A stretch of 64,000 nucleotides of DNA. It comes from a virus. Made by a program: the position numbers and the translations under genes. The notes beneath the pieces were generated by a model. It was not told the DNA's origin, ran no database searches, and saw only the letters and a list, made by a program, of their open reading frames with translations. Below, piece after piece: positions 1 through 64,000 of this stretch. Positions within the stretch are counted from its first letter, which is position 1. Each line of letters starts with the position of its first letter. The stretch spans positions 1 through 64,000 of IMG/VR virus record IMGVR_UViG_3300002141_000156; one strand, 5' to 3'.

Positions 1-150
1 CAAGGACCACAAGGTTCTACTGGAGCACAGGGTACTCAAGGACCACAAGGTTCTACTGGAGCACAGGGTACTCAAGGACCACAAGGTTCTACTGGAGCAC
101 AGGGTACTCAAGGACCACAAGGTTCTACTGGAGCACAGGGTACTCAAGGA
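1..150 (+). repeat. 36-bp perfect tandem repeat (at least 4 copies) encoding collagen triplets
   Basis: caaggaccacaaggttctactggagcacagggtact at 1, 37, 73 and 109, with a partial copy at 145. Confidence 0.95.
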
Positions 151-402
151 CCTCAAGGTAGTGGAACTGTCACAAACGTAACCGCAACCTTACCAATAAC
201 ATCAAGCGGAGGTGTAATACCTGACATTTCAACTTCAATGAACTCAAGTAGATTAATTGGTAGGTATACTGCAGGCTCTGGCGTAATGGAGGAGATTAAA
301 ATTGGTACAAATTTATCACTTAGTACAAATATTTTAAATGCTTCAACAGCTAATACCGTTTCTGCAGCAACAAATCTATTTAACTATTATAATTTTACAT
401 AA
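1..402 (+). CDS. 3' part of a collagen-like (Gly-X-Y) tail/decoration protein, truncated by the window start
   Basis: Frame 1 reads [12 protein letters not shown] x4, then [19 protein letters not shown]...NLFNYYNFT with TAA at 400-402. Missing from the ORF track because its start is outside the window. Confidence 0.85.
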
Positions 403-403
403 G

Positions 404-586
404 ATGATGACATACCTAGCTCCAGACGGATATATAATTAAAAGCAAAGACAGTCCACCAATTTACACTTGTGCTTGTGAAGACATGCATGATGGAACAT
501 ATGAAAGTTTTGAAACCACATTTGCTCCAACTGAAATAGGTATTCAACTATTACAATTTCATATAAAAACAAACATAAAAACATGA
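404..586 (+). CDS. small hypothetical protein with CxC motif, paralog of 583-837
   Basis: Start reassigned to ATG 404 (MMTYLAPDG), just after the upstream stop; it matches the neighbour's N-terminus MMTYTAPDG. Confidence 0.7.
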   Translation: MMTYLAPDGYIIKSKDSPPIYTCACEDMHDGTYESFETTFAPTEIGIQLLQFHIKTNIKT

Positions 587-837
587 TGACTTACACAGCC
601 CCAGATGGGCACATAATAGAATCTTTACCTTACCCACAAGAAGTCCTTTACGCATGTCCGTGTGAAGGAATAGTTGATGGTAAATATGAATCTTTAGAGA
701 CAACAGGGGCAGCAACAAATATAGGAATTCAGCAAATCAAGATTACAAGAATGGTTGAAAATAACACTATGAACTTATCAATCATAATGAGTTCTGATGC
801 AGAGCTGATTGATTATCAAAATAACAACACAATATAA
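583..837 (+). CDS. small hypothetical protein with CxC motif, paralog of 404-586
   Basis: ATGA overlap with upstream gene; shared MMTYxAPDG, YxCxCE and DGxYESxETT...TxIGIQ motifs. Confidence 0.75.
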   Translation: MMTYTAPDGHIIESLPYPQEVLYACPCEGIVDGKYESLETTGAATNIGIQQIKITRMVENNTMNLSIIMSSDAELIDYQNNNTI

Positions 838-1253
838 TGGCAGCAAACATCACACCAATATTTGTCCTTCAAGGAAACACCAAACCAGCAAGAATTGCAG
901 CAGCAAACACAGCAGCTGATGGATCAGGCACATTAGTAACTTTAATAACTGCAGGAGCAGATGGTGCTAGAGTAGATGGAGTACGATTTAGAAGTACAGA
1001 AGTATTTGCAACAAGTACTGCAAATGTGCACAGAATATTTCTTTCTGACACTGCTGGAACCAATGATAGACTTATAGGGGAAGTAGCAACAGCAACAGCA
1101 ACAAGAACTGCCACTGCTGTAGGTGCTACTTCAATTTTTACCTTTGATCAACCAATTATTATGTTGAGTGGCCAAATTATGTCTGTCAATCAATGTAATT
1201 ATGCTGGCACGCAAGATCAATTTGACGCATGTCCATTCGCAGGAGACTATTAA
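837..1253 (+). CDS. hypothetical Ala/Thr-rich virion accessory protein
   Basis: 138-aa ORF with TAATG coupling, beta-rich composition, located in a tail-accessory cluster. Confidence 0.6.
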   Translation: MAANITPIFVLQGNTKPARIAAANTAADGSGTLVTLITAGADGARVDGVRFRSTEVFATSTANVHRIFLSDTAGTNDRLIGEVATATATRTATAVGATSIFTFDQPIIMLSGQIMSVNQCNYAGTQDQFDACPFAGDY

Positions 1254-1256
1254 ACA

Positions 1257-2672
1257 ATGGCAGTTAGAACAATAGCAGCTGGAGGAGGTAATTGGAATGC
1301 TACTGCAACGTGGATGGAAGGCATAGTGCCTATTGCTGGTGACACTGTATTTGCAGCTGTCACCTCAGGTCAATTAACTGTCAATGTTGCCTCTGCTTGC
1401 ACATCCATAAATTTTACAAATTACACAAACACATTAACCATGAATGCTACTTTAAGCGTTGGTGGTAGTGTTACACTTGTTGCTGCAATGACTATAACAG
1501 GTACAGGAATACTCAGTATTACTGCAGCTGCAACAATGACATCAAACGGAAAAACATGGACAGGTGCATTAACTTTGTTTGGTGGATCACATTCATTTGG
1601 AGATAATTGGACTGTCACAGGTCTTTTAACCACAACAACAAATACAACTCTTAACAACAATAGCATAACCTGTAATGGAGGAATAAGAGTTAATGGAGGT
1701 ACAACAGTTGGATCTTGTATTATAAAACTTGGTGGTGGTACATGGTCAGCCAGGTCGATAACATCTGCTATTAGAAATCCATTTCAGTTTGTCGGTGATT
1801 GTACTGTTTCAGGACAGGTGGCTTTTTACAATAATACAATGACATGGGTTTCAGGAGCCATTACAACAACTGGTTCGCAATTATTTATTCAGGCTGCTGC
1901 TACTACCTTAAACACATCAGGTATGACATGGTTTAATGTTCGTTTTACCAGTGCAGTAACACATACTTTAACATCAAATCTTAATTTATCAAGTAATTTA
2001 GTTCTTGGATCAACAACCGGTACCACAACAATAAATGGAAATACAATAAATGTTGGTAATGGTATTACAATGGGAGGCACTACTACAATAATAACTGGAA
2101 CTACAAACATTAAAATAACAGGAGGAACTATTGCTGGAATATCTACTACTCAATTAAGAAATAATCTTGAAATAGCAGGAGATGTAACAATATCTAATTC
2201 AGCAGACTTTCGCTATAACACAGGTACCTTAACATACACTTCTGGAAAAGTTACAACTACAGGAAGTACTTTATTAATAGCACTAGCAACAACCCTAATA
2301 AACATGGATAAGATAGCATGGAATATAGTGAATGTGACTGCAGGTGTAACTTTAACCATGAATAAATTTTTTAGTGGAAGTCCAAAACAAAAAACAACAA
2401 TGCGGTCTGTTACATCAGGTACAGCCTATACAATTACTTTTCAAGACACTTTTGAAAAAACAGCAAAATTTGTAAAAGTATCAGACTGTAGTTTAACAAG
2501 AAAAGGACAATTACTCATGTTAACTCCTAACTCAGATAAAGGAGGCAACTCTGGCATTAGATACATAAACCAATCACCAAATGGCATAGCTAAAAATTCT
2601 CCATCAGTTGTAGATCCTATTACATATCCATCATTTGGATTAGTTGCAGATCCTTGTTTTATTTCACTTTGA
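1257..2672 (+). CDS. Thr/Gly-rich beta-solenoid, adhesin-like virion protein
   Basis: N-terminal GGGNWNATATW..G.VP..GD motif and repeating T/S/N/G beta-strand pattern with internal repeats (LTSNGKTW, LNTSGMTW; YNNTMTWVSG, YNTGTLTYTSG). Confidence 0.55.
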   Translation: MAVRTIAAGGGNWNATATWMEGIVPIAGDTVFAAVTSGQLTVNVASACTSINFTNYTNTLTMNATLSVGGSVTLVAAMTITGTGILSITAAATMTSNGKTWTGALTLFGGSHSFGDNWTVTGLLTTTTNTTLNNNSITCNGGIRVNGGTTVGSCIIKLGGGTWSARSITSAIRNPFQFVGDCTVSGQVAFYNNTMTWVSGAITTTGSQLFIQAAATTLNTSGMTWFNVRFTSAVTHTLTSNLNLSSNLVLGSTTGTTTINGNTINVGNGITMGGTTTIITGTTNIKITGGTIAGISTTQLRNNLEIAGDVTISNSADFRYNTGTLTYTSGKVTTTGSTLLIALATTLINMDKIAWNIVNVTAGVTLTMNKFFSGSPKQKTTMRSVTSGTAYTITFQDTFEKTAKFVKVSDCSLTRKGQLLMLTPNSDKGGNSGIRYINQSPNGIAKNSPSVVDPITYPSFGLVADPCFISL

Positions 2673-2679
2673 TAAATAA
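2671..2679 (+). promoter_or_regulatory. putative late promoter GATAAATAA
   Basis: Variant of the T4 late promoter TATAAATA, about 25 nt upstream of the amidase; same motif precedes structural genes. Confidence 0.5.
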
Positions 2680-2704
2680 ACCCATGAATTAAAAAAAATA
2701 AAGT

Positions 2705-3373
2705 ATGATGACACAAAAAATACAAATCAAAGAACACTTCATGGACAAGGCACAGTACCTTGTTGGTAGTGGAAAAAAAGAATGGATATTCCTGCACCAC
2801 ACAGCAGGATGGGATAATCCATTTGGAACTATTGATGGATGGAATAAAGATACGAGGGGACAGATAGCAACGGAATTTGTGTTAGGTGGTGAAAACATTA
2901 AGAAAAAAGAACATATTCACGATGGGGTAATTGCACAGGCATTTCCATCAGGAAATTACGGCTGGCATCTTGGTACTGGAAATAGCCTAATGCACAGAAA
3001 TTCAGTAGGCATTGAGATATGTTCCTTTGGTCAGGTTGTGAAGGGAAAGAACTATGTCAACATTGCTGTACCGGAGGAGCAGACAGTAAAACTCGATAAA
3101 GCATTTCGCGGATTTCAGCACTGGCACAGGTATTCTGACAAGCAGTTAGAGAGCCTAAAAGAGTTGATTCTGTTTATTGCCAACAGAGATAGTATAGACC
3201 CAAGAAAAGGACTGGTTGAATTAATAAAAGAAAAAGGTGCAGAGGCGTTTAATGTTATGGATGTAGCTATGTGTTCAAAAAAACCGGGAATGTGGACTCA
3301 CACAAACGTTTTGAAGGGAAAAGTTGACTGCAGTCCACAACAGAACTTGATAGATATGTTATTAAGTTTATAA
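2705..3373 (+). CDS. N-acetylmuramoyl-L-alanine amidase (Amidase_2 type), putative endolysin
   Basis: IFLHHTAG Zn motif, WHLG, SVGIEIC, YSDKQLESL and a C-terminal H...KVDC motif. Confidence 0.85.
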   Translation: MMTQKIQIKEHFMDKAQYLVGSGKKEWIFLHHTAGWDNPFGTIDGWNKDTRGQIATEFVLGGENIKKKEHIHDGVIAQAFPSGNYGWHLGTGNSLMHRNSVGIEICSFGQVVKGKNYVNIAVPEEQTVKLDKAFRGFQHWHRYSDKQLESLKELILFIANRDSIDPRKGLVELIKEKGAEAFNVMDVAMCSKKPGMWTHTNVLKGKVDCSPQQNLIDMLLSL

Positions 3374-3392
3374 AAATAGGTGTATGCTATGC

Positions 3393-4469
3393 CTAGCTCG
3401 TAGAAAGTTCATTAAATCTAATATTAAGAGCAGCAGCATATTGTTCACGGATTTTTGCAAAACACGGCCATAGGATCTCTGCATGTTTAGTCCAAGTATT
3501 TGTGCCAAATCTCTGAATATAAAGCATTTCGTCAATATGATGGATACGACTAGCCAAGAACATTCTAATCATTATATCATAATCATCTGCCCATACAAGA
3601 TTGCGATATCCTCCAATTTCTTTTAAGACCGTTGCTCTAAATGCACGTACGTGATTTGGACAGATTGGCATATTATTGATTACCCAGTCTTCGCCATATT
3701 CCAATTTACATTTTCCCATTACATTATTTGCCACACCTTCTTTTAAAGTTAGACCATTCCATTTAGTATCACGATATTTCCAGTATTCTGCAGAGTAGGT
3801 ATGTGAGTTAGCGGTATACTGCCACCATTCAGCGCAATTTGAATAAACCATCCCGACTTCCGGTCGAGCTTCAAATTCTTCTTGAATTCTAGCTAGCGCA
3901 TTCAGCGTTAAAAAATCGTCATGGTCTAGTTCAACTAAATATTTTCCACGGCAGAGTGAAGTGGCGGCTCCTTTTAAATAACCAATACGTCCAACCTTTG
4001 GAAATTTAAAGATTCTGATTCTAGGATCTTGTAACATCTCTAGAAGAGCAACAGTATCATCTTGTGAACCATCATCTACTATAACCCATTCCCAATTTTG
4101 CAAAGTTTGTAATTGAACACTTGCAGCAGTTTGAAGAATGAACTCTCGCGAATTATGAGTCGGCGTAAAAATAGAAATAAGTTCAGCATCTGATGCCGTA
4201 TATCCATAATACACATTCTGTACTGCAATTAATAATTCATCTGTCGTTGGAACTATATCAAGATGAATCCAGCGCCGCCTAAAGAAACTAGGTAAAGTAT
4301 TTAGATAGCCCCAGTCTTTTTCACCAACCGTCACAATAGCATCCCATTCCTGTTTACAAAGAAGGCGGCGAAGTGCATCACTAGTTTGAGCAATTGAAAC
4401 CCTTAATGGCGAATCGGTATATTTTTCGGAAAGATCAGGTGATGTGCCATATACTAATACTGAGTACAT
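3393..4469 (-). CDS. glycosyltransferase family 2
   Basis: LISIFTPTHN, WEWVIVDDGSQD, ELDHDD (DxD) and ADDYD motifs. Confidence 0.9.
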   Translation of the reverse strand: MYSVLVYGTSPDLSEKYTDSPLRVSIAQTSDALRRLLCKQEWDAIVTVGEKDWGYLNTLPSFFRRRWIHLDIVPTTDELLIAVQNVYYGYTASDAELISIFTPTHNSREFILQTAASVQLQTLQNWEWVIVDDGSQDDTVALLEMLQDPRIRIFKFPKVGRIGYLKGAATSLCRGKYLVELDHDDFLTLNALARIQEEFEARPEVGMVYSNCAEWWQYTANSHTYSAEYWKYRDTKWNGLTLKEGVANNVMGKCKLEYGEDWVINNMPICPNHVRAFRATVLKEIGGYRNLVWADDYDIMIRMFLASRIHHIDEMLYIQRFGTNTWTKHAEILWPCFAKIREQYAAALNIRFNELSTS

Positions 4470-4484
4470 TATGTTTAAATTATT

Positions 4485-6158
4485 TTAGTGACCAATTTTA
4501 GTGATTTGCATCTCTGAAAAGTGGTCTTGTGTTTTTACAAATATTTTAGAAGTAAAAAATTCTTCAGGTAGGGATTCATGTGATACTACAAAAATAGTCA
4601 TATTGTATTTTTGTGAGTATTCTTTAAGTATTTCAATTGCCTTATATACATTATTCTTGTCAAGAGAACTAAATATCTCATCTAGGAATAGAATATTCAT
4701 TTTGCCGTGTTTCATCTTAATAATCTCAATAAAAGCAAGTAGAACAATCAAGTTCATCTTTTTACGCTGACCGCTGGAGAGACTCTCTGGCGAAATTTCC
4801 ATTCCAAGATAAGCAATTGTTGGATTGAATTCATTATCAAATTGAAATTGAAACTTAAATTCTAGTTTTTCAGATATTTCCTGAATCCTAGAATTTAGTG
4901 TTGGAATTATCTTATCAATTAAAGTCTTCTTAATTCCAGAGTCAGATAATAATTCGTCTAAAATATTAAAAAGATTGAGTTCTTGACCTTTATTTGTTGC
5001 AGTAGCTGAATCTGTTTCAATTTCTGATTGAATTGATGAGATAATTGTTTCAATTGAACCAGTTTCATCAGATTCTAGTAAAGTCGCAGTTTTCTGTAAT
5101 TCTGTTTCAAGAACCTGAAGGTCAGCAGCAATCTTATAATACTCTGACTTTGAATTATTTTGGTCATTAATATAAGTATTTAGAGTCTCAGTCATATCAG
5201 AAAAAGATTTTCTAAGTATTGGAAGTTTCTCTTCAAGTAATTTTTTCTTAGCTGTAATAATATCCTTAGTCTTAATTGATGAATTTGTAGTTAAGTCATT
5301 TAGACAATGTGGACACCGATTCTTCTGATAAAGATCAGCTTTTTCTGCAAGATCAGTAATTGATGTTTTGATTGTACTCAGTTCATCGCGTACTCCATTT
5401 AAACTTTTTTGAAAGTCGTCAACTCTGGTCTTTAACCCAGAATATGATGATTTAATAGTGTTTAGATCTTCTTTTTTAGTTTCAATCTTGGTTCTTAAAT
5501 TATCTGATTGTGATTCTTTCTTTTTAGTTAATCGATCTTTAAGTTGTGTAAGTTGATCGATTGAAGTATTTAAAGTAAATGCGTTTTTACTGATCTGTGA
5601 ATTCAGAATCTCAAGATCCTTTTTACTCTGTTTTAGGTCCTCTTTTACAACGGCTCGCATATCAGTTAAGATATCGATTCCAAAAATTCGGTCGACTATT
5701 TTTCGCTTATCAGACTGACTTAAGTTAACAAATGATTTAAAATCATCGAATGATAAACTAATAGTATTACAAAATACCGAAAATGGTATTCTGGCAAGTT
5801 CCTCTTCAATAAATTCATCGACTTTTCTCTTATCTGGTAAATTGAATGGTGCTCCATTTATTTTAATATCACTAAAGTTTGGATCGATGCCGCGATCGAC
5901 ATCAACTGTATCTCCAGAATTAGTAATAAATTTAATATTTGTGTAGGCATTTCGATTAATCCAATTTGGAATATCTTTCATCTTACGAATCGCAGATTTT
6001 CCATAAATAGCGATCGTTAGCGCTTCTTTAATTGCCGATTTTCCAGCACCATTTTCTCCTTCGACTAGAATAAGCTGTGGCTCATCACTAAATTTAAAAG
6101 TTTGCAAAAGGTTGCCATACGACAGGATATTTTTATATGAAAATTCTAATAATTTCAT
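4485..6158 (-). CDS. recombination endonuclease ATPase subunit (T4 gp46 / Rad50-SbcC-like)
   Basis: Walker A GENGAGKS, coiled coil with CPHC zinc hook, LSSGQ signature, Walker B LFLDE, VSH. Confidence 0.93.
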   Translation of the reverse strand: MKLLEFSYKNILSYGNLLQTFKFSDEPQLILVEGENGAGKSAIKEALTIAIYGKSAIRKMKDIPNWINRNAYTNIKFITNSGDTVDVDRGIDPNFSDIKINGAPFNLPDKRKVDEFIEEELARIPFSVFCNTISLSFDDFKSFVNLSQSDKRKIVDRIFGIDILTDMRAVVKEDLKQSKKDLEILNSQISKNAFTLNTSIDQLTQLKDRLTKKKESQSDNLRTKIETKKEDLNTIKSSYSGLKTRVDDFQKSLNGVRDELSTIKTSITDLAEKADLYQKNRCPHCLNDLTTNSSIKTKDIITAKKKLLEEKLPILRKSFSDMTETLNTYINDQNNSKSEYYKIAADLQVLETELQKTATLLESDETGSIETIISSIQSEIETDSATATNKGQELNLFNILDELLSDSGIKKTLIDKIIPTLNSRIQEISEKLEFKFQFQFDNEFNPTIAYLGMEISPESLSSGQRKKMNLIVLLAFIEIIKMKHGKMNILFLDEIFSSLDKNNVYKAIEILKEYSQKYNMTIFVVSHESLPEEFFTSKIFVKTQDHFSEMQITKIGH

Positions 6159-7270
6159 TGTTCGTAACTTTTATTGTTCTTTAAATCGTCATATATTTTC
6201 TTAAAACTATCAACGACTTGTGTAGAGATATCTGGTGCATAATTTGCTTCCTTAATTTTTGCATCAAGTATTGTGAAAATATTATATTCGTAATTTGAAT
6301 CGGTTTCAATATCACTCTTACTTTGTAATTGGTCGAGAGTATATGAAAAGAATTCAAGACGCCGACAACCTGCATCTTTAATAAGTTCCGTAAATTTGGT
6401 TATTGGAAATCGTAATGAAAATGAAGATTCTATTGTAACATCAACAAAGTTATTCTTTACCAGGTCTCGTAGTTGTTGAGTATTGAAATTTAGAAGATCG
6501 GTAATATCAAACTTTAGGTGGCGAGGAGAAACCGTATTTTCAATAAATTTTTCAATAATTGTGTCTTCTGAATCTGCATAAAGTACATAGAAACCCTTGG
6601 TGTTACCTCTATCGCCTCTATCCATTTCATAAGGTGTTCCTACATAAAGAACATTGTTTTTATCTTGGCGAATATGTATGTGTCCTGAATAGACGCGCTT
6701 AAATGACTTTAAATCATCACTATCTAGTCCATGAGTAAGTTTTGTTGCTCTATTCAAAGAAAATCCCTGAACATCAGCATGGCAGAAAATATAGTCGGCC
6801 GCTGAATTAACGCGAACCGCCTCTTTCAATTCAGCAACGTTTTCTATCCAAGGAAGAATTAAAAATTTATGAGAATTAATTTGAAGTATTTCAGGAGTCT
6901 CAAAGATATGAAAGTTTGGGTACATTATATCATAACCCTTTAGAGAGTGAACATCGATTCGATCTTTATAATAGACATCATGGTTTCCCAAAAAGAAATA
7001 GACACCCCGCTTAAATTTTTGACAGAGTTGTCGAGCGATTTCTTGAGAAATATCTTGAATTCGAACATTTGTTGATTCCCGAACATGATTCCAATCACCA
7101 GTCTGAACTAGGATATCTCGGTCTGGGTCAAATCCTTCTTCATCAACCCTCTTTAAGAAAAAATCAAGAAGAAAGTCGGTCTGAATATCAGACCATTCGA
7201 CAGAGTTGTTTCGTACGCCTAGATGCAGATCGCCAAGAACAAATATCTTACGTATATTTTCTAATATCAT
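6155..7270 (-). CDS. recombination endonuclease nuclease subunit (T4 gp47 / Mre11-SbcD-like)
   Basis: GDLHLG, GD, GNHD and SGHIH phosphoesterase motifs; adjacent to gp46. Confidence 0.93.
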   Translation of the reverse strand: MILENIRKIFVLGDLHLGVRNNSVEWSDIQTDFLLDFFLKRVDEEGFDPDRDILVQTGDWNHVRESTNVRIQDISQEIARQLCQKFKRGVYFFLGNHDVYYKDRIDVHSLKGYDIMYPNFHIFETPEILQINSHKFLILPWIENVAELKEAVRVNSAADYIFCHADVQGFSLNRATKLTHGLDSDDLKSFKRVYSGHIHIRQDKNNVLYVGTPYEMDRGDRGNTKGFYVLYADSEDTIIEKFIENTVSPRHLKFDITDLLNFNTQQLRDLVKNNFVDVTIESSFSLRFPITKFTELIKDAGCRRLEFFSYTLDQLQSKSDIETDSNYEYNIFTILDAKIKEANYAPDISTQVVDSFKKIYDDLKNNKSYEQ

Positions 7271-7494
7271 CCTTGATCTGCAAGTTTATCAATGTCAATT
7301 ATTTGAGCAAGACTTTCTAGCTTATCAAGAACATCAACTGTCTCTTGAGCAGTAGAAAAAGAATAAGTAATTGGTAAGATTGAATTCGCATCATAAAATG
7401 TGATATCAGTCGAAGCGGTCTGCAGTATTCTATAAACCTGTTCAAGATTAATATAGTCTGCACCAATTGTGTGTGTTAGTTTAATCCAAATCAT
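7267..7494 (-). CDS. hypothetical protein
   Basis: 75-aa ORF overlapping both neighbours in operon fashion. Confidence 0.65.
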   Translation of the reverse strand: MIWIKLTHTIGADYINLEQVYRILQTASTDITFYDANSILPITYSFSTAQETVDVLDKLESLAQIIDIDKLADQG

Positions 7495-8105
7495 TAGTGT
7501 ATTCTTTTTTTATGCATTTTTCCTTCAAGGAATTTATATTTCTTATTTAGCTCAGTTAGAAGTAGCTCCTGAATTTCTGTTTCAAAAGTATCAAACAATT
7601 TCTTATACTCAATTGATGTAATTGAAGAAATTACTTCAAGTATATAAATTGGACTAAAAAACATGGCAACATCTGTTTTTAATTCAATTTTTGTGTTTAT
7701 ATGATTAAAAATAAAGTTTATATCATCTTTTGACAATTTTGGCTTTACAATAAATGGATTAGGCGAAGCTCGCTTAAGGATCTTAGTAATATGTGGGTCG
7801 TTTTGTAAGAATGAGAAAATTGTATCAAGGATTATACGTATTTCAAGCTGTTCTTCATAATTATAGATATCACGTAAATATGCATCTGAATATGAAGAAT
7901 TCACTGATATTCCACGAGAAAGAGAATATTCTTCTGTCTCAGGTAAACCATCTCCGCTATTATACCGATTATTAAATATTTTATCCTCACGGACAATTGC
8001 AATATTTACTGAGTCAACTTCAGGCTCAGTCTCAGGTTCAGTGTCATCAAAGTGACTTAATTCTTCTTCTTCTTCTTCTAATTCTTCATTTTCATCGACG
8101 ATCAT
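7494..8105 (-). CDS. hypothetical protein with acidic N-terminus
   Basis: 203-aa ORF between helicase and gp47. Confidence 0.7.
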   Translation of the reverse strand: MIVDENEELEEEEEELSHFDDTEPETEPEVDSVNIAIVREDKIFNNRYNSGDGLPETEEYSLSRGISVNSSYSDAYLRDIYNYEEQLEIRIILDTIFSFLQNDPHITKILKRASPNPFIVKPKLSKDDINFIFNHINTKIELKTDVAMFFSPIYILEVISSITSIEYKKLFDTFETEIQELLLTELNKKYKFLEGKMHKKRIH

Positions 8106-8121
8106 TTATGGTTTAATTATT

Positions 8122-9603
8122 TTATAGTGAATTAAAGAGAGCATCATATTCATCTTCAATCACCGGCTTTGCAGAAATTGCATCTTCTGACTTGATTTCT
8201 GAGTATTCATTACGTAATTGGTCTTCTAATTTATTTGCTTCATCATCATCACTATAGAATTCACTATTCATTCCAGACTCTTCGGATAATCTAAAATAGT
8301 CTTTGACCATTGTGTAAAATTTATAGCTTTCTTCATATCCATTATCACGATTTGCAATTGCTTTAATTTTCATTCGACTTTCTAATGGGCTTCGCATTAA
8401 TCCAAATAAGGAATCAACCGTATGAATAAGACCAAATGATTCAGCAACGGATTCCATTCCCAAGTCAAAGTTACCAACATCTTCACGTTTTACTTGAGTC
8501 GCACTAATAATACACCATTCATTTCTCATTGCAACTCCACGAAGTTCTTCAGAAATTGCTTTGATTTTTTCATATAGACCATTTTGATCTTTAAGTGGTC
8601 GCATCAAATTAAGATAATCAACAACAATCACTCTAAACTTTTTATTATGTCTGTTTTCAAGACGTAGAAAATGGTTTTCTATATCAATTGCAGTTGCACC
8701 GCCAGTCGAAAATTCCATTAAGTGAAGATCTCCCTTTAGCTGACCCGAGTCACGCATTGCAATTATTTTATCTTGAACAAGTTTTGCGGCAGCAGCATCT
8801 GTAATTCCAGCGTAATCATCAGATCGAATATTTAAGATATTTGAACCTATGCGTTTCATATATGATCTAGCAGAAAGCTCAACTGTTACTAATCCAGTAG
8901 TATTTCCAATCTGAAACGATCGGGCGGCAATATTTCCAAGAACCATTGATTTACCAACCTTTGGTCGACCTTGAAAAACAACCAGTGTTTTTGGATTCCA
9001 GCCGCCACCTAATACTTTATCAAAAAACTGAAATCCAGTCGGACTGCCGTTTTTAGGTAATTGTACATGGGCTAAATGGTCAAAGAAATTTAAGCCAGTA
9101 TCTCCGCTTGAAAAATTAACAGCAAGTTTACTGCTAATATCGTTTCTTACTTTCTCAGAAATCTTATCAATATTTTCAGGATCAATTGATGTAGTCTTTA
9201 AGTAAGTGAGAAGATCAAATACAGTAAGATTAAGATTTCTAAGTAATATGAAAGATCTGACATATTTGTAAAGATAGTCATAATTATATTCGCGTAAATT
9301 AAACGCATAAAGTTCATCAAATTCTTCATCTTCAATTGAGGTGTGTGTTAATTCTAAATAACTTTTTAATTCTTTACGATTTGGTATTTTTTCATATTCT
9401 CTAAAAAATTTAAGAGCAAGTTTAAATGATTCATTTCGAGCATCTTCATTGAAGTAGCTTGGTCGAACCATTACAATTAATTCTTCTCGACGTAGTGAAT
9501 CATGATTCTTTGGTTTTGATTCATTACTTTCGTTGTCTTCATTTAGAATGAAGTTCCACACCATTTTTTCGAGTGAATCAATATTTTCGGTAAAATCAAT
9601 CAT
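8122..9603 (-). CDS. replicative DNA helicase (T4 gp41 / DnaB-like)
   Basis: Walker A GRPKVGKS, IVVDYLNLM, ISATQ and AESFGL motifs. Confidence 0.93.
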   Translation of the reverse strand: MIDFTENIDSLEKMVWNFILNEDNESNESKPKNHDSLRREELIVMVRPSYFNEDARNESFKLALKFFREYEKIPNRKELKSYLELTHTSIEDEEFDELYAFNLREYNYDYLYKYVRSFILLRNLNLTVFDLLTYLKTTSIDPENIDKISEKVRNDISSKLAVNFSSGDTGLNFFDHLAHVQLPKNGSPTGFQFFDKVLGGGWNPKTLVVFQGRPKVGKSMVLGNIAARSFQIGNTTGLVTVELSARSYMKRIGSNILNIRSDDYAGITDAAAAKLVQDKIIAMRDSGQLKGDLHLMEFSTGGATAIDIENHFLRLENRHNKKFRVIVVDYLNLMRPLKDQNGLYEKIKAISEELRGVAMRNEWCIISATQVKREDVGNFDLGMESVAESFGLIHTVDSLFGLMRSPLESRMKIKAIANRDNGYEESYKFYTMVKDYFRLSEESGMNSEFYSDDDEANKLEDQLRNEYSEIKSEDAISAKPVIEDEYDALFNSL

Positions 9604-9929
9604 TGTATTATATAAAAGTGAGTTAGTCCATTTTGTGTAATATACATAGTTTCACCATCCACCCTAAGATTTTCCGATAAAATTAAGCTCTTTATTCTTT
9701 TAACTAGATTTTGCTTAAAGGTTTCATCATTTAGCCTATCACCAAACACATATTTTAATGATTTTGACGAAAACTTTAGATTTTCAATAGTTAACTGCTT
9801 TTGTTTTATCTCAATAACCTTAATTATGTATTGGATTATGTCAAAGAGGATTGCAAGATCATCTTGTAAAACATCATCGGCATGAACATTAAGATAATAC
9901 TTTATTGGAAGATCAGAGCGCAGTTTCAT
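9600..9929 (-). CDS. hypothetical protein
   Basis: 109-aa ORF overlapping the recombinase C-half and the helicase. Confidence 0.65.
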   Translation of the reverse strand: MKLRSDLPIKYYLNVHADDVLQDDLAILFDIIQYIIKVIEIKQKQLTIENLKFSSKSLKYVFGDRLNDETFKQNLVKRIKSLILSENLRVDGETMYITQNGLTHFYIIQ

Positions 9930-10608
9930 CGTCTTTTAAATTTTCAAGTTCATCATTTTCTAATTCGTCAATTCCATCTTGCGTCTCTGGAAATTTAAAA
10001 GTAGGCTTGATAATATTCTCATCAAGGTCATGTAATACAGTATCTGTGAATAATTTAGCAGAGAAAAAATCTCTAACCGGAACCTCATCACCATTATGAC
10101 GAATGATATAATTTTTTGCCTGTATGCTAGGCTTTACATACCAAACTTCTCCGCTTACTTCAAATTTATGGCATTTTGTTTGGTCTTCTGGCTTAAGCTT
10201 TGAAAATTCCTTTTCAGTTAATTTAGAACCACGAACAACTCCGCAATTTTCCCAATTAACGAATTGTTCAAGACCAACATATGGATTCATGCCTTTATGG
10301 AAAGAAATATGGAATTCAATATCTAGTGGTTTAGCTAATCGGTTCTTTCTAGTCTTAGAACGAACAATAATTCCAGTAGTAGTTTTAGCCTCATCGCGTA
10401 GTGTACCTTTACTTAGCATTAAGATAATTGATGCTGAGAATTCAGGACCTCCACCACCAGACATACCTTTTGGAGTATATTGATCCATTGAATTATGGGA
10501 GACAACGGTGTTTGATAGAATGTAGTGGTGGACATCCTTAACTTGTATATCATATACTTTTTCAGAATTGTCAATGGTTTTAACTGATTTAATTTTTATT
10601 TTATTCAT
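9913..10608 (-). CDS. uvsX: split-intein C fragment fused to the C-terminal half of UvsX/RecA recombinase
   Basis: Start reassigned to ATG 10608. MNKIKIKSVK...VYDIQV...YILSNTVVSHN is followed by SMDQYTPKGMSGGGGPEFSASIILML...KNRLAKP (RecA L2 loop and downstream strands). Confidence 0.9.
   Translation of the reverse strand: MNKIKIKSVKTIDNSEKVYDIQVKDVHHYILSNTVVSHNSMDQYTPKGMSGGGGPEFSASIILMLSKGTLRDEAKTTTGIIVRSKTRKNRLAKPLDIEFHISFHKGMNPYVGLEQFVNWENCGVVRGSKLTEKEFSKLKPEDQTKCHKFEVSGEVWYVKPSIQAKNYIIRHNGDEVPVRDFFSAKLFTDTVLHDLDENIIKPTFKFPETQDGIDELENDELENLKDDETAL
10492..10608 (-). mobile_element. split intein C-fragment (39 aa)
   Basis: Block F VYDIQV, block G VVSHN, +1 Ser nucleophile, Lys-rich N-terminus. 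Confidence 0.92.
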
Positions 10609-11653
10609 AGCGTTTAAATAATATAGTATTTTTTTGTATATCAACTATTGCATAAATGAAGTTGATTCCTTTTTCTTTTACTGACTTTCTCTTATTTGGA
10701 TCAGCAAACTTATAAGTATAACTTGACTTAACTTCAATTACTAAATTTTTGGACTCAATATAGAAATCTGGTATGTATCTATGTTGCTTGCCGGTTTGAA
10801 TATATGTACAACCTATTTTTTGATACGATGCATACCCTATAGTTATTTCAGATTCATTAAACTTAGTTAATAAGTAATCGAGAAAAGTTGGTTCATAGCC
10901 TAATAAGTTAACTATTTTGCCACTAGGTAATATATATTTTTTGTACTTAAATTGTAGATGATATTCATTGAAAAACTTTTCTAAAAATTCATCATTTTGC
11001 ATGTGACTCGACACACCATATTTCTTAAGACATGTTTCTTTTATTTTATCTTTAGTTGCTTGTGTATGCATCACATTGTCAACACCATACTTTTCCAAGC
11101 AAGTCTGCTTACGTGCTTCTAGAGCTTGTTTAGAGCGTGCTTTATTTCCTTTTGAAACTTTTTCCTTAATTAATGAATTTTTATTCGGATTGTCATATCC
11201 GTAATTTAAAATGAAAGTTTCTATAACTTTTTTCCTACCTTCAATTGAATGAAGATTTGAAATATGTCCACCTCTCTCTAAATTTGTAGCTTCACGCTTT
11301 CTACGAATTTCAAGTTTCTCATCGTCCGTCCTTTTAGAAAAAGCTTTGACTAAAGAGGCTGACCTCTTTGCTTGCACTTCAGTTAATCCATTATTGAAAT
11401 CAGCTGCACATTTTTTGTTACAGAATTCAATTCGAATTTTTGGCAACGGTGTTCCACATTGCTTGCACTTAATTTGTTCAATCAATCTAGTTCGAATGTG
11501 AAACAATCGGAATGGAACATCTGAGCTTTCTGGAAGAAATGAAGTTTGTGAAATTATAAAATCATAGAATTCACGGTCCTTTCTAATTGCTTTGGATAAA
11601 GAAGCTAACGCTAAATTTGATGCTGCCATAATTCTTTGTAAAAAATCGTGCAT
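10601..11653 (-). CDS. free-standing putative homing endonuclease (PD-(D/E)XK type)
   Basis: CKQC/CNKKC Zn motif, repeated (K/E)TxLxKYGV-like helices, C-terminal YIPDFY...VIEVKS; lies between the two intein halves. Confidence 0.82.
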   Translation of the reverse strand: MHDFLQRIMAASNLALASLSKAIRKDREFYDFIISQTSFLPESSDVPFRLFHIRTRLIEQIKCKQCGTPLPKIRIEFCNKKCAADFNNGLTEVQAKRSASLVKAFSKRTDDEKLEIRRKREATNLERGGHISNLHSIEGRKKVIETFILNYGYDNPNKNSLIKEKVSKGNKARSKQALEARKQTCLEKYGVDNVMHTQATKDKIKETCLKKYGVSSHMQNDEFLEKFFNEYHLQFKYKKYILPSGKIVNLLGYEPTFLDYLLTKFNESEITIGYASYQKIGCTYIQTGKQHRYIPDFYIESKNLVIEVKSSYTYKFADPNKRKSVKEKGINFIYAIVDIQKNTILFKRYE

Positions 11654-11665
11654 GTCCTTTTATTT

Positions 11666-11674
11666 TTATTTATC
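11666..11674 (-). promoter_or_regulatory. putative late promoter GATAAATAA for the endonuclease
   Basis: Located in the 40-bp gap between the intein-N stop and the endonuclease ATG; identical to the motif upstream of the sheath gene. Confidence 0.55.
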
Positions 11675-11693
11675 ATAGATACGCAAGCATTTT

Positions 11694-12590
11694 TTATTTA
11701 CATATAATTTCAGATCCTTCGACTAAGTCAATTGCTTCGATCCAATGCTCTTCATTTGACCAATCATCTCCAACTAAGAACTTATGATTTGGCGTGCATT
11801 TAATAATCGTATCATCTTCTAATACGATTTCGATTAATTTTGCACAATCGTATTGAAATATGTTTTCAATCGGTTTTAATCCATCTAACGTTTCAACAAA
11901 TTGCCCCACCTCAACCTCAGAAATTTTAAGTTCACCATGATCTGTTAGAATCTTATGATCTCCTAAAATGCAGGCGTAAGTATGATTCGTGAAAATAAAT
12001 GGAACTTTAAGATTTGAAAGCTCAAGAGTAAAAGATTTGAATAGAGACCTCATCTCTTTAGAACGAAGACCCATATCTGCTGCATTTTTACCAGCATCCA
12101 TATCGCGTTTGCTCTTATCAGTATCTAACATACCTACTGAGTCGACAAATATTGCTGGTTTCAAACCTGGATTTTCTCGCATGGTTTCAATAAAGTCATT
12201 GATGAAAAATTTAACATCACTGATTAAACCCATACGTAAATATTTTAATCTGGCAAGATCTACTCCAAATTTTGTGTAGTCTGAACTATCAATTGCACCT
12301 TCGGTGTCAATATAGAAGACCATATAGTCTTTCTTTTGTAATTCACGAACTGCATTTAAACATAAGAAGGTTTTACCAGAGCCCGAGTCTCCAGCAATAC
12401 CAATACTTCGAGTATTTGGATAACCTCCGAAAACTGATCCGGACATTTGTGCATTTAATAGGTAGTTGCCGGTTGGGATATAATCATCGATATCTGAGAA
12501 TCCCATTAGTGTAATTTTGGTTTTTACTTTCTTTTCAAGCAAATCATTGAATTTGTTGAATGCTGAAAGTGCATCTTTTGCGCTTGCCAT
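11694..12590 (-). CDS. uvsX: N-terminal half of UvsX/RecA recombinase fused to split-intein N fragment
   Basis: PTGNYLLN..SGSVFGG, Walker A GDSGSGKT, YIDTEGA, Walker B IFVDSVG, MGLRSK, then FTNHTYA joined to intein start CILGD. Confidence 0.92.
   Translation of the reverse strand: MASAKDALSAFNKFNDLLEKKVKTKITLMGFSDIDDYIPTGNYLLNAQMSGSVFGGYPNTRSIGIAGDSGSGKTFLCLNAVRELQKKDYMVFYIDTEGAIDSSDYTKFGVDLARLKYLRMGLISDVKFFINDFIETMRENPGLKPAIFVDSVGMLDTDKSKRDMDAGKNAADMGLRSKEMRSLFKSFTLELSNLKVPFIFTNHTYACILGDHKILTDHGELKISEVEVGQFVETLDGLKPIENIFQYDCAKLIEIVLEDDTIIKCTPNHKFLVGDDWSNEEHWIEAIDLVEGSEIICK
11697..11972 (-). mobile_element. split intein N-fragment (92 aa)
   Basis: Block A CILGDHKILT, block B IKCTPNHKFL, WIEAIDLVEG; 21 D/E versus 7 K; ends in TAA. 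Confidence 0.92.
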
Positions 12591-12610
12591 AGACAGTATT
12601 TTTATTAATC

Positions 12611-12637
12611 TTCTACTTTATGATGAAGCAAAAGTTC
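12611..12637 (-). promoter_or_regulatory. putative early/middle promoter GAAC-N17-GTAGAA
   Basis: Matches a recurring bipartite motif; upstream of uvsX-N. Confidence 0.45.
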
Positions 12638-13204
12638 TTATTCTGAAAAATAAGAAAGTAATAATAGTGAACAGGAAAGTGCAATAGAATCTGATACTTC
12701 GCCTTTTAATAAGCGATTGAATCTCACCTTTTCAATTGATTGGATATTTGCGTTTGGATTGAAACCGGCTACTGAGAAGCCAGATGGATCTTTCATATAG
12801 TTACTTAAATTAATTCCATAACATCGATATTCCTTAGAAAAAGGAACGCCGTGCTTTACTTTACCTAAAAAGTAAATGTCATTAATATCAGTATCAGAAA
12901 GTCCAAGTTCATTATGAGCACAGTCTTCGACTGCATTATAATATGAATCAAATTTATTTTTATCAAATGTATCTGTGATGCAGGTAAAATCAACGCCGCC
13001 GAGTAAGTGGTCTTTGTATTTTGCAAGATAGATATTTTTGACTTGATCGTGTTCGTTTAAATCAAATGGAAGAATACAGATAGACTCCTCAGAACAGGCA
13101 AGTCTTCTAAATTTTCCACCATTACTAGAAAAAGAATACATCGAATATTTACCATCCGTGTATTCTTGCTTCTTGTCAAAACTTGTATTATCTTCGTGAT
13201 TCAT
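12638..13204 (-). CDS. Nudix-fold protein with degenerate Nudix box
   Basis: SICILPF...IYL followed by TDTFD...AVEDCAHNELGL, where the box is normally GxxxxxExxxxxxxREUxEExGU. Confidence 0.5.
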   Translation of the reverse strand: MNHEDNTSFDKKQEYTDGKYSMYSFSSNGGKFRRLACSEESICILPFDLNEHDQVKNIYLAKYKDHLLGGVDFTCITDTFDKNKFDSYYNAVEDCAHNELGLSDTDINDIYFLGKVKHGVPFSKEYRCYGINLSNYMKDPSGFSVAGFNPNANIQSIEKVRFNRLLKGEVSDSIALSCSLLLLSYFSE

Positions 13205-13841
13205 CTACTTCGGTTAAATTTATTGTAGGTTTATTCTCTCGCTTAATAATTACTGGCGGGGCTAGTACTGAGTGCATAGAGTCTTTAACTACTTGTTTAT
13301 TTATCATCCCATGCAAGTATTCGGCAAGTTCAGATAAAAACTTATCTTTATCTTCCGCACTTGTATACATCAACTTAAGTAGCTTTCTATCTGGCAACTT
13401 AACTGTTAAGTTGACAGATATTTGTGACTCTTCAGAATTAAACATAGCAAACATATTTGGTTTTGGAGTAGTTTGCTGTTCGATTACAGGTTGTTGCATT
13501 TGAGGTTGATTAAAAGTAGGGCCTGCACTGACTACTGGCTGCTGCACAGTATGTTGCGCAGTCGGCTGTGCAGGCTTTTGTATCTTTGCTCCACTAATTG
13601 ATTCAACTTCTGAACGACTTAATGGTTCCATGTCACCATGTAACATCAGTAAGTCCGAATTTAATCGAGAACTATCGATTTTTGAACCATCATCAAATGT
13701 TACCATGAAGCGAGCGCCAAACGGTTGAACATCTCGACATTTTACACATTTTCCCAAAAGTTCAGGGCGGTCAGTTTTTATCCATTGGAATTTCTGACCT
13801 GTAAAATTCTCCTTTAATGAAATTAATTTTTCAGTGTCCAT
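13188..13841 (-). CDS. hypothetical protein with Gln/Pro-rich linker
   Basis: Start reassigned to MDTEK (13841) to remove the overlap with 13864-14115. Confidence 0.7.
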   Translation of the reverse strand: MDTEKLISLKENFTGQKFQWIKTDRPELLGKCVKCRDVQPFGARFMVTFDDGSKIDSSRLNSDLLMLHGDMEPLSRSEVESISGAKIQKPAQPTAQHTVQQPVVSAGPTFNQPQMQQPVIEQQTTPKPNMFAMFNSEESQISVNLTVKLPDRKLLKLMYTSAEDKDKFLSELAEYLHGMINKQVVKDSMHSVLAPPVIIKRENKPTINLTEVDESRR

Positions 13842-13863
13842 TTTATTATTCTTTTTTATAGCA

Positions 13864-14115
13864 TTATACCAGCTCCGACATAGTTGAAGCATTTTTATTT
13901 TTTTCAATTTCAGTAAGATATTCTTCATTAAGTGTAATATCGTGGGTTGAAGTACTTGTTTTTGCGTCATATAGTGGTATAATAGTGACTGCCGACTTTT
14001 TATGGTATTCAGTTATTTTTTTACGAATTATTCTAACGTTACCGGGAGTCAAATTATTGCGAGTTGCATCAAGGACACCTTCGAGCCAGTTAATGAATTG
14101 TTCAGGAGTTTCCAT
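13864..14115 (-). CDS. hypothetical protein
   Basis: 83-aa ORF in operon (METPEQFINWLEG). Confidence 0.65.
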   Translation of the reverse strand: METPEQFINWLEGVLDATRNNLTPGNVRIIRKKITEYHKKSAVTIIPLYDAKTSTSTHDITLNEEYLTEIEKNKNASTMSELV

Positions 14116-14117
14116 AT

Positions 14118-14414
14118 TTATTGTGGATTATTTTTAGAGTGTAGTTCAGCGAAATATTTAGCTTCGACTTCTGCTTTGTCAAGCAGAAGAGCTGTGACTT
14201 CTTCACGAGTGAGTTTAATTAAGTCAGCAATTTCAATATCTGTTGCATTAATTGCATTTAGAACTGAAAATGCAACATCACTTAATTCATTGGTTCGATA
14301 TGTAAGTATATGGTATTCTGCCCCAAGTTTTTGATCGAGATCAAGATAAACTTGGTGTAGTGATTCAGCGGCAGCTGCTGCTGGAAACCCGACGATAAAT
14401 ATTGGTTTTGCCAT
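14118..14414 (-). CDS. hypothetical protein
   Basis: 98-aa ORF directly after the polymerase stop. Confidence 0.65.
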   Translation of the reverse strand: MAKPIFIVGFPAAAAAESLHQVYLDLDQKLGAEYHILTYRTNELSDVAFSVLNAINATDIEIADLIKLTREEVTALLLDKAEVEAKYFAELHSKNNPQ

Positions 14415-15839
14415 CTATAGTGAATTTTTTAGTTTTTTTATTTGACCTTGAGTACCAATACGTTCATTGTATAATCGGGTCAAGATTGTTCGAGCCGCAG
14501 AATCATTATCTGATGAAAATAGAGTATCGTTCTTGGTATGTATTTCACCACCTTTTAGTCGAACCTGATCACGCTTACCTAAGTAAGTATCTGGTGAAAT
14601 ATTAAACTGAATTTGAATATTTGGGTACATTGATGAAAAATCATAACATGCAATAGCATTATAGTGACCTGGAGTTGGTTTTTTAACATATGCTCCTTCA
14701 TATGTTGCAGTATTATCCTTTTGTTCTCCCCATGGAAGTTTCATCATTTTAAGATTCTTATTTAAGAACTCACGACACATTAGGATTTCAGCAACATACA
14801 CTGGACTAAATACTTTATTTACTTCGACTTGTGCAACGTTTGCAATTGAATATGCAACATCTAATAGCGAAAGCTTATCTTCAATTAACTTAACTAGAAC
14901 AACATCCACTACGTTATAGAGAGTAAATAAATATGTGTCTTTTTGGAATGCCAAGAATGATGGATAATCATGCTTGAGTTTATTTGCACCAAGCACAATA
15001 CCTGCAATATAATCCAATTTGTAATTTTCAACAACTTTATATGGTTTAAGTTTTTCAAACACTTGCATATAATCTAGAACTCCAAGGTGAGCAGGTATCT
15101 TATTTTTAGAAATAAGGGTACGAGACGGAAGATTAAGAGTAGTATCAATCTTCATGTTCTTACCGCGATTCATCAAATACTTCCAGTCAAAGTCAGTTAC
15201 ATTCCACCCAGTAACAAAAGATAGCTTCGGTACAATTTGATGGAAATAAAAGTTTAGAAGCTCAGTTTCAGTTTGGAAGAATTTATATTTGATTTTAAAA
15301 TCTTGCTGAAATAGAGCAGCATCTTGTGGGCGCAGTGGCTTTATTTTTCTAAAATAATCATTTACGTCTTTTTCCATACGTATTATATCATCAGCTGAAA
15401 GTCCAGCAGGATCGTCATCGTTATGTAAAATGGAAAGAATATATGTTACGTTATCTTCGTTACAGAATGAAATTAGTCCAACTGGCATTCTTGCACGTTC
15501 AGGATCAGGAAATGAATCATCAATTAATTTAATCTCAATATCAAGATATGTCTTCTTTGGAAAGTTGTCAAAATTATAGACAATTTCAAGTTCTTCAGCA
15601 GAAAGTTTCTCTTGCACTAATTCCTGAATTCGAAACTGAGTCATATATCTACCCTCAGTTGGACTCTTCTTCACATATTTGCCATCCCAATTTTTGGTGG
15701 CAGTTTTTGTTTTAGATTCAACCCAATTAAAGAGTTCATGATCGACTAATCTCTTTCTAATGAATTCGATTTTTCCTGCTTGATTATAGTAGGAAATAGC
15801 TAAGGTATTATCAGTAAGTACTTCTGCTCCAATTATCAT
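14415..15839 (-). CDS. family B DNA polymerase, N-terminal subunit (gp43A-like: exonuclease plus motif A)
   Basis: ExoI YLDIEI, ExoII GWNVTDFDWKYL, ExoIII YNVVDV, YEGAYVK, motif A YDFSSMYPNI; stops before motif B. Confidence 0.88.
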   Translation of the reverse strand: MIIGAEVLTDNTLAISYYNQAGKIEFIRKRLVDHELFNWVESKTKTATKNWDGKYVKKSPTEGRYMTQFRIQELVQEKLSAEELEIVYNFDNFPKKTYLDIEIKLIDDSFPDPERARMPVGLISFCNEDNVTYILSILHNDDDPAGLSADDIIRMEKDVNDYFRKIKPLRPQDAALFQQDFKIKYKFFQTETELLNFYFHQIVPKLSFVTGWNVTDFDWKYLMNRGKNMKIDTTLNLPSRTLISKNKIPAHLGVLDYMQVFEKLKPYKVVENYKLDYIAGIVLGANKLKHDYPSFLAFQKDTYLFTLYNVVDVVLVKLIEDKLSLLDVAYSIANVAQVEVNKVFSPVYVAEILMCREFLNKNLKMMKLPWGEQKDNTATYEGAYVKKPTPGHYNAIACYDFSSMYPNIQIQFNISPDTYLGKRDQVRLKGGEIHTKNDTLFSSDNDSAARTILTRLYNERIGTQGQIKKLKNSL

Positions 15840-15840
15840 C

Positions 15841-16068
15841 TTATGACTTTGGTTTAAATATTTCGTTTACATTACCACATTTTGCACAAGCAATTACCTG
15901 GATAGGAACAATTGAATCTTGGGCACCTCCTGTTAAAAACTTAGATACTCGTTTAATCATCATCATCTCTTCAAAAACGGTGTGCTGGCATGCCTCACAT
16001 TCAATATATGGTGCATCTTCAAGTTTAATGTTTAATTTTGGAGCTTCTCCTCCTGGTACCATGTCCAT
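15841..16068 (-). CDS. zinc-ribbon protein
   Basis: CEAC...CAKC pairs. Confidence 0.7.
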   Translation of the reverse strand: MDMVPGGEAPKLNIKLEDAPYIECEACQHTVFEEMMMIKRVSKFLTGGAQDSIVPIQVIACAKCGNVNEIFKPKS

Positions 16069-16085
16069 ATTTATGATTTTTTTAA

Positions 16086-16520
16086 TTAATATAATCCAGT
16101 TGACCCAAATCCGCCTTCTCCTCGTTCACTTATTTCAGGATAAAGTTCCTCTAATTGAACTTCTTCGACTTCTTCATAGTTCATTTTAAGCAAAACCATC
16201 TGAAGAAGCTTTTGGCCTGGAATAATTATTATACTAAGATCTGTTGGATTAAATAAATGTAAACTCAGTTCTCCTTGATAATCTTCATCGATTACACAAG
16301 CACCAACGTCCAATCCACCTAAAGCTACTCCTGACTTATTGAATGCAATTAGCGCGTATCCTTCAGGCACCCGTACCTTGATTCCAGATAGGATTCGAAT
16401 TGACTTGCCTGGAAAGACTGTGACTTCTTCAAAATTATTTGGAACATAGAAATCAATACCAGCAGCTTTAGAAGTGCCCCGAGTTGGTGTTTTTACGTCT
16501 TTAACTTTAGATATTTTCAT
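16086..16520 (-). CDS. dut: trimeric dUTPase
   Basis: AAGIDF, KSGVA, VIDEDYQGE, Q and RGEGGFGSTG motifs. Confidence 0.95.
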   Translation of the reverse strand: MKISKVKDVKTPTRGTSKAAGIDFYVPNNFEEVTVFPGKSIRILSGIKVRVPEGYALIAFNKSGVALGGLDVGACVIDEDYQGELSLHLFNPTDLSIIIIPGQKLLQMVLLKMNYEEVEEVQLEELYPEISERGEGGFGSTGLY

Positions 16521-16616
16521 ATGTACTTACAAAATAATATTTAATCTATTATACTTAAGCTAAGTCTCATGGATCTTTATTTTTAGTATTTTTTTCGATT
16601 TATTAAAATCTGTATG

Positions 16617-16625
16617 GATAAATAA
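16617..16625 (+). promoter_or_regulatory. putative late promoter GATAAATAA
   Basis: About 20 nt upstream of the tail sheath ATG. Confidence 0.6.
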
Positions 16626-16645
16626 TTAAAAATATCTGCATAGAA

Positions 16646-19594
16646 ATGGCCGAACAAAGCATCAACCTAAATAATTTTCTGTCAAGTGGTGTTTATACTA
16701 TCGAAATTGACCAAAGCGAAAACATAGTACTTCCTCTTACCACAGGTAGACTAGTAGTGGGATCTAGCCGAGTTGGCCCATTCAACACTGTAGTTTTGGT
16801 CAGCGACATTAGAACACTAAGAGCAGTGTATGGCGAAATAGACCCAAAATTAGAAAAAGCTGGTAGTTTCTTCCATAGAACACTTGAAGTTGCTCTTAGA
16901 GAAGGTCCAGTATTTGCACTAAATGTAATTCCGCTTGACTCAAACGAAGACACCCAATTAAATCAGGACCAAGCGTATTTCACAACCTTCAACACTGAAG
17001 CTGCATCAAACAATAACGATCAAACAACTGTACTTGACCAGTACCCAATCGTTGAATTCTTCAATAGACGACGATTATGGTTTGCTGATTCTACTCAACT
17101 TAATCGCTCTAAAAATCTAGCTTTACAGGATGATTTTGTAACTAATCCTGGTGGATTTGGAACAAGTTCAATTACATCTAATAAAGTGTTGTCATTTGTA
17201 AACTTAGGAAACTCAAATGTGACTATTTGGGTTAGAAAAGCAGCTGTTGCTGGATTTGACGTAACTGCAAAAGAATGGTATTCTACCATTGCTGGATCAG
17301 ATATCGAATTTCCGACATTCCTTCACAAGGATGATTTTATCTCTGATTATTTTGTTGAAGTAATCGTAGTTAATGGCGACTGGACAAACTACTTAAAACT
17401 TGCAAAAGACCCAATTTATAAACAATTTTTTGATGAATCTGGATTGAAATCTTCAAAATCTGCAGATTTCTTTGCACTTCGTGAAATTAAAGTAATCGGC
17501 AGAACAGTTGGAACTTTAATTCCTGATTTCAAAGATCAACGTGGATTAACAGTATCAATCGATCGTCTAGTAAATAGACTATTTCCAACTACTGGACTTA
17601 TGTGTGCACTTGACGTTGAGAAATTAGACTTAATTGACTTAACGGAAGGAACATTTACTGATCAAGACGTTCATACTCACCGGGTGGATATGGTTGGTCA
17701 AGGATATGATGACTTAAACTTAGATGACGTATATGCAGCGGATGATGGAGGATTTAATCCTGATACTACAGCTGCTGATTTTACTCCATTAATTGATGTA
17801 TTAAGTTATTCTAGCCCAGCAGATTCTGAACTTATTTTTAAAATTACAGATGCTGATTCAGAAACTAACTTTAATGCTGGTACGGTAAACAGTAACCCAG
17901 TTGCAATAGGAGATTTATATGAAATTACTCCACTTGTTGGAGATACGTATCTTGCTGCAATGCAAGGAAGTACCTTATATAAGGCATATATAAAAGGATT
18001 CTTAAGAAATGGAGATATTGTTACAGATGGTATTAATAATTATTATGTAAAAGTTATTGATACTTTAACAAACGGAATTATTCCATATATTAAATTTGTT
18101 ACATATCAAGATATTTCTCTGATTAACCAAGACAATATTAATTCATATGTGGTAAGTGGTGATACTTATATCAAAGTCATTTTAGAAAATGGTGCTGATT
18201 TTAAACATACCTTTGATTTAACTACTGATTTCCTTGACTATACTATTTTACAACCTAACAAATTAATATTAGGAATTAACCTTGTAAATAAAGCGCTAGT
18301 TGATGAATTCCTTAAAGTAAACCAATATATTAAGGCAAAAACAACTAGTGGAAGAATTAGATTAGTTAAAATTATTTCTATTACTTCTACGACTGGGTTA
18401 AGTCCAGCTACTTTAGAGTACACAATTACGACAATGGTGCCGAGCACCGACGAAGTAATTGGATTAGATACGACCGGCGACACACTTCAAGTTTACAAAG
18501 GTATTTACAATTTTGTACCTACGTTAAAAGGACAATATGTAAGAGGATTTAAGATTAAGGATACGTCACTTCCTAATGGAACAGGAGATCGACAAAGCTC
18601 AATCTTATCGTACTTATTTACTGACACATCAATTCCACAAACTCTTGCAAATGGCGAAGTTGTAGACTTTAGATATGTTGTTGATACATATGAAGGTGAG
18701 ATTTCAAATAATTCTAAATATTACTTATCTAAACTTGCTGCAATGAATGGTCAAGCTATGGCGATCTTAAATTCACCATCAATTCAACAATTCGAAAGAT
18801 CAGTTGATCCAAGCTTTATCGATACAACAAACAAACTAGTTTCAGCAAGACTTATTGCAGCAGGTGGAGATCTTGCATTGAACCCAAGTCAATTGTTTAA
18901 ATTTGCAGAAGAAGATGTAAATGGAGTTCCATTATCTTCTTACTCAATGTTTAACTTTCCAAACTTTATTGTAAGAAGCGGAAGTAAAAACATCTCAGTT
19001 CCACCAGCTGGATATATTTCTAACCTATATGTTAGAAAATTCAAGAATGGTACACCATTCTTAATTGTTGCCGGAGGTAAACGTGGAGCAATTAATGATA
19101 TTGATGTAGTTGGACTTGAATATGATTTAACGGATGATGACAGAAATTTCTTAGAGCCAATTGGTCATAACCTAATTGTTAAGCGCCGAGGATTTGGTAT
19201 CTTGTTGTTCTCAAACAATACTGCATACCAACGAATTAACTCAGCGTTGAATAACGCTCACGTTCGTGATAACTTATCTACTATCGAAAACGATATTGAG
19301 AAGATACTTTTCAACTTCTTATTTGATTTTAACGATGAGATTACAAGAATGAGAGTTAAGACCATTGTTCAAAACTATTTAGATGCTGTTGTTTCAGCAC
19401 GAGGATTAAGTTCTTATACAATTACATTTGATTCATCAAACAATACGAATGAGGTGATTTCAGCAAATACTGCAATTATTGATATTAAAGTAGACTTCCC
19501 ACGCGGAATCCACAAATTTATCAATCGAATTACGATCACTCGAGTTGGAGGTTCATTAAGTTCCGAATCTACTGGATTTATTCCAAGCTTCTAA
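16646..19594 (+). CDS. contractile tail sheath protein (gp18-like) with large insertion domains
   Basis: N-terminal SSGVYTIEIDQS; C-terminal VPPAGY, AGGKRG, ALNNAHVR, FLFDFND, FDSSNNTNEVI. Confidence 0.9.
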   Translation: MAEQSINLNNFLSSGVYTIEIDQSENIVLPLTTGRLVVGSSRVGPFNTVVLVSDIRTLRAVYGEIDPKLEKAGSFFHRTLEVALREGPVFALNVIPLDSNEDTQLNQDQAYFTTFNTEAASNNNDQTTVLDQYPIVEFFNRRRLWFADSTQLNRSKNLALQDDFVTNPGGFGTSSITSNKVLSFVNLGNSNVTIWVRKAAVAGFDVTAKEWYSTIAGSDIEFPTFLHKDDFISDYFVEVIVVNGDWTNYLKLAKDPIYKQFFDESGLKSSKSADFFALREIKVIGRTVGTLIPDFKDQRGLTVSIDRLVNRLFPTTGLMCALDVEKLDLIDLTEGTFTDQDVHTHRVDMVGQGYDDLNLDDVYAADDGGFNPDTTAADFTPLIDVLSYSSPADSELIFKITDADSETNFNAGTVNSNPVAIGDLYEITPLVGDTYLAAMQGSTLYKAYIKGFLRNGDIVTDGINNYYVKVIDTLTNGIIPYIKFVTYQDISLINQDNINSYVVSGDTYIKVILENGADFKHTFDLTTDFLDYTILQPNKLILGINLVNKALVDEFLKVNQYIKAKTTSGRIRLVKIISITSTTGLSPATLEYTITTMVPSTDEVIGLDTTGDTLQVYKGIYNFVPTLKGQYVRGFKIKDTSLPNGTGDRQSSILSYLFTDTSIPQTLANGEVVDFRYVVDTYEGEISNNSKYYLSKLAAMNGQAMAILNSPSIQQFERSVDPSFIDTTNKLVSARLIAAGGDLALNPSQLFKFAEEDVNGVPLSSYSMFNFPNFIVRSGSKNISVPPAGYISNLYVRKFKNGTPFLIVAGGKRGAINDIDVVGLEYDLTDDDRNFLEPIGHNLIVKRRGFGILLFSNNTAYQRINSALNNAHVRDNLSTIENDIEKILFNFLFDFNDEITRMRVKTIVQNYLDAVVSARGLSSYTITFDSSNNTNEVISANTAIIDIKVDFPRGIHKFINRITITRVGGSLSSESTGFIPSF

Positions 19595-19611
19595 TACTGA
19601 CGTCTAATAAC

Positions 19612-19644
19612 AAAAAAGGAGAAGATTTTATCTTCTCCTTTTTT
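19612..19644. terminator. bidirectional intrinsic terminator
   Basis: Perfect 15-bp inverted repeat aaaaaaggagaagat-ttt-atcttctcctttttt between convergent genes. Confidence 0.9.
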
Positions 19645-19927
19645 ATTTAAGAGTGTCAGCTAGAGACGGTTCGATATTGGGATGAATTATTAAACTATCC
19701 GGAGATGCCGTTTTTCTTTTTGGTTTAAGAGTAGGATGTTCTATCCAAATAGTATCATGAATGATCTTTGGTATAGGCGGCTGAATCGTAATTTGAATAA
19801 CTTTTTTTTCTTTGGTCGGAACATCTACTGATGTCATAATTCCAACAATGATTGAAATTATGATAATTCCTAGTGGAAGACCAATAATTGTAATTCCTGT
19901 ATAAAACAAAGCATCAGATGGGCGCAC
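19643..19927 (-). CDS. hypothetical single-pass membrane protein
   Basis: Hydrophobic N-terminal segment and Pro-rich tail. Confidence 0.6.
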   Translation of the reverse strand: MRPSDALFYTGITIIGLPLGIIIISIIVGIMTSVDVPTKEKKVIQITIQPPIPKIIHDTIWIEHPTLKPKRKTASPDSLIIHPNIEPSLADTLK

Positions 19928-20342
19928 TAGTTAGAGTTTTATAGATGTTACTTAATGAATGCTTTACATTTGATCTGATTTCAGTCTCCATAGCATCTCT
20001 ACGCTTTTCAACTTCAATATCGAATATATTTACAAGTAGTTGTTGCGTTTTTCCCCAAACAATAATATTGTAACTATATGTATGGTTAACAATTGTTATT
20101 TGATCTAATTGAATAATCACAAAGAGTTGGCTATCTTCTGCCTTGATATATCGTTTACCTGAAATTGGAGAGATTAAGAGAATACTATCTGCTTTAGAAA
20201 TTAATGCCTTACATACAGCAATACATTCTTTTTCATAGTCGCTAGGTTCTCTAGTATCTTTTGGTGTAAGTAATCGCAACCATTTAATTGCAAGGAACTG
20301 AAGACTTCGTCTAATTTTGTGTTTCATATTATTCAAATTCAT
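19914..20342 (-). CDS. hypothetical protein
   Basis: 142-aa ORF in operon. Confidence 0.7.
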   Translation of the reverse strand: MNLNNMKHKIRRSLQFLAIKWLRLLTPKDTREPSDYEKECIAVCKALISKADSILLISPISGKRYIKAEDSQLFVIIQLDQITIVNHTYSYNIIVWGKTQQLLVNIFDIEVEKRRDAMETEIRSNVKHSLSNIYKTLTSAPI

Positions 20343-20628
20343 CTAGACGAATTTCAGATTCATCATCTAAAATTGCAATAACTTCATTTGACATAATTAT
20401 GTAATGTGGCTCACCTTTGTAGTTGAGTTCAAGTCCAGCATACCGATTATGCAAGATAAGATCCCCTGGTTTTACTAGCATTGGATTATTAATTGAACCG
20501 TCTCCGCATGAAATAACAGTACCGACATTTGGTCGCTTTACCGCTTTCTCAGGCAACATAATTCCGCCTTGAGTTTTGGTTTCTTTTCCCTTTGGTTTAA
20601 CTAGGATTCTCTCGTATACTGGTTTCAT
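20329..20628 (-). CDS. groES: co-chaperonin GroES
   Basis: MKPVYERILVK, KTQGGIMLP mobile loop, VKPGD, YAGLE, VIAIL. Confidence 0.95.
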   Translation of the reverse strand: MKPVYERILVKPKGKETKTQGGIMLPEKAVKRPNVGTVISCGDGSINNPMLVKPGDLILHNRYAGLELNYKGEPHYIIMSNEVIAILDDESEIRLDEFE

Positions 20629-21764
20629 AATGTAGATAAATTATTTTTAAGAGCTATAAATTCTTTTAAATGGAATTTTAGCGGGTGATATTCTTTAAAG
20701 AACGACACTAGGACGTCTTGGATTTCATCTGGGAAAACTTTAGTAGCTAGACGTATTATCTTAATATTAAAAAGTAAATGGTCTCTAAGTTCCTTAATTT
20801 TATCCTGATCAGCTAGCTTGTTTATTATACTAATTTCTTCTAATACTGTTAAAATAAATTCTTCATTTAAGTCATCTAATAGTGAAATTAGTGATTCTCC
20901 AAACCTTGACTGAAGAGATTCAATAACTTTGGTGGCTTTTGCCGGTGAAATATTCGTAATCTTTGGAATATTATCGGACTTATCACCTAATAAAATCTTA
21001 GTCAAAACTTCATGTGAAAGATCAACTGGATGCTCGACATAATCTTTATTAAGAAACGACTTGATGATTTTATCAGTTGATGTTCCAGCAATATGTGCAT
21101 CATTTAATGAAAAGAAATCGTCAACTTCTTCATCTGCCATTTCTGGAATAAGAGTCGGCGGCACAAATATCTTTTTTGTTTTACTCATTTGTTTTGGAAC
21201 GATAAGTAGCACGTTCTTGTTTGGTATTCCAACTAGTTGTTTTAAGTCCTGATCTACTGAATACACCAAGATATCTTGAGATAATTTTTCACATAGATAT
21301 GCGATTATATCGTCACCCTCAGTCCCTTTAAATCGATAATGGTTTACTCCACATTTTTCATTTAGTGCAGGAATGATCACCTGTTGAAAATAATCAAAAA
21401 ATAGATAGTGATGGTCATCATATTTTCGGTTTCCTTTGTACTTAAATTCTACTGGAGCAGAAGTAGTTGTAAATGTTGACTTTTCAAAAAAGGAATTGGT
21501 ATATTCCTTTCTCCAGCTTTTTGAATCAAACACAAAATGCACGCTACCGAGAGATGTCCCGATAGGTGCAATTAGTGAATTTAAGTAGGTAAAACTAAAG
21601 TTTCTAAATGAAACTCGAATATGCTCCTTAAGCATGAAACCACCATCATTAAATAAATCGTTGACATAGTATGCATCAGCAGTGCGCTTGTCCTTCATTG
21701 CAAGCGATTTAGTTACGCTAATTGCAACATTTATAAAGGCATTTCCATCAACTATTAAATCCAT
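20625..21764 (-). CDS. rnh: 5'-3' exonuclease / RNase H (T4 rnh, FEN-like)
   Basis: LIVDGN, FVFDS, YKGNR, EGDDIIA, SVDQDLKQL, LLGDKSDNIP. Confidence 0.9.
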   Translation of the reverse strand: MDLIVDGNAFINVAISVTKSLAMKDKRTADAYYVNDLFNDGGFMLKEHIRVSFRNFSFTYLNSLIAPIGTSLGSVHFVFDSKSWRKEYTNSFFEKSTFTTTSAPVEFKYKGNRKYDDHHYLFFDYFQQVIIPALNEKCGVNHYRFKGTEGDDIIAYLCEKLSQDILVYSVDQDLKQLVGIPNKNVLLIVPKQMSKTKKIFVPPTLIPEMADEEVDDFFSLNDAHIAGTSTDKIIKSFLNKDYVEHPVDLSHEVLTKILLGDKSDNIPKITNISPAKATKVIESLQSRFGESLISLLDDLNEEFILTVLEEISIINKLADQDKIKELRDHLLFNIKIIRLATKVFPDEIQDVLVSFFKEYHPLKFHLKEFIALKNNLSTL

Positions 21765-21765
21765 A

Positions 21766-22083
21766 TTATTCTGGTTTTATGGGGTCATTACTCTCTTGTA
21801 CTGGTTTAGAATTTTTACGGATTGTCCGAACTGCATTTGCCATAACTTCAGATTCCAAAATAGTGAATGAGCCTTTTGCTTGAGCAAAATTTGCAGATGC
21901 GATTAAAACAAATAGTGCTTGACTAAGATTCATATTGTGAATGAAATTTTCATACGATTCATCATCCCTATAAGATATAGTACCAAATAATAGATTGGCT
22001 TTTAACTGTTCATCACTCAGTTGGTTGTTTTCAACCTCTGGTGTTGATTCGGGCTTATATTCAAATTCTTGTACTTTTGACAT
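21766..22083 (-). CDS. hypothetical protein
   Basis: 105-aa ORF between gp32 and rnh. Confidence 0.7.
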   Translation of the reverse strand: MSKVQEFEYKPESTPEVENNQLSDEQLKANLLFGTISYRDDESYENFIHNMNLSQALFVLIASANFAQAKGSFTILESEVMANAVRTIRKNSKPVQESNDPIKPE

Positions 22084-22097
22084 TTATTCTGATTTTT

Positions 22098-23126
22098 TTA
22101 TAGGTCTTTAAATAGAGCATCATATTCATCAGCTTCTGCTGTTGCAGCAGTTGCAGAAGGAGCAGAAGAGCGCTGTGAATTATCGGACGGAGTAGATACA
22201 CTTGTTCCAAAATCTAAGTCTTCTTTAGTCGATGATGTTGGGTTATTTGACTTAATTGGTCGCATTTTTCCACGAACTAAAGCATTCATTTTCTGGTCTT
22301 TGCTCTTTTCAAGAATCATGTCCAAAATAGGTCTTTGTGGAATAGCGGCAAGAATTGCTTCTGCTACTTTTTCAAAGGTTTCTTCTGCCCAGTCTTGGTG
22401 GTAATACTCATCCATTTTTGGAGTATTCTTCAATAAGAACTCATTAACCAATTTAATTGATTTTTCTTCGTTCTTAACTTGAACCAATTTATCACCAATT
22501 TTAAAGATAAATGGAGTTACTTCGTCCATGAATTTACATTTTGACCAGTCTCTGAAATCTTTGGTCTTTTTACCAACAATACATAAGAAGTCCTTTCCTT
22601 CAAGTAAATGGTAAGGATTGATTTTCTTAATTCCTTCAAGTCCTTCTAATTCTTCAGGATGCATTTGCGCTTCAATCACTTGATCGATTTGATTTCTGAA
22701 TTTAAAGATTTTAATTGTTCCTTCAAGGTCAGCGCGTTGTGGGTCTTTTTTGACGTATACCGCTGAGTGATGTGTGTACCATCTTGAGAAATTTCTTCCA
22801 ATTTCTTCAACTACTTCTGGTTCTTCTTTTTTAAGAGAACGTAGAACTGATTCAATTGTCCAAAGAATAGATGGTTGTCCAGTATTTGATGGACAATCAA
22901 TTATTAATGACTCTTTAGTTAATGGATTCCAAAACTTAGCAGAATACTTGGTATACTTACTTTTCGTTTTGTCGAAAATATAAGGAACATACCTAAATAC
23001 TGATTTGTAGGAACCATTGTGTGCATTTGGATCCGGATCGTAAACGTTCGGATCAGTCTTTTTTGTTTTTTGTGCATTCTTTCCTTTTGAGAATGCATCC
23101 TCAGGTAGATCAAAAAAATCTGTCAT
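22098..23126 (-). CDS. single-stranded DNA-binding protein (T4 gp32-like)
   Basis: VYVKKDPQRADLEGTIKIFKF, NPYHLLEGKDF, DWSKCKF, acidic tail EADEYDALFKDL. Confidence 0.85.
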   Translation of the reverse strand: MTDFFDLPEDAFSKGKNAQKTKKTDPNVYDPDPNAHNGSYKSVFRYVPYIFDKTKSKYTKYSAKFWNPLTKESLIIDCPSNTGQPSILWTIESVLRSLKKEEPEVVEEIGRNFSRWYTHHSAVYVKKDPQRADLEGTIKIFKFRNQIDQVIEAQMHPEELEGLEGIKKINPYHLLEGKDFLCIVGKKTKDFRDWSKCKFMDEVTPFIFKIGDKLVQVKNEEKSIKLVNEFLLKNTPKMDEYYHQDWAEETFEKVAEAILAAIPQRPILDMILEKSKDQKMNALVRGKMRPIKSNNPTSSTKEDLDFGTSVSTPSDNSQRSSAPSATAATAEADEYDALFKDL

Positions 23127-23159
23127 AGTGTGTATATTTTATATGTTTATTTGAAATTC

Positions 23160-23185
23160 TTGTACTAGCTATTTGATATAAGTTT
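23160..23185 (-). promoter_or_regulatory. putative early/middle promoter AAAC-N16-GTACAA
   Basis: Recurring bipartite motif, upstream of gp32. Confidence 0.55.
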
Positions 23186-23197
23186 TAGTTTAGACAA

Positions 23198-23224
23198 AAA
23201 AATGCCTCAAAATGAGGCATTTTT
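23198..23224 (-). terminator. intrinsic terminator after the Hc1-like gene
   Basis: aaaaatgcctca-aaa-tgaggcattttt inverted repeat. Confidence 0.8.
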
Positions 23225-23243
23225 AAAAATTTAAGATAACTTC

Positions 23244-23513
23244 TTATTTTGTTTTTGATTCTTCAATCAATTTTTCACGAAGTGCTTTTGCAGACACTTG
23301 GATAATTGTCATCTGTGCTTTAACTGCAGGATGCTTAATTGATTTTCTAATGTCTTGCATTTTCTTTTTTAAGCGATTTCCAGCACTACGTATACTCTTT
23401 CCATAGTACTTCTGAGAATCTTCTTCAGCGGAAGCAAGAATTGTGTTAATTGGATCAAAGATTGCAGATTGTGCAGCCGCTACTTCTTCCTTTAATTTTT
23501 CAAACTGATTCAT
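23244..23513 (-). CDS. histone H1-like (Hc1-family) basic DNA-binding protein
   Basis: EDSQKYYGKSIRSAGNRLKKKMQD resembles the Hc1 core (DxxKFxxKGNKAAGTRxRK); Lys/Ala-rich. Confidence 0.6.
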   Translation of the reverse strand: MNQFEKLKEEVAAAQSAIFDPINTILASAEEDSQKYYGKSIRSAGNRLKKKMQDIRKSIKHPAVKAQMTIIQVSAKALREKLIEESKTK

Positions 23514-23532
23514 ATTGATAATTTTTGATATC

Positions 23533-23558
23533 TTATACTCAGCTGGCTAGCTTAGTTT
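23533..23558 (-). promoter_or_regulatory. putative early/middle promoter AAAC-N16-GTATAA
   Basis: Recurring motif, upstream of the Hc1-like gene. Confidence 0.55.
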
Positions 23559-24307
23559 TATAGCGAATTCACTATTTTATCAACTTTATTAGAAAAAGTT
23601 GCGTCTGGGTAACGACCTAGGGCATATTTTACCCATGTTTCAAGTACAATTTGATATTCATCAGCGGTTATGTACTTAGATTGTACAAATGGCTGTAAAT
23701 AATCAGCAAATACATAATCTAGTGGAGTTTCAAGATATTGTGACCGAGCATACATGCCCTCAACCATTGACTCAACCTCATCGTTAAGTAAAAAATACTT
23801 ATAGTTCTTCTTTGCGGCACCGCGAGTCTTAGAATCTGATGGGTTTTCAGTAAATGGGTCTTTTTGAATTCCAACTTGATCGACATGGTTAAGTTCATGT
23901 GTCAAAATATCGATTATTCTAGCGTGCAGCATCTCATATAATCCAGGCTCGGCCTTTGGATTCATAATAAGAGTTATAATTATTTCAGGAATCATTAAAT
24001 CGCCACTATTGACTTTGGTATTTGCGTCAATACAATACCCATGCTTAGAATAATTAAGTTGCTCCCATGGTAAATTCTTAAAGTGTTCATCTGATTTAAC
24101 AGTTAATGTAGAATCTCTTCGTAATTCAAGTTTTAAATCAAATGAAAATGGCTCTCTAAATTCCATACCACCAAATGTCTCATAGTGATCTGACTCTTGG
24201 CCATGAGCAGCGCGTATCTTTTTAATTAGCTTTTGAGCAAGATCTTTAATAAAATCTTGTTTGAAGTCATCTGACTCGTTTATAAAAGAGGTGAATGATT
24301 TAAGCAC
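23558..24307 (-). CDS. putative internal head protein with HExxH metallopeptidase-like motif
   Basis: N-terminal LKSFTSFINE; THELNHVDQ followed by DEVES. Confidence 0.55.
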   Translation of the reverse strand: MLKSFTSFINESDDFKQDFIKDLAQKLIKKIRAAHGQESDHYETFGGMEFREPFSFDLKLELRRDSTLTVKSDEHFKNLPWEQLNYSKHGYCIDANTKVNSGDLMIPEIIITLIMNPKAEPGLYEMLHARIIDILTHELNHVDQVGIQKDPFTENPSDSKTRGAAKKNYKYFLLNDEVESMVEGMYARSQYLETPLDYVFADYLQPFVQSKYITADEYQIVLETWVKYALGRYPDATFSNKVDKIVNSL

Positions 24308-24798
24308 TATTTCTTATGTTTTATAAAGGTGACTTTCATGTCATCTGTTGTAGGCGAGCCGTCTTTTGTGAAGATGATTTGAATCTCTGGTTCACGAGTT
24401 CCAAAAATATTTGATGAAACTGCATTTTTTAACTTTTCAATAAATGGTAAATCATCGTCTCCAATATTTACTTTGTCTCCAGTTACGATATTTACTATAT
24501 TTGTACGACGGAGTTCAAGAACAGTATCTGAAATCTTATTTTTACTAGTAGACTGTATGTTTTTATCTGCCCACTCTTTAATTTCTTCAGGAGTAACCGA
24601 ATATGATGGAAAATCAACTGCCATGCTACCATCTGGGTATTTTCGTTTACGAATATTATCGCTATCTGCATCATCAATAAAGATAAAATGTAAGTGCTGT
24701 GCTTTCTTTGGAGCTGCAGAAGCTTCCATTCCTGGCATAGCTGCTGCCATGTCCTGTTCAAAAAGAAAGCTATAAAATCCTTTAATATGTTTCTTCAT
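24307..24798 (-). CDS. putative internal head protein
   Basis: N-terminal KKHIKGFYSFLFEQ; late motif GATAAATAA at 24824-24832. Confidence 0.55.
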   Translation of the reverse strand: MKKHIKGFYSFLFEQDMAAAMPGMEASAAPKKAQHLHFIFIDDADSDNIRKRKYPDGSMAVDFPSYSVTPEEIKEWADKNIQSTSKNKISDTVLELRRTNIVNIVTGDKVNIGDDDLPFIEKLKNAVSSNIFGTREPEIQIIFTKDGSPTTDDMKVTFIKHKK

Positions 24799-24838
24799 AG
24801 TTAGTTAATATTTACGTTCTATATTATTTATCTAAATA

Positions 24839-24870
24839 AAAAAGCAGCAATATTAATATTGCTGCTTTTT
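24839..24870 (-). terminator. terminator-like 32-bp perfect palindrome after the S1-like gene
   Basis: aaaaagcagcaatatt|aatattgctgcttttt. Confidence 0.8.
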
Positions 24871-24891
24871 AGATTACTACTATATTTGGCA

Positions 24892-26076
24892 CTATTGAAC
24901 AAGTTCAGCAGATTCAACAAATTCAAATTTAAGTCTCTTATTGATTGGATCAACTTTGAAAACTTTAACTAATGGATATCTGGTTAGATTTTTTTCAAGA
25001 TCCTTACGTCTTAGTGAAACTTCAAAGTTTTCGCCATCGATATCAATTGAAATTGAGCTCTTGTTATCACTTACGCTGTAATTAAAGCAGTGATTTTCAG
25101 TTCGATTACGAAGAGATTGCCATTGCAGTTTATCATTGCTTACCTGATCTTTATTTAAGGTAAGAACAACACGATATTGTGTTCCCTTAGTCGTTACGTC
25201 CTTTACATACACATTAAGTTTATCACCAGACTTCATAGTTTTACAAATTTCATCGTAATTTTTGAACTCAGATTTATGGACAAGTCCAGTATAATATCCT
25301 TCAAATTCTACAAATACTCCAAACTCATATGGGCGATTTGTTAGAGTTCCTACATACTCTTTATCAAAGTGTAGTTCGCTAATCATTGTTGGCATAGAGT
25401 TAGTAACATATTTCTTATATGAAAGAATGAATAGGTTATTTGACGCATCATAATTATCAACCATCACAGTAAGTGTCTTGCCAAGCAATTCACTAAAGTC
25501 GCGCACAACATTTGCAGCAGCATGTGATCCAGGAATGAAACAGGCAATCTCATTTTTGTAGATTGCAAGATATCCACCTTTGATTAATTTGGTTATTTTA
25601 ACATCAAACCAAGTATTATCCTTAAGGTGATTAAACAACTCCTGTTTATATGAGATAGAAAGTGCTTTCTTTTCAGAAGCAAAAAATTCTCCATATCCAG
25701 ATGATTTGTACACAATAACTAGGAACGTGCGCTGTTGTTCGTTTGTCACTAATGTTTCCAAAGGTTTTGAGTATTCTTTAAAAGGAATAGTAACCGTGCA
25801 TTTAGTATTTACTTCTTCTGCAAGAATATTATTATCTGTATATGAAATATTTTTTGCAGTTACTGTATAGACTGTGCCCTCTACTAAATCTTTGCCCATA
25901 AGCGTACGGCCACTAGATTTATCATACGCGATCATTGCATCATATAGCTCTTGAGCATAGTCTTCTTTACAGAAAACTTTAACACGATTGCGTTTATCTT
26001 CTTCAGTTAATTTTATGGAAGTATTGTACTTTCCGGTGTTTTGAAAGATGCTATCATCTATTAATTGTTCAGTCAT
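24892..26076 (-). CDS. rpsA: ribosomal protein S1 (bS1)-like protein with tandem S1 domains
   Basis: KGGYLA...FIPGSH...VRDFSELLGKTL.V.V...NNLFILSYK (S1 D2-like) and EFGVFVEF.G..GLVHKSE....GDKLNVYV (D3-like). Confidence 0.78.
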   Translation of the reverse strand: MTEQLIDDSIFQNTGKYNTSIKLTEEDKRNRVKVFCKEDYAQELYDAMIAYDKSSGRTLMGKDLVEGTVYTVTAKNISYTDNNILAEEVNTKCTVTIPFKEYSKPLETLVTNEQQRTFLVIVYKSSGYGEFFASEKKALSISYKQELFNHLKDNTWFDVKITKLIKGGYLAIYKNEIACFIPGSHAAANVVRDFSELLGKTLTVMVDNYDASNNLFILSYKKYVTNSMPTMISELHFDKEYVGTLTNRPYEFGVFVEFEGYYTGLVHKSEFKNYDEICKTMKSGDKLNVYVKDVTTKGTQYRVVLTLNKDQVSNDKLQWQSLRNRTENHCFNYSVSDNKSSISIDIDGENFEVSLRRKDLEKNLTRYPLVKVFKVDPINKRLKFEFVESAELVQ

Positions 26077-26097
26077 ATTTTGGTTGTTGATATTAAA

Positions 26098-26124
26098 TTA
26101 TACACCTGAAGTATATAATGGTTT
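26098..26124 (-). promoter_or_regulatory. putative early/middle promoter AAAC-N17-GTATAA
   Basis: Recurring motif, upstream of the S1-like gene. Confidence 0.55.
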
Positions 26125-29100
26125 AGATAAATGATCTAAAAAAGCCTAATTTATCTGCTGCATTTGAAATAAATTCATCTACAAATAATAGGAACAGTAT
26201 ATTTTTCATAGTTAATCGCTCCCAAGGTGGAAGATCGTCTTGCACAAGTAATGGATGTAATGATCGTAGCGCAAAGGTTGCTGCTCGAACGTCCTGTGTA
26301 GAAATAGCACCAGATGCAGTATCAACCTTTGGTATTTTAAGAGATGGTAACATTGAATCAACTGCGCCAGCTCCAGCAATAAGTAATGCTGGTAGTGGAG
26401 AATTTGCAATTGGGCCAAGGGCTTGTGCTAATACTTTTGCACCTGCAGAAACTGAATCTGTGTCAATTATTTGTAGTGTTGCAGATTTAGGTATCTGCTT
26501 CTTAAGATTAGTAATTGCGATATGGATTCCCTCTGCTGCTGGGCCGTATGGCGGAAGTTTGAATTGTATTGATTCAAGAAGATTTAAGTTTGTTCCTTTT
26601 AATCCCTTTGCTATCTTTAAGATATTATAAAAAGGTTCAAGTAATTTTTCAACTTCATCGAATTTAAGATCAACAAAATTCTTAAGAACTGCTAATAAGT
26701 CTCCAGGATTAATATTTAAGAAATCAAGATCTAGGGTCTGAAAATTTGGCAAGATATCTTTCTTTGTATTTACAATAACATTCCCTGAACTAAATGCCGA
26801 GGATGTTGTTGTAGGGGATGATGATTTTGGTGAGTATATTCCACCGGAAATTGCAGACTTCTGTGAAGTATTAGGTTCACAGTTTATAATTGATATGTTC
26901 TTATCTAAAATTGAGGTATTACGAATTACTGCCTTTGCACCGGCTTTAATTTTTCCGGATAATACTTGTGGAGTAGATGCTGCCGGTTTTGCAGCGCTAC
27001 GAAAAGGGTCTGGCAGACTGTTCTCAAGATAGGTCAATAATAAATTGGCCAGCGGTTTCTTTAATAGATTTAAGTCGACTGTCAGGTTCAATGGCAAGGC
27101 CGGTTGGGCGCCCAGGTTGGGCGCCTTTATCTCAAATAAAGAAGATAATATCCCAGAAAAAGATTTAGCTAGGGTTAAGAGGTTAATATCTGGTAACGGT
27201 ATCTCAAGATTTGCTGGAATACTCTTTTTAATTAAACTTAAATATGCTGTTGAAATATCCCTAGCTGAAATTTTAGGTTTTCCACCAAATAACACTTTAA
27301 GATTCTGCACAGACATTCCATTAATATAGCTATTCATTAGACTCTTTGCAGAATTGAATATTGGTACTGCTGGACTAATTCCTAGTGCCAGCTTAAATTC
27401 TTTTTTCTTACAACATGGAGAGAATGGATTAAAATCTATACTAATTTGACTAAGTGTTGCAATAACTGCCGGAGTTAGTGCCAGTGCCTGCTTTACCCGC
27501 TCATTTTCAAAAGCATCAGATAATCCAACTTGTGCTTTTTCTAGGTCTTTGCGAAGTTTTGCACGCTTTGCTGGATCCTTTTCAGTTTTTACTTTTTCCT
27601 TAGCTGCATCGACTTTCTTTTTTGCGCTATCTGCAGTTGTTGAGGTTGACTTTCCGCTAACCGCATCGGTCACGACCTTTGTTATATCTTTTAAAATGTT
27701 TCGAGCCTTATCTGGTTCATTATTAAGATCAATTGTTTCGTCTTGTGAAAGTGATTTATTTACTGCGGTTTTTATTTTATCTTTACTTTTAGCTAATTGA
27801 ATTGCAAGTAGTTTTTGAACCTTTGAATCATCCTTGGAAAAGAATTGTGTTTTATAGATACTTGAAAATTCATTAATATGACTTAAAAATTCGACAATTG
27901 CATTTAATTTTGGATCAACAGTTGACGAATCTTTAGGTAAGGTAATCTTTGGAAATTTAATACGATCAAAATATGCCATTAAGTCTGATTTGATTGCATC
28001 GCGCTTATCGCTTAGACTAATTCCATCAGTGCTTAATTCACCTCGGATACGAGCTGCTTTTGAATCATCGCCATCAACTAACGCTTTTTTAAGATCCGCT
28101 AATAATTTATCTTGTCGAGTAGTTATTTTATTTTTAATACTATTTGATTTACCAAGAGCGGGCTTTCCAAGATCATCAATACGATTTAATATTGAACGCT
28201 TAGCATCTTCAATTATATCCTTTACTGAGTCTACCTTATCTACTATTTTTGCTAATTTTTCAGCATCACTTAGGTGTTCAGTTGCACTTGCAAGATTTTT
28301 CTTTTCACGAGCAACTTTTAATTTTCGAATGACATTACCATTTTTATTAGCAGCAGACTCTGCTGCACCAAGAATATTTTTTTGTTGCTGCAATTGTAGT
28401 TTCTCTTTTGCTGACAGCATATGATTTACACCAAGCGAAGCTTCTTGTGCAAGACGTGCGGCTTTTGCTTTAATCGCGAGAAGACTTGCAGGTACTTGGA
28501 TTCCCGGCTTAATTGATGTGTCTTCTCCAGTATATCCAAATTTCTTAGATGGCCCCTTTACTGTTAGAATATGCTGCTTAAACCCACTGCTAGATACTAA
28601 AAATACCACCGGTGAAATAAAGATTCCATTTACTGTTAAAAAAATCACAATATTTCCAAGTGGAGTTGAAATTGCAACTAATGGAATCCACATAATTGGT
28701 AGCGGAATCTTAACAAGTCCACCAGGATAAGGAATTGTTAATCCGACTGGCCAATATCTAAGTTTTGTGAACTCTGGGATATTAGGTAGAGGTAATAATC
28801 CAACAAGTGTTGCAATCTTTGCAAACTCTACCCAATAACAGATTTGATTTTGGTTTGGCAGAGTCGGGTCGCATCCATTAATGCTATTTACAAAAAATGG
28901 ATCAGTTCCAAGCATTGCTTTTGCACCACCGCAATCTGCATTTGGGTCATCCTCAACTGGAGTATCAAAACACTCTGGACTCTTTTCCTTTAGAAGATTT
29001 TTGATCTTCTGTGGAGTCGGTTTTAGAGCATCAAGTTTTTGAGTTATTCTAGAAATTTCAGAATCTAAATCAGCTAGACCTTGTAAAAATTCAGCATTTT

Positions 29101-30607
29101 GTCGGTTAACTGTGTCTAGTGCACTTGTGAGTGCTGTACTTTCTCCTGGAAGATATTTGTTAACTCTGCCTACTGCCAGAAGGAGTTGTATTTCCTTTCT
29201 TGCAATAGTTTGCATGGTTAAACGTATAATATTTTGTGCAGGTTCAATTACTTGGGCATGTCTCTCAAGTTTACGTTTTTCAAATCGAGCATCAAACTCT
29301 GTATAAAAATTCTGGACAGAGTCTATATTTTGAATATAATATTCTGCTTCACCTTCACGTTTTTTCTCAGAACCAGTACCTCTTAATTTTGGGTCAACTA
29401 GATTAACATTTGATGTAAGCCCGCGCTCTTCAATTGAAAAGAAATTATTGATTGGGTCTTTAAATAGGTTGTAATATTGTGTGTAGATTCGGCCAGTCGG
29501 TAGAACATCTCCAGATATTTCAAATTGTCTTAAAGAAAAATATGGTGCATCTTGAAAAAATGAATGCTTGACAAGTAATGGACTTGCTTGAATTAATTGA
29601 TCTTGCGTTTCAGTATATGGATCGCCAGTTTTTTTATTAAACTTCTCCCTTTGGGTTCGAATTGAGTGTAAATTGGTAAAGTTAATGTCAAATTTAAAAT
29701 AAGTTTGCTCAATTGCCTGTTTAATACTAGTTGGTTTGCCTGCAATAAAATTAGTAGTGATACAACTTGAGTATGCCTCAAATTGAGTATTTATATTAGC
29801 AACATCTGAGTGCGTAATAAAATTATCAAATAAATTTCCAATATATGTTACAAAACTCGTATTATCATAATTATCTTCTGTTAGATAACCTGAAAGTGCA
29901 ATATAATACTCATTACTGAAAATTGCAAAACTATTACTTGTAGTTTTAAGTGTTTCTTCTTGAATATCAATATTTGAAAGATTAGTCTCTATGCTTTTCT
30001 CAATTATATCACTAGTTGATACCGCTTGATCATATAGTGCCTTATCAGCGTCCAATAAGGATGTAGCATATGCGTCAGCAAGAACGAAAATCAGTTCCGT
30101 TATTTGTGAAAGATCAGTATTTAATTTAGCATCACGATCTTGAAGGCGGCGTAGTTCAATTAGTAATGGCTCAAATATTCCAAGTATTCGAGCTACTTCT
30201 TTTGCACGCTCATCAAAGTAATATGAAATTGGTGCATAATTATCACGATATTCAAGTAATTTATCTAGCAGTATTTTATGCTGATTATAAATGTCAATTT
30301 GTTTTTCAATTATCTTATTTGTTTCTTCAACATTATCAATACACTTTTGCACACCACGTTGAGCATCACCGGTTGGAATATTGATACCGGCAATATCGAT
30401 TGGTGGAAGTAGGTTTGGAACAGCAAGGTCATCACATGGAGCCTCAGTAGTATCAAATAATATATTTGTTTCGCCAAGAGGTTCACATAATGAACTGTTT
30501 AGCAGATCACTAAGTTCAGCTGAAGTAAATTTACGCTTAACTTCGGCCGGAGTTATACCAAGCACATTTGCAACTTCATTAATTAACAGGTCTAATACAG
30601 AGGACAC
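26123..30607 (-). CDS. very large hypothetical protein (1494 aa), probably virion-associated
   Basis: Long ORF with GTG start, coiled coils and a central hydrophobic Pro-rich segment; AATAAATAA motif at 30633-30641. Confidence 0.75.
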   Translation of the reverse strand: MSSVLDLLINEVANVLGITPAEVKRKFTSAELSDLLNSSLCEPLGETNILFDTTEAPCDDLAVPNLLPPIDIAGINIPTGDAQRGVQKCIDNVEETNKIIEKQIDIYNQHKILLDKLLEYRDNYAPISYYFDERAKEVARILGIFEPLLIELRRLQDRDAKLNTDLSQITELIFVLADAYATSLLDADKALYDQAVSTSDIIEKSIETNLSNIDIQEETLKTTSNSFAIFSNEYYIALSGYLTEDNYDNTSFVTYIGNLFDNFITHSDVANINTQFEAYSSCITTNFIAGKPTSIKQAIEQTYFKFDINFTNLHSIRTQREKFNKKTGDPYTETQDQLIQASPLLVKHSFFQDAPYFSLRQFEISGDVLPTGRIYTQYYNLFKDPINNFFSIEERGLTSNVNLVDPKLRGTGSEKKREGEAEYYIQNIDSVQNFYTEFDARFEKRKLERHAQVIEPAQNIIRLTMQTIARKEIQLLLAVGRVNKYLPGESTALTSALDTVNRQNAEFLQGLADLDSEISRITQKLDALKPTPQKIKNLLKEKSPECFDTPVEDDPNADCGGAKAMLGTDPFFVNSINGCDPTLPNQNQICYWVEFAKIATLVGLLPLPNIPEFTKLRYWPVGLTIPYPGGLVKIPLPIMWIPLVAISTPLGNIVIFLTVNGIFISPVVFLVSSSGFKQHILTVKGPSKKFGYTGEDTSIKPGIQVPASLLAIKAKAARLAQEASLGVNHMLSAKEKLQLQQQKNILGAAESAANKNGNVIRKLKVAREKKNLASATEHLSDAEKLAKIVDKVDSVKDIIEDAKRSILNRIDDLGKPALGKSNSIKNKITTRQDKLLADLKKALVDGDDSKAARIRGELSTDGISLSDKRDAIKSDLMAYFDRIKFPKITLPKDSSTVDPKLNAIVEFLSHINEFSSIYKTQFFSKDDSKVQKLLAIQLAKSKDKIKTAVNKSLSQDETIDLNNEPDKARNILKDITKVVTDAVSGKSTSTTADSAKKKVDAAKEKVKTEKDPAKRAKLRKDLEKAQVGLSDAFENERVKQALALTPAVIATLSQISIDFNPFSPCCKKKEFKLALGISPAVPIFNSAKSLMNSYINGMSVQNLKVLFGGKPKISARDISTAYLSLIKKSIPANLEIPLPDINLLTLAKSFSGILSSLFEIKAPNLGAQPALPLNLTVDLNLLKKPLANLLLTYLENSLPDPFRSAAKPAASTPQVLSGKIKAGAKAVIRNTSILDKNISIINCEPNTSQKSAISGGIYSPKSSSPTTTSSAFSSGNVIVNTKKDILPNFQTLDLDFLNINPGDLLAVLKNFVDLKFDEVEKLLEPFYNILKIAKGLKGTNLNLLESIQFKLPPYGPAAEGIHIAITNLKKQIPKSATLQIIDTDSVSAGAKVLAQALGPIANSPLPALLIAGAGAVDSMLPSLKIPKVDTASGAISTQDVRAATFALRSLHPLLVQDDLPPWERLTMKNILFLLFVDEFISNAADKLGFFRSFI

Positions 30608-30646
30608 AGAAATATAGTTATTTTATCTACTATTATTTATTAAACT

Positions 30647-30675
30647 AAAAAGAGACTGCACTGGGCAGTCTCTTT
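30647..30675 (-). terminator. intrinsic terminator after groEL
   Basis: aaagagactgc-actgg-gcagtctcttt hairpin with a T-run on the minus strand. Confidence 0.8.
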
Positions 30676-30703
30676 GATTAAAGTTGACATAGAAATGGCC
30701 AGA

Positions 30704-33111
<2,408 letters not shown>

Positions 33112-33113
33112 TA

Positions 33114-33866
33114 TCAGGGCATTTGTAACTGATAGTCTTCTACTACAGTCAACCCTGATAGTTTTAAAATTACTTGAGCAACTGCAAGAACATCCTTTTG
33201 ACAATATTCAGTGATTCGTTGGATATCTCGTTCTTTCCAAAATACATCACCGACTTCATCTCCACGAATATCATCCTTTGGTGTTTCTAAACCAAGTGAA
33301 GTAGCTAGGAGTTCTAATGAACTGAAGCCCTCTTGCCATGCACCAAAACTCCAAATTTCGGAAGTATCAATAAGTGGCATTTCCCAAGGTTTTAAATTAG
33401 TTAATTGTAATCCTTTTGGTAATGGCGTACTTGCCATGATTAATCGCTTACACATCATTGGAACATCAAATCGTTTGATATTATGTCCAGTAAATTTATA
33501 TGCAGCAAATTTAGTGAATACTGTGCTGATGCCACTAAGAACGTCGGCTTCATCAAATGAAGAATAACTCTTGATAATTAATGATGGTACTTGGCCAAGA
33601 ATTGGATCTTCGCTGAAAGTGACGCGACCAAATGATGCGCAGACAATTCTGCTAAATTCAGGAGTAAGAGCAGCTTTTGCTTCATATAACTGCTCATCGC
33701 TCATTTCTTTATTTTCATCGAATCTAGAACGAAGATAATTACATCGTTTGCTCCATAGGTCAGCCATTCTTGGATTTGCAGCATTTAATCCATCTAATGT
33801 TGGAAAAGTAGATGCTGTCTCCAGGTCAAAAAAGACCATTTTTTGTATTTCAGCGAGTGTGTACAT
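33114..33866 (-). CDS. stand-alone PolB-type DEDDy 3'-5' exonuclease
   Basis: FFDLET, GHNIKRFDVP, YCQKDV. Confidence 0.85.
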   Translation of the reverse strand: MYTLAEIQKMVFFDLETASTFPTLDGLNAANPRMADLWSKRCNYLRSRFDENKEMSDEQLYEAKAALTPEFSRIVCASFGRVTFSEDPILGQVPSLIIKSYSSFDEADVLSGISTVFTKFAAYKFTGHNIKRFDVPMMCKRLIMASTPLPKGLQLTNLKPWEMPLIDTSEIWSFGAWQEGFSSLELLATSLGLETPKDDIRGDEVGDVFWKERDIQRITEYCQKDVLAVAQVILKLSGLTVVEDYQLQMP

Positions 33867-33961
33867 ATATTATTAAGGTTTAAAGAGTATAATGGGTATA
33901 TCTATACGTAATATTATTAAATTATCCAGCGCTTACTAGAGTAATTAGATTACCGGATATT

Positions 33962-34183
33962 TCATTTATTTGCTTTGTATTTTGATAATTTATAAATATT
34001 GATTATTATACATAGACTGTTCATAATTATTATAGGATTAGAATGTATTAAAATTCCATATAAAACAAAAAGTACACAAGCTATAGTATTTACGATTCTT
34101 AATGTGATAATATTTGTGAATAATATTGAAATTAGTACTACAATCATTGCAAAGTACCCAAATATTTCGATTAAATTAGTCAT
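33962..34183 (-). CDS. small multi-pass membrane protein (YgjV-like)
   Basis: GYFAMIVVLIS...LRIVNTIAC.LF..YG...PII..N; start reassigned to MTNLIE. Confidence 0.55.
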   Translation of the reverse strand: MTNLIEIFGYFAMIVVLISILFTNIITLRIVNTIACVLFVLYGILIHSNPIIIMNSLCIIINIYKLSKYKANK

Positions 34184-34376
34184 TGTCTGATTCCTTCTCC
34201 TTCTTAAAATCTCCAGCGGCATCACAATTTGCTGGATATCCATGTTTTCGAATATTCCAATATCGTAAGGTACGATTATACATTTTAACTATGAATTGAA
34301 GCGGAAGTCCAATAAGAATAACGACGCCGAGCCAAGTCCAAAAATCTCTAAAAATAAAATTTAATATTTCGACCAT
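34176..34376 (-). CDS. small membrane protein
   Basis: FWTWLGVVILIG hydrophobic helix. Confidence 0.6.
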   Translation of the reverse strand: MVEILNFIFRDFWTWLGVVILIGLPLQFIVKMYNRTLRYWNIRKHGYPANCDAAGDFKKEKESDND

Positions 34377-34393
34377 ATGTAGTTGTGTAATTA

Positions 34394-34879
34394 CTAAGTT
34401 TTTTTATTTGTATTTAGTTTTTTTTCAATATAATCTGCAATAATTACGACAGATTCGTCGTCTATACATAAGTGATCATTTCCATTTATTTTAAGAGAAA
34501 AATCTCCATCGCTTGGATCAAGCACAATATCAGTAAGTGATATAATTGGATTATGTTTCCTTGCACGACGTTCCTCCATTTTAATTAGCATCTCTTGAAC
34601 TCCAGTATTTTTTCCCCAATTCTTTCGATCTGATGAGGTATGATTGTAATAGTGTGTTGATGTTTGAGTATTATCATGGATAGTAATGTTTAATTTACTC
34701 CAATCTTCAATTTTATCCCAGTTATTTAAGACAAATAATTTTGCACAAGCTCCAATGTTTTCAAGTGCAGCAATATGCTTTTGATATTCACTATAGAATT
34801 CGTTATCGACAAATATGCGAGACCTCCGATATCCTTCTGTAAAAACTGGGGTAAATAATTCTCCAAATATCTGTCCCAT
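34394..34879 (-). CDS. hypothetical protein
   Basis: Start reassigned to MGQIFG, next to the upstream stop. Confidence 0.65.
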   Translation of the reverse strand: MGQIFGELFTPVFTEGYRRSRIFVDNEFYSEYQKHIAALENIGACAKLFVLNNWDKIEDWSKLNITIHDNTQTSTHYYNHTSSDRKNWGKNTGVQEMLIKMEERRARKHNPIISLTDIVLDPSDGDFSLKINGNDHLCIDDESVVIIADYIEKKLNTNKKT

Positions 34880-34880
34880 A

Positions 34881-35300
34881 TTACTCAGCGATTGATATTG
34901 AGTTAGTTTTACGATATTCTTGTTCTTTTGCATACATCTGATTTGCAAAACTCTCTCCTATTCCTCGCTCGATGTTATATGCAATACACGCAGCAAGCCA
35001 ATTATCATTCATTTGGCTCATCGGTACCCAAGTAAGAGGCTGTGCTCCATCTTTACCGCGACCACCACGACAGTAATTCTCACGAATAACTTCAAATGGT
35101 GCATCATCATAAATTGTTAATTCTTGATGTGGAGCAGTCACCTGAACAGATCTGCGCAAATAATCCATTCCGCCGTCTACCATATAAATCAACCCATTTT
35201 TATCTGTGTATTCTACATAATCATGTCGATGCATTGATTTTAAAAGTGTACCATCTGGGGTACGAATTTGATTTATTATTATTTGTTTTTCATTTTCCAT
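34881..35300 (-). CDS. conserved phage hypothetical protein
   Basis: S.HRHDY...VDGG.DYLRR motif. Confidence 0.7.
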   Translation of the reverse strand: MENEKQIIINQIRTPDGTLLKSMHRHDYVEYTDKNGLIYMVDGGMDYLRRSVQVTAPHQELTIYDDAPFEVIRENYCRGGRGKDGAQPLTWVPMSQMNDNWLAACIAYNIERGIGESFANQMYAKEQEYRKTNSISIAE

Positions 35301-35374
35301 GGTATTATTATACTACTAAAAAATATTTTATTTCACTTCTTTAATCAAATAGCATTAACCAAAAGTTAATAATA

Positions 35375-35800
35375 TTAGTGTGCACGATCAGTAATTTTTT
35401 CATAAGTTTTTTGTTTTAATTTAACCGCTTCTTGAATTAAAGGGTGCTTTTGAATGTGTTGCTTATGCTTAGTCGGCTGCTTTGTTTCAAAATAAGGAAG
35501 CAGCTTCTTATATAATTGTTCAATCTCTTCAATTGTAAGATTTGCTTTCTTGGCATTAATATCGATTGTACATGCAACTACATTACCTTCAATATAACCC
35601 TTTTTGGAATCGATACGATCCACACTGAAAGCTAATTTACCCTCATCTTCAAATACCGCTTCTGTATAGAAGCAATTTGTTCTTAAGAGCAATGATTTGA
35701 CCGTTTCAAATGAAAGGTCAAATTCAATGCCTCGACTTGTTGCACTCTGTTGAAGATTAATCATCTTCTTTGCGACTTCTATGTCTGGAATTTTCTTCAT
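35375..35800 (-). CDS. His-Me-finger-like protein resembling the T4 Srd N-terminal domain
   Basis: SATSRGIEFDLS, CFYT, SVDRIDSKKGYIEGNVV...N. Confidence 0.5.
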   Translation of the reverse strand: MKKIPDIEVAKKMINLQQSATSRGIEFDLSFETVKSLLLRTNCFYTEAVFEDEGKLAFSVDRIDSKKGYIEGNVVACTIDINAKKANLTIEEIEQLYKKLLPYFETKQPTKHKQHIQKHPLIQEAVKLKQKTYEKITDRAH

Positions 35801-36321
35801 TATTGTTTATAGAATATGTTTGTGTATTTTGTTTTTAAAATAAGTTTATAATAATCAATTGTTTCTTTTCTACCGTCTGAGTGATGTTTTTTCCAGGTTT
35901 GAGGAAATTCCTTAATACCTTGTTCTATTCTTTCTTTTTTTGACTTGGTTTTATCTGTATCGTGTTCATAATATAACCATGCTTCCCAATAGTTCGATGG
36001 ATGTTCTACATTAACAATCACTGCTATTTGCCATTTAAAAAAAACAAATGATAAAACTGGTGACCATTCATGTCGATAGTCAGTGTCAGTCCACTTTGTT
36101 TTCCAACCAAGTCCACAGTAACTAAATCCTATTTTCTTAGGAACAGCTGTCATATATCCTGGTTTTTCTTTACTTTTAATCCATTTTCTAGGAAAAAAAT
36201 ATGGAACCCCAACTGCAATTTTACCACAGTAAAATTTTAATTGAAATGGCTTAAATGGTGAGAATAATGCTTTTATAAAAAGAAGCTCACGTAACTTATA
36301 TTTTAGTGTTGATATTTTCAT
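35800..36321 (-). CDS. hypothetical Trp/Lys-rich protein
   Basis: 173-aa ORF. Confidence 0.7.
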   Translation of the reverse strand: MKISTLKYKLRELLFIKALFSPFKPFQLKFYCGKIAVGVPYFFPRKWIKSKEKPGYMTAVPKKIGFSYCGLGWKTKWTDTDYRHEWSPVLSFVFFKWQIAVIVNVEHPSNYWEAWLYYEHDTDKTKSKKERIEQGIKEFPQTWKKHHSDGRKETIDYYKLILKTKYTNIFYKQ

Positions 36322-36349
36322 AACTTTTGTTTTTAGATAAGTATTAGTA

Positions 36350-36502
36350 CTACTTTTTCTTATTGGGTATTATATTACTCTTCTTATGATCGCTTAACCA
36401 TTTTGCTTGGTCCCGTGCTTCTTGTAGGGTAACTGGTTTTTGCTTGGATAATTGTTCCATTCCTAACTTAGCTCTTTCTGTAAAGGTTATATTATACTTC
36501 AT
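36350..36502 (-). CDS. 50-aa hypothetical protein (not in ORF track)
   Basis: MKYNITFTERAKLGMEQLSKQKPVTLQEARDQAKWL...; fills the gap between co-directional genes. Confidence 0.5.
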   Translation of the reverse strand: MKYNITFTERAKLGMEQLSKQKPVTLQEARDQAKWLSDHKKSNIIPNKKK

Positions 36503-36516
36503 TAGTTCCCCCGCAT

Positions 36517-36846
36517 TTAAAAGTTTAACGTAATGGTTACTGACATTATTAATGCCCCAGATATAATTGCGGCCATTCTACTTTGTGATTCCCATATCTT
36601 TTGTTTTTCCCAATGTCCTTGTTGTCCATAAAAGGTTGATGAATTGCTTACATTGTCTGCAACCCATTTCTTTTCTGGAGTAGTTAATATTCCCGCTACA
36701 ATAAAGACTCCACCAGCAATTGCTCCTAACACAGTTGGGCTGATTTGCAGTTTATAATTTGTTTCTTTGTTAAAGGATTGTCCCTTTACATTTGTAAAAC
36801 TTAGTAAGCTACTTACTAGTAATACCATTGTGATTGTTTTTTTCAT
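36517..36846 (-). CDS. membrane/secreted protein
   Basis: Signal-peptide-like MKKTITMVLLVSSLL plus two hydrophobic segments. Confidence 0.65.
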   Translation of the reverse strand: MKKTITMVLLVSSLLSFTNVKGQSFNKETNYKLQISPTVLGAIAGGVFIVAGILTTPEKKWVADNVSNSSTFYGQQGHWEKQKIWESQSRMAAIISGALIMSVTITLNF

Positions 36847-36898
36847 AACTTTTGTTTTATTGATATTAAGATAAGATATTCTTTTGTTATTACCAAAT

Positions 36899-37723
36899 TT
36901 AATTTAATCTTTTTAATACATCATTAATGCGCAAAACCATTTCAATTGCAACAGGTGCTGACATTAGCGCTATAAGAAAATTGTTTACATATGAGTATAC
37001 AGTTACCACACTACCTATTGTAATATTTTTTGTAGTAGTGATTAATAGTATAATGGATAGTAGTAAAAACACATACTTAATAGAGCTTACTAGAAACCAA
37101 TTCTTACCTTGTATAGTCGATTGACATATTTCTATCTTTCTTCTTCTATTAAAGAAAGATTCAGAACTTGCATATCCATTTTCAATAGACCTTGCTTTTG
37201 TTTCATAATGATTATTTGATATGTTAATGCCTTGTTTTATTTTTTTATAAAGTATAAATACTGCACTTATAATAAAAATAATCGCAAAGCTGATTAATAC
37301 ACCAACTTGCCAATTCTCTGAAAATATAAAAATAAGCGAACCAACTATGGTCACAATTGTTGCAATATAATAATGTACGTAACCTTCTAGAACATTAATA
37401 ATTTCATGCGTCATATCTGTTCTGGCTATCTTAGTTGAAACATCAACATTATCTTTCTTAAGAAATTTTAATGCTATATTCTTATAAATGTTAGTGTATA
37501 CTTTTGTATCATAAACCATTCGTTTGTAATTGAAAAAGTTTGATACAAAATAGGAAAGACCTAAAAGCACCATCCAATACCAATTACCAACAATTAATCC
37601 ATCAATACTTTTTCCAAGTAAGAATGGAGTCGATAATATAGAAAGCTCAGTGAGCAACATAAACACATATATCCATGTTAATTGATACTTGTATTGTTTA
37701 AATATAACAATAAGTTTATTCAT
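36899..37723 (-). CDS. ABC transporter six-TM membrane domain without ATPase (ABC_membrane_3-like)
   Basis: PFLLGKSIDGL, RMVYDTKVY..IY, STKIART, six hydrophobic helices; start MNKL overlaps the ferredoxin stop (ATGAATAA). Confidence 0.65.
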   Translation of the reverse strand: MNKLIVIFKQYKYQLTWIYVFMLLTELSILSTPFLLGKSIDGLIVGNWYWMVLLGLSYFVSNFFNYKRMVYDTKVYTNIYKNIALKFLKKDNVDVSTKIARTDMTHEIINVLEGYVHYYIATIVTIVGSLIFIFSENWQVGVLISFAIIFIISAVFILYKKIKQGINISNNHYETKARSIENGYASSESFFNRRRKIEICQSTIQGKNWFLVSSIKYVFLLLSIILLITTTKNITIGSVVTVYSYVNNFLIALMSAPVAIEMVLRINDVLKRLN

Positions 37724-38024
37724 ACTCTTGTCCAAAAAATTTATAATTCTTGTGTACGGATTCTTCATCACCGGCTGCAATTGCAGTGTCTTCATCTTCA
37801 TAAATTGCGTCTGGTGGGCATTCTGTAATGCATGCTCCACAGTCTATGCATGTGCTTGGATCAATGTATAATTGTCCTCCTGGGAAAGCACTTCTGCCTT
37901 GTTTTTCAACTTCAGTACCAGATCCTTCAATGTTAATTGGTCCATGAATACAATCCACCGGACATACATTTACACATGCTGTGTCCATACAATCCACACA
38001 AGCTTTTCCTATAATGTAACTCAT
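37716..38024 (-). CDS. dicluster (7Fe/8Fe, FdxA-like) ferredoxin
   Basis: CVDCMDTACVNVCPVDCI and LYIDPSTCIDCGACITECP. Confidence 0.92.
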   Translation of the reverse strand: MSYIIGKACVDCMDTACVNVCPVDCIHGPINIEGSGTEVEKQGRSAFPGGQLYIDPSTCIDCGACITECPPDAIYEDEDTAIAAGDEESVHKNYKFFGQEYE

Positions 38025-38030
38025 AATTTA

Positions 38031-38345
38031 TTAGTTTTTAAAGTATTTATTTTTAATTAAGTAGTTGTAAGTTCCCTTTAGGTCTTTACATATCTCTTTA
38101 CCATTGTCATCTGCTGTCATATCTTTCTTTGGCTTACCTGATATGCCGTCCTTCTCATATAGGTACCAGTTCAGCCAATCTTCTCCATGTTCTGTTAGTA
38201 TTTGTGACCACAGTAAATGAATTATTGTGTCTGTCTGTGAAAACAACTCAACAAAGTCAATTCCTAAATCATGGAGTTTGTCCAATTTCTTTGAATGAGC
38301 AATTTGTAAATCAATAATTTTTTTAAATTCTGTGTATGTGGTCAT
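38031..38345 (-). CDS. hypothetical protein
   Basis: 104-aa ORF (DWLNWYLYEK). Confidence 0.7.
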   Translation of the reverse strand: MTTYTEFKKIIDLQIAHSKKLDKLHDLGIDFVELFSQTDTIIHLLWSQILTEHGEDWLNWYLYEKDGISGKPKKDMTADDNGKEICKDLKGTYNYLIKNKYFKN

Positions 38346-38653
38346 TATTTTATAGTTGTTAGTTCGTAAGTTGAATTTTGTGTTTGAAATTTAGTGTATC
38401 CTTCTTTTTGATCTACTATCTCAGTAATTGCTGTTGTAAGCCAAGTGTAATTAAATCTTGGGTCTAATATCAAAGACCTTCCTATCTGAGCATCATCATA
38501 AGATTCTTTTGCAGTCCCGTCTTCATTCCATTCAACATATTGAACTTGGTATGCTGTGCGAGTTAAACCATCGTTTAATCTTTTTAATGTGTACTTTGCT
38601 TTTGGTTCTTCTCTTGGAACAACCATATTGGCATCATATTTGTTAGTTTTCAT
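38345..38653 (-). CDS. hypothetical protein
   Basis: 102-aa ORF ending TT.ITEI...FQTQNSTYEL. Confidence 0.7.
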   Translation of the reverse strand: MKTNKYDANMVVPREEPKAKYTLKRLNDGLTRTAYQVQYVEWNEDGTAKESYDDAQIGRSLILDPRFNYTWLTTAITEIVDQKEGYTKFQTQNSTYELTTIK

Positions 38654-38668
38654 AGCTTGTTTTTTAGA

Positions 38669-39145
38669 TTAGTCCCACCACTTGTCTATGTTAGTTGCAA
38701 GGTACAAGTAAGCATCTGCTTTGTCTTTAGCATATTCTTCTCTTGCCTTTGCTAATTTAGCAGTAAATTCTTTTTTATATTTTGCTTCATCTTTTGGTGT
38801 TTTGACAAATTCTCTATCAAATAGTATTTCATGACAATGCTCACCATACTTCTCTGTTCTCATTATTCCTTTTCCCCATTTCTTATCTAACTCCTTATGT
38901 GCTGGTTGTTCATAATGCTCCCAACAATCTCTTGTGCGTTTCAATTTACTAATAGCTATTTCTATTTCATCAGCCGTCTCCCAGCTGTTAGCAAGATGAG
39001 TATCTTTAGATAAAAAGAAATCTCTTTGATGTTCTAACTTTTTAATTAAAATGTCTAGTGTAAATTCACTGTCCCAATCTTGGTCATTCCAAATGACTGG
39101 AAACCATCTAATTAAATTTTTAATTTTGCTTATTGTTGTTTTCAT
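38669..39145 (-). CDS. hypothetical protein
   Basis: 158-aa ORF, W.PVIWNDQDWD...KWWD. Confidence 0.72.
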   Translation of the reverse strand: MKTTISKIKNLIRWFPVIWNDQDWDSEFTLDILIKKLEHQRDFFLSKDTHLANSWETADEIEIAISKLKRTRDCWEHYEQPAHKELDKKWGKGIMRTEKYGEHCHEILFDREFVKTPKDEAKYKKEFTAKLAKAREEYAKDKADAYLYLATNIDKWWD

Positions 39146-39150
39146 AGTTT

Positions 39151-39420
39151 CTATCTGTTTAAGTAAATTGTGTCTCCAATTGTAAATTTCAATGAAGCAT
39201 TAAATGATGGATGTGGGATTACTATTAAACATCCACAAGGAGTAAGATATCCAATAGCTTTAGTATCATTATAAATTATTTGTTCTACAATACATGGTTT
39301 GTTTTTGTTTTCAGGCAGTGTGTAAATGTATTCATACTGCTCACAAGTATTCCAACTTGGTGCAGTCTGATATTGTCTACAGCTTACCATTAATATTAAT
39401 GCAACTATGTATTTTTTCAT
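39151..39420 (-). CDS. putative lipoprotein
   Basis: MKKYIVALILMVSC lipobox-like N-terminus. Confidence 0.55.
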   Translation of the reverse strand: MKKYIVALILMVSCRQYQTAPSWNTCEQYEYIYTLPENKNKPCIVEQIIYNDTKAIGYLTPCGCLIVIPHPSFNASLKFTIGDTIYLNR

Positions 39421-39629
39421 GGTTGTAGTGAATAATCTATCGCCATTATAAAGTCTCTGTTTGGGTCTCCAATTTCACCATTAGTTTGTATTAATGATGA
39501 TACTACCCAATTGGCCATTTCTTTGTTTATAGCAATGCATATTAGTTTGGTTTGAGATATTTCTCCTACGTCAGGATCTGTGTCTTGAAACCACACTTGG
39601 TACCTATTAGTATCTATCGGTTCAGTCAT
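39417..39629 (-). CDS. hypothetical protein
   Basis: 70-aa ORF overlapping neighbours. Confidence 0.6.
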   Translation of the reverse strand: MTEPIDTNRYQVWFQDTDPDVGEISQTKLICIAINKEMANWVVSSLIQTNGEIGDPNRDFIMAIDYSLQP

Positions 39630-39846
39630 TTGATGGTGTTTGTTTACTTATTAATGGCAATGCAGTCGGTATTATGAGTCGGATTGTGTCTCCCTCATTG
39701 TATTTTGAGTAAGTGTAAAGTGTTCCACCAGTGATTATCTTTTCATGTGAATTAGATAGGTCCTTTACTTCATACGTGTAACCATTTGATTCTGTCTGGC
39801 AACATAGTACTAAAAATAATTTGATTGTTGTTATTGTAGTATACAT
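39622..39846 (-). CDS. hypothetical protein
   Basis: 74-aa ORF. Confidence 0.55.
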   Translation of the reverse strand: MYTTITTIKLFLVLCCQTESNGYTYEVKDLSNSHEKIITGGTLYTYSKYNEGDTIRLIIPTALPLISKQTPSND

Positions 39847-39849
39847 ATT

Positions 39850-40047
39850 TTATTTTTTAAATGTTTCGTTATAGTATTGTTCTGATGTCATATTACCTTC
39901 ACTTGTAACACCTTTTGCCCAAGAGTTCATAATTTGCTCCCTCTCCATTTCTTTTGCTTGTTCAAATAATTTTTCAAAACTTACACCTTCATTTCTCCAA
40001 TGTGTGTGTAGTTGTATTGCTAACCATTCTACTACTGTTTGTTTCAT
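39850..40047 (-). CDS. MKQTAVEWL-family small protein
   Basis: MKQTVVEWL, FEQAKEMEREQI and YYNETFK modules shared with paralogs. Confidence 0.75.
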   Translation of the reverse strand: MKQTVVEWLAIQLHTHWRNEGVSFEKLFEQAKEMEREQIMNSWAKGVTSEGNMTSEQYYNETFKK

Positions 40048-40048
40048 A

Positions 40049-40315
40049 TTAGTTTTGTTTGTTTTTAATATAATTTACTAAACCATCTAATCCTGATGAT
40101 ATTTCAGCTTCATAGTGAAATGGTTTATTGCAGTTGGGTAATTCTTTATCTTTATATTCTTTAATTAGTAATAAAAAAGCATTAACTATCTGCTCCTTCT
40201 CCATTGCTTTGGCATGTTGAACAATATCTTTAATTATATCCCATTTATCCATTGGAATAAAATCTATCTTTTGATTTAGTTCATTAACGAGCCATTCAAC
40301 TGCTGTTTGTTTCAT
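40049..40315 (-). CDS. MKQTAVEWL-family small protein
   Basis: MKQTAVEWL, AKAMEKEQI, ends NKQN. Confidence 0.75.
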   Translation of the reverse strand: MKQTAVEWLVNELNQKIDFIPMDKWDIIKDIVQHAKAMEKEQIVNAFLLLIKEYKDKELPNCNKPFHYEAEISSGLDGLVNYIKNKQN

Positions 40316-40316
40316 A

Positions 40317-40604
40317 TTAGTCTTGTTTGTTTAGTGAGTTGATAAATACTTTTAAATTATCCTCTGCATGAGTTCTATTTTCAGAAACTTGATTAAATGG
40401 CACTTTCATAATTCCACTAATGTAGCAGTAAGTATCAAAAGCAAATTTAATCATATCTTCCTCTGTGTATTTCTTATCAGCCATATCGTGTAATAATTTA
40501 TGTATGGTTTCAACCTTATCACTCACTTCCCAACAAAGTGATTCTATACATTGAGCATCTGTTTTGTTTGGGAACGCTTCTTTATACTTTTTATATCTTT
40601 CCAT
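40317..40604 (-). CDS. hypothetical protein
   Basis: KKYTEEDM segment; ends SLNKQD. Confidence 0.7.
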   Translation of the reverse strand: MERYKKYKEAFPNKTDAQCIESLCWEVSDKVETIHKLLHDMADKKYTEEDMIKFAFDTYCYISGIMKVPFNQVSENRTHAEDNLKVFINSLNKQD

Positions 40605-40637
40605 TAGTCTTGTTTGTTTAGTGATTATATGTTGATT

Positions 40638-40805
40638 TTAATCTGGTAATTTATCCCAGTTGCCTGAAACTAAGTGCCAAGTAAAAAGACCTATGGTGTC
40701 TAACCAACCTATATTCTTATTCTCCCATAGCCAAATCCAAGTTCCCACAATTAGTGGGACTGGAAAGATTGCTAAACCTATAATTATTCTAAATGTCTGT
40801 TTCAT
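40638..40805 (-). CDS. 55-aa membrane protein (not in ORF track)
   Basis: MKQTFRIIIGLAIFPVPLIVGTWIWLW...NWDKLPD; ATGA overlap with the phosphoesterase stop. Confidence 0.6.
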   Translation of the reverse strand: MKQTFRIIIGLAIFPVPLIVGTWIWLWENKNIGWLDTIGLFTWHLVSGNWDKLPD

Positions 40806-41482
40806 ATTTCAAATGTATTTCCGTGACTGCTTAATTTTCCAAACTTACCATCAGTTACTACACTTCCATTACTGTAAATTGTATCGTGGTTTGACAGTTT
40901 CATTGTTCCAGCATTGATGATGTCTTCATTGTTGTGAATGTGTCCAAACAAGCATAGTTTAGGATTTAAAAGATACACGCGTTTTCTTAATGCCTCATCT
41001 CCACAAAATTCTATATAATTTAACTGGTGATAAGCCAAGTCTAATATTCCTTTAGGTGGTCCATGTACAACCACAATGTCAACATCATCTGGAATTTCTT
41101 TCCATATGTCATGTAAAGCACTTCTCTTCTTGTTAAATGCCCATCCTTGACCAAATGAAGGTGTAAATGGAGAGCCCCATATTTTTAAACCCTCTACTTC
41201 AGCATAGTCATTTTCTAAGTAGACAATTCCATTTTTCATGAAGTCAATTTTTGTAACAAGATTTCTTTCAATGCATAAATCATGGTTTCCAGCAACAAAT
41301 ACTTTGTGCTTGATAGGCAGTGAACCAAACCAGGAGATAAAGTTTAACATTTCTTGTTCACTTGCATAAGGGTCTCTTGGATTAGTTGCATCACCACTAT
41401 GAATTACCATATCTATTCCTTCAGGTACTTTTAACAGTCCGTGGTAGGTGTGGGTGTCACTTATGTGCCAAATTTTGATCAT
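40802..41482 (-). CDS. calcineurin-like metallophosphoesterase
   Basis: SDTH, HSGD, AGNHD, HGPP, FGHIH. Confidence 0.9.
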   Translation of the reverse strand: MIKIWHISDTHTYHGLLKVPEGIDMVIHSGDATNPRDPYASEQEMLNFISWFGSLPIKHKVFVAGNHDLCIERNLVTKIDFMKNGIVYLENDYAEVEGLKIWGSPFTPSFGQGWAFNKKRSALHDIWKEIPDDVDIVVVHGPPKGILDLAYHQLNYIEFCGDEALRKRVYLLNPKLCLFGHIHNNEDIINAGTMKLSNHDTIYSNGSVVTDGKFGKLSSHGNTFEI

Positions 41483-41514
41483 TGTCTAACTATATAATAA
41501 ATTATTTTGTAATA

Positions 41515-41889
41515 CTAATAATTCAACCACTTATTCTCTATTAATGTTCCTATAAACACTGTTAGTTGTGCAATTTCAGACTTGTTAAGCATGTCAGATA
41601 CCTCAGCTAATGCCTCTTTGTCACCGTCAAACACCAGCTTCATCCATTCATTACTGTCCCAATGTTCAAATTCTTTTGTAATTTTGTTTGTGTATTTAAT
41701 GTCAACACTACTCTTAAAAAAGATTTCATTGTTGTAATCTGTGTACATTCGAGATGCTTCAAACATACATTGGTCTAGTTCAAGAAGACATTGTTGAGTG
41801 TAAAGTAAATCTTGTGGTTCTGTCTGTGCTGGTATTTCTTCTTTAACATACCAAGTTCCATTTATTTGTATTCTGTCTTCTGCTTTCAT
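41515..41889 (-). CDS. hypothetical protein
   Basis: 124-aa ORF (RIQINGTWYVKE). Confidence 0.7.
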   Translation of the reverse strand: MKAEDRIQINGTWYVKEEIPAQTEPQDLLYTQQCLLELDQCMFEASRMYTDYNNEIFFKSSVDIKYTNKITKEFEHWDSNEWMKLVFDGDKEALAEVSDMLNKSEIAQLTVFIGTLIENKWLNY

Positions 41890-42428
41890 AGTTTTTCTAT
41901 TTCTTTTTTAACTTCAGTCCAATAGTCATATCTTATCATTAAGTCTTGACTATATAGTATTTTTTTAATTTCGTCAACCATAACTAAGACACACTGCTTA
42001 GCTTCATTATAATCTAGTGACTTAACTTTAATTTGATAATCAACAATTAACTCAGATGCTCTTTCTCTTGGTAATGTATTCCAGTCTTCAGTGTGTTCAT
42101 AAGCTCCATCAGGACCAATTTGAAAATCATCTGAAACATATGGTTCATTTTCCAAACCATCCATTAAAGTTACGTCCCAATCTTTTAATTCAGCTTCTTC
42201 AGGTGTAAGTATCTTAGCGTATTTAGGAAAGTGATCAGGTCCGCTGTTATCATAATCAGTGACTATTTCAAAATCTACTACTAATCCTTCATTCGAGTCA
42301 TACAACTTTAGTCCATCTATATTGCCATTGTCTACTAATGGTAGTGAGTTTTGATTTTTGTTTATACCTGTCCCTTCATCATAAATTACTATCCATCCTT
42401 GTTCTGTTTTATGCAGTGTTCCTTTCAT
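41886..42428 (-). CDS. hypothetical, apparently mosaic protein
   Basis: Start reassigned to MKGTLHK; distinct blocks, ending AKQCVLVMVDEI...YWTEVKKEIEKL. Confidence 0.7.
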   Translation of the reverse strand: MKGTLHKTEQGWIVIYDEGTGINKNQNSLPLVDNGNIDGLKLYDSNEGLVVDFEIVTDYDNSGPDHFPKYAKILTPEEAELKDWDVTLMDGLENEPYVSDDFQIGPDGAYEHTEDWNTLPRERASELIVDYQIKVKSLDYNEAKQCVLVMVDEIKKILYSQDLMIRYDYWTEVKKEIEKL

Positions 42429-42429
42429 A

Positions 42430-42672
42430 TTAGTCTTGTTTAAATGTTTGATTGTAATAATCTTCTGGTGTTTCATTAAACCGTGATATATCTCCTTTTA
42501 TAAAAGCATCTTCAATTTGTTGCTTCTCCATTGCTTTGGCTTGGTGGAATATATTTTTTTCTCCAAATAGTTTGTCTTGTGCTCCTTTCATAGCGTACGC
42601 TCCATCTTCTTCAAAGTAAGACATTATCTGAGTTATCTCTTTTTCTAAAAATTCTACTGATGTTTTTTTCAT
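42430..42672 (-). CDS. MKQTAVEWL-family small protein
   Basis: MKKTSVEFL, FHQAKAMEKQQI, YYNQTFKQD. Confidence 0.75.
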   Translation of the reverse strand: MKKTSVEFLEKEITQIMSYFEEDGAYAMKGAQDKLFGEKNIFHQAKAMEKQQIEDAFIKGDISRFNETPEDYYNQTFKQD

Positions 42673-43577
42673 TAGGTTTGTGTGTTTAGTTTAATATAGT
42701 GAAACAGTGCAAGATCTTTAGCTTTTGCCTCGATTTCGCAATCAAATTCAAATCCATAATCTGGAATAGTCTCATATATATAATCAGCATGAGAACGATT
42801 AATAACTGATGCATCCTCGTGAACCGCTTTTGAACTTGAGAAATGATGTAACGGAGTATGCCCATGCCAAGTAGTAGCCGCAAGTTTTGCAGCAGCCTCA
42901 CCAGATAAGTCATTTGTACAAAAAGTATGATGAAAATGGTCAAATGTAATTGGGCACCCAACTTTCATATAAATTCCGTGATATAGATCAACAACACCAT
43001 ATTGGCTTGCCTTATCATCATTTTCAACAACAAGTCGAGCACGAGTAGTGGGGGTAAGTTTTGTAAAATTATCGCAGAATCGTGCAAGTGCCGAGTGTTT
43101 ATCGCCATATGAACCGCCAACATGAATATTAATTGGAAAACTAGGATCTGCAGGAAGTCCCATAAGATCCATGATACGGGAATGCTGATCGAGATCATAA
43201 ATAGTTTTAGTAACAATAGATTCAGTTGGGGAAGCAAGTACATCAAATTGTCCAGGATGAAATGAAAGACGCATTCCATGAAATTTGACAAATGTGCCGA
43301 TTTGGGTAAGAGCCTCACGAAGTGTGCTAAAATTAGGAAGATCCTCAAATCGATATTCGCTCATCCATGGAAATATATCACTTGACATGCGATAGACTTG
43401 AATATTATTTGCTAGATTCCACTCTAGGATTTTACATAAGTCACGAATATTGGATTCAGCTAATTCGGCTGCTCGAGGAAGACCATGTTCTAACCATGTC
43501 TTTTTTATCATACCGCGATTAGTGGTGATAGCTTGATCTTTTAAAGTAAGATTAATGCAACAGTATCCGAGTCTCAT
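42672..43577 (-). CDS. uvsE: UV-damage endonuclease
   Basis: MRLGYCCIN, RMSSDIFP, RLSFHPGQF, NIHVGG, LVVENDD, FDHFHH, HAD, EAKAK. Confidence 0.93.
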   Translation of the reverse strand: MRLGYCCINLTLKDQAITTNRGMIKKTWLEHGLPRAAELAESNIRDLCKILEWNLANNIQVYRMSSDIFPWMSEYRFEDLPNFSTLREALTQIGTFVKFHGMRLSFHPGQFDVLASPTESIVTKTIYDLDQHSRIMDLMGLPADPSFPINIHVGGSYGDKHSALARFCDNFTKLTPTTRARLVVENDDKASQYGVVDLYHGIYMKVGCPITFDHFHHTFCTNDLSGEAAAKLAATTWHGHTPLHHFSSSKAVHEDASVINRSHADYIYETIPDYGFEFDCEIEAKAKDLALFHYIKLNTQT

Positions 43578-43707
43578 AAAGTTATGATACTACACTTTTC
43601 TTCTTTTTTAAAATTTCATTCGGGTGCGGGGGTAGTACTAAAGTACTTCTATAGTAATTATTAAAGAAAGAATAAAGACTAGCTAGTACTCCCGCCCACT
43701 AACCCTT

Positions 43708-43733
43708 TTCTACTAGGGAAAAAGGAATGGTTT
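43708..43733 (-). promoter_or_regulatory. putative leftward promoter AAAC-N16-GTAGAA
   Basis: Recurring motif in the divergent intergenic region. Confidence 0.5.
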
Positions 43734-43758
43734 TAATAAAATATATAAATTTATGTTG

Positions 43759-43785
43759 AAACTATTTATGCACATGGGTGTATAA
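43759..43785 (+). promoter_or_regulatory. putative rightward promoter AAAC-N17-GTATAA
   Basis: Recurring motif, upstream of the resolvase/gp55 pair. Confidence 0.55.
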
Positions 43786-43815
43786 CTTAATTAGGATCAA
43801 AATAATTAATCATGA

Positions 43816-44478
43816 GTGGTAATCATAAGTATCGATTTTTCAATATTATATCCAGGAGTATGCATCTGTCGAGACTTTAAAGACTTTAAATGGCTAGCAG
43901 TAGTCAATACCAAAGTCAGAAAAAAGGACGAAGCCCATTTTGACTGGATCAATTCATACTACCCAAACCTAAAGATCTTACGAACTACTTCAAAAAGAAG
44001 AAAGGACGAACTATATCACATCACAGAAAGAATCAAGCTTGATAACTATCTAGAGCTAATTGAGATTCTAATTTCAGCAATCAAAGAAGAAGTAAAAGAC
44101 GAGCAAGATGTTATAGTATGTCTTGAAGGCATCTCTTTTGGTTCTAGCGGAAATTCACTAGTTGATATTTCACAGTCAACTGGTATCTTAAAACACCAAT
44201 TAGTAACCCAAATCCTTAATAATAAAACTGATAGGTTTTTCATCTTCAGTCCAAGCGAACTTAAAAATGCAATTGGCTGCAAAGGTAATGCAAACAAGCA
44301 TGACGTACTTGCAAAATTTAAAAGTGACCCAATTATCGAATCAGTAAAGGATTCAGACCTATACAAGTTATTAAATACTGAAGATTGGGTAATCGACGGA
44401 GAAAAGATCCTATCTCCAATCATAGACATGACTGATGCCTACTTAGGTGTTGCAAAAATATATGGGCTTTCAAAATAA
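43816..44478 (+). CDS. RuvC-like Holliday junction resolvase
   Basis: ISIDFS..PG, VCLEGISFGS, PSELK...GNANK, DMTDAY. Confidence 0.75.
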   Translation: MVIISIDFSILYPGVCICRDFKDFKWLAVVNTKVRKKDEAHFDWINSYYPNLKILRTTSKRRKDELYHITERIKLDNYLELIEILISAIKEEVKDEQDVIVCLEGISFGSSGNSLVDISQSTGILKHQLVTQILNNKTDRFFIFSPSELKNAIGCKGNANKHDVLAKFKSDPIIESVKDSDLYKLLNTEDWVIDGEKILSPIIDMTDAYLGVAKIYGLSK

Positions 44479-44487
44479 TCAATAGAT

Positions 44488-44886
44488 ATGACTAGAAAGA
44501 AACGTGGTGACATACACTATATTAACAATAAAGATTTTACTCGATCAATTATTGAAAGTAAGACAGTGGATGTGCTAACTCCATTTGCAATCGATTGCTT
44601 TATCTCATTAGCAAATCGCGCAGTAAATCGTCTCTATTTTCAAGACTCTCGCGATCGCGAGGACTGTATTCAATCCGCAATTCTTGACTGTTTAAAATAT
44701 TGGAGAAGTTTTGATGAGACAAAGTCAAAGAATCCAAACGCGTTTGCATATTTTACCCAAATATGCAAAAATGGGTATGCAAAAGAGTGGAAAAAGATCC
44801 ATAAGAAGACTGGACTTGATAAAGATGAGCCGCTTGAATTTATTTCATTGGGGTATGGCGGAGAAAGTTCAATTTACAGCATTTAG
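44488..44886 (+). CDS. late-transcription sigma factor (T4 gp55-like)
   Basis: HYINNKDF, REDCIQ.A...CLKY...FD..KS.N..AFAYFTQI..N. Confidence 0.88.
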   Translation: MTRKKRGDIHYINNKDFTRSIIESKTVDVLTPFAIDCFISLANRAVNRLYFQDSRDREDCIQSAILDCLKYWRSFDETKSKNPNAFAYFTQICKNGYAKEWKKIHKKTGLDKDEPLEFISLGYGGESSIYSI

Positions 44887-44897
44887 TATCAACGTGT

Positions 44898-44906
44898 AAT
44901 AAATAA
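44898..44906 (+). promoter_or_regulatory. putative late promoter AATAAATAA
   Basis: Directly upstream of the structural operon. Confidence 0.45.
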
Positions 44907-44928
44907 TATAAATTCCTTTATTTTTTAA

Positions 44929-47900
44929 ATGGTAATTAGCAATCTTAACTTCTTTGATAAGCTGGGTCAAAATTTAAACCTTCAGTTAAATGCAACAACT
45001 AGTGTGTGGGAAGGAAAGATCTATTTCAAGGGAATATCGACTTACTTATTCGATAATGAGAACTTATTTATGCTTGAGGTGGTTGGACCAGACTATAAAT
45101 TTCCTGTATTATCACCAAACCAGAGCATTTCCTTTGAATGGACAAATAATAAAAACCGCGATCAGTTTTTTCTCTATGATGTAGTTAAAGATCTTGAACT
45201 TGACGAAAATTTTATTAGTAAAGTCGAAAGTAAAGTAATTAGGTACTCAGATATTGATCAGTCAAACAGCTTAGCTCCGCTAGACATAAAGATTCCGCTA
45301 CAAGTAAATATTGCATTCAGCCCAACCGATGAAATAATATTCGAAAGAACACTTTCGATCTACCTAAATGATATAACCAAGACAAAGATTGCTGAGCTCT
45401 ATTTTTATGGTGAAGGAATTGAAGAAGAAAAAAGATTTAGTGATTGGGCAACGAATTTCGGCATTAAATTCTTAAAGGAGGACGCCAATATCCTAAAGGA
45501 TTACGATATCAAGGAAGCTTTTCCTAATTTAGAAGCTTTAAATAGTATTCGAAAGCAATTACTTGTAAATAAAGATCAAATTTATCCATATATTGGAACT
45601 TACCGCGGACTTGTTAACTTTATAAATATACTCGGGTACAGGGACACACTTCAAGTAAAAGAATATTGGACTAATATTAACCGTACGTCATCGTATTTCA
45701 ATAAGATGCTAATGGTTGACCTTTCTGATTATTTAGATGATGGAAAGATTGATACTCTTGACCTAACTGATAAAAATAGTGGAATCCGAGGCGGTTCTCA
45801 ATTTAAAAAGACTGAATTCTTAGCAATTGTATACCAGTTTACTGTGGCAACTGATACTTATGACGATGATGGAGTTCCAATAGTTGTTGAAACTACTGAG
45901 TTTACCGTAAATGAGATCTTCTACAAGCTAAACTTACTAAATGCTAAGCTTAAAAATGAATTTTTACCAATAAACGTAAAAATCAAAGATATTATTGGCG
46001 AATTCATCTACTTTCAAAAGATGACAATCGGTAATTGGAATGATTCAACTCAAATCTTTGACTACGATCTTAATGACCCGGCTGAAATTATCGCATATCC
46101 GGGCCAAGACGTAAATTTAACCCTACGTGCAATTGATCCACTATATCGCCAAGCAAGTACAAACGGCTTTGACCTAGGAATTGGTCGAATTAATGAGTCT
46201 GCAAAGAATCCATTCGAATTTGGACAAAGATACCTTACCCATGCAGATAATGCAGCAGTAATTGAATATATTGAGACATTTTATAACGAAATTAGGACGC
46301 AACGCTTTCCAAATCTACGTAGTAGACTAACTTGGGAATTTGGAGATGATCCACAGCGTATAATTGGAGCACCAGTCGTACTTTCTATCGATTTAGGTAG
46401 ATTTACGATCGATAATTTACGTGGAGTAAAACTTGAAGACCTAGATGCAATAAATATTGGAATAGATCCACACTGGACGCTTGAAAATATTGATTTTAAG
46501 AATTATTATGAAGTTAATTGGAGAATTACCAAAGAGTCTCCAAATCCATATAATTTTGAACATCGTGGGAAAATAGTTGACCTCTATGAAATTGGCCATG
46601 TTCTACCATACGCTGGAAAATATCGAATTACAATAGAACTATATGACTTCTATGGTCATGTCAGTGTATTTAGTCGATTTGTTACTGTGCAGGACGACAT
46701 GAAACCTGAAATAATTGGTTTTGCTAGATTAGAGGACAAATTTGAATATTCTGTCTCAAATCTAACAAATGTTCAACTCCAAGATTTTGGAGCGTCTCCG
46801 CTTTACTATCCTAAAGTTAATGTTCTAAACAATGAAGACGCTGCTGTAAAAATCGATATCTATAAGAACTTATTAGAGTGGATTTCATTCTACAAGAATA
46901 GATATGGTATGGGTCAAAATATATATGACGCTGAACTATATAATACTAGCACAAATACGTATATCCCATATCAGGATCCAGCACAAAACCATCCAAAGAA
47001 ATCATATTGGGGACTTGGCGATGGCGATACTCCAATTACACTAAATGATTTTAGCGGAATGCAAATTGATGAACTATATTGGTTACGACTAACTGATCTT
47101 ATATACTTGGATGATTTTGAGGCGGGTTTTTATATGCGTAATCCTAAACCTGGAGACAAAATTAGAATGTCTCTATTTTCAGATTATATACTTCCACCTT
47201 TTACTACACTAGAAGACCTTGTACAAATTTTAAACGATAGTGATCACCCTGGAGTTAAATTGTTTAATTATGAAATAATTAATGGCCGGCACTCAGACTA
47301 CCAATATATTATCCATGCTCAAGCAGAGTATCTAAGTAAAGAAATGTATCACATGCTTGCTTATCCAGGAGGAGGTAGTCCAAGTCCAAGCCCAATATTT
47401 AGCCCAAGTCCAGGTGGCGGTTCAGGTTTCCGTGGTGATGAATACACCTTCTTCTTACCGAAAAAAGTATTTTCAAAACCAGCAATTGATTATCTTGCTT
47501 CACTTTCACCAGTATTTGATGTAGAGACGATGTTTTTACACGCAAAAACAAGTGATGTTTTATCTGGTGCTGTGCAGGATCCTAGTTTCTGGCAAGATAC
47601 TCACTATTGGAGATTTAATAATGATGTTCAGACTGGATATCTGCCAACCACCATTGACCAGAATGCATTTAATATTACTGACATTAAACTCTATGAAGAA
47701 ACATTTGCTGTTCCTGAAAATGGAATTATCTTCTTTGTAATCAATAACCTAGATGGTAAGAATGATTTTATCTGGAAATTAAAAAATACAAACACTGGGG
47801 AAGAAATAATAAGAGTTAAATCTGTCCCATTCTTTATTTGGAAATTTAAAGATCTTGGAGATTTTACACTAAGTTGTGATGTGTTCGATAATCGAAACAC

Positions 47901-48018
47901 TCAGTATACAAATGAGATTCAAAACCTTATTCGGGTTCTTGATAGAAAACAATACACTAAAGAGACTGAAACTCGATTAAACGATCGAAAACGTCTCTTA
48001 TTAAAGAGTCGAGCATAA
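44929..48018 (+). CDS. putative baseplate wedge / structural protein
   Basis: YIGTYRGLVNFINILGY, LKNEFLPINVKI, PKD-like segments (GKYRITIELYD; GDFTLSCDVFD). Confidence 0.6.
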   Translation: MVISNLNFFDKLGQNLNLQLNATTSVWEGKIYFKGISTYLFDNENLFMLEVVGPDYKFPVLSPNQSISFEWTNNKNRDQFFLYDVVKDLELDENFISKVESKVIRYSDIDQSNSLAPLDIKIPLQVNIAFSPTDEIIFERTLSIYLNDITKTKIAELYFYGEGIEEEKRFSDWATNFGIKFLKEDANILKDYDIKEAFPNLEALNSIRKQLLVNKDQIYPYIGTYRGLVNFINILGYRDTLQVKEYWTNINRTSSYFNKMLMVDLSDYLDDGKIDTLDLTDKNSGIRGGSQFKKTEFLAIVYQFTVATDTYDDDGVPIVVETTEFTVNEIFYKLNLLNAKLKNEFLPINVKIKDIIGEFIYFQKMTIGNWNDSTQIFDYDLNDPAEIIAYPGQDVNLTLRAIDPLYRQASTNGFDLGIGRINESAKNPFEFGQRYLTHADNAAVIEYIETFYNEIRTQRFPNLRSRLTWEFGDDPQRIIGAPVVLSIDLGRFTIDNLRGVKLEDLDAINIGIDPHWTLENIDFKNYYEVNWRITKESPNPYNFEHRGKIVDLYEIGHVLPYAGKYRITIELYDFYGHVSVFSRFVTVQDDMKPEIIGFARLEDKFEYSVSNLTNVQLQDFGASPLYYPKVNVLNNEDAAVKIDIYKNLLEWISFYKNRYGMGQNIYDAELYNTSTNTYIPYQDPAQNHPKKSYWGLGDGDTPITLNDFSGMQIDELYWLRLTDLIYLDDFEAGFYMRNPKPGDKIRMSLFSDYILPPFTTLEDLVQILNDSDHPGVKLFNYEIINGRHSDYQYIIHAQAEYLSKEMYHMLAYPGGGSPSPSPIFSPSPGGGSGFRGDEYTFFLPKKVFSKPAIDYLASLSPVFDVETMFLHAKTSDVLSGAVQDPSFWQDTHYWRFNNDVQTGYLPTTIDQNAFNITDIKLYEETFAVPENGIIFFVINNLDGKNDFIWKLKNTNTGEEIIRVKSVPFFIWKFKDLGDFTLSCDVFDNRNTQYTNEIQNLIRVLDRKQYTKETETRLNDRKRLLLKSRA

Positions 48019-48051
48019 AATTAATAAATAAAATAAAATAATTCAAAGAAC

Positions 48052-49023
48052 ATGGCATTTACACCTGTTTCGTTACCGATTCAAGAAATTCTCTTAACAA
48101 ATTTTGTTACAGATATTGCGTCTATTAGCAATGCAAATAGTTTGCTGCTTAAGGACAAATTAGAGGACGTGGTTAACCTATTAGAAATTGACTTGACGGC
48201 TATATCGATTGGTACAGACACCGCAATTAATTCAATTAAGACAAAAAATGTTATTATCCAGGAAACTGGCTTGATTTTCCAAACTGGAACTCCAAATCAG
48301 ATTATTGCACGACTTGAAAAAAATTCAAGCACACAGTCAGTATTTACAGTTGATAAAATCAATGTTAATATTGATATTGATACAGATTCAATTGTTGCAA
48401 ACTCAGTGACGGTAAATGATGCTTTAATATCAAATGGTCCTACCCTACTGACAAGTTCTCTGGAATTTAGTGCACAATTAATAGAATCAAAAGAAACAGT
48501 TACTGCAACCCTAACTAACACTGGGCCTATCGCTGAAGCTCGAATCACATTAACTAGTGGATCAAAGAAAAATATCCTAGTTAAGCTTAGCGCAGTTACT
48601 TCACCAAATTTAAACCATGTATATGACGGAGTTAGTGCATTTGCTGGAGGTATCACAAAATTTGTTTTATATGTTGACTTTGATGCCGTGAATCCACCAG
48701 CACAAAATAGTACATTTACAATTTCATTTGTTGACATTGTTGAAAATATTACATCAACAAGTATTTTAACTGCGGTTAATGGAAATAACATGCCGGTTGT
48801 TATTAGCGGTGGTCAAAATCTAAGCGCTCTTCCCACGCCGGTTCCAATATACCTACACGATGGCACATATGATATAGGTGTTAATCCAATAAGCACAAAC
48901 CCAATATTAAATAGTAATATCATATCTTATTATGGAAACAATGCGACATTCCTTTATATTCTTGATGAGAATACAGACGATCGTCTAATTGTTACAAGTA
49001 CAGTAGGAATGGAATTCTTTTAA
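48052..49023 (+). CDS. putative virion structural protein
   Basis: Beta-rich 323-aa ORF in the late operon; AATAAATAA at 48023-48031. Confidence 0.6.
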   Translation: MAFTPVSLPIQEILLTNFVTDIASISNANSLLLKDKLEDVVNLLEIDLTAISIGTDTAINSIKTKNVIIQETGLIFQTGTPNQIIARLEKNSSTQSVFTVDKINVNIDIDTDSIVANSVTVNDALISNGPTLLTSSLEFSAQLIESKETVTATLTNTGPIAEARITLTSGSKKNILVKLSAVTSPNLNHVYDGVSAFAGGITKFVLYVDFDAVNPPAQNSTFTISFVDIVENITSTSILTAVNGNNMPVVISGGQNLSALPTPVPIYLHDGTYDIGVNPISTNPILNSNIISYYGNNATFLYILDENTDDRLIVTSTVGMEFF

Positions 49024-49046
49024 TCTATAAAAAATCAATAGTCTAG

Positions 49047-51149
49047 ATGGCAGTTACCCCATTAATTAAACCAGTACAAAATAAGAAGGGTATTTTCTAT
49101 AACTTTCAAAGTGCTCTAGAAGACATCAATGTTACGATAAGTAACAGTGAAACTGCTGTGCGCTTCTCAAAGTTTGCCCTATTAAGAATACCAGAAATTG
49201 GTACTCCAAATACTCTTGCCACAGACAATAAAATTCAATTTTTAGCTCAAGGTGAGTCCAATATGATTGATGGAATCCATGTTGATGCAAATATTAATCT
49301 TGCAGAAAGCTTTCAGAACTATGCGCTTAACTTTGAAGCACTACTATTAAGCAGACCTCAATATAAAAGAGAAGAAAAGTTAACAGTTGGTGAGCGTGTA
49401 TTCTGGAAATGGCTAAAAGAGCTTGGAGCAATTCGTTTTCAAAATGCAAATGCACTCGAGAAAAATACAACAGCTCTAGGTACTGAAGCTAGATTTGTTG
49501 AAAAGCCAGAAACTAACTCAACATATAATCGTGTAGTAAAATATATTGCAGATATCGATGTTGTCAATTCATTAAAATCAAAAGACAATTCATATACTGA
49601 GGTTTATATCCATGTTCCAACAAATGTAGGAACTACTCCACATGTTCTCTTTAAGTCGATTACTGATGCAAATTACTTTCCAAACATGACTGTTGCAAAC
49701 AATGCAGCAGATCCGTTAAATATTGAATACTTATCGGGTAGAAAGTACAATGAAACCCATCCATTTGGACTTTCAATAAAGGCTTCATATGACTTAGATG
49801 ATGCAAGTGTTCTTGCTCAAATTAAAGATACTATTGCTGGAACATACGCTCCAGGAAATTGGTTTACTCAAACTATACGAAATTCATATTACACAGATAA
49901 TTACAATACAACTAGTGCATATAATGTTGCGGCAGATAAAGTAATTTCTAAACAATTTGGATTACGCACCGTTGAATATTTACGAACAAGCTTAGATGGT
50001 ATTTCATTAGATTTTGATCTAGCTAACTATAAGCTTGCTAGTGAGAATCCAGAAATAAAAGTATTTTCTCAATTTAACGACTATATTGCAAATAGAGATT
50101 TTGAATTTAATGCGATCCTAATTTATTATGATACCTATGACCCAAACAATTTAGATTCAAATGGAGTACCGCTAGATATCAGAACTAATTTATATGGAGT
50201 CCTATTTTTAGATAGAATACAACAGAGCGGTCTTGAATTCCAAATCCCAGTGATTCAAAAATTCAAGCCAGATCCACTAAATAAGATCAACGGTAATGCT
50301 TTTGCATTTAAGATGAACCTTAAATTAGACACTTCAATTGAAGATGTTCTAATCGAGCGTTCAATTAATGACTATTCAACCTTCTCATTAGAATTATTTA
50401 CAGATGTGTTAACACAATTCAAGCAATTACAGACAAAATATAACGATAAGTTATTGGAGCTTGACCAATTGAGTCAGAGTGTAGAAGGATTAAAGGACTT
50501 GCTAATTAATACAGAAGATCAAAATGAATTAAAAATTCGTATTACTAATCTTGAAACTGCTCTTGCTGCAAATTCCGCTATTTTTGATAATACAAATAGT
50601 ATGATGCAACTAATTACTAGTGTTAATCAAAGAGTTGATAGCATACTTACTGGAACCTCAAATATTACTATTTCTTATGCATTAGACACAGTTCGTCCAG
50701 GAGAAGGAATTATAATTGACCGTCGAACTCCAAATAGAATTCAAATCGCAAACGGCAATCAGCAGTATAATATATCAAACATGTCAATTACGAATATTTT
50801 TACAAATAATGTGGTTGAGTTAGGTACCTTTACAAATTATGTTGCTCATACAAATAGCGGTAACCAAATTGTTCTAACTCGAGACCTTCAAATTTTCATA
50901 AATGACACAACTACTGCTTGGAAAAAAGGTCAAAGTTTACGATTAGTGATAGATGATGAATTAGTAACTAGTGTATATAATATTAAAATATATACTGATG
51001 CAACAAATAAAATGAATTTAGGTGAATATGGCGTTTCAATTGCTATTTTAAACGATCTTGATTTCTTACCATCTGGTAATAAACCAATTTTTGATATTAT
51101 TTGTACTGATGATGCCTTGCTCACATTCAGAATTGATAAAATAAGATAA
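49047..51149 (+). CDS. putative baseplate/tail structural protein with coiled coil
   Basis: 700-aa ORF; FEFNAILIYYD...NLYGVLFL; heptad segment. Confidence 0.6.
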   Translation: MAVTPLIKPVQNKKGIFYNFQSALEDINVTISNSETAVRFSKFALLRIPEIGTPNTLATDNKIQFLAQGESNMIDGIHVDANINLAESFQNYALNFEALLLSRPQYKREEKLTVGERVFWKWLKELGAIRFQNANALEKNTTALGTEARFVEKPETNSTYNRVVKYIADIDVVNSLKSKDNSYTEVYIHVPTNVGTTPHVLFKSITDANYFPNMTVANNAADPLNIEYLSGRKYNETHPFGLSIKASYDLDDASVLAQIKDTIAGTYAPGNWFTQTIRNSYYTDNYNTTSAYNVAADKVISKQFGLRTVEYLRTSLDGISLDFDLANYKLASENPEIKVFSQFNDYIANRDFEFNAILIYYDTYDPNNLDSNGVPLDIRTNLYGVLFLDRIQQSGLEFQIPVIQKFKPDPLNKINGNAFAFKMNLKLDTSIEDVLIERSINDYSTFSLELFTDVLTQFKQLQTKYNDKLLELDQLSQSVEGLKDLLINTEDQNELKIRITNLETALAANSAIFDNTNSMMQLITSVNQRVDSILTGTSNITISYALDTVRPGEGIIIDRRTPNRIQIANGNQQYNISNMSITNIFTNNVVELGTFTNYVAHTNSGNQIVLTRDLQIFINDTTTAWKKGQSLRLVIDDELVTSVYNIKIYTDATNKMNLGEYGVSIAILNDLDFLPSGNKPIFDIICTDDALLTFRIDKIR

Positions 51150-51157
51150 TACACTAA

Positions 51158-54100
51158 ATGGAAGTCAAACATACACTATCCGATGTTTTAAAAAGACTCG
51201 TTGTTGATATCGACAACATGAATAGCTTTCTGTACAGTTTACAGAATATTCTTGAATCAAAATCAGAAAACGTAAATGTTAACCAAACTAAAAATGATGG
51301 TTCAATATACTCAATTAATGTTCCATCCTTCGGTTATTTAAAAGGAAAGATCGAAGATATTGATACTCGATTTGAGACCCTGCTTTCAACAAATAGCGAT
51401 GTTATTGGAATTAAATCAGCAAATGGCGAAGTTCGAAAATTTGAATTAAAGAAAACTTCTCAACTTTTACAAGAATTAGAAAGTGTTCAAAACTTAGCAC
51501 TGACTCTACCTACTGAATTTGGGGTTAAAAATAACTGGTTCTTTGAATCATTCTTAAATCCATTATTATATGTGAACTTAGATATTTCAGACATTTTGAC
51601 TGACGATATTGATAGCTTTGTAGTAAAGAGGCTTATTGTAAATGCAGTAAACAATGATGATATTTCTGCCTTCTTTGACACAAACTATAAAGGCAAAAAT
51701 AATATTAATTATGATGCTTTAAAAACAGATTTAGAAACAAATTCAATTGATTATTTTGAAGATGATAATGTAGTAGATGTTCAAATTGCAATAAATCGAT
51801 TTAAAGGATCATTTGATGTACTTCGTTTTCTTGAAGAAACCGTAGACCAGACATTAACTGATCAAACTGTTGCTGTTGTTCGTCGTCGCTATAAAATTAA
51901 TACTTTAAACTATACAGATGTTCTTTCTGGTGTTAAAAATAGTAAGCTCTTATCAGAAGGAGATATCTTAATCACTAATAATGATTCAGAATATAAAGTA
52001 GTGACTGTCAATAAAACAGATACTGAAGTCGTTCTTGAAAGAATCTTTGGAATTGATCCAATTACACTTGGTGCAAGTATTCTTAGAATAAAACCAGCAC
52101 CATATCGTGCTCCTGAATTACAAGTTAATGTAGGATTCAATGAGCGTCAAATTGTATTCATTCGCCCAATTAGCAAGGCTAAAAATTTAACAATCGATGA
52201 TTATTCAAATGGAGTCGCCGTTTATACAAATGACTTAACTATTCCATTACCGGACAATACTACTGCAACCTTAGCAAATTACTATACAAATTTTGTTGCT
52301 GATTTTGGATTAATTCTCCTTAATATGGCAAAGGAGCGTAAGTTGCCTGCGATTATTGCAAATACACCAAATACTCCAACGTTATCTGCTGCAAACTTTG
52401 CAGTTGTTCAAACAGATCAACATATTCAAGACGATAAAAACGTAACTCAGGTTAAAAATACAATTAAAGAAAAAGCTACAACTGAGAAGGAGATTCAGGA
52501 ATTAAACAAGAAGATTGATGATATTAAAGCAAATATCACAACTACTGCAAAAACTGATCAGGAAGCAAAACGTCTTAAAAAACAATTAACTGAGGTTCAG
52601 AAGACTAGAGATGAAAAAACAGTTAGTTTATCTACCGTTGTTACTAACCTTACTCTTCAGATCTCAACGACTCCACAATTTATTGTTCCTAAAAAATACA
52701 GCGTTCGCGGATTCTGGCAAATTCCTGATCCAGTTAAGTCAACATATGGTGACCAGGCAGTAGTCCAGTTTAAATATCGATATCGTTATTTAAGTCAAGC
52801 TGGAAATCAGCCAACTGCTCAGCAATATACATTTGTTGAAACTGATGGAACTAAGCGGTCTGCTTCATTTTCTCCATGGACAGAAAAATTATCTAAACCT
52901 AGAACTAAAAGCTTAGATACTACAACTGGTTTATATACATGGGACGTTGAAAACGTATCAGATTCAGATGTAGTAAACTCAAATCAATTAGATATTACAA
53001 TTCGTACGGGAGAAATTGTAGAAATACAAGTCAAATCTCTTTCTGAAGCTGGATGGCCAGACAACGCTGCCGAATCTGACTGGTCAAATTCAGTACAGAT
53101 ACCTTTTCCAGAAAGCGTATCATCCGAGGAAGAATCGTCAGTTCTTACTCAAAAGGCATTTGCTGATAAGACTAAAATCGACTTTGAAAAAAGCCTAATT
53201 GCTAGAGGACTTGATACTCACCTTGCAAATCAATTTACAACTGGTGAGAAATTCTTTGCCCACTTAGCCGAGGATATTTCTAGTGGATTTTACACAACTC
53301 AAGGTGCTGTAATTAATCTTTATGAACAATTAAAATCGATTAAAACTACACTAGATAGCGTACAACAGTCAATTTCACTAGACTCTGGGGTAATTAAAGT
53401 AAGTATTATTGATTCTTCTGGAAACACAACCGATATTTCAAATGGAGATACAATTAATCTTTTTGCTGGATATTATCGCGATCTTATTAAAGACACAACC
53501 GGTGGAACTACTGTTTATAATGAAGGACGTATTATTACAAAACAATACGTTATTTCAATTCAAAATATCTCGGCCACTACTCTTGAATTAATGTCATTCC
53601 TATTTGGTGGAATTGATGAAACGGCAACAACCTCTGATCCAGTTGCCAATCCAGATAGTGATTATCACCTAAATCGCCGATACGACCTAGTTCCAGTTGG
53701 AGTAAACAAGAACGTTGCTCCAATTATTGGTAATGTTAAACAAATTGCAAGTCAGCAATCAACACAAGTTAAGAGTCAATGGTTAACAAGTCGTATCCGA
53801 AATTATGGACTTTCGGAAGAAGTCTATGCTCCAAGCACACCAGCAGTGGACTTATTACCCTACTATTCTGCCGGATATGACTATACCCTTGGAACAACTG
53901 TTGGAACTACTCTAAATGTTCCAGTAAATTGGGCACATTATTTACCATTCGATCCTCAATATTCACCATATGGTTCGGTAAATAGCAAAGTATGGAATGG
54001 CACAACTAATGCTAGCGCAAATGGTGTTGGTGGAGGAACGCTAACCGAATTTTGTATTAGCAAAGATCATCCTAGTATCAAAACTATATGTTCTGCAAGT

Positions 54101-54739
54101 TTTCCACATCCTGGTTCTGGAAATATGTCAAGTGTCTTTAGGCCGGAGTTTGCCTCAGCAGTACCGACTACCGTTGATGCAACTGCTCCACAAAAAACCC
54201 TACCCTTTGCCCATGCAATACATTTTGAAACATCTGTACAGGATGATCTTAATGCATTTGGCATAAAATATTATAAACAAGCAACTCGAATTGCTCCAGC
54301 AACTCCTACTGATAATACTACATTGGAGGATAATCAATATCCTGTCAAATTAGGATTTACTCCAAATGATGAATACTTAATCGGTAAATATACCTGTGGT
54401 GCATACTTATACCTTTTCCCACAGGATTACGAATCAGTATCAGTACAAGGAAATTTCCCAGCAAGATCAGTAAGTCAAGTAAAGGTTGGTTCTGAGAATG
54501 CATTTAATATTCCGGTTCTATTCCAATTCAGATGCTCTGATAAATTAGGATTTGTTGGTGGTTTTAGAACCACTAGTACATTAAACAATATAAAATATCA
54601 GAAGAAGATTGGCCTTGATATTAATGTTAAAAACGACGTTCCTTTTTCGTTTGACCTTGAGGTAAGCGCGCAATATACTAAAGAAACATCACTAGATGCT
54701 CCACTAGTTCAAGGAAAAGGAAAAATTAGCACATTCTAA
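51158..54739 (+). CDS. large putative virion structural protein
   Basis: 1193-aa ORF, internal coiled coil, FN3-like segment (SEAGWP...SDWS). Confidence 0.6.
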   Translation: MEVKHTLSDVLKRLVVDIDNMNSFLYSLQNILESKSENVNVNQTKNDGSIYSINVPSFGYLKGKIEDIDTRFETLLSTNSDVIGIKSANGEVRKFELKKTSQLLQELESVQNLALTLPTEFGVKNNWFFESFLNPLLYVNLDISDILTDDIDSFVVKRLIVNAVNNDDISAFFDTNYKGKNNINYDALKTDLETNSIDYFEDDNVVDVQIAINRFKGSFDVLRFLEETVDQTLTDQTVAVVRRRYKINTLNYTDVLSGVKNSKLLSEGDILITNNDSEYKVVTVNKTDTEVVLERIFGIDPITLGASILRIKPAPYRAPELQVNVGFNERQIVFIRPISKAKNLTIDDYSNGVAVYTNDLTIPLPDNTTATLANYYTNFVADFGLILLNMAKERKLPAIIANTPNTPTLSAANFAVVQTDQHIQDDKNVTQVKNTIKEKATTEKEIQELNKKIDDIKANITTTAKTDQEAKRLKKQLTEVQKTRDEKTVSLSTVVTNLTLQISTTPQFIVPKKYSVRGFWQIPDPVKSTYGDQAVVQFKYRYRYLSQAGNQPTAQQYTFVETDGTKRSASFSPWTEKLSKPRTKSLDTTTGLYTWDVENVSDSDVVNSNQLDITIRTGEIVEIQVKSLSEAGWPDNAAESDWSNSVQIPFPESVSSEEESSVLTQKAFADKTKIDFEKSLIARGLDTHLANQFTTGEKFFAHLAEDISSGFYTTQGAVINLYEQLKSIKTTLDSVQQSISLDSGVIKVSIIDSSGNTTDISNGDTINLFAGYYRDLIKDTTGGTTVYNEGRIITKQYVISIQNISATTLELMSFLFGGIDETATTSDPVANPDSDYHLNRRYDLVPVGVNKNVAPIIGNVKQIASQQSTQVKSQWLTSRIRNYGLSEEVYAPSTPAVDLLPYYSAGYDYTLGTTVGTTLNVPVNWAHYLPFDPQYSPYGSVNSKVWNGTTNASANGVGGGTLTEFCISKDHPSIKTICSASFPHPGSGNMSSVFRPEFASAVPTTVDATAPQKTLPFAHAIHFETSVQDDLNAFGIKYYKQATRIAPATPTDNTTLEDNQYPVKLGFTPNDEYLIGKYTCGAYLYLFPQDYESVSVQGNFPARSVSQVKVGSENAFNIPVLFQFRCSDKLGFVGGFRTTSTLNNIKYQKKIGLDINVKNDVPFSFDLEVSAQYTKETSLDAPLVQGKGKISTF

Positions 54740-54743
54740 ATAG

Positions 54744-57700
54744 ATGGCAAAAGACTTAATATACACTAAACCGCTTAGTGCAGATTCAAGCTTCCAGCTG
54801 GTTAGAACTAACCCAAAATTAACCGGCAACGTTAAGATAACAATTAATGAAGCCGGAGATATGTGGTTAGATTCAATCAAAGCGAATCTTGAACTTGCAA
54901 AAGATGATTATTCACGGTTCCCAATAGACACTACCCAGTCACTGGCCGGAAATATGTATAAATTCTTTAAAAATGGTGAAACGCCAAACGAGATTATTTT
55001 TGGTTTAACAGAAAAAGTTGAAACTACTAAAACATCAAAGGATTTTAAAGATCAATATGATTTTTCTAATTATTTTAGTGGAATAAAATATTTTCCATCC
55101 AATAAGTATGATGAGCGACTTTCATATTTTGCTCCACTATATCTTAAACCGGAGATACCTAATTATTTTGTCATTTTAAAAATTAAGGATCCTTTAAATT
55201 CAAAAATAGATCTTTCAAAACAAAATTTTGAAACCGGGCAATCTAAATCAGAGTTTATTATCGACTTATTTAAGACTGCGACAATTATTAAAACCTTTGA
55301 CTTGAGTGAAAACTCAAAACCAGGCAAGTATATTCGTTCATATATTAATAGTACTAATTTTCCAGTAAGTCCACTAAGTGTATCATTTAGTGAAGACAAT
55401 TTTACTATGTGGAACGGAATTGTTGTTGGCTCTGGTATTCTTGGAAGTAAAGGAGAATTATTATACGATCAATACAAACAGTCAACTCCTCTAAAATTCT
55501 TTGAGGAAAATATTACTGGTGGATTTGAACGTAATGGTGTTATTTTTCCAAATATTCTAAATCTTGATTTTATATTCACAGATGATACTTCTGATAATTA
55601 TGAATTTAATCGATATTTAGGATTATATGTTGATACTTTAGAGTTATCAAAATTAGACATTGACTTGGCTCGACTTTATGATGAGCGTAGAACTTGGCCA
55701 AATACTCCACTTACTAATAAATTATATCTTGAATCAGATGATACTACTATAGTTCAATCAAATTCAGCCGGTGTTGTTATTCCATATAACAATATTGATT
55801 TTAACATGGCTGAATTTGAAGATATTTTTTCAGATTCAGAATCTCTATATTTTAATTATCTAACCGATCGCGATGGTAAATTACACTTACCTAAGCTAGA
55901 GCAGCCATATGCTGTTAATTATTCAGAAAAAGTATTTATTGAATTAACTTGTGATGGAACAACTGCAACAGCAATATCAAATATCCCACATGGATTTAAT
56001 ACGGATGATCTTGTTCAAATTACAGATACTTTAACTGGGTTAACTGGAAGTTATTTTGTCACTAAGATATCAGATAGTCAGTTTACTTATTTGAATACAA
56101 CTTCGACTCTACTAGTTTTTGGTTTTGCAGCAAAGGATATTGGAGCCGGTGTATTAACGCTAAGTGATGCAAAATTTGATTTTGCTCGACTATTCGGTCC
56201 ATCACATGACCTGTTTTTACAAGACACTGGATTCGCTAGTCAATCTGCTGGGTTCTCCCATTCCGTTATTACAATTAACTCAAATCTTGGCCAATTAGAC
56301 GAAATTCGATTGTATCATCCAAATGGAACAAATGTTGACACTAATGGAAAATATGACTATTATACTGCCGCTGTTGGATATTCACTAACTCCTAATCCTG
56401 GAGATTTTTATTCATATATTGATTATGATAATGTTGTTGGACATGATGTATTCTATTTTAATGCAGTCGGTCTAAAAAATGAAATTGCAAAAGCACTTGC
56501 CGGTGCAATTAATATTACGCGTAATCGTACATTCACTGCATATGCATTTAATGAATATGTTTTTATCAAGTGTAATGTTGCTGGAGAGTTTGATCAGATT
56601 CATCAATTATCATTTAGCTCACCTACTGCACAATACTCAGTTATTGATCTAGATGAAACTAGCGGGACCACTCTTGTTGGGACAATGTTCCAATTTAATG
56701 GAGGTTCTAAAGTTACAGGCAATCGTCTGATTGTCGATCGTGAACACATGGACAAGATTAATCAGGAGATTAATAATATCCTAATTAAAACAGGGGCCGG
56801 CTGGTCAAAGATTAAGAAAACTTCAGGATATATTGATTTAGTAACTGAAGAAAATTCGGTTACTGAGACTAAAATAACCTCTGCTCTTTCTGCATATTTC
56901 AATAAGTGCGCAATTGTTTTAGAAGACGCTGAGGCACCAAGCATTGCCTACACTGAATTTATTATGCGTAAAAAATTTAGACCGGCATTTGGACTACTTT
57001 CGCTATTTCCAATCAAAGATATTAGTTTTGATTTCTATAGCAGTGACTACTTAAATTTCCCAGAAATAGATTTTTACCAATATTATTACATACCTGAAGG
57101 ACTTGCGTTATTAACACCAAAGAGAGATTCCGCAGACGTAAAGTATACTCGATACTCTGTAATTAATAATGGAACTGCAAAAATTGAAGATCCTGCAACT
57201 CAAGCTACCTCAACAACAAGTATACTATTATCTAGTTTAATTGTTGGTGGTTCTATTACGCTTAATGTTGGAACCCTTGTGACATATGGATTTGACACTG
57301 GTTCCCAGGATCATTTACAACAGGTTAAAATAGAATACGATGCTGACAATTATTTTATTGCACAAGTTGACACACCTGTAGGGTATGACTCATTAACTGG
57401 CAATCTATCACTAATCGTACTTAGCCTGAAGTCAAATATACTGACTAGTTTATCTTCTTGGAATATCTATCAAGTTGCTTTGCCCGGAACTCAGAGTGAT
57501 CCTATCATAGAATTTACGGTGACTCAGCCGTGTCACTATTCAAATTATATAGGCGCCCCAATTATATCACAAACCACAAAATTTACCCTCGGTGATGTAA
57601 CTATGTGCCCAATTAAAGATGAAAACTCTGAGTTGCGCAATTTTGCAGGTTTCTCAATTTTAAAGGATCCAACTAAAGTTGTTGCGGCAGATGCCTCTGA

Positions 57701-60350
57701 CGAATATACAATAAAAACAAAATATGTAAATGGATTAACACAAACGGAATATGATTTCTATAAAGAAAATGAAAGTATTGATTTTGCACTACGTTCAAAA
57801 ATTATTCCATATATTACAAAATGGGGAATAAAAAATGGACTTGATTCTAGAGATAATCCCTATCGATTAAATACAGAAATTGTATTTGGTAGAAATAATT
57901 TTTCACCAGACCATACTGATCGTTCACAAAACCCAAATAATTTTACCCATGAATGGTTCTATATTGAGAGTCGATTTAACTATTTAGATACGCTAGAGAC
58001 AGCTAAGCAGAATAATTACTATTTTGACAAGCCACTAGATATCACAAAATTACTTAGTGACCCAAATTATTTTATTGAATATTTTACATATACTCCAAAA
58101 TTTGGAACAGATGTAAATGGAGAGGACTTAGATGTTGCACCTACTCAATTTAGATACTCAGAAGTATTTAAGAATATTGCAGGACAATACGAAGCTTTTT
58201 TCAAAGGATTTAAGTTAATATTCAATAATGTAAATAATTCAACAGTGTTTGGAGCAGACGGTAAGCCTGCGGTAAATGACTCTACTTCTAGATTTGATGA
58301 TTATAAATTTAGCTGCGTCTTAAAACCAGTAAAAGAAGATTTCTTTAATCGAGATCAGCCGCCAATCCGATTTAGATTTATTGAGCATACTGACTATAAA
58401 TTTATAACCCTAGTTATTGAGCTTGCAATTGGGTCAATTGATCAAATTAATTCATTTTGGAAACAATTGGGTTCACCGACTGGACTATCCAGTGCAGACC
58501 CATTAGTTGTTCCAGTTAGTGAAAAATTTTATACAGAGCCAGATCCATCCTTTGGTACAGATCTTCCATTTGAGACAATATATGGAGATTATCGAATTCA
58601 ATTTGAACAAGTAGATGGTGTTGATGTATCAAACTTAAATCATACTCTACTCTATTCTCTAAAGAATAAAAAATATAATTCTAGACTTGATAATTTCTCA
58701 AATATAAAATTATCATCACAACTTGCAATTTCAGTTGCTGGTACAAATGGCGTTAACTTTGTTGGCAGTACGCCAGATTCAGGAACAATTAGATCACAAG
58801 AGATTGCAAGCATTTCAAATTATCCGGAATCACCAGTAGATGAATTTACACCAACCAGTAACTTAGGGTTAGTTTCAATGCGTGACTCTTTATCTGGACT
58901 ATTTTATATTATTGACCAGACAGATTCAGCATCTATTGCACTAAACTCAAATCCAATAGATCTTGCAAGCGATAATAGTTTTAATTTTAGTCTTGATGAT
59001 ATTCCATTGGTAAATCTAAGTTTAGTAACTCCAATTGTCTTATCGCCGTTTACCTCAATTTTCCTAAATTTACCATTACCTTCTGGATTTACCACAGTTA
59101 TCAAAAATCGTTTCACTTTCTTTGTGATTGGTGGAGGTAAAAATTATTTTGAAAAGCTATTACAAAAACTATCTTTTTCTAAATTTAAACAATATCTAAA
59201 TACTCTTGACCCAATTATTGAATTTGAATCATATTCACTAGATATAAATGGAGTAAGTCAATTATCTACTGATCCTAAATTCTATTTAGAGATTCCAGAT
59301 GTAGCAACTGTTGAAAATATTAGTCAAATTATTATTAACTCAGATATTGATGTGCCACCTCAATTCTCATTTAATAATGAAATCGGATATCAATATGAAC
59401 AAGCAAAATTGAATAATGTTATTGAGCTAAATCGTTATCCTGGTGGATATGAGCCAATTACACAAGACGTATTGTATTGCAAATCGAATTTTAAATTCTT
59501 TAAGAATAAAATAAATGATCTACCGTTGAGTAATACTCGATTAAATACACAAATCGATAATCTATTAACGATCACTAATTTTAATCATATCAAAGTAGCT
59601 AACACCAAGATACTTGATCTTGAATCTGATCCTGCGTATCTTCCAATTTATCCAAAAATTGGTGAAGTCGCAATTGGTCAAGCTCCACATTTTCTACTAA
59701 ATAGTAACTGGGATTGGGGATTCCATCACCGATATTCTAATAAAACTGAATATTCTGCAGCATCTGGTGCAGTTCGAGTAGAAGAAGATGAAAATTTCCT
59801 AGGTAAAATATTAACTGTTCCTGAAACAATATACCTTACTCAGTTCAATATGGTGATGCTAACCGATAACCAAAAGCTATCTGAGGTTGATCTTACTCAA
59901 ATTGAAATTGTTGCAAAGGAGGGAACCGCAAGTCTTGATGGATTTATTAATTTAAACAACGCAATCACTAGTTATCTTATTGCTGATGGAATCGAACAGA
60001 AATTCAATGATTACCTAGTAAATTCAAGTGAGTTTATTGGAAATTATACCACGATTAAAGAATATGTTAAGGATTATATAAAATTAAATATTCTTAAATT
60101 ATACAATACTGACACCCTTGAATTCTTTAGTAAAAGAAATGCGAGCCTTTTTTCAACAACTCAAGTACAAAATTCAAATCCAATTTCATTTGTATTCTTA
60201 GATGATACTCAGCGTAAAGCTTTAGGTTACTCAGAATTCAAAAATGTGCAAATAAATAAAACAGACAGATTAATATTAAGCTTCAGCATACCAAAATCAA
60301 CGGCAGCTGGACAAGATATCAGTCCGAAGATAAAAATTAAATTCATCTAA
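54744..60350 (+). CDS. very large putative baseplate/tail protein
   Basis: 1868-aa ORF, co-transcribed with structural genes. Confidence 0.6.
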   Translation: MAKDLIYTKPLSADSSFQLVRTNPKLTGNVKITINEAGDMWLDSIKANLELAKDDYSRFPIDTTQSLAGNMYKFFKNGETPNEIIFGLTEKVETTKTSKDFKDQYDFSNYFSGIKYFPSNKYDERLSYFAPLYLKPEIPNYFVILKIKDPLNSKIDLSKQNFETGQSKSEFIIDLFKTATIIKTFDLSENSKPGKYIRSYINSTNFPVSPLSVSFSEDNFTMWNGIVVGSGILGSKGELLYDQYKQSTPLKFFEENITGGFERNGVIFPNILNLDFIFTDDTSDNYEFNRYLGLYVDTLELSKLDIDLARLYDERRTWPNTPLTNKLYLESDDTTIVQSNSAGVVIPYNNIDFNMAEFEDIFSDSESLYFNYLTDRDGKLHLPKLEQPYAVNYSEKVFIELTCDGTTATAISNIPHGFNTDDLVQITDTLTGLTGSYFVTKISDSQFTYLNTTSTLLVFGFAAKDIGAGVLTLSDAKFDFARLFGPSHDLFLQDTGFASQSAGFSHSVITINSNLGQLDEIRLYHPNGTNVDTNGKYDYYTAAVGYSLTPNPGDFYSYIDYDNVVGHDVFYFNAVGLKNEIAKALAGAINITRNRTFTAYAFNEYVFIKCNVAGEFDQIHQLSFSSPTAQYSVIDLDETSGTTLVGTMFQFNGGSKVTGNRLIVDREHMDKINQEINNILIKTGAGWSKIKKTSGYIDLVTEENSVTETKITSALSAYFNKCAIVLEDAEAPSIAYTEFIMRKKFRPAFGLLSLFPIKDISFDFYSSDYLNFPEIDFYQYYYIPEGLALLTPKRDSADVKYTRYSVINNGTAKIEDPATQATSTTSILLSSLIVGGSITLNVGTLVTYGFDTGSQDHLQQVKIEYDADNYFIAQVDTPVGYDSLTGNLSLIVLSLKSNILTSLSSWNIYQVALPGTQSDPIIEFTVTQPCHYSNYIGAPIISQTTKFTLGDVTMCPIKDENSELRNFAGFSILKDPTKVVAADASDEYTIKTKYVNGLTQTEYDFYKENESIDFALRSKIIPYITKWGIKNGLDSRDNPYRLNTEIVFGRNNFSPDHTDRSQNPNNFTHEWFYIESRFNYLDTLETAKQNNYYFDKPLDITKLLSDPNYFIEYFTYTPKFGTDVNGEDLDVAPTQFRYSEVFKNIAGQYEAFFKGFKLIFNNVNNSTVFGADGKPAVNDSTSRFDDYKFSCVLKPVKEDFFNRDQPPIRFRFIEHTDYKFITLVIELAIGSIDQINSFWKQLGSPTGLSSADPLVVPVSEKFYTEPDPSFGTDLPFETIYGDYRIQFEQVDGVDVSNLNHTLLYSLKNKKYNSRLDNFSNIKLSSQLAISVAGTNGVNFVGSTPDSGTIRSQEIASISNYPESPVDEFTPTSNLGLVSMRDSLSGLFYIIDQTDSASIALNSNPIDLASDNSFNFSLDDIPLVNLSLVTPIVLSPFTSIFLNLPLPSGFTTVIKNRFTFFVIGGGKNYFEKLLQKLSFSKFKQYLNTLDPIIEFESYSLDINGVSQLSTDPKFYLEIPDVATVENISQIIINSDIDVPPQFSFNNEIGYQYEQAKLNNVIELNRYPGGYEPITQDVLYCKSNFKFFKNKINDLPLSNTRLNTQIDNLLTITNFNHIKVANTKILDLESDPAYLPIYPKIGEVAIGQAPHFLLNSNWDWGFHHRYSNKTEYSAASGAVRVEEDENFLGKILTVPETIYLTQFNMVMLTDNQKLSEVDLTQIEIVAKEGTASLDGFINLNNAITSYLIADGIEQKFNDYLVNSSEFIGNYTTIKEYVKDYIKLNILKLYNTDTLEFFSKRNASLFSTTQVQNSNPISFVFLDDTQRKALGYSEFKNVQINKTDRLILSFSIPKSTAAGQDISPKIKIKFI

Positions 60351-60352
60351 AG

Positions 60353-63300
60353 ATGCCAATTCGAATTAATTTAAAGGAACTCTTTCCAGCAGATGCTCAG
60401 GAAATTTCAATTGACAAAATAAACTTCAACTTTAATAAGTTATTAGAGTTAGGTATTGGAGAGCAGGGATTACGAGGCTTCCTTGGTAATCAAGGCTCGG
60501 CTGGTCCAGGCGGTATTCAGGGTCCAACTGGAACTCGAGGAACTATTTGGTTTGTCGGCTCCGGTAATCCTACCCTGGTTGATGATCCAAATAGCCCAGA
60601 AGATTTATTACCTGGCGATTTGTATTTAGATGCAGTATCCTTTTCAGTATGGCAATGGGATGGAACCTCCTGGAACTTCTTATTTAATTTAACTGTAATT
60701 ATTAATAATTACCTAACTGCGTCGCCTTCCCCATTCACTAGAGGATTAGGAATTGGTTCTCCAAACGATGATCGATTTATTCTATTCAATCACCGGTCAG
60801 ACAATATAACTGACGTAACTCTTGGTGGAGTTGGCGGAAATATCGCAAATAATGATATACTCTTCTTAAATAACTTTGATGAAGATACCATGGCTGCACT
60901 AATTCCTCCAGGATTTACATATGGTCCTGCAGAAACACCAGTTCTGTCACAAATTGATACCGAGACTCTCTATAATTCACTATTTTCAATCTATGTGGAC
61001 CACAGATTTAGCACAATCGGCCGCTATCACCTAGAATTAGGTGATCTATATGAAGATGCTGCCGTTCCTGATCCAAATCCAATCTTAACCACGGTTTATG
61101 AAAACTATAAGATGCGATATGTTCGAGTAATTCCACCAAGTGGAGTATATGCAGATCACTACAATATTGCACAATTTTCACTTGATATACCAGATGGAGC
61201 CGGGGCACTTAATCGCGATTTTAGTGGAGTATTTGAATTTACCACACCAAACTATAATGCAGTAGATTCAATAACTGAATCAGCTCACGTATATATTGGT
61301 TCGAAATATGGTCTCGATGAAATTATTACTACTGCTGGGTCAAATTTAGCAGACGGTATCCTATTTTATTCAGGAAATGGTGGAATAACTGGTGCAAATA
61401 TTGGACTTGCTAAAAACTACGAAATTACAAATCTTCCACCTGAGACAGGCTACGTACTGAACGATCCAGCAACACAGTCGTACTTTATGTTAACTCCTGC
61501 CGCCGGTCTTGCTGGGATCTACCTAAATGATAGTGTTTTACAAAATAGTGGAAATATTATTCAATTAGCAACGACTGAGCCTCGCATAGTTGATACTGAG
61601 TGGGCCGCACAAAATTCGCCAACCTCTTTTCTAGGCAATATGGGAATTGCTCGAGACGGAAACATGATTTATACTGTTTCGGGAAACCTAGATCCAATCG
61701 ATCTAGCCACGGGAGCCGGTTATTTTAATAAGTTTACGATAGAGAATCCAAATAACCCAATTTCAGAAGTTTCTCTTAAGCACTTTGGACAAACATATAG
61801 CTCAAGTGCTTCGCCGGTAAGTTGCGCTGACTCATATGGTGGTGCCGGCAGACCAATTGGAGCGGGTGCAGCAGATATTGCAATCGCTGGAAAATATATG
61901 TATATTGTACATAGTCAAAACAACGCCTATACTCTAAATGCTAGCAGTAGCGGCAACCAGTGGTATCGAACATATTTTCAAATATGCGAACTTGATGATT
62001 ACTATGAGACTGCTCCCCGTCGAATTGCTAGATTTGGATACGCTGCAGATGATGATTATCCAGCATTAAATAGTTTATATCGTGTACAAATTGTTGCTAA
62101 TCATGCAGTAGTTGCATCAAATGCGCTGGATCATATTGATCTCGCCACGTTTAATTTGCAATCACTTGGCGGAGTAGCAACAATTAATATTGTAGACCCC
62201 GACAATTTATCTATATCAGATTCAGCGGTCCCAGAATTATTTGAAACTCCAAGTGCAATTGGGATATATGTAGATAATGCAATATTGGATATGGATATTG
62301 TTGATGATAAGGTTATTACTCTAACCTGGCAACAAAATGCTGGACCCGAATCTGTTCTGACTGATTATCAAGTAAGAGTTGATGTATTTAGTTTAAATAG
62401 TAATTCCGGCGACATTGCGTGGAGCGGACTCGGCCAATCAAACGTTGCTTCTGAACTGGCGATGAATCGTGCTGCATATGACGCGAAATCTAAACATGGT
62501 GCGATTGTTGCAAATAAAAAATATATTTATGCTGGATATGAAGATACTGTAACAATATTTGATCTAGCCTGGCCAACGCCTGCCGGCGACCCATTCGGTT
62601 TTGATCCAAACGATCCATGTCGAAATGTCTATGGTAAAATAACAGACTTGGTTTTAAGTTGTGGTGGCGGCGGAGGTGTTGCTATTGAGTTTAACATATA
62701 TGACATGGAACAGCTAGGAAATAGTTTATATGTTCTAGCAGTTGATTCAACTGGGACTACTTCATATGTATTTAAAGTTGATGTTTCTGGTGGATTAGAT
62801 ACAACGACTGATACCTGGTCAGCAGGCAGCCCACCGACTCAAGTATATTGTAAGGATTTAGAGCAACTGGCTTCAAGATTCTTAGTTGTTGGAAAGCATA
62901 TTTATGCTGCACTACATACTGATGACGCAGAGGAGAAGCCATCGCTACTTGCCGTTGATTTTGATGGAATTTATACCGGCGGTGCACATATCGAATCACT
63001 ACGTGCAGATCAGCTTGATGTGACTCAAGCTGCAAATATTGGAGGTGCACTAAACGTTAGCGGATCCCTGGAAGTCGGCGGTAGTGTATTTGCTAATGGT
63101 CGCTTTGCTGGACAAGGAGCTACGCCGATTGGCATGGTTACACCTTTTGCTGGAACCACTGCACCGAATGGCTGGTTATTATGTGATGGGGCAGCAAAGA
63201 GTAGAACTACTTACTCTGAATTATTTGCTGTAATTGGATTCGATTATGAATTTCCAGCACCAGGTCCAACTACCTTTACCGTACCTGATTTAAAACAGCG

Positions 63301-63430
63301 TGTTCCTGTAGGATATGACGCAACGCTTCCTCCATTTGATGTGATTGGCGATGTAATAGCCATGCATCTTACAGGACCTGACGCTCCAGAATTCATGGTT
63401 ATGAATTATATTATATACGCTGGAGTTTAA
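60353..63430 (+). CDS. tail fibre protein with collagen segment, beta-propeller-like repeats and C-terminal tail collar domain
   Basis: KINFNF, GEQGLRGFLGNQGSAGPGGIQGPTGTRG, LVIVD-like strands, PIGMVTPFAG..APNGWLLCDG...Y.ELFAVIG...PDL..RVPVG. Confidence 0.8.
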   Translation: MPIRINLKELFPADAQEISIDKINFNFNKLLELGIGEQGLRGFLGNQGSAGPGGIQGPTGTRGTIWFVGSGNPTLVDDPNSPEDLLPGDLYLDAVSFSVWQWDGTSWNFLFNLTVIINNYLTASPSPFTRGLGIGSPNDDRFILFNHRSDNITDVTLGGVGGNIANNDILFLNNFDEDTMAALIPPGFTYGPAETPVLSQIDTETLYNSLFSIYVDHRFSTIGRYHLELGDLYEDAAVPDPNPILTTVYENYKMRYVRVIPPSGVYADHYNIAQFSLDIPDGAGALNRDFSGVFEFTTPNYNAVDSITESAHVYIGSKYGLDEIITTAGSNLADGILFYSGNGGITGANIGLAKNYEITNLPPETGYVLNDPATQSYFMLTPAAGLAGIYLNDSVLQNSGNIIQLATTEPRIVDTEWAAQNSPTSFLGNMGIARDGNMIYTVSGNLDPIDLATGAGYFNKFTIENPNNPISEVSLKHFGQTYSSSASPVSCADSYGGAGRPIGAGAADIAIAGKYMYIVHSQNNAYTLNASSSGNQWYRTYFQICELDDYYETAPRRIARFGYAADDDYPALNSLYRVQIVANHAVVASNALDHIDLATFNLQSLGGVATINIVDPDNLSISDSAVPELFETPSAIGIYVDNAILDMDIVDDKVITLTWQQNAGPESVLTDYQVRVDVFSLNSNSGDIAWSGLGQSNVASELAMNRAAYDAKSKHGAIVANKKYIYAGYEDTVTIFDLAWPTPAGDPFGFDPNDPCRNVYGKITDLVLSCGGGGGVAIEFNIYDMEQLGNSLYVLAVDSTGTTSYVFKVDVSGGLDTTTDTWSAGSPPTQVYCKDLEQLASRFLVVGKHIYAALHTDDAEEKPSLLAVDFDGIYTGGAHIESLRADQLDVTQAANIGGALNVSGSLEVGGSVFANGRFAGQGATPIGMVTPFAGTTAPNGWLLCDGAAKSRTTYSELFAVIGFDYEFPAPGPTTFTVPDLKQRVPVGYDATLPPFDVIGDVIAMHLTGPDAPEFMVMNYIIYAGV

Positions 63431-63436
63431 CCTACG

Positions 63437-64000
63437 TTATATAAGCGTACCGGTTCCCTGATCAGTAACTTTTGCGGCCAGCTTTCTAAAAAGATCGCGG
63501 CCACCCTTATGTATACGAGGTTCAAAGAATCTCAACACATCCATTAGGCCTGCAGAGTTCTTAAGTTTAAGAATTTTAGGGTCAACCGTTGCAATGTCTT
63601 GCTGCACAGAGTCAACATATACATTTACAAAAAATTCACCGAATTTTGTATCAATATATTCAACGAATTTGCGATCTTCGATTTCGGAAAGGATAATTTC
63701 ATAATACTCTTCTGGATAAAATTCCATCGCACGTTGTGCCCATAGATATCCACTATGTCCATGTAATTCTTCTTGGCTTTTAAATTTACTACGTTCACCA
63801 GCAATTGCCTTTATTTCAGTTGGTGTTAAGACATAAAGAAGATCAAAAAACAGTTTTAGCGCAGGAGATTTCATCAAGTATGGATATGCCTCTGCAGCAT
63901 ACTGGGTCGTCATACCAAGACGATAGTCTTTAAAGAAATTTGGATCTTTATAATCATTGTATGCATGCATCAATTCATGATTTAAAATATCGTCCAAATA
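63437..64000 (-). CDS. partial HExxH metallopeptidase-like protein; start probably beyond the window
   Basis: LNHELMHAY followed by TEIKA, similar to 23558-24307. Confidence 0.55.
   Translation of the reverse strand, partial: YLDDILNHELMHAYNDYKDPNFFKDYRLGMTTQYAAEAYPYLMKSPALKLFFDLLYVLTPTEIKAIAGERSKFKSQEELHGHSGYLWAQRAMEFYPEEYYEIILSEIEDRKFVEYIDTKFGEFFVNVYVDSVQQDIATVDPKILKLKNSAGLMDVLRFFEPRIHKGGRDLFRKLAAKVTDQGTGTLI

Follow-up and report, generated by a model that had tools for sequence, protein, structure and literature searches.

The systems closest to the locus analysed here are the phage fractured genes described by Dassa et al. in 2009 (gp41-1, gp41-8, NrdJ-1, NrdA-2, IMPDH-1 and others), in which the N-terminal part of a host enzyme fused to an intein N-terminal fragment (IntN), a short spacer, a nuclease gene, and an intein C-terminal fragment (IntC) fused to the rest of the host enzyme follow one another on one strand (PMC2677866). 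The recombinase gene uvsX lies outside the eight host enzymes named in that set, where it is merely a neighbour of gp41 loci (PMC2677866). Fractured uvsX genes are present in two cultured T4-like phages, HY03 of Escherichia (NC_031047) and PspYZU05 of Pseudomonas (NC_055720), and in the Lak-B megaphages (MK250024), and they are broken in the same loop, L2, as the gene described here; in these phages an annotated "homing endonuclease" lies between a "DNA repair protein" and a "recombinase", followed by gp40 and gp41, so that the three-gene layout is that of our locus, and the GenBank annotations of the HY03 and PspYZU05 genes name no intein. The initial annotation of our locus called uvsX an uncommon host gene, which is overstated, since a related split intein and an annotated homing endonuclease already break it in these phages.

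Other RecA-family proteins carry inteins as well. The mycobacterial RecA inteins occupy the RecA-a and RecA-b sites, one of which is near L2, the loop that binds ssDNA in RecA, and inteins of the atypically split type, whose IntN is very short, have reportedly been placed in metagenomic UvsX genes ("VidaL UvsX"). The Pyrococcus horikoshii RadA (Pho RadA) intein is contiguous, whereas ours is split, and its site probably lies elsewhere in the recombinase. Inteins are common in RecA and RadA, with 56 and 9 of them, respectively, tabulated in PMC4760082. The mycobacterial RecA inteins have a RecA-family host as well; they are contiguous and carry LAGLIDADG domains, and a title cited in PMC4760082 describes the M. 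tuberculosis intein as a LAGLIDADG homing endonuclease. The VidaL IntN is 16 aa long (PMC13014065), in contrast to the canonical 92 + 39 aa split found here. A literature search whose reach did not extend to the papers on VidaL hosts found no published description of a uvsX split intein.

The window, by which we mean the whole 64,000-nt stretch of freshwater phage DNA that was analysed, comes from a metagenome-assembled record whose completeness is only about 51%. In the list of its open reading frames (ORFs) the uvsX locus consists of three minus-strand ORFs (N-half + IntN, nuclease gene, IntC + C-half), and its parts are as follows:

12590–11694, minus strand: uvsX N-half + IntN ORF, 298 aa; the N-half ends FTNHTYA and is followed by CILGDH...EIICK and a stop codon
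11973..12590, minus strand: uvsX N-extein, 206 aa; Walker A motif GDSGSGKT; its ...FTNHTYA end lies at the start of DNA-binding loop L2
11973..12000, minus strand: tract of synonymous differences beside the insertion point (differences at 11973, 11976, 11979 and 12000)
11694..11972, minus strand: IntN, 92 aa; Cys1; block B C-T-P-N-H at intein residues 59–63; stop codon at 11694–11696
11654..11693, minus strand: spacer from the IntN stop to the nuclease ATG, 40 nt, non-coding; includes GATAAATA and AAGGA
10601..11653, minus strand: free-standing nuclease gene, 350 aa; presumed homing endonuclease
10608 (ATG)–9913, minus strand: IntC + uvsX C-half ORF, with an alternative TTG start at 10644; MNKIKIKSVK...VVSHN, then SMDQYTPKGMSGGGG
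10492..10608, minus strand: IntC, 39 aa; block F VYDIQV..HHY; block G SHN
9913..10491, minus strand: uvsX C-extein, 192 aa + stop; begins with Ser+1 (SMDQYTPKGMSGGGG...)

The recombinase is thus encoded with its intein halves in two minus-strand ORFs, as had been claimed at the outset, and the lengths given then for the two exteins and the two intein parts all agree with those above. The same annotation described the locus as two pieces; the halves are as it described them, but the 350-aa nuclease ORF (11653–10601) in the gap between them went unmentioned, and it is this free-standing nuclease that makes the locus a textbook fractured gene in the sense of Dassa et al. (2009) (PMC2677866). The locus shares with the Dassa loci the gene order on one strand, a phage origin and a host enzyme of DNA metabolism, and its dimensions are similar: the spacer is 40 nt long (27–51 nt in their loci), the nuclease gene and IntC overlap by 8 nt (6–69 there), and IntN and IntC are 92 and 39 aa long (88–105 and 33–54 there); a variant without the nuclease gene is represented by L004 and L088 here and by gp41-7 in their set (PMC2677866). 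It differs in having no supported 5'-UTR hairpin and no exact TATAAATA, whereas a hairpin and/or TATAAATA lies upstream of the endonuclease in the Dassa loci (15/16 and 10 loci, respectively; PMC2677866); these are frequent, not defining, features of fractured genes. The fold of the 5'-UTR that would sequester the nuclease start has a minimum free energy of −6.9 kcal/mol (z −0.21), and 79 of 200 shuffled sequences fold at least as well. The octamer TATAAATA, the exact T4 late-promoter sequence, is absent from the locus, whose spacer has GATAAATA instead, and is depleted in the window (4 occurrences, 11.15 expected). Scans of positions 9500–13300 gave nothing usable, with 13 sites resembling sigma-70-type promoters (18.2 expected) and 1 terminator-like site (1.7 expected). 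The IntC ATG at 10608 overlaps the 3' end of the nuclease gene by the above 8 nt, and no Shine-Dalgarno sequence is evident upstream of it.

Several matches identify the broken gene as uvsX. Residues 36–203 of the N ORF match Pfam RecA (2.4e-13), the UvsX assignment comes from a match to PHROG 97 "UvsX-like recombinase" (1.8e-40), and the C-extein matches PHROG recombinase families 18112 and 97. The N-extein aligns with E. coli RecA ...IFINQIRM/KIG, and the locus has the features of a RecA-family recombinase, namely a RecA core with Walker A, L1/L2, and a phage replication-recombination gene context (the same window has a DnaB-like helicase at 8122–9603 and SbcC/SbcD-like genes at 4485–7270). 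The 398-aa intein-free relative P0024 matches PDB 9gbg "Phage Recombinase UvsX" (7.9e-39) and T4 UvsX 3io5 (2.7e-20). The mobile element, 1481 nt at window positions 10492–11972, lies in frame within uvsX; in terms of the unbroken protein it falls between Ala206 and Ser207, at the first residues of L2. The junction that had been predicted for the spliced protein, NHTYA/SMDQ, is the sequence of the natural unbroken alleles P0024 and L009; the amino acid sequence of L009 is 100% identical to both exteins, and P0024 differs from the joined exteins by one residue in the portion compared. The predicted spliced product is therefore equal to a natural intein-free allele, and the core of the earlier proposal, a broken uvsX with a canonical, naturally split intein on its halves and splicing that would restore the L2 region, holds in every available computational test.

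The two intein parts contain what is expected of a class 1 intein: Cys1, a block B T-x-x-H, blocks F and G, a penultimate His, a terminal Asn and a +1 Ser. Pfam Intein_splicing matches the N ORF at residues 234–295 (8.2e-6, 26.1 bits) and the C ORF at residues 16–51 (3.3e-5, 24.2 bits); both scores are below the gathering score of 35.8 bits, as is expected because each match is to half a domain. (A further Intein_splicing match, E 0.0099, in the chaperonin ORF 30833–31222 was judged to be chance because the length of that ORF is normal for GroEL.) Of the solved chains, the one nearest to IntN is gp41-1 (6qaz; E 0.002, the alignment taking in block B), and for IntC it is the intein of Pho RadA (4e2u; E 0.01, the alignment taking in blocks F and G); the likeness is only marginal in either case, which indicates a distinct lineage of inteins. 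Homology with the intein of HY03 extends from end to end (IntC 56% and IntN 26% identical, with the same termini), but the insertion point differs: it is ...TGG/TG... in HY03 and PspYZU05 (...AMG/SG... in Lak-B), 13 residues downstream of the window's ...HTYA/SM..., and their +1 residue is Thr in HY03 and PspYZU05 and Ser in Lak-B, with an IntN of about 96 aa. Every IntC homologue starts at the same Met as the 10608 ATG. When IntN (202–298) and IntC (1–46) were modelled together, the complex score was 0.73 (the best of 3 controls scored 0.01), with a contact agreement between runs of at least 96% and a partner pLDDT of at least 77; 116 of 157 solved complexes attain the mark for a pass, as do 2 of 215 mismatched pairs. 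The two parts are thus predicted to assemble into one HINT fold, with the reservation that the pass may reflect likeness to split-intein complexes, of which structures have been solved. Of the charge complementarity proposed earlier, the acidic IntN (9 D + 12 E versus 7 K and 0 R, net −14) and the Lys-rich IntC start (MNKIKIKSVK) stand, but the net charge of IntC is only +2 and the complementarity is therefore one-sided.

The element is polymorphic among close relatives. Over 8190 nt, locus L009 and the window share 99.7% identity, and exactly 10492–11972 is missing from L009, a difference that probably reflects a recent gain or loss of the element; in contigs from two other studies (runs X5 and X7) 10492 is joined to 11980 across six different letters (the runs were compared with the locus as assembled contigs rather than raw reads). 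Upstream of the junction the mismatches to L009 lie 1, 4, 7 and 28 nt away, all synonymous, and the next is at 876 nt; the binomial probability of at least 4 of 24 mismatches falling in 28 of 8190 nt is 1.4e-6. The sequence ACTTACGCC is in the junction-flanking tract common to the window and the intein-bearing L004. The four-difference tract may record co-conversion, or its differences may be alterations of the nuclease target. The element is present in 5 of 80 IMG/VR loci and 6 of 34 metagenome loci; a megablast search of 9600–12700 against the phage collection gave zero matches. In related phages the window's site is empty, is occupied by the split intein without the nuclease gene (L004, and L088 from the metagenome scan, with an identical junction), or holds a contiguous mini-intein (P0138, one protein record only), and with the window's own split intein and nuclease gene these make up the forms of the site that were seen.

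The nuclease has an N-terminal CxxC...CxxxC and helical repeats of the form K-x-K-x-T-x-L-x-K-Y-G-V in tandem; its C-terminal domain has a restriction-endonuclease fold and the conserved motif D296...E307-x-K309. It matches Pfam DUF7487 (5.9e-39) and TnsA-like N (1e-4) as well as PHROG homing endonuclease families, has 12,374 representatives at E ≤ 1e-3, and is presumed to be a homing endonuclease. An AF2 model from a 50-row alignment has a pLDDT of 94.4 (from the single sequence it was 42, which is unusable). Searches against the PDB gave zero matches for the sequence at E ≤ 10 and, with Foldseek, nothing for the pLDDT 94.4 model at E ≤ 1e-3; cap-snatching endonucleases, the top Foldseek rows, were rejected with rmsd values above 13. 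Direct structural alignment of residues 233–350 gave middling matches, the best of them to TnsA (Z 8.7, rmsd 3.4, 119 aligned), followed by Vsr 1cw0 (Z 6.5, rmsd 2.4, 86 aligned) and I-Bth0305I 3r3p (Z 5.6, rmsd 3.4, 80 aligned). Its classic D...ExK motif, and a best fold match to TnsA rather than Vsr, may set the window's nuclease apart from the Dassa endonucleases, which are described as Vsr-like (PMC2677866).

Could the element instead be dead or decaying, the nuclease insertion having inactivated uvsX, with splicing absent or inefficient and the host RecA or another recombinase used in its place? The lack of a clear ribosome-binding site before IntC agrees with this, and with a record that is about half complete another recombinase could lie in the missing part. 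Such decay is nevertheless improbable in our estimation, as the splicing residues are invariant (C207, T266, N268 and H269, in N ORF numbering, in 18/18 alleles, and IntC D20, H27, H28, Y29, S37, H38 and N39 with Ser+1, S40, in 10/10 sequences), the complete alleles inspected are free of stops and frameshifts, and purifying selection acts on both the intein and the nuclease: dN/dS against the closest intein-bearing relative, L091, is 0.083 for IntN, 0.14 for IntC and 0.16 for the nuclease, and 0.013 and 0.039 for the exteins of these intein-bearing alleles. The same residues bear on whether the two polypeptides might work as a non-covalent recombinase, with the intein halves or the extein fold keeping them together and no peptide bond formed. 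Intein-free fractured genes are known (phage Aeh1 nrdA, which mobE splits and which such a recombinase would resemble, and the SbcD-like locus; PMC2677866), but mere association would not need an intact intein selected with all of its catalytic residues, and a 131-aa HINT domain kept in L2 would probably block filament function; we regard this arrangement as very improbable.

It is exceedingly improbable that the arrangement is a chimeric contig or an intron removed from RNA, even though the window is metagenome-assembled and the runs compared with it are all contigs. The same N-extein + IntN form is found in 17 other protein clusters and the arrangement recurs in loci of both collections (5 and 6), an independently and differently assembled 19,547-nt contig from X1 spans 9400–13100 whole with 60 substitutions and no indel, and the insert keeps the reading frame and codes for conserved intein blocks. 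In an Rfam search of 9400–13100 at E ≤ 1 there was no intron family, and the three weak matches were all to unrelated families. Contigs of RNA run X15 cover extein parts only (9907–10445 and 12132–12863, 95–100% identity); no contig of this run bridges a junction or falls within the element, and the run is therefore uninformative as to which allele is expressed.

We therefore favour, with considerable confidence, a canonical class-1-type mini-intein in uvsX whose coding sequence was interrupted by a nuclease gene, at the loop where endonucleases are usually inserted, and which would splice in trans and home; the locus is real and is very probably a functional addition to the known kind of fractured gene, with trans-splicing predicted. 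The phage would make UvsX(1–206)-IntN and IntC-UvsX(207–398) as separate polypeptides, translation of the latter perhaps being coupled to that of the nuclease ORF through the 8-nt overlap at its start. IntN, being acidic, and IntC, with its Lys-rich start, would associate into the HINT fold, and thioester formation at Cys1, attack by Ser+1, cyclisation of IntC Asn39 and an O-to-N shift would yield native 398-aa UvsX. We infer that UvsX would exist in this phage only after trans-splicing, and the pair may be orthogonal to other split inteins. During mixed infections the nuclease would cut intein-free uvsX alleles, and recombinational repair would copy the whole element and a few flanking bases into them; the presence/absence polymorphism between 99.7%-identical genomes and the 28-nt synonymous cluster are candidate records of such homing.

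If so, UvsX is a further host enzyme in which a canonical, naturally split intein comes with the fractured-gene layout, the break lying at the start of its ssDNA-binding loop, and the compact Cys1/Ser+1 pair (92 + 39 aa), whose native junction residues are known, is a candidate split intein for protein ligation. Natural controls are at hand at the locus (a 99.7%-identical intein-free genome, a nuclease-less variant and the one contiguous mini-intein record), and they bear on the origin of split inteins. Homing is described as dependent on UvsX (PMC2988022). One may speculate, though we think it rather doubtful, that the element is a self-provisioning homing module inside the very recombinase that homing needs, in which, since the IntC ORF start overlaps the nuclease ORF, trans-splicing would assemble active UvsX in step with nuclease production, and that one lineage has settled on two L2 sites 13 residues apart, with all stages of a proposed route from mini-intein to split intein (empty site, contiguous intein, split intein with and without the nuclease gene) in a single freshwater phage population; were this true, the origin of split inteins would be directly testable. 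That L2 holds two intein sites at this spacing is evident from the alleles compared here, and in one Lak-like UvsX (P0133/P0134) both of them are occupied.

The window is the initial 64 kb of a 131,120-nt metagenomic virus record with an estimated completeness of ~51%, and its ORF list shows the uvsX locus as three minus-strand ORFs arranged head to tail, in which IntN and IntC are the intein halves fused to the UvsX N-extein and C-extein, respectively:

12590-11694, minus strand: UvsX N-half + IntN, 298 aa
11653-10601, minus strand: middle nuclease ORF, 350 aa
10608-9913, minus strand: IntC + UvsX C-half, 231 aa from ATG

The first ORF encodes a RecA/UvsX N-half (Pfam RecA, 2.4e-13; PHROG 97 "UvsX-like recombinase", 1.8e-40) and, continuing in frame, a 92-residue segment with an initial Cys and an internal C-T-P-N-H; the third opens with 39 residues ending in S-H-N, then Ser and the remaining UvsX; an alternative TTG start at 10644 would add 12 residues to the latter. 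Between the IntN stop and the nuclease ATG lies a non-coding spacer of 40 nt, and the final 8 nt of the nuclease gene overlap the IntC ATG. The initial annotation had described a recombinase encoded by two ORFs ~1.1 kb apart; both are present, but the 350-aa nuclease ORF between them had gone unmentioned. That uvsX is fractured and carries split intein halves is confirmed by these ORFs and by intein-free relatives in which N-extein and C-extein are directly joined, namely protein cluster P0024 (398 aa), which reads ...FTNHTYASMDQYTPKGMSGGGG..., and the IMG/VR allele L009. A protein search gave 438 relatives, and among the best 120 of these, 17 clusters show the N-extein + IntN form (291–299 aa, 70–96% identity), not counting the window's own, while most of the remaining clusters are unbroken UvsX proteins of about 395–401 aa.

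Over 8190 nt, L009 and the window share 99.7% identity; L009 lacks exactly 1481 nt (window 10492-11972) and encodes exteins with 100% amino-acid identity to the window's. Fourteen mismatches lie upstream of the junction: four, all synonymous, at distances of 1, 4, 7 and 28 nt, then none until 876 nt. On the downstream side the sequences agree up to a first mismatch at 414 nt. The binomial probability that at least 4 of 24 mismatches fall inside this 28-nt tract is 1.4e-6, and ACTTACGCC in this tract is common to the window and the intein-bearing locus L004. We read the tract, from these sequence differences, as probably due to co-conversion over a short distance or to changes in the target site left by a recent homing event; the element might instead have been lost precisely in the lineage of L009 rather than gained recently in the window.

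When the intein HMM check was run, Pfam Intein_splicing matched the N ORF (8.2e-6) and the C ORF (3.3e-5), both under the gathering score, as expected because each ORF holds half a domain. Cys1, G219, C265-T266-x-N268-H269, F271-L272, W283, E285 and A286 are invariant in an alignment of 18 N ORFs, as are D20, H27-H28-Y29, S37-H38-N39 and Ser+1 in 10 C ORFs, all 10 of which use the start Met equivalent to 10608. Comparison with L091, the closest intein-bearing relative (89–95% nucleotide identity by part), gave dN/dS values of 0.083 for IntN, 0.14 for IntC, 0.16 for the nuclease, and 0.013 and 0.039 for the exteins; farther comparisons gave the same direction, but with saturated synonymous sites. 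The solved sequences closest to IntN and IntC are the gp41-1 intein (E 0.002) and the Pyrococcus RadA intein (E 0.01), respectively, which makes this a separate lineage within the ordinary HINT inteins. In a complex prediction with N ORF residues 202–298 and C ORF residues 1–46, each supplied as an alignment, the pair scored 0.73 and the best of three controls 0.01 (contact agreement at least 96%, partner pLDDT at least 77). Among solved complexes, 116 of 157 attain this mark, and among mismatched pairs, 2 of 215; this modelled score shows likeness, not binding, and since the PDB includes split-intein complexes the pass may be partly memory. The charge complementarity claimed for the halves holds in part, as IntN is strongly acidic (net −14) and IntC has the Lys-rich start MNKIKIKSVK, but despite this start IntC is only +2 overall. 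Conservation and modelling together support the initial interpretation that a split intein would rejoin UvsX.

The element also occurs independently. From 258 IMG/VR relatives, 80 loci were retained; the exteins abut in 75 of them and IntN is present in five, three of which have IntN, the nuclease gene and IntC (L005, L007, L008), one IntN and IntC without the nuclease gene (L004), and one IntN at a locus that is cut off (L006). Intein parts were found in six of 34 metagenome loci (L088–L091, L094, L117), with the site empty in 26 and outside coverage in two. When assembled Logan contigs were aligned to window 9400-13100, a single 19,547-nt contig from freshwater sediment run X1 (study P1) spanned the whole region with 60 substitutions and zero insertions or deletions, and no change at the stop codon 11694-11696 was among the 40 differences listed (27 more lie beyond the list). 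In contigs from freshwater runs X5 and X7 (studies P2 and P3), six different letters separate 10492 from 11980; this is the empty allele. L117 (48-2293), a low-coverage 2.3-kb contig, carries the IntC + UvsX C-half ORF with an unrelated 604-aa ORF upstream in place of the nuclease gene and N-half, and it resembles the window only from 31 nt before the IntC ATG onwards; the contig is a product of chimeric assembly or else derives from a genome with separated uvsX halves.

For the middle ORF the matches are DUF7487 (5.9e-39), PHROG families annotated as homing endonucleases and, more weakly, the N domain of TnsA-like endonucleases; its family is very large (12,374 representatives at E ≤ 1e-3). 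A 50-row alignment displays a CxxC...CxxxC cluster, tandem K-x-K-x-T-x-L-x-K-Y-G-V repeats and a C-terminal block in which D296 and K309 are invariant and E307 nearly so. In the AF2 model built on this alignment (pLDDT 94.4), residues 233–350 have a restriction-endonuclease-like fold by VIA-align (TnsA, Z 8.7; Vsr, Z 6.5; homing endonuclease I-Bth0305I, Z 5.6); Foldseek gave no match to the model at E ≤ 1e-3. These motifs and the predicted fold indicate a PD-(D/E)xK-type nuclease with an N-terminal DNA-binding array.

The chief interest of the locus lies in a natural series of states and in a two-site hotspot in loop L2. The window's site is empty in many loci, L009 among them. It holds the split intein together with the nuclease gene in the window, L005, L007, L008, L089 and L091, the split intein without that gene in L004 and L088 (stop-to-ATG gap of 17 nt), and an apparently contiguous intein in P0138, a single protein record of 535 aa with IntN-LNLNG-IntC. 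The 2009 gene-breaking model of Dassa et al. is said to propose a series matching these empty, split and contiguous states. Metagenomic UvsX genes reportedly host atypically split "VidaL" inteins. For VidaL an IntN of 16 aa is given (PMC13014065), unlike the 92-aa IntN of the window. Full-text literature searches found no description of a uvsX split intein. Dassa et al. 2009 name the gene-breaking model and list eight fractured host enzymes, with uvsX there only a neighbour gene (PMC2677866). Judged by sequence, the window's intein is a new host site and a distinct intein lineage within this known kind of fractured gene.

The window's ...FTNHTYA|SMD.. aligns with ...FINQIRM|KIG.. of E. coli RecA, an insertion point that we take to be the first residues of L2, just past the conserved Gln194 position. 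By tblastn against GenBank phages, uvsX is likewise broken up in coliphage HY03, Pseudomonas phage PspYZU05, ~12 more enterobacterial T4-like phages and nine Lak-B megaphage records; in HY03, PspYZU05 and Lak-B5 (translated with TAG as Q), which were examined in detail, the break (...TGG|TG... or ...AMG|SG...) comes 13 residues further downstream than in the window. The inteins of HY03 and the window are homologous (IntC 20/36 identical; IntN 26%, same ends), while the window nuclease had no tblastn match (E ≤ 1e-3) to the annotated homing endonuclease genes that lie within the fractured uvsX of HY03 (L001:3926-4648) and PspYZU05 (L003:4013-4864), so related inteins are paired with nuclease genes lacking detectable mutual similarity. 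Two Lak-like protein clusters of UvsX C-pieces, P0133 and P0134, open with an IntC placed as in the window (..SHN|SMSF..) and have a contiguous mini-intein of ~130 aa 13 residues on, at the HY03/Lak-B site, and thus hold two inteins in one C-piece. In Prevotella phage Lak-B5 (L002, 6200-7032) the IntC + UvsX C-half frame is open only with TAG as a residue and contains four TAG codons, one within IntC, in keeping with the recoding that has been reported in Lak phages.

uvsX is followed downstream by a 109-aa ORF and the gene for a DnaB-like helicase (8122-9603), matching the uvsX-gp40-gp41 order of T4-like phages. Elsewhere the window holds SbcC/SbcD-like genes, a PolB fragment, a dUTPase and the following:

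30704-32350, minus strand: GroEL-type chaperonin (Cpn60_TCP1), 7.7e-66
42672-43577, minus strand: UvdE-family UV endonuclease, 2.3e-54

An Intein_splicing match within the chaperonin ORF (E 0.0099) is weak and looks like chance. The T4 late-promoter octamer TATAAATA was found 4 times in window 1-64000 against 11.15 expected from shuffles (at least 4 in 100/100 shuffles), and so gives no sign that this phage uses the motif. The family-B DNA polymerase ORF (14415-15839, minus strand) is just 474 aa, with an exonuclease domain and only positions 21–136 of the 453-position polymerase domain, and stops ~65 residues past its YDFSSMYPN motif; its end bears no intein signs and the 131-kb record has no second DNA_pol_B match. 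It may be one part of a split gp43, the other being encoded at another place or in the genome half that the record lacks.

Follow-up and report, generated by a model that had tools for sequence, protein, structure and literature searches.

The uvsX gene of a lake phage carries an insert of 1481 nt which is probably a mobile fractured-gene cassette, composed of a split class-1 mini-intein and a DUF7487 homing-endonuclease gene. We consider this reading, together with the mechanism and the regulation proposed below, to be likely. All positions refer to the window, i.e. the whole stretch of 64,000 nucleotides of viral DNA that was analyzed.

A split intein and a nuclease gene interrupt uvsX

The fractured uvsX is made of four parts, all on the minus strand: UvsX-N+IntN, a leader, the nuclease ORF and IntC+UvsX-C. 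These parts and their subdivisions are as follows.

12590..11694, minus strand: UvsX-N+IntN ORF, 298 aa (Pfam RecA, E 2.4e-13; PHROG UvsX-like, 1.8e-40; N part of Intein_splicing, 8.2e-6)
11973..12590, minus strand: UvsX N-extein, residues 1-206, ending ...FTNHTYA; boundary set by the uninterrupted L003 allele
11694..11972, minus strand: IntN, 92 residues starting with Cys1 (CILGDH...), block B TPNH included, and the stop codon (Intein_splicing and Hint matches)
11693..11654, minus strand: leader of 40 nt between UvsX-N+IntN and the nuclease ORF, read from the sequence
10601..11653, minus strand: free-standing DUF7487 nuclease gene, 350 aa (PF24308, E 5.9e-39)
10601..10608, minus strand: ATGAATAA, in which the nuclease stop TAA (10603..10601) overlaps with the IntC ATG (10608..10606), read from the sequence
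10608..9913, minus strand: IntC+UvsX-C ORF (PHROG recombinase / UvsX-like)
10492..10608, minus strand: IntC, 39 residues, ending ...VVSHN and followed by Ser+1 (Intein_splicing positions 122-155 of 155, E 3.8e-5)
9913..10491, minus strand: UvsX C-extein of 192 residues, of which Ser+1 (SMDQY...) is the first, and the stop codon (PHROG match; protein 100% identical to the C part of L003)

The insert spans 10492..11972 and its insertion point lies where the RecA L2 loop begins. Joining of the two exteins yields the 398-aa UvsX, which is uninterrupted in the related contig L003. All features of a class 1 intein are present (C207 of the N ORF, TPNH and ...SHN/S, with the slash at the splice junction). 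Judged by these features the intein is a class-1 mini-intein, split into an IntN of 92 aa and an IntC of 39 aa, and it is predicted to splice; the closest solved intein to IntN is gp41-1 (PDB 6qaz, E 0.002). A first-pass annotation had described a 350-aa ORF that fills the split point and whose stop overlaps the IntC start. Both statements hold, with the ORF at 11653..10601 on the minus strand and an overlap of 8 nt. The C-terminus of the nuclease, KRYE, is invariant in 17/17 relatives, which is expected under constraint from the overlapping IntC ATG. A megablast search with the 3.1-kb region gave no match among cultured phages.

The nuclease has a predicted PD-(D/E)xK core and belongs to DUF7487

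The top Pfam match of the nuclease is DUF7487 (134.7 bits versus a cut-off of 27). The protein was earlier said to combine a CxxC/CxxxC region, TxLxKYGV-like repeats and a PD...EVKS core, and to be devoid of the LAGLIDADG, HNH and EDxHD motifs. All three elements were found:

11408..11467, minus strand: 4-Cys knuckle C63xxC66...C78xxxC82, invariant in 17/17 close relatives and in 13/13 uvsX-associated relatives
10958..11326, minus strand: four helix-loop-helix repeats of the TxLxKYGV type, residues ~110-232 (DUF7487 profile positions 27-119)
10604..10957, minus strand: PD-(D/E)xK core, residues 233-350 (E254, D296, E307, K309), placed by structure matches and alignment

The absences were also borne out: LAGLIDADG, HNH, GIY-YIG, Vsr and DUF559 gave no Pfam match to the nuclease at E<=0.1, and its sequence contains no EDxHD motif.

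The core contains P295-D296 and E307-V308-K309-S310. An alignment of 42 sequences shows no variation at E254, D296 and K309 and at least 90% conservation at E307. The structure prediction that had been suggested gave an AF2 model with a mean pLDDT of 90.6, in which every top structural match to residues 236-350 has a restriction-endonuclease-like fold. In VIA-align the best match to the core is TnsA (1t0f_A, rmsd 3.7, 123 aligned), with a Z of 8.2 that is only at the edge of meaning according to the tool's own note; Vsr (Z 6.7) and I-Bth0305I (Z 5.9) follow. The Pfam match to Tn7_TnsA-like_N (E 1e-4, 23.2 bits) lies under the cut-off of 26.5. Foldseek with the full nuclease model found no match in the PDB at E<=0.001; its weak rows are XisH and the cap-snatching endonucleases of influenza virus and bunyaviruses, each of them PD-(D/E)xK. 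A PDB sequence search returned no chain with the nuclease protein and two chains with the profile (E 0.24 and 0.43). On the predicted model the nuclease is a member of the PD-(D/E)xK superfamily with a canonical E..PD..ExK core.

The 4-Cys knuckle probably binds metal. The N-terminal half with its KYGV repeats may bind DNA; a fold search with that half alone gave no match (best Z 4.1, long helices and coiled coils only, with no lead on the repeats). Salmonella phage Mutine has the same KYGV repeats fused to a DUF559/Vsr-like core.

The ORF is not a product of chance, since the family has 1583 database relatives at E<=1e-5; in a scan of viral contigs at least 565 stretches encode a relative. 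The dN/dS of 0.14-0.16 indicates, at the level of sequence comparison, that the nuclease is under purifying selection. Most relatives are free-standing and adjoin conserved genes (tail sheath, gp15, SbcD/SbcC, ligase, helicases), and 141 of 160 sampled family loci are outside inteins. Some family copies look broken, with DUF7487 pieces in a second frame in L127, L123, L185, L225 and L242. The name DUF7487 appeared in no paper in our literature search, and the family is without a published function.

Alleles with and without the insert

Next to the window we can place a natural empty allele. The L003 contig is 99.7% identical over 7.6 kb and is devoid of exactly the 1481-nt insert; for this pair gain and precise loss are indistinguishable. 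The survey of related phages proposed in the first-pass annotation covered 80 uvsX loci. The uninterrupted allele ...FTNHTYA/SMDQY... (slash, insertion site) occurs in 75 of them, so that the intein-less site, previously only reconstructed, is real. Three loci have the split gene with a nuclease, one shows IntN and then the contig end, and one (L015) has lost the nuclease. In L015 an intact split intein is kept; the nuclease and the leader are gone and the last nuclease codons remain. The proposal that split intein and free-standing nuclease form a composite mobile element thus agrees with the existence of empty, occupied and nuclease-deleted alleles. In addition, contigs from two public runs (X5, X7) join 10492 to 11980 across the insert, and run X5 also holds a diverged nuclease-bearing contig.

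The sequence divergence points in the same direction. Compared with L083, the nuclease has a dS of 0.21 (94% identity) and the C-extein a dS of 1.26 (76% identity); compared with L136 the values are 0.18 for the nuclease and 0.32-0.39 for the extein. The same kind of cassette occurs at the same insertion site in uvsX genes that are only 34-38% identical. The left flanks of the window and L003 show 14 differences, four of which fall into the last 28 nt before the site. These four are all synonymous, three of them occupying -7, -4 and -1; the right flank has its first difference 413 nt from the site. A gradient of mismatches in the L083 C-extein away from the junction was set aside as a sign of co-conversion, because protein conservation also drops along that stretch. 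Otherwise similar genomes were seen to have or lack the gene at one fixed site, and the case from these sequences for a mobile cassette is strong but indirect.

These data bear on two other explanations. One takes the nuclease for a passenger, passive or decaying, of a cassette which is inherited only vertically, with empty alleles as the result of old losses. Two stem-weakening changes in the window hairpin (see below) relative to L136 and the broken-looking copies in the five loci named above would fit with this. The dN/dS of the nuclease, its intact ORF and invariant catalytic residues, the nearly identical genome without the insert, and a nuclease divergence from L083 far below that of the extein all speak against it, and we regard this explanation as very improbable. 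The other is that the enzyme cuts or nicks elsewhere in uvsX or in a neighbor gene, like the seg/mob enzymes of T4, with marker exclusion of competing phages as its main role. It is in line with the many free-standing relatives beside conserved genes, with T4 SegA as a free-standing enzyme that cuts uvsX (accessible part of PMC2988022), and with the clustering of substitutions on the N-extein side of the junction only. Against this, alleles differ by exactly the intein-plus-nuclease insert, placed at a single codon boundary, and this boundary is the same in the distantly related uvsX genes. We regard cutting elsewhere as unlikely.

The leader combines a hairpin with a late-promoter-like motif

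The leader contains two elements that may control the nuclease gene:

11666..11674, minus strand: GATAAATAA, late-promoter-like motif within the loop of the hairpin, beginning 21 nt upstream of the nuclease ATG
11639..11696, minus strand: leader hairpin, with the nuclease AUG (11653..11651) paired by the 3' arm; dG -8.6 kcal/mol, z -2.2

The motif was noted before in the 40-nt leader, and it is there at 11674..11666. Its reading as a late signal fits with the phage's own late-gene motif, as judged from position and strand statistics. In 60-nt windows upstream of 144 ORFs NATAAATA occurs 34 times in sense and 3 times in antisense orientation; 27 of the 34 sense copies are at -35..-21, those of tail sheath and baseplate wedge genes included. 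The plain count of GATAAATA in the window shows no enrichment (7 versus 7.64 expected). The phage has a gp55-like sigma ORF (44488..44886, E 3.9e-17), and the L002 leader carries GATATATA in place of the motif. The motif statistics support the view that (G/A)ATAAATA is the late-gene signal of this phage. Metatranscriptome contigs (run X15) cover parts of the exteins only, and neither the insert nor the junction.

The hairpin is weak in the window, where 4 of 200 shuffled sequences fold equally well. In five close relatives that were folded (L136, L083, L085, L002, L023) its dG is between -12.4 and -21.7. Of 14 leaders, 11 pair the nuclease AUG; the three with an unpaired AUG include L097, whose start call is uncertain. 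For six close leaders RNAalifold gave a compensatory change in only 2 of 16 pairs, with sequences too few and too similar, and the independent hairpins in distant loci are better evidence than this alignment. Two further candidates were rejected: a MotA box in the leader, AAATGCTTGC, since L002 and L023 do not retain TGCTT, and a terminator of hairpin and U-run, since the loop has 19 nt, L023 lacks the U-run and the terminator scan was empty (no terminator-like site in 9800..12800). A start codon buried in a hairpin together with a late promoter is a layout that restricts translation of homing endonucleases to late times (accessible part of PMC2988022).

The first-pass annotation had proposed instead that promoter and overlap serve the phage by raising late levels of IntC-UvsX-C and the downstream helicase, linked to the gp55 program. 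Motif and stop/start overlap are real, there is no terminator-like site after the promoter motif of the cassette, and Dassa et al. suggested that an endonuclease promoter could transcribe the downstream part of the gene (accessible part of PMC2677866). The comparison of loci does not support this proposal: 75 of the 80 related uvsX genes do without the cassette, and L015 retains an intact split intein without nuclease and leader. Furthermore, a transcript started inside the cassette would not encode the N half, which is needed for spliced UvsX; more of the C half alone therefore means no extra UvsX. The pairing of the nuclease start codon in the hairpin fits with a control of the nuclease itself. 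We judge a late boost of UvsX and helicase to be quite unlikely.

Proposed mechanism and meaning

The preferred reading, that of a homing cassette, can be put as a sequence of steps. The nuclease would bind the conserved L2-loop codons of an empty uvsX allele via the Zn knuckle and KYGV repeats and would cut this allele with its E..PD..ExK core. In a mixed infection, recombinational repair would copy the whole cassette and a short flank into the cut genome. Protein trans-splicing would join the UvsX halves, so that the host gene would stay functional. In read-through transcripts from upstream the leader hairpin would pair the nuclease start codon; the putative gp55-type late promoter in the hairpin loop would give transcripts from ~11661 that are without the 5' arm, and the nuclease would therefore be made late.

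With this system DUF7487 would join the enzymes that ride in split inteins, and it obtains a concrete candidate target site. A single gene shows the stages of a homing cycle, i.e. an empty site, an occupied one, loss of the nuclease, and the nuclease against a different gene background, and time-series metagenomes could follow these stages in uvsX. As a natural split pair the intein is short (92+39, Cys1/Ser+1); it is related to gp41-1, which is widely used in protein engineering. The KYGV repeats might be useful for designed nucleases if a modular reading of DNA is true. More tentatively, and with considerable doubt on our side, DUF7487 could be a large and so far unrecognized family of homing endonucleases, free-standing and encoded by phages and giant viruses. 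Its tandem KYGV repeats of 30-35 residues could form a modular DNA-reading array which can be joined to different cores (PD-ExK here, DUF559/Vsr-like in Mutine), and the synonymous changes at -1, -4 and -7 could mark the bases that the enzyme recognizes, with homing and escape of the target site in continuing competition.

Comparison with known systems

The arrangement had been presented as unusual; it is in fact the published layout of fractured genes, and the late-promoter-like motif, leader hairpin and stop/start overlap were already reported by Dassa et al. 2009 (accessible part of PMC2677866, also for the comparisons in this paragraph). As in their genes, the host gene is in two same-strand ORFs, IntN and IntC are fused in frame, and a free-standing endonuclease lies between them. 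The features by which they recognize a fractured gene (split host, leader plus endonuclease, and overlap, hairpin and motif) were all found here. The leader has 40 nt versus 27-51, the overlap of endonuclease 3' end and IntC start is 8 bp versus 6-69, and an endonuclease-lost allele is known in both sets (L015 here, gp41-7 there). Their hosts are gp41, IMPDH, DnaE, NrdA, NrdJ, ligase, terminase and one unknown gene, with uvsX merely a neighbor, and their nucleases are GIY-YIG or Vsr-like, whereas ours is DUF7487. The layout is thus already known; a DUF7487 nuclease in a split intein is not described before in the accessible parts of the sources.

A fractured uvsX also occurs in other phages, cultured as well as uncultured. 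Escherichia phage HY03 encodes UvsX-N+Hint, a 240-aa endonuclease and IntC+UvsX-C, but its nuclease has NUMOD3 and not DUF7487. Prevotella phage Lak-B5, read with TAG=Q, has the same layout, but its intein is located ~12 residues further into L2, and its 463-aa ORF is Vsr-like by eye only. The gp41-1 split intein (6qaz) is likewise a naturally split mini-intein of a phage fractured gene; it differs from the uvsX intein by low identity and by another host gene and insertion site, the nucleophiles here being Cys1 and Ser+1.

Among characterized enzymes, I-Bth0305I of the EDxHD family also has an N-terminal DNA-binding region followed by a C-terminal core with the restriction-endonuclease fold; it targets L2-loop codons of a RecA-family gene, and the EDxHD family occurs in fractured genes (accessible part of PMC3239194). 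Its structure (3r3p_B) aligns to our nuclease core over 80 residues with 20% identity at the Z of 5.9. Unlike this family, our nuclease has neither the EDxHD motif nor a Vsr/DUF559 Pfam match, so the fold is common at the superfold level only, and the DNA-binding part is a Zn knuckle with KYGV repeats instead of the NUMOD2 given for these enzymes in the available account. I-Ssp6803I, a characterized PD-(D/E)xK homing endonuclease, has the same motif class and fold (2ost_A, Z 4.7, rmsd 3.2, 79 aligned), with a structural match weaker than that of TnsA. This intron-encoded enzyme is small and is not known to have an additional region for DNA binding. The N-terminal nuclease domain of TnsA (Tn7) is the best structural match, but a transposon context is absent here.

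The closest parallel for the leader is the control of I-TevI, segB and Aeh1 mobE, where a hairpin blocks translation initiation on early/middle read-through transcripts and a late promoter is placed such that late transcripts are without the 5' arm (accessible part of PMC2988022). Compared with these three, the start codon itself is paired in our leader and the motif is (G/A)ATAAATA rather than TATAAATA.

Organization of the interrupted uvsX locus

ORF calling in the window gave three successive ORFs on the minus strand at the uvsX locus, with a short leader before the second.

12590..11694 (-), UvsX-N+IntN, 298 aa: Pfam RecA (E 2.4e-13), UvsX-like PHROG (1.8e-40), N part of Intein_splicing
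Between this ORF and the next (-), leader of 40 nt containing GATAAATAA
11653..10601 (-), nuclease ORF, 350 aa
10608..9913 (-), IntC+UvsX-C: C part of Intein_splicing, positions 122-155 of 155

ATGAATAA contains both the nuclease stop and the IntC start. The ORFs, the leader motif and this overlap confirm the first-pass annotation, which had described a uvsX split by an intein with a nuclease between the halves. The nearly identical contig L003 has an uninterrupted uvsX and sets the boundaries, one between ...FTNHTYA and the first intein Cys and the other between the terminal HN and SMDQY...; this places the insert at 10492..11972 (1481 nt) and gives IntN 92 and IntC 39 residues. The intein has Cys1, TPNH in block B, a terminal HN and Ser+1; among solved structures, the gp41-1 split intein comes nearest to it (6qaz, E 0.002). 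In an alignment with E. coli RecA (3cmu) the junction falls between ...IRM and KIG..., which by RecA numbering we take to be the start of DNA-binding loop L2. L2 has been described as a target both for the endonuclease of a recA intron and for recA inteins (PMC3239194).

Family and predicted fold of the nuclease

The nuclease matches Pfam DUF7487 (E 5.9e-39) and, more weakly, Tn7_TnsA-like_N (1e-4, sub-threshold) and Phage_endo_I (0.012). Pfam gave no match to LAGLIDADG, HNH, GIY-YIG or Vsr at E<=0.1, in line with the earlier reading of a nuclease outside the LAGLIDADG and HNH families. In the PHROG search the N half matched families annotated "homing endonuclease", and the C half a single one annotated "endonuclease". 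The proposed PD-(D/E)xK core is supported by structure prediction: in the AlphaFold2 model (mean pLDDT 90.6), residues 236-350 superpose on PD-(D/E)xK folds in a VIA-align search of 48,161 chains.

VIA-align matches of nuclease residues 236-350
TnsA (1t0f_A): Z 8.2, rmsd 3.7, 123 aligned
Vsr: Z 6.7
I-Bth0305I: Z 5.9
Hjc: Z 5.9
I-Ssp6803I: Z 4.7

Foldseek returned no match to the model at E<=0.001. E254, D296 and K309 are invariant in a 42-sequence alignment and E307 is kept in at least 90%; all 17 relatives in one alignment and all 13 in another keep the four cysteines C63, C66, C78 and C82. Because the N half modelled alone matched no fold (best Z 4.1), we infer its role in DNA binding from two module combinations that support it. 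An annotated homing endonuclease of Salmonella phage Mutine (L164 2234..4009, 591 aa, encoded between the genes for tail tube and tail sheath) has DUF7487 repeats fused to a Vsr-like core (DUF559/MTES_1575), so that the repeat array is common to two nuclease cores, and in one Atlas neighbour cluster a TnsA-like core is combined with NUMOD3. Both are module shuffling typical of phage homing endonucleases.

Empty, occupied and deletion alleles

We surveyed 80 uvsX loci from close relatives (85-100% N-extein identity). The gene is uninterrupted at 75; L023, L025 and L062 (the same contig as L002) carry the split intein with the nuclease, and at L024 IntN is present before the contig ends. At L015 just 20 nt separate the intein halves, and the last bases of this spacer read FKRYE, the invariant nuclease C-terminus; L015 is therefore a deletion derivative. 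Among the 75 empty sites there are 42 different 45-mers, and all variation between them is at wobble positions.

L003 lacks exactly the insert, and its two flanks match the window at 99.7% (4111 nt) and 99.6% (3498 nt) identity. The left flank has 14 differences, four of them within the final 28 nt (12000, 11979, 11976, 11973) and all four synonymous; with 0.095 differences expected per 28 nt, post-hoc Poisson arithmetic gives P about 3e-6. The nearest right-flank difference is 413 nt away. The left cluster fits either a short co-conversion tract or a target-site change, and the pair is compatible with gain or with precise loss of the insert.

Among public sequencing runs, one X1 contig covers the whole occupied locus. 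Contigs of X5 and X7, from two further studies, represent the empty allele: they run from 10492 to 11980 and have six letters in between. Another X5 contig (1177 nt) covers a diverged nuclease, so that one sample contains both states.

The divergences of nuclease and exteins are incongruent. Against L083 the nuclease is 94.1% identical (dS 0.21) and the C-extein 76.1% (dS 1.26); against L136, dS is 0.18 for the nuclease, 0.32 and 0.39 for the exteins and 0.56 for IntN. The dN/dS of the nuclease is 0.14-0.16. Together, the empty and occupied alleles and the incongruent divergence give good, indirect support to the first-pass proposal of a composite mobile element, and we regard the cassette as probably mobile.

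Genomic homes of the DUF7487 family

A protein search found 1583 relatives at E<=1e-5, and an IMG/VR scan at least 565 stretches encoding one, many on giant-virus MAG contigs; the Atlas clusters are viral (Uroviricota, Nucleocytoviricota). The 131-kb record of the window (CheckV 51% complete) has one nuclease copy and one intein. Fractured uvsX, that is, the gene split by intein halves around a free-standing endonuclease, occurs at 14 of 80 metagenome loci with a nuclease relative (L083, L084, L085, L095, L097, L098, L099, L107, L122, L127, L135, L136, L149, L158). At the distant ones the exteins are just 34-38% identical to those of the window, and the insertion point is unchanged. At L160 (1458..1937) a DUF7487 relative precedes an IntC fused to the adenylation domain of an NAD-dependent DNA ligase, a second split-intein host gene for these nucleases. 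L159 has the relative between SbcD- and SbcC-like genes; at most other metagenome loci the neighbours gave no Pfam match.

Four of 80 viral loci have fractured uvsX (L175-L177, L253). At the remaining 76, none of 126 scanned neighbour ORFs had an intein match at E<=1e-5, and the neighbours are tail sheath, gp15, SbcD/SbcC, ATP ligase, helicase or ankyrin genes. Split inteins house 19 of the 160 loci in total; members of the family mostly stand free, and the split intein of uvsX is one home that recurs.

Giant-virus-like contexts were seen at L089, at L128, L148 and L156, and on many GVMAG contigs among L178-L254, with papain-like protease, Ras-family GTPase, MSV199/T5orf172, ankyrin and kinase genes as neighbours. 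At L127, L123, L185, L225 and L242, DUF7487 pieces in a second frame beside the main match suggest frameshifted, decaying nuclease copies.

Leader motif, hairpin and timing of expression

The phage encodes a gp55-like late sigma factor (44488..44886 (+), E 3.9e-17). NATAAATA occurs 86 times on both strands of the 131-kb record. Within 60 nt upstream of 144 crudely called ORFs it is found 34 times in sense and 3 times in antisense orientation; 1000 shuffles of these upstream windows gave a mean of 9.7 and a maximum of 21. Of the sense copies, 27 lie at -35..-21, and the marked genes include tail sheath, baseplate wedge, endolysin-like and other large structural-block genes. The minus-strand replication block has it before only the nuclease and ORF 24307..24798. 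In the window, GATAAATA was found 7 times (7.64 expected) and TATAAATA is depleted (4 found, 11.15 expected); the leader motif is unremarkable when taken alone. The leader of L002 carries GATATATA. The apparent late-gene motif of the phage, over the whole 131-kb record and for example at window positions 29788, 33991, 37253 and 45621, is (G/A)ATAAATAA, compared with TATAAATA in T4. Two further ORFs resemble sigma factors (78554..79180 and 115278..116159 of the record; PHROG E 2.6e-7 and 4e-29).

The leader can fold into a hairpin that has the motif in its loop and the nuclease AUG paired by its 3' arm. This hairpin has a dG of -8.6 kcal/mol in the window, compared with -18.9 in L136, -21.7 in L002 and -17.7 in L023; distant loci form equivalent hairpins from unrelated sequences (L122 -23.5, L149 -21.4, L107 -15.4, L158 -9.6, L135 -7.3). 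The z score is -1.9 or lower in 12 of 13 leaders (the exception is L099), and the AUG is paired in 11 of 14, being unpaired in L097 (a doubtful start), L098 and L099. Two substitutions relative to L136 weaken the window stem (11677..11687 and 11645..11653; -8.6 vs -18.9 kcal/mol), and one of the two turns nuclease codon 2 from Gln to His.

T4 late promoters start transcription about 6 nt past the motif. At this distance a late start would lie near 11661 and leave out the 5' arm of the hairpin. A late-promoter role for the leader motif is plausible. A scan found no terminator-like sites in 9800..12800. The same late-promoter/hairpin control has been described for I-TevI, segB and Aeh1 mobE (PMC2988022), and Dassa et al. 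noted it for fractured genes (PMC2677866). The suggestion that the cassette benefits UvsX supply found no support.

Other genes of the phage

A family-B DNA polymerase ORF (14415..15839 (-)) ends after about 470 residues, with the exonuclease part and the start of the polymerase domain; the relative L002 has the same truncation (416..1798). The 131-kb record has no second DNA_pol_B match. The polymerase looks split, with its second half elsewhere, possibly in the missing half of the genome. The window also encodes a GroEL-like chaperonin (30704..32350 (-), PHROG E 1.4e-158) and a GroES-like co-chaperonin (20329..20628 (-), E 1.9e-18). A 141-aa ORF (35375..35800 (-)) matches PHROGs for Srd anti-sigma factor, HNH endonuclease and endonuclease VII (E 1.9e-24 to 2.1e-13) and is a candidate for a further small nuclease gene of the replication block.

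Comparison with known systems

The layout is that of the fractured genes of Dassa et al. 2009 (PMC2677866). The host genes in the main text of that study include no uvsX, and the nucleases it describes are GIY-YIG or Vsr-like, whereas that of the window is DUF7487. The literature searched yielded no description of a uvsX intein; it did not mention DUF7487 or report that a split intein contains a nuclease of the canonical PD-(D/E)xK or TnsA-like kind. Fractured uvsX is not rare. The UvsX-N+IntN ORF is matched over at least 80% of its length by 34 cultured-phage records, an extent that probably takes in part of IntN. In coliphage HY03, UvsX-N+Hint and IntC+UvsX-C flank a NUMOD3 endonuclease, and the annotation treats the three as unrelated proteins. 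Prevotella phage Lak-B5 has a fractured uvsX at another L2 position, where the split intein surrounds a 463-aa ORF (L170 2896..6852, read with TAG=Q); a DUF7487-like ORF with a Cys knuckle and KYGV repeats lies directly downstream of its uvsX-C. The novelty of the window's locus lies in the nuclease family and the population evidence, not in the architecture.
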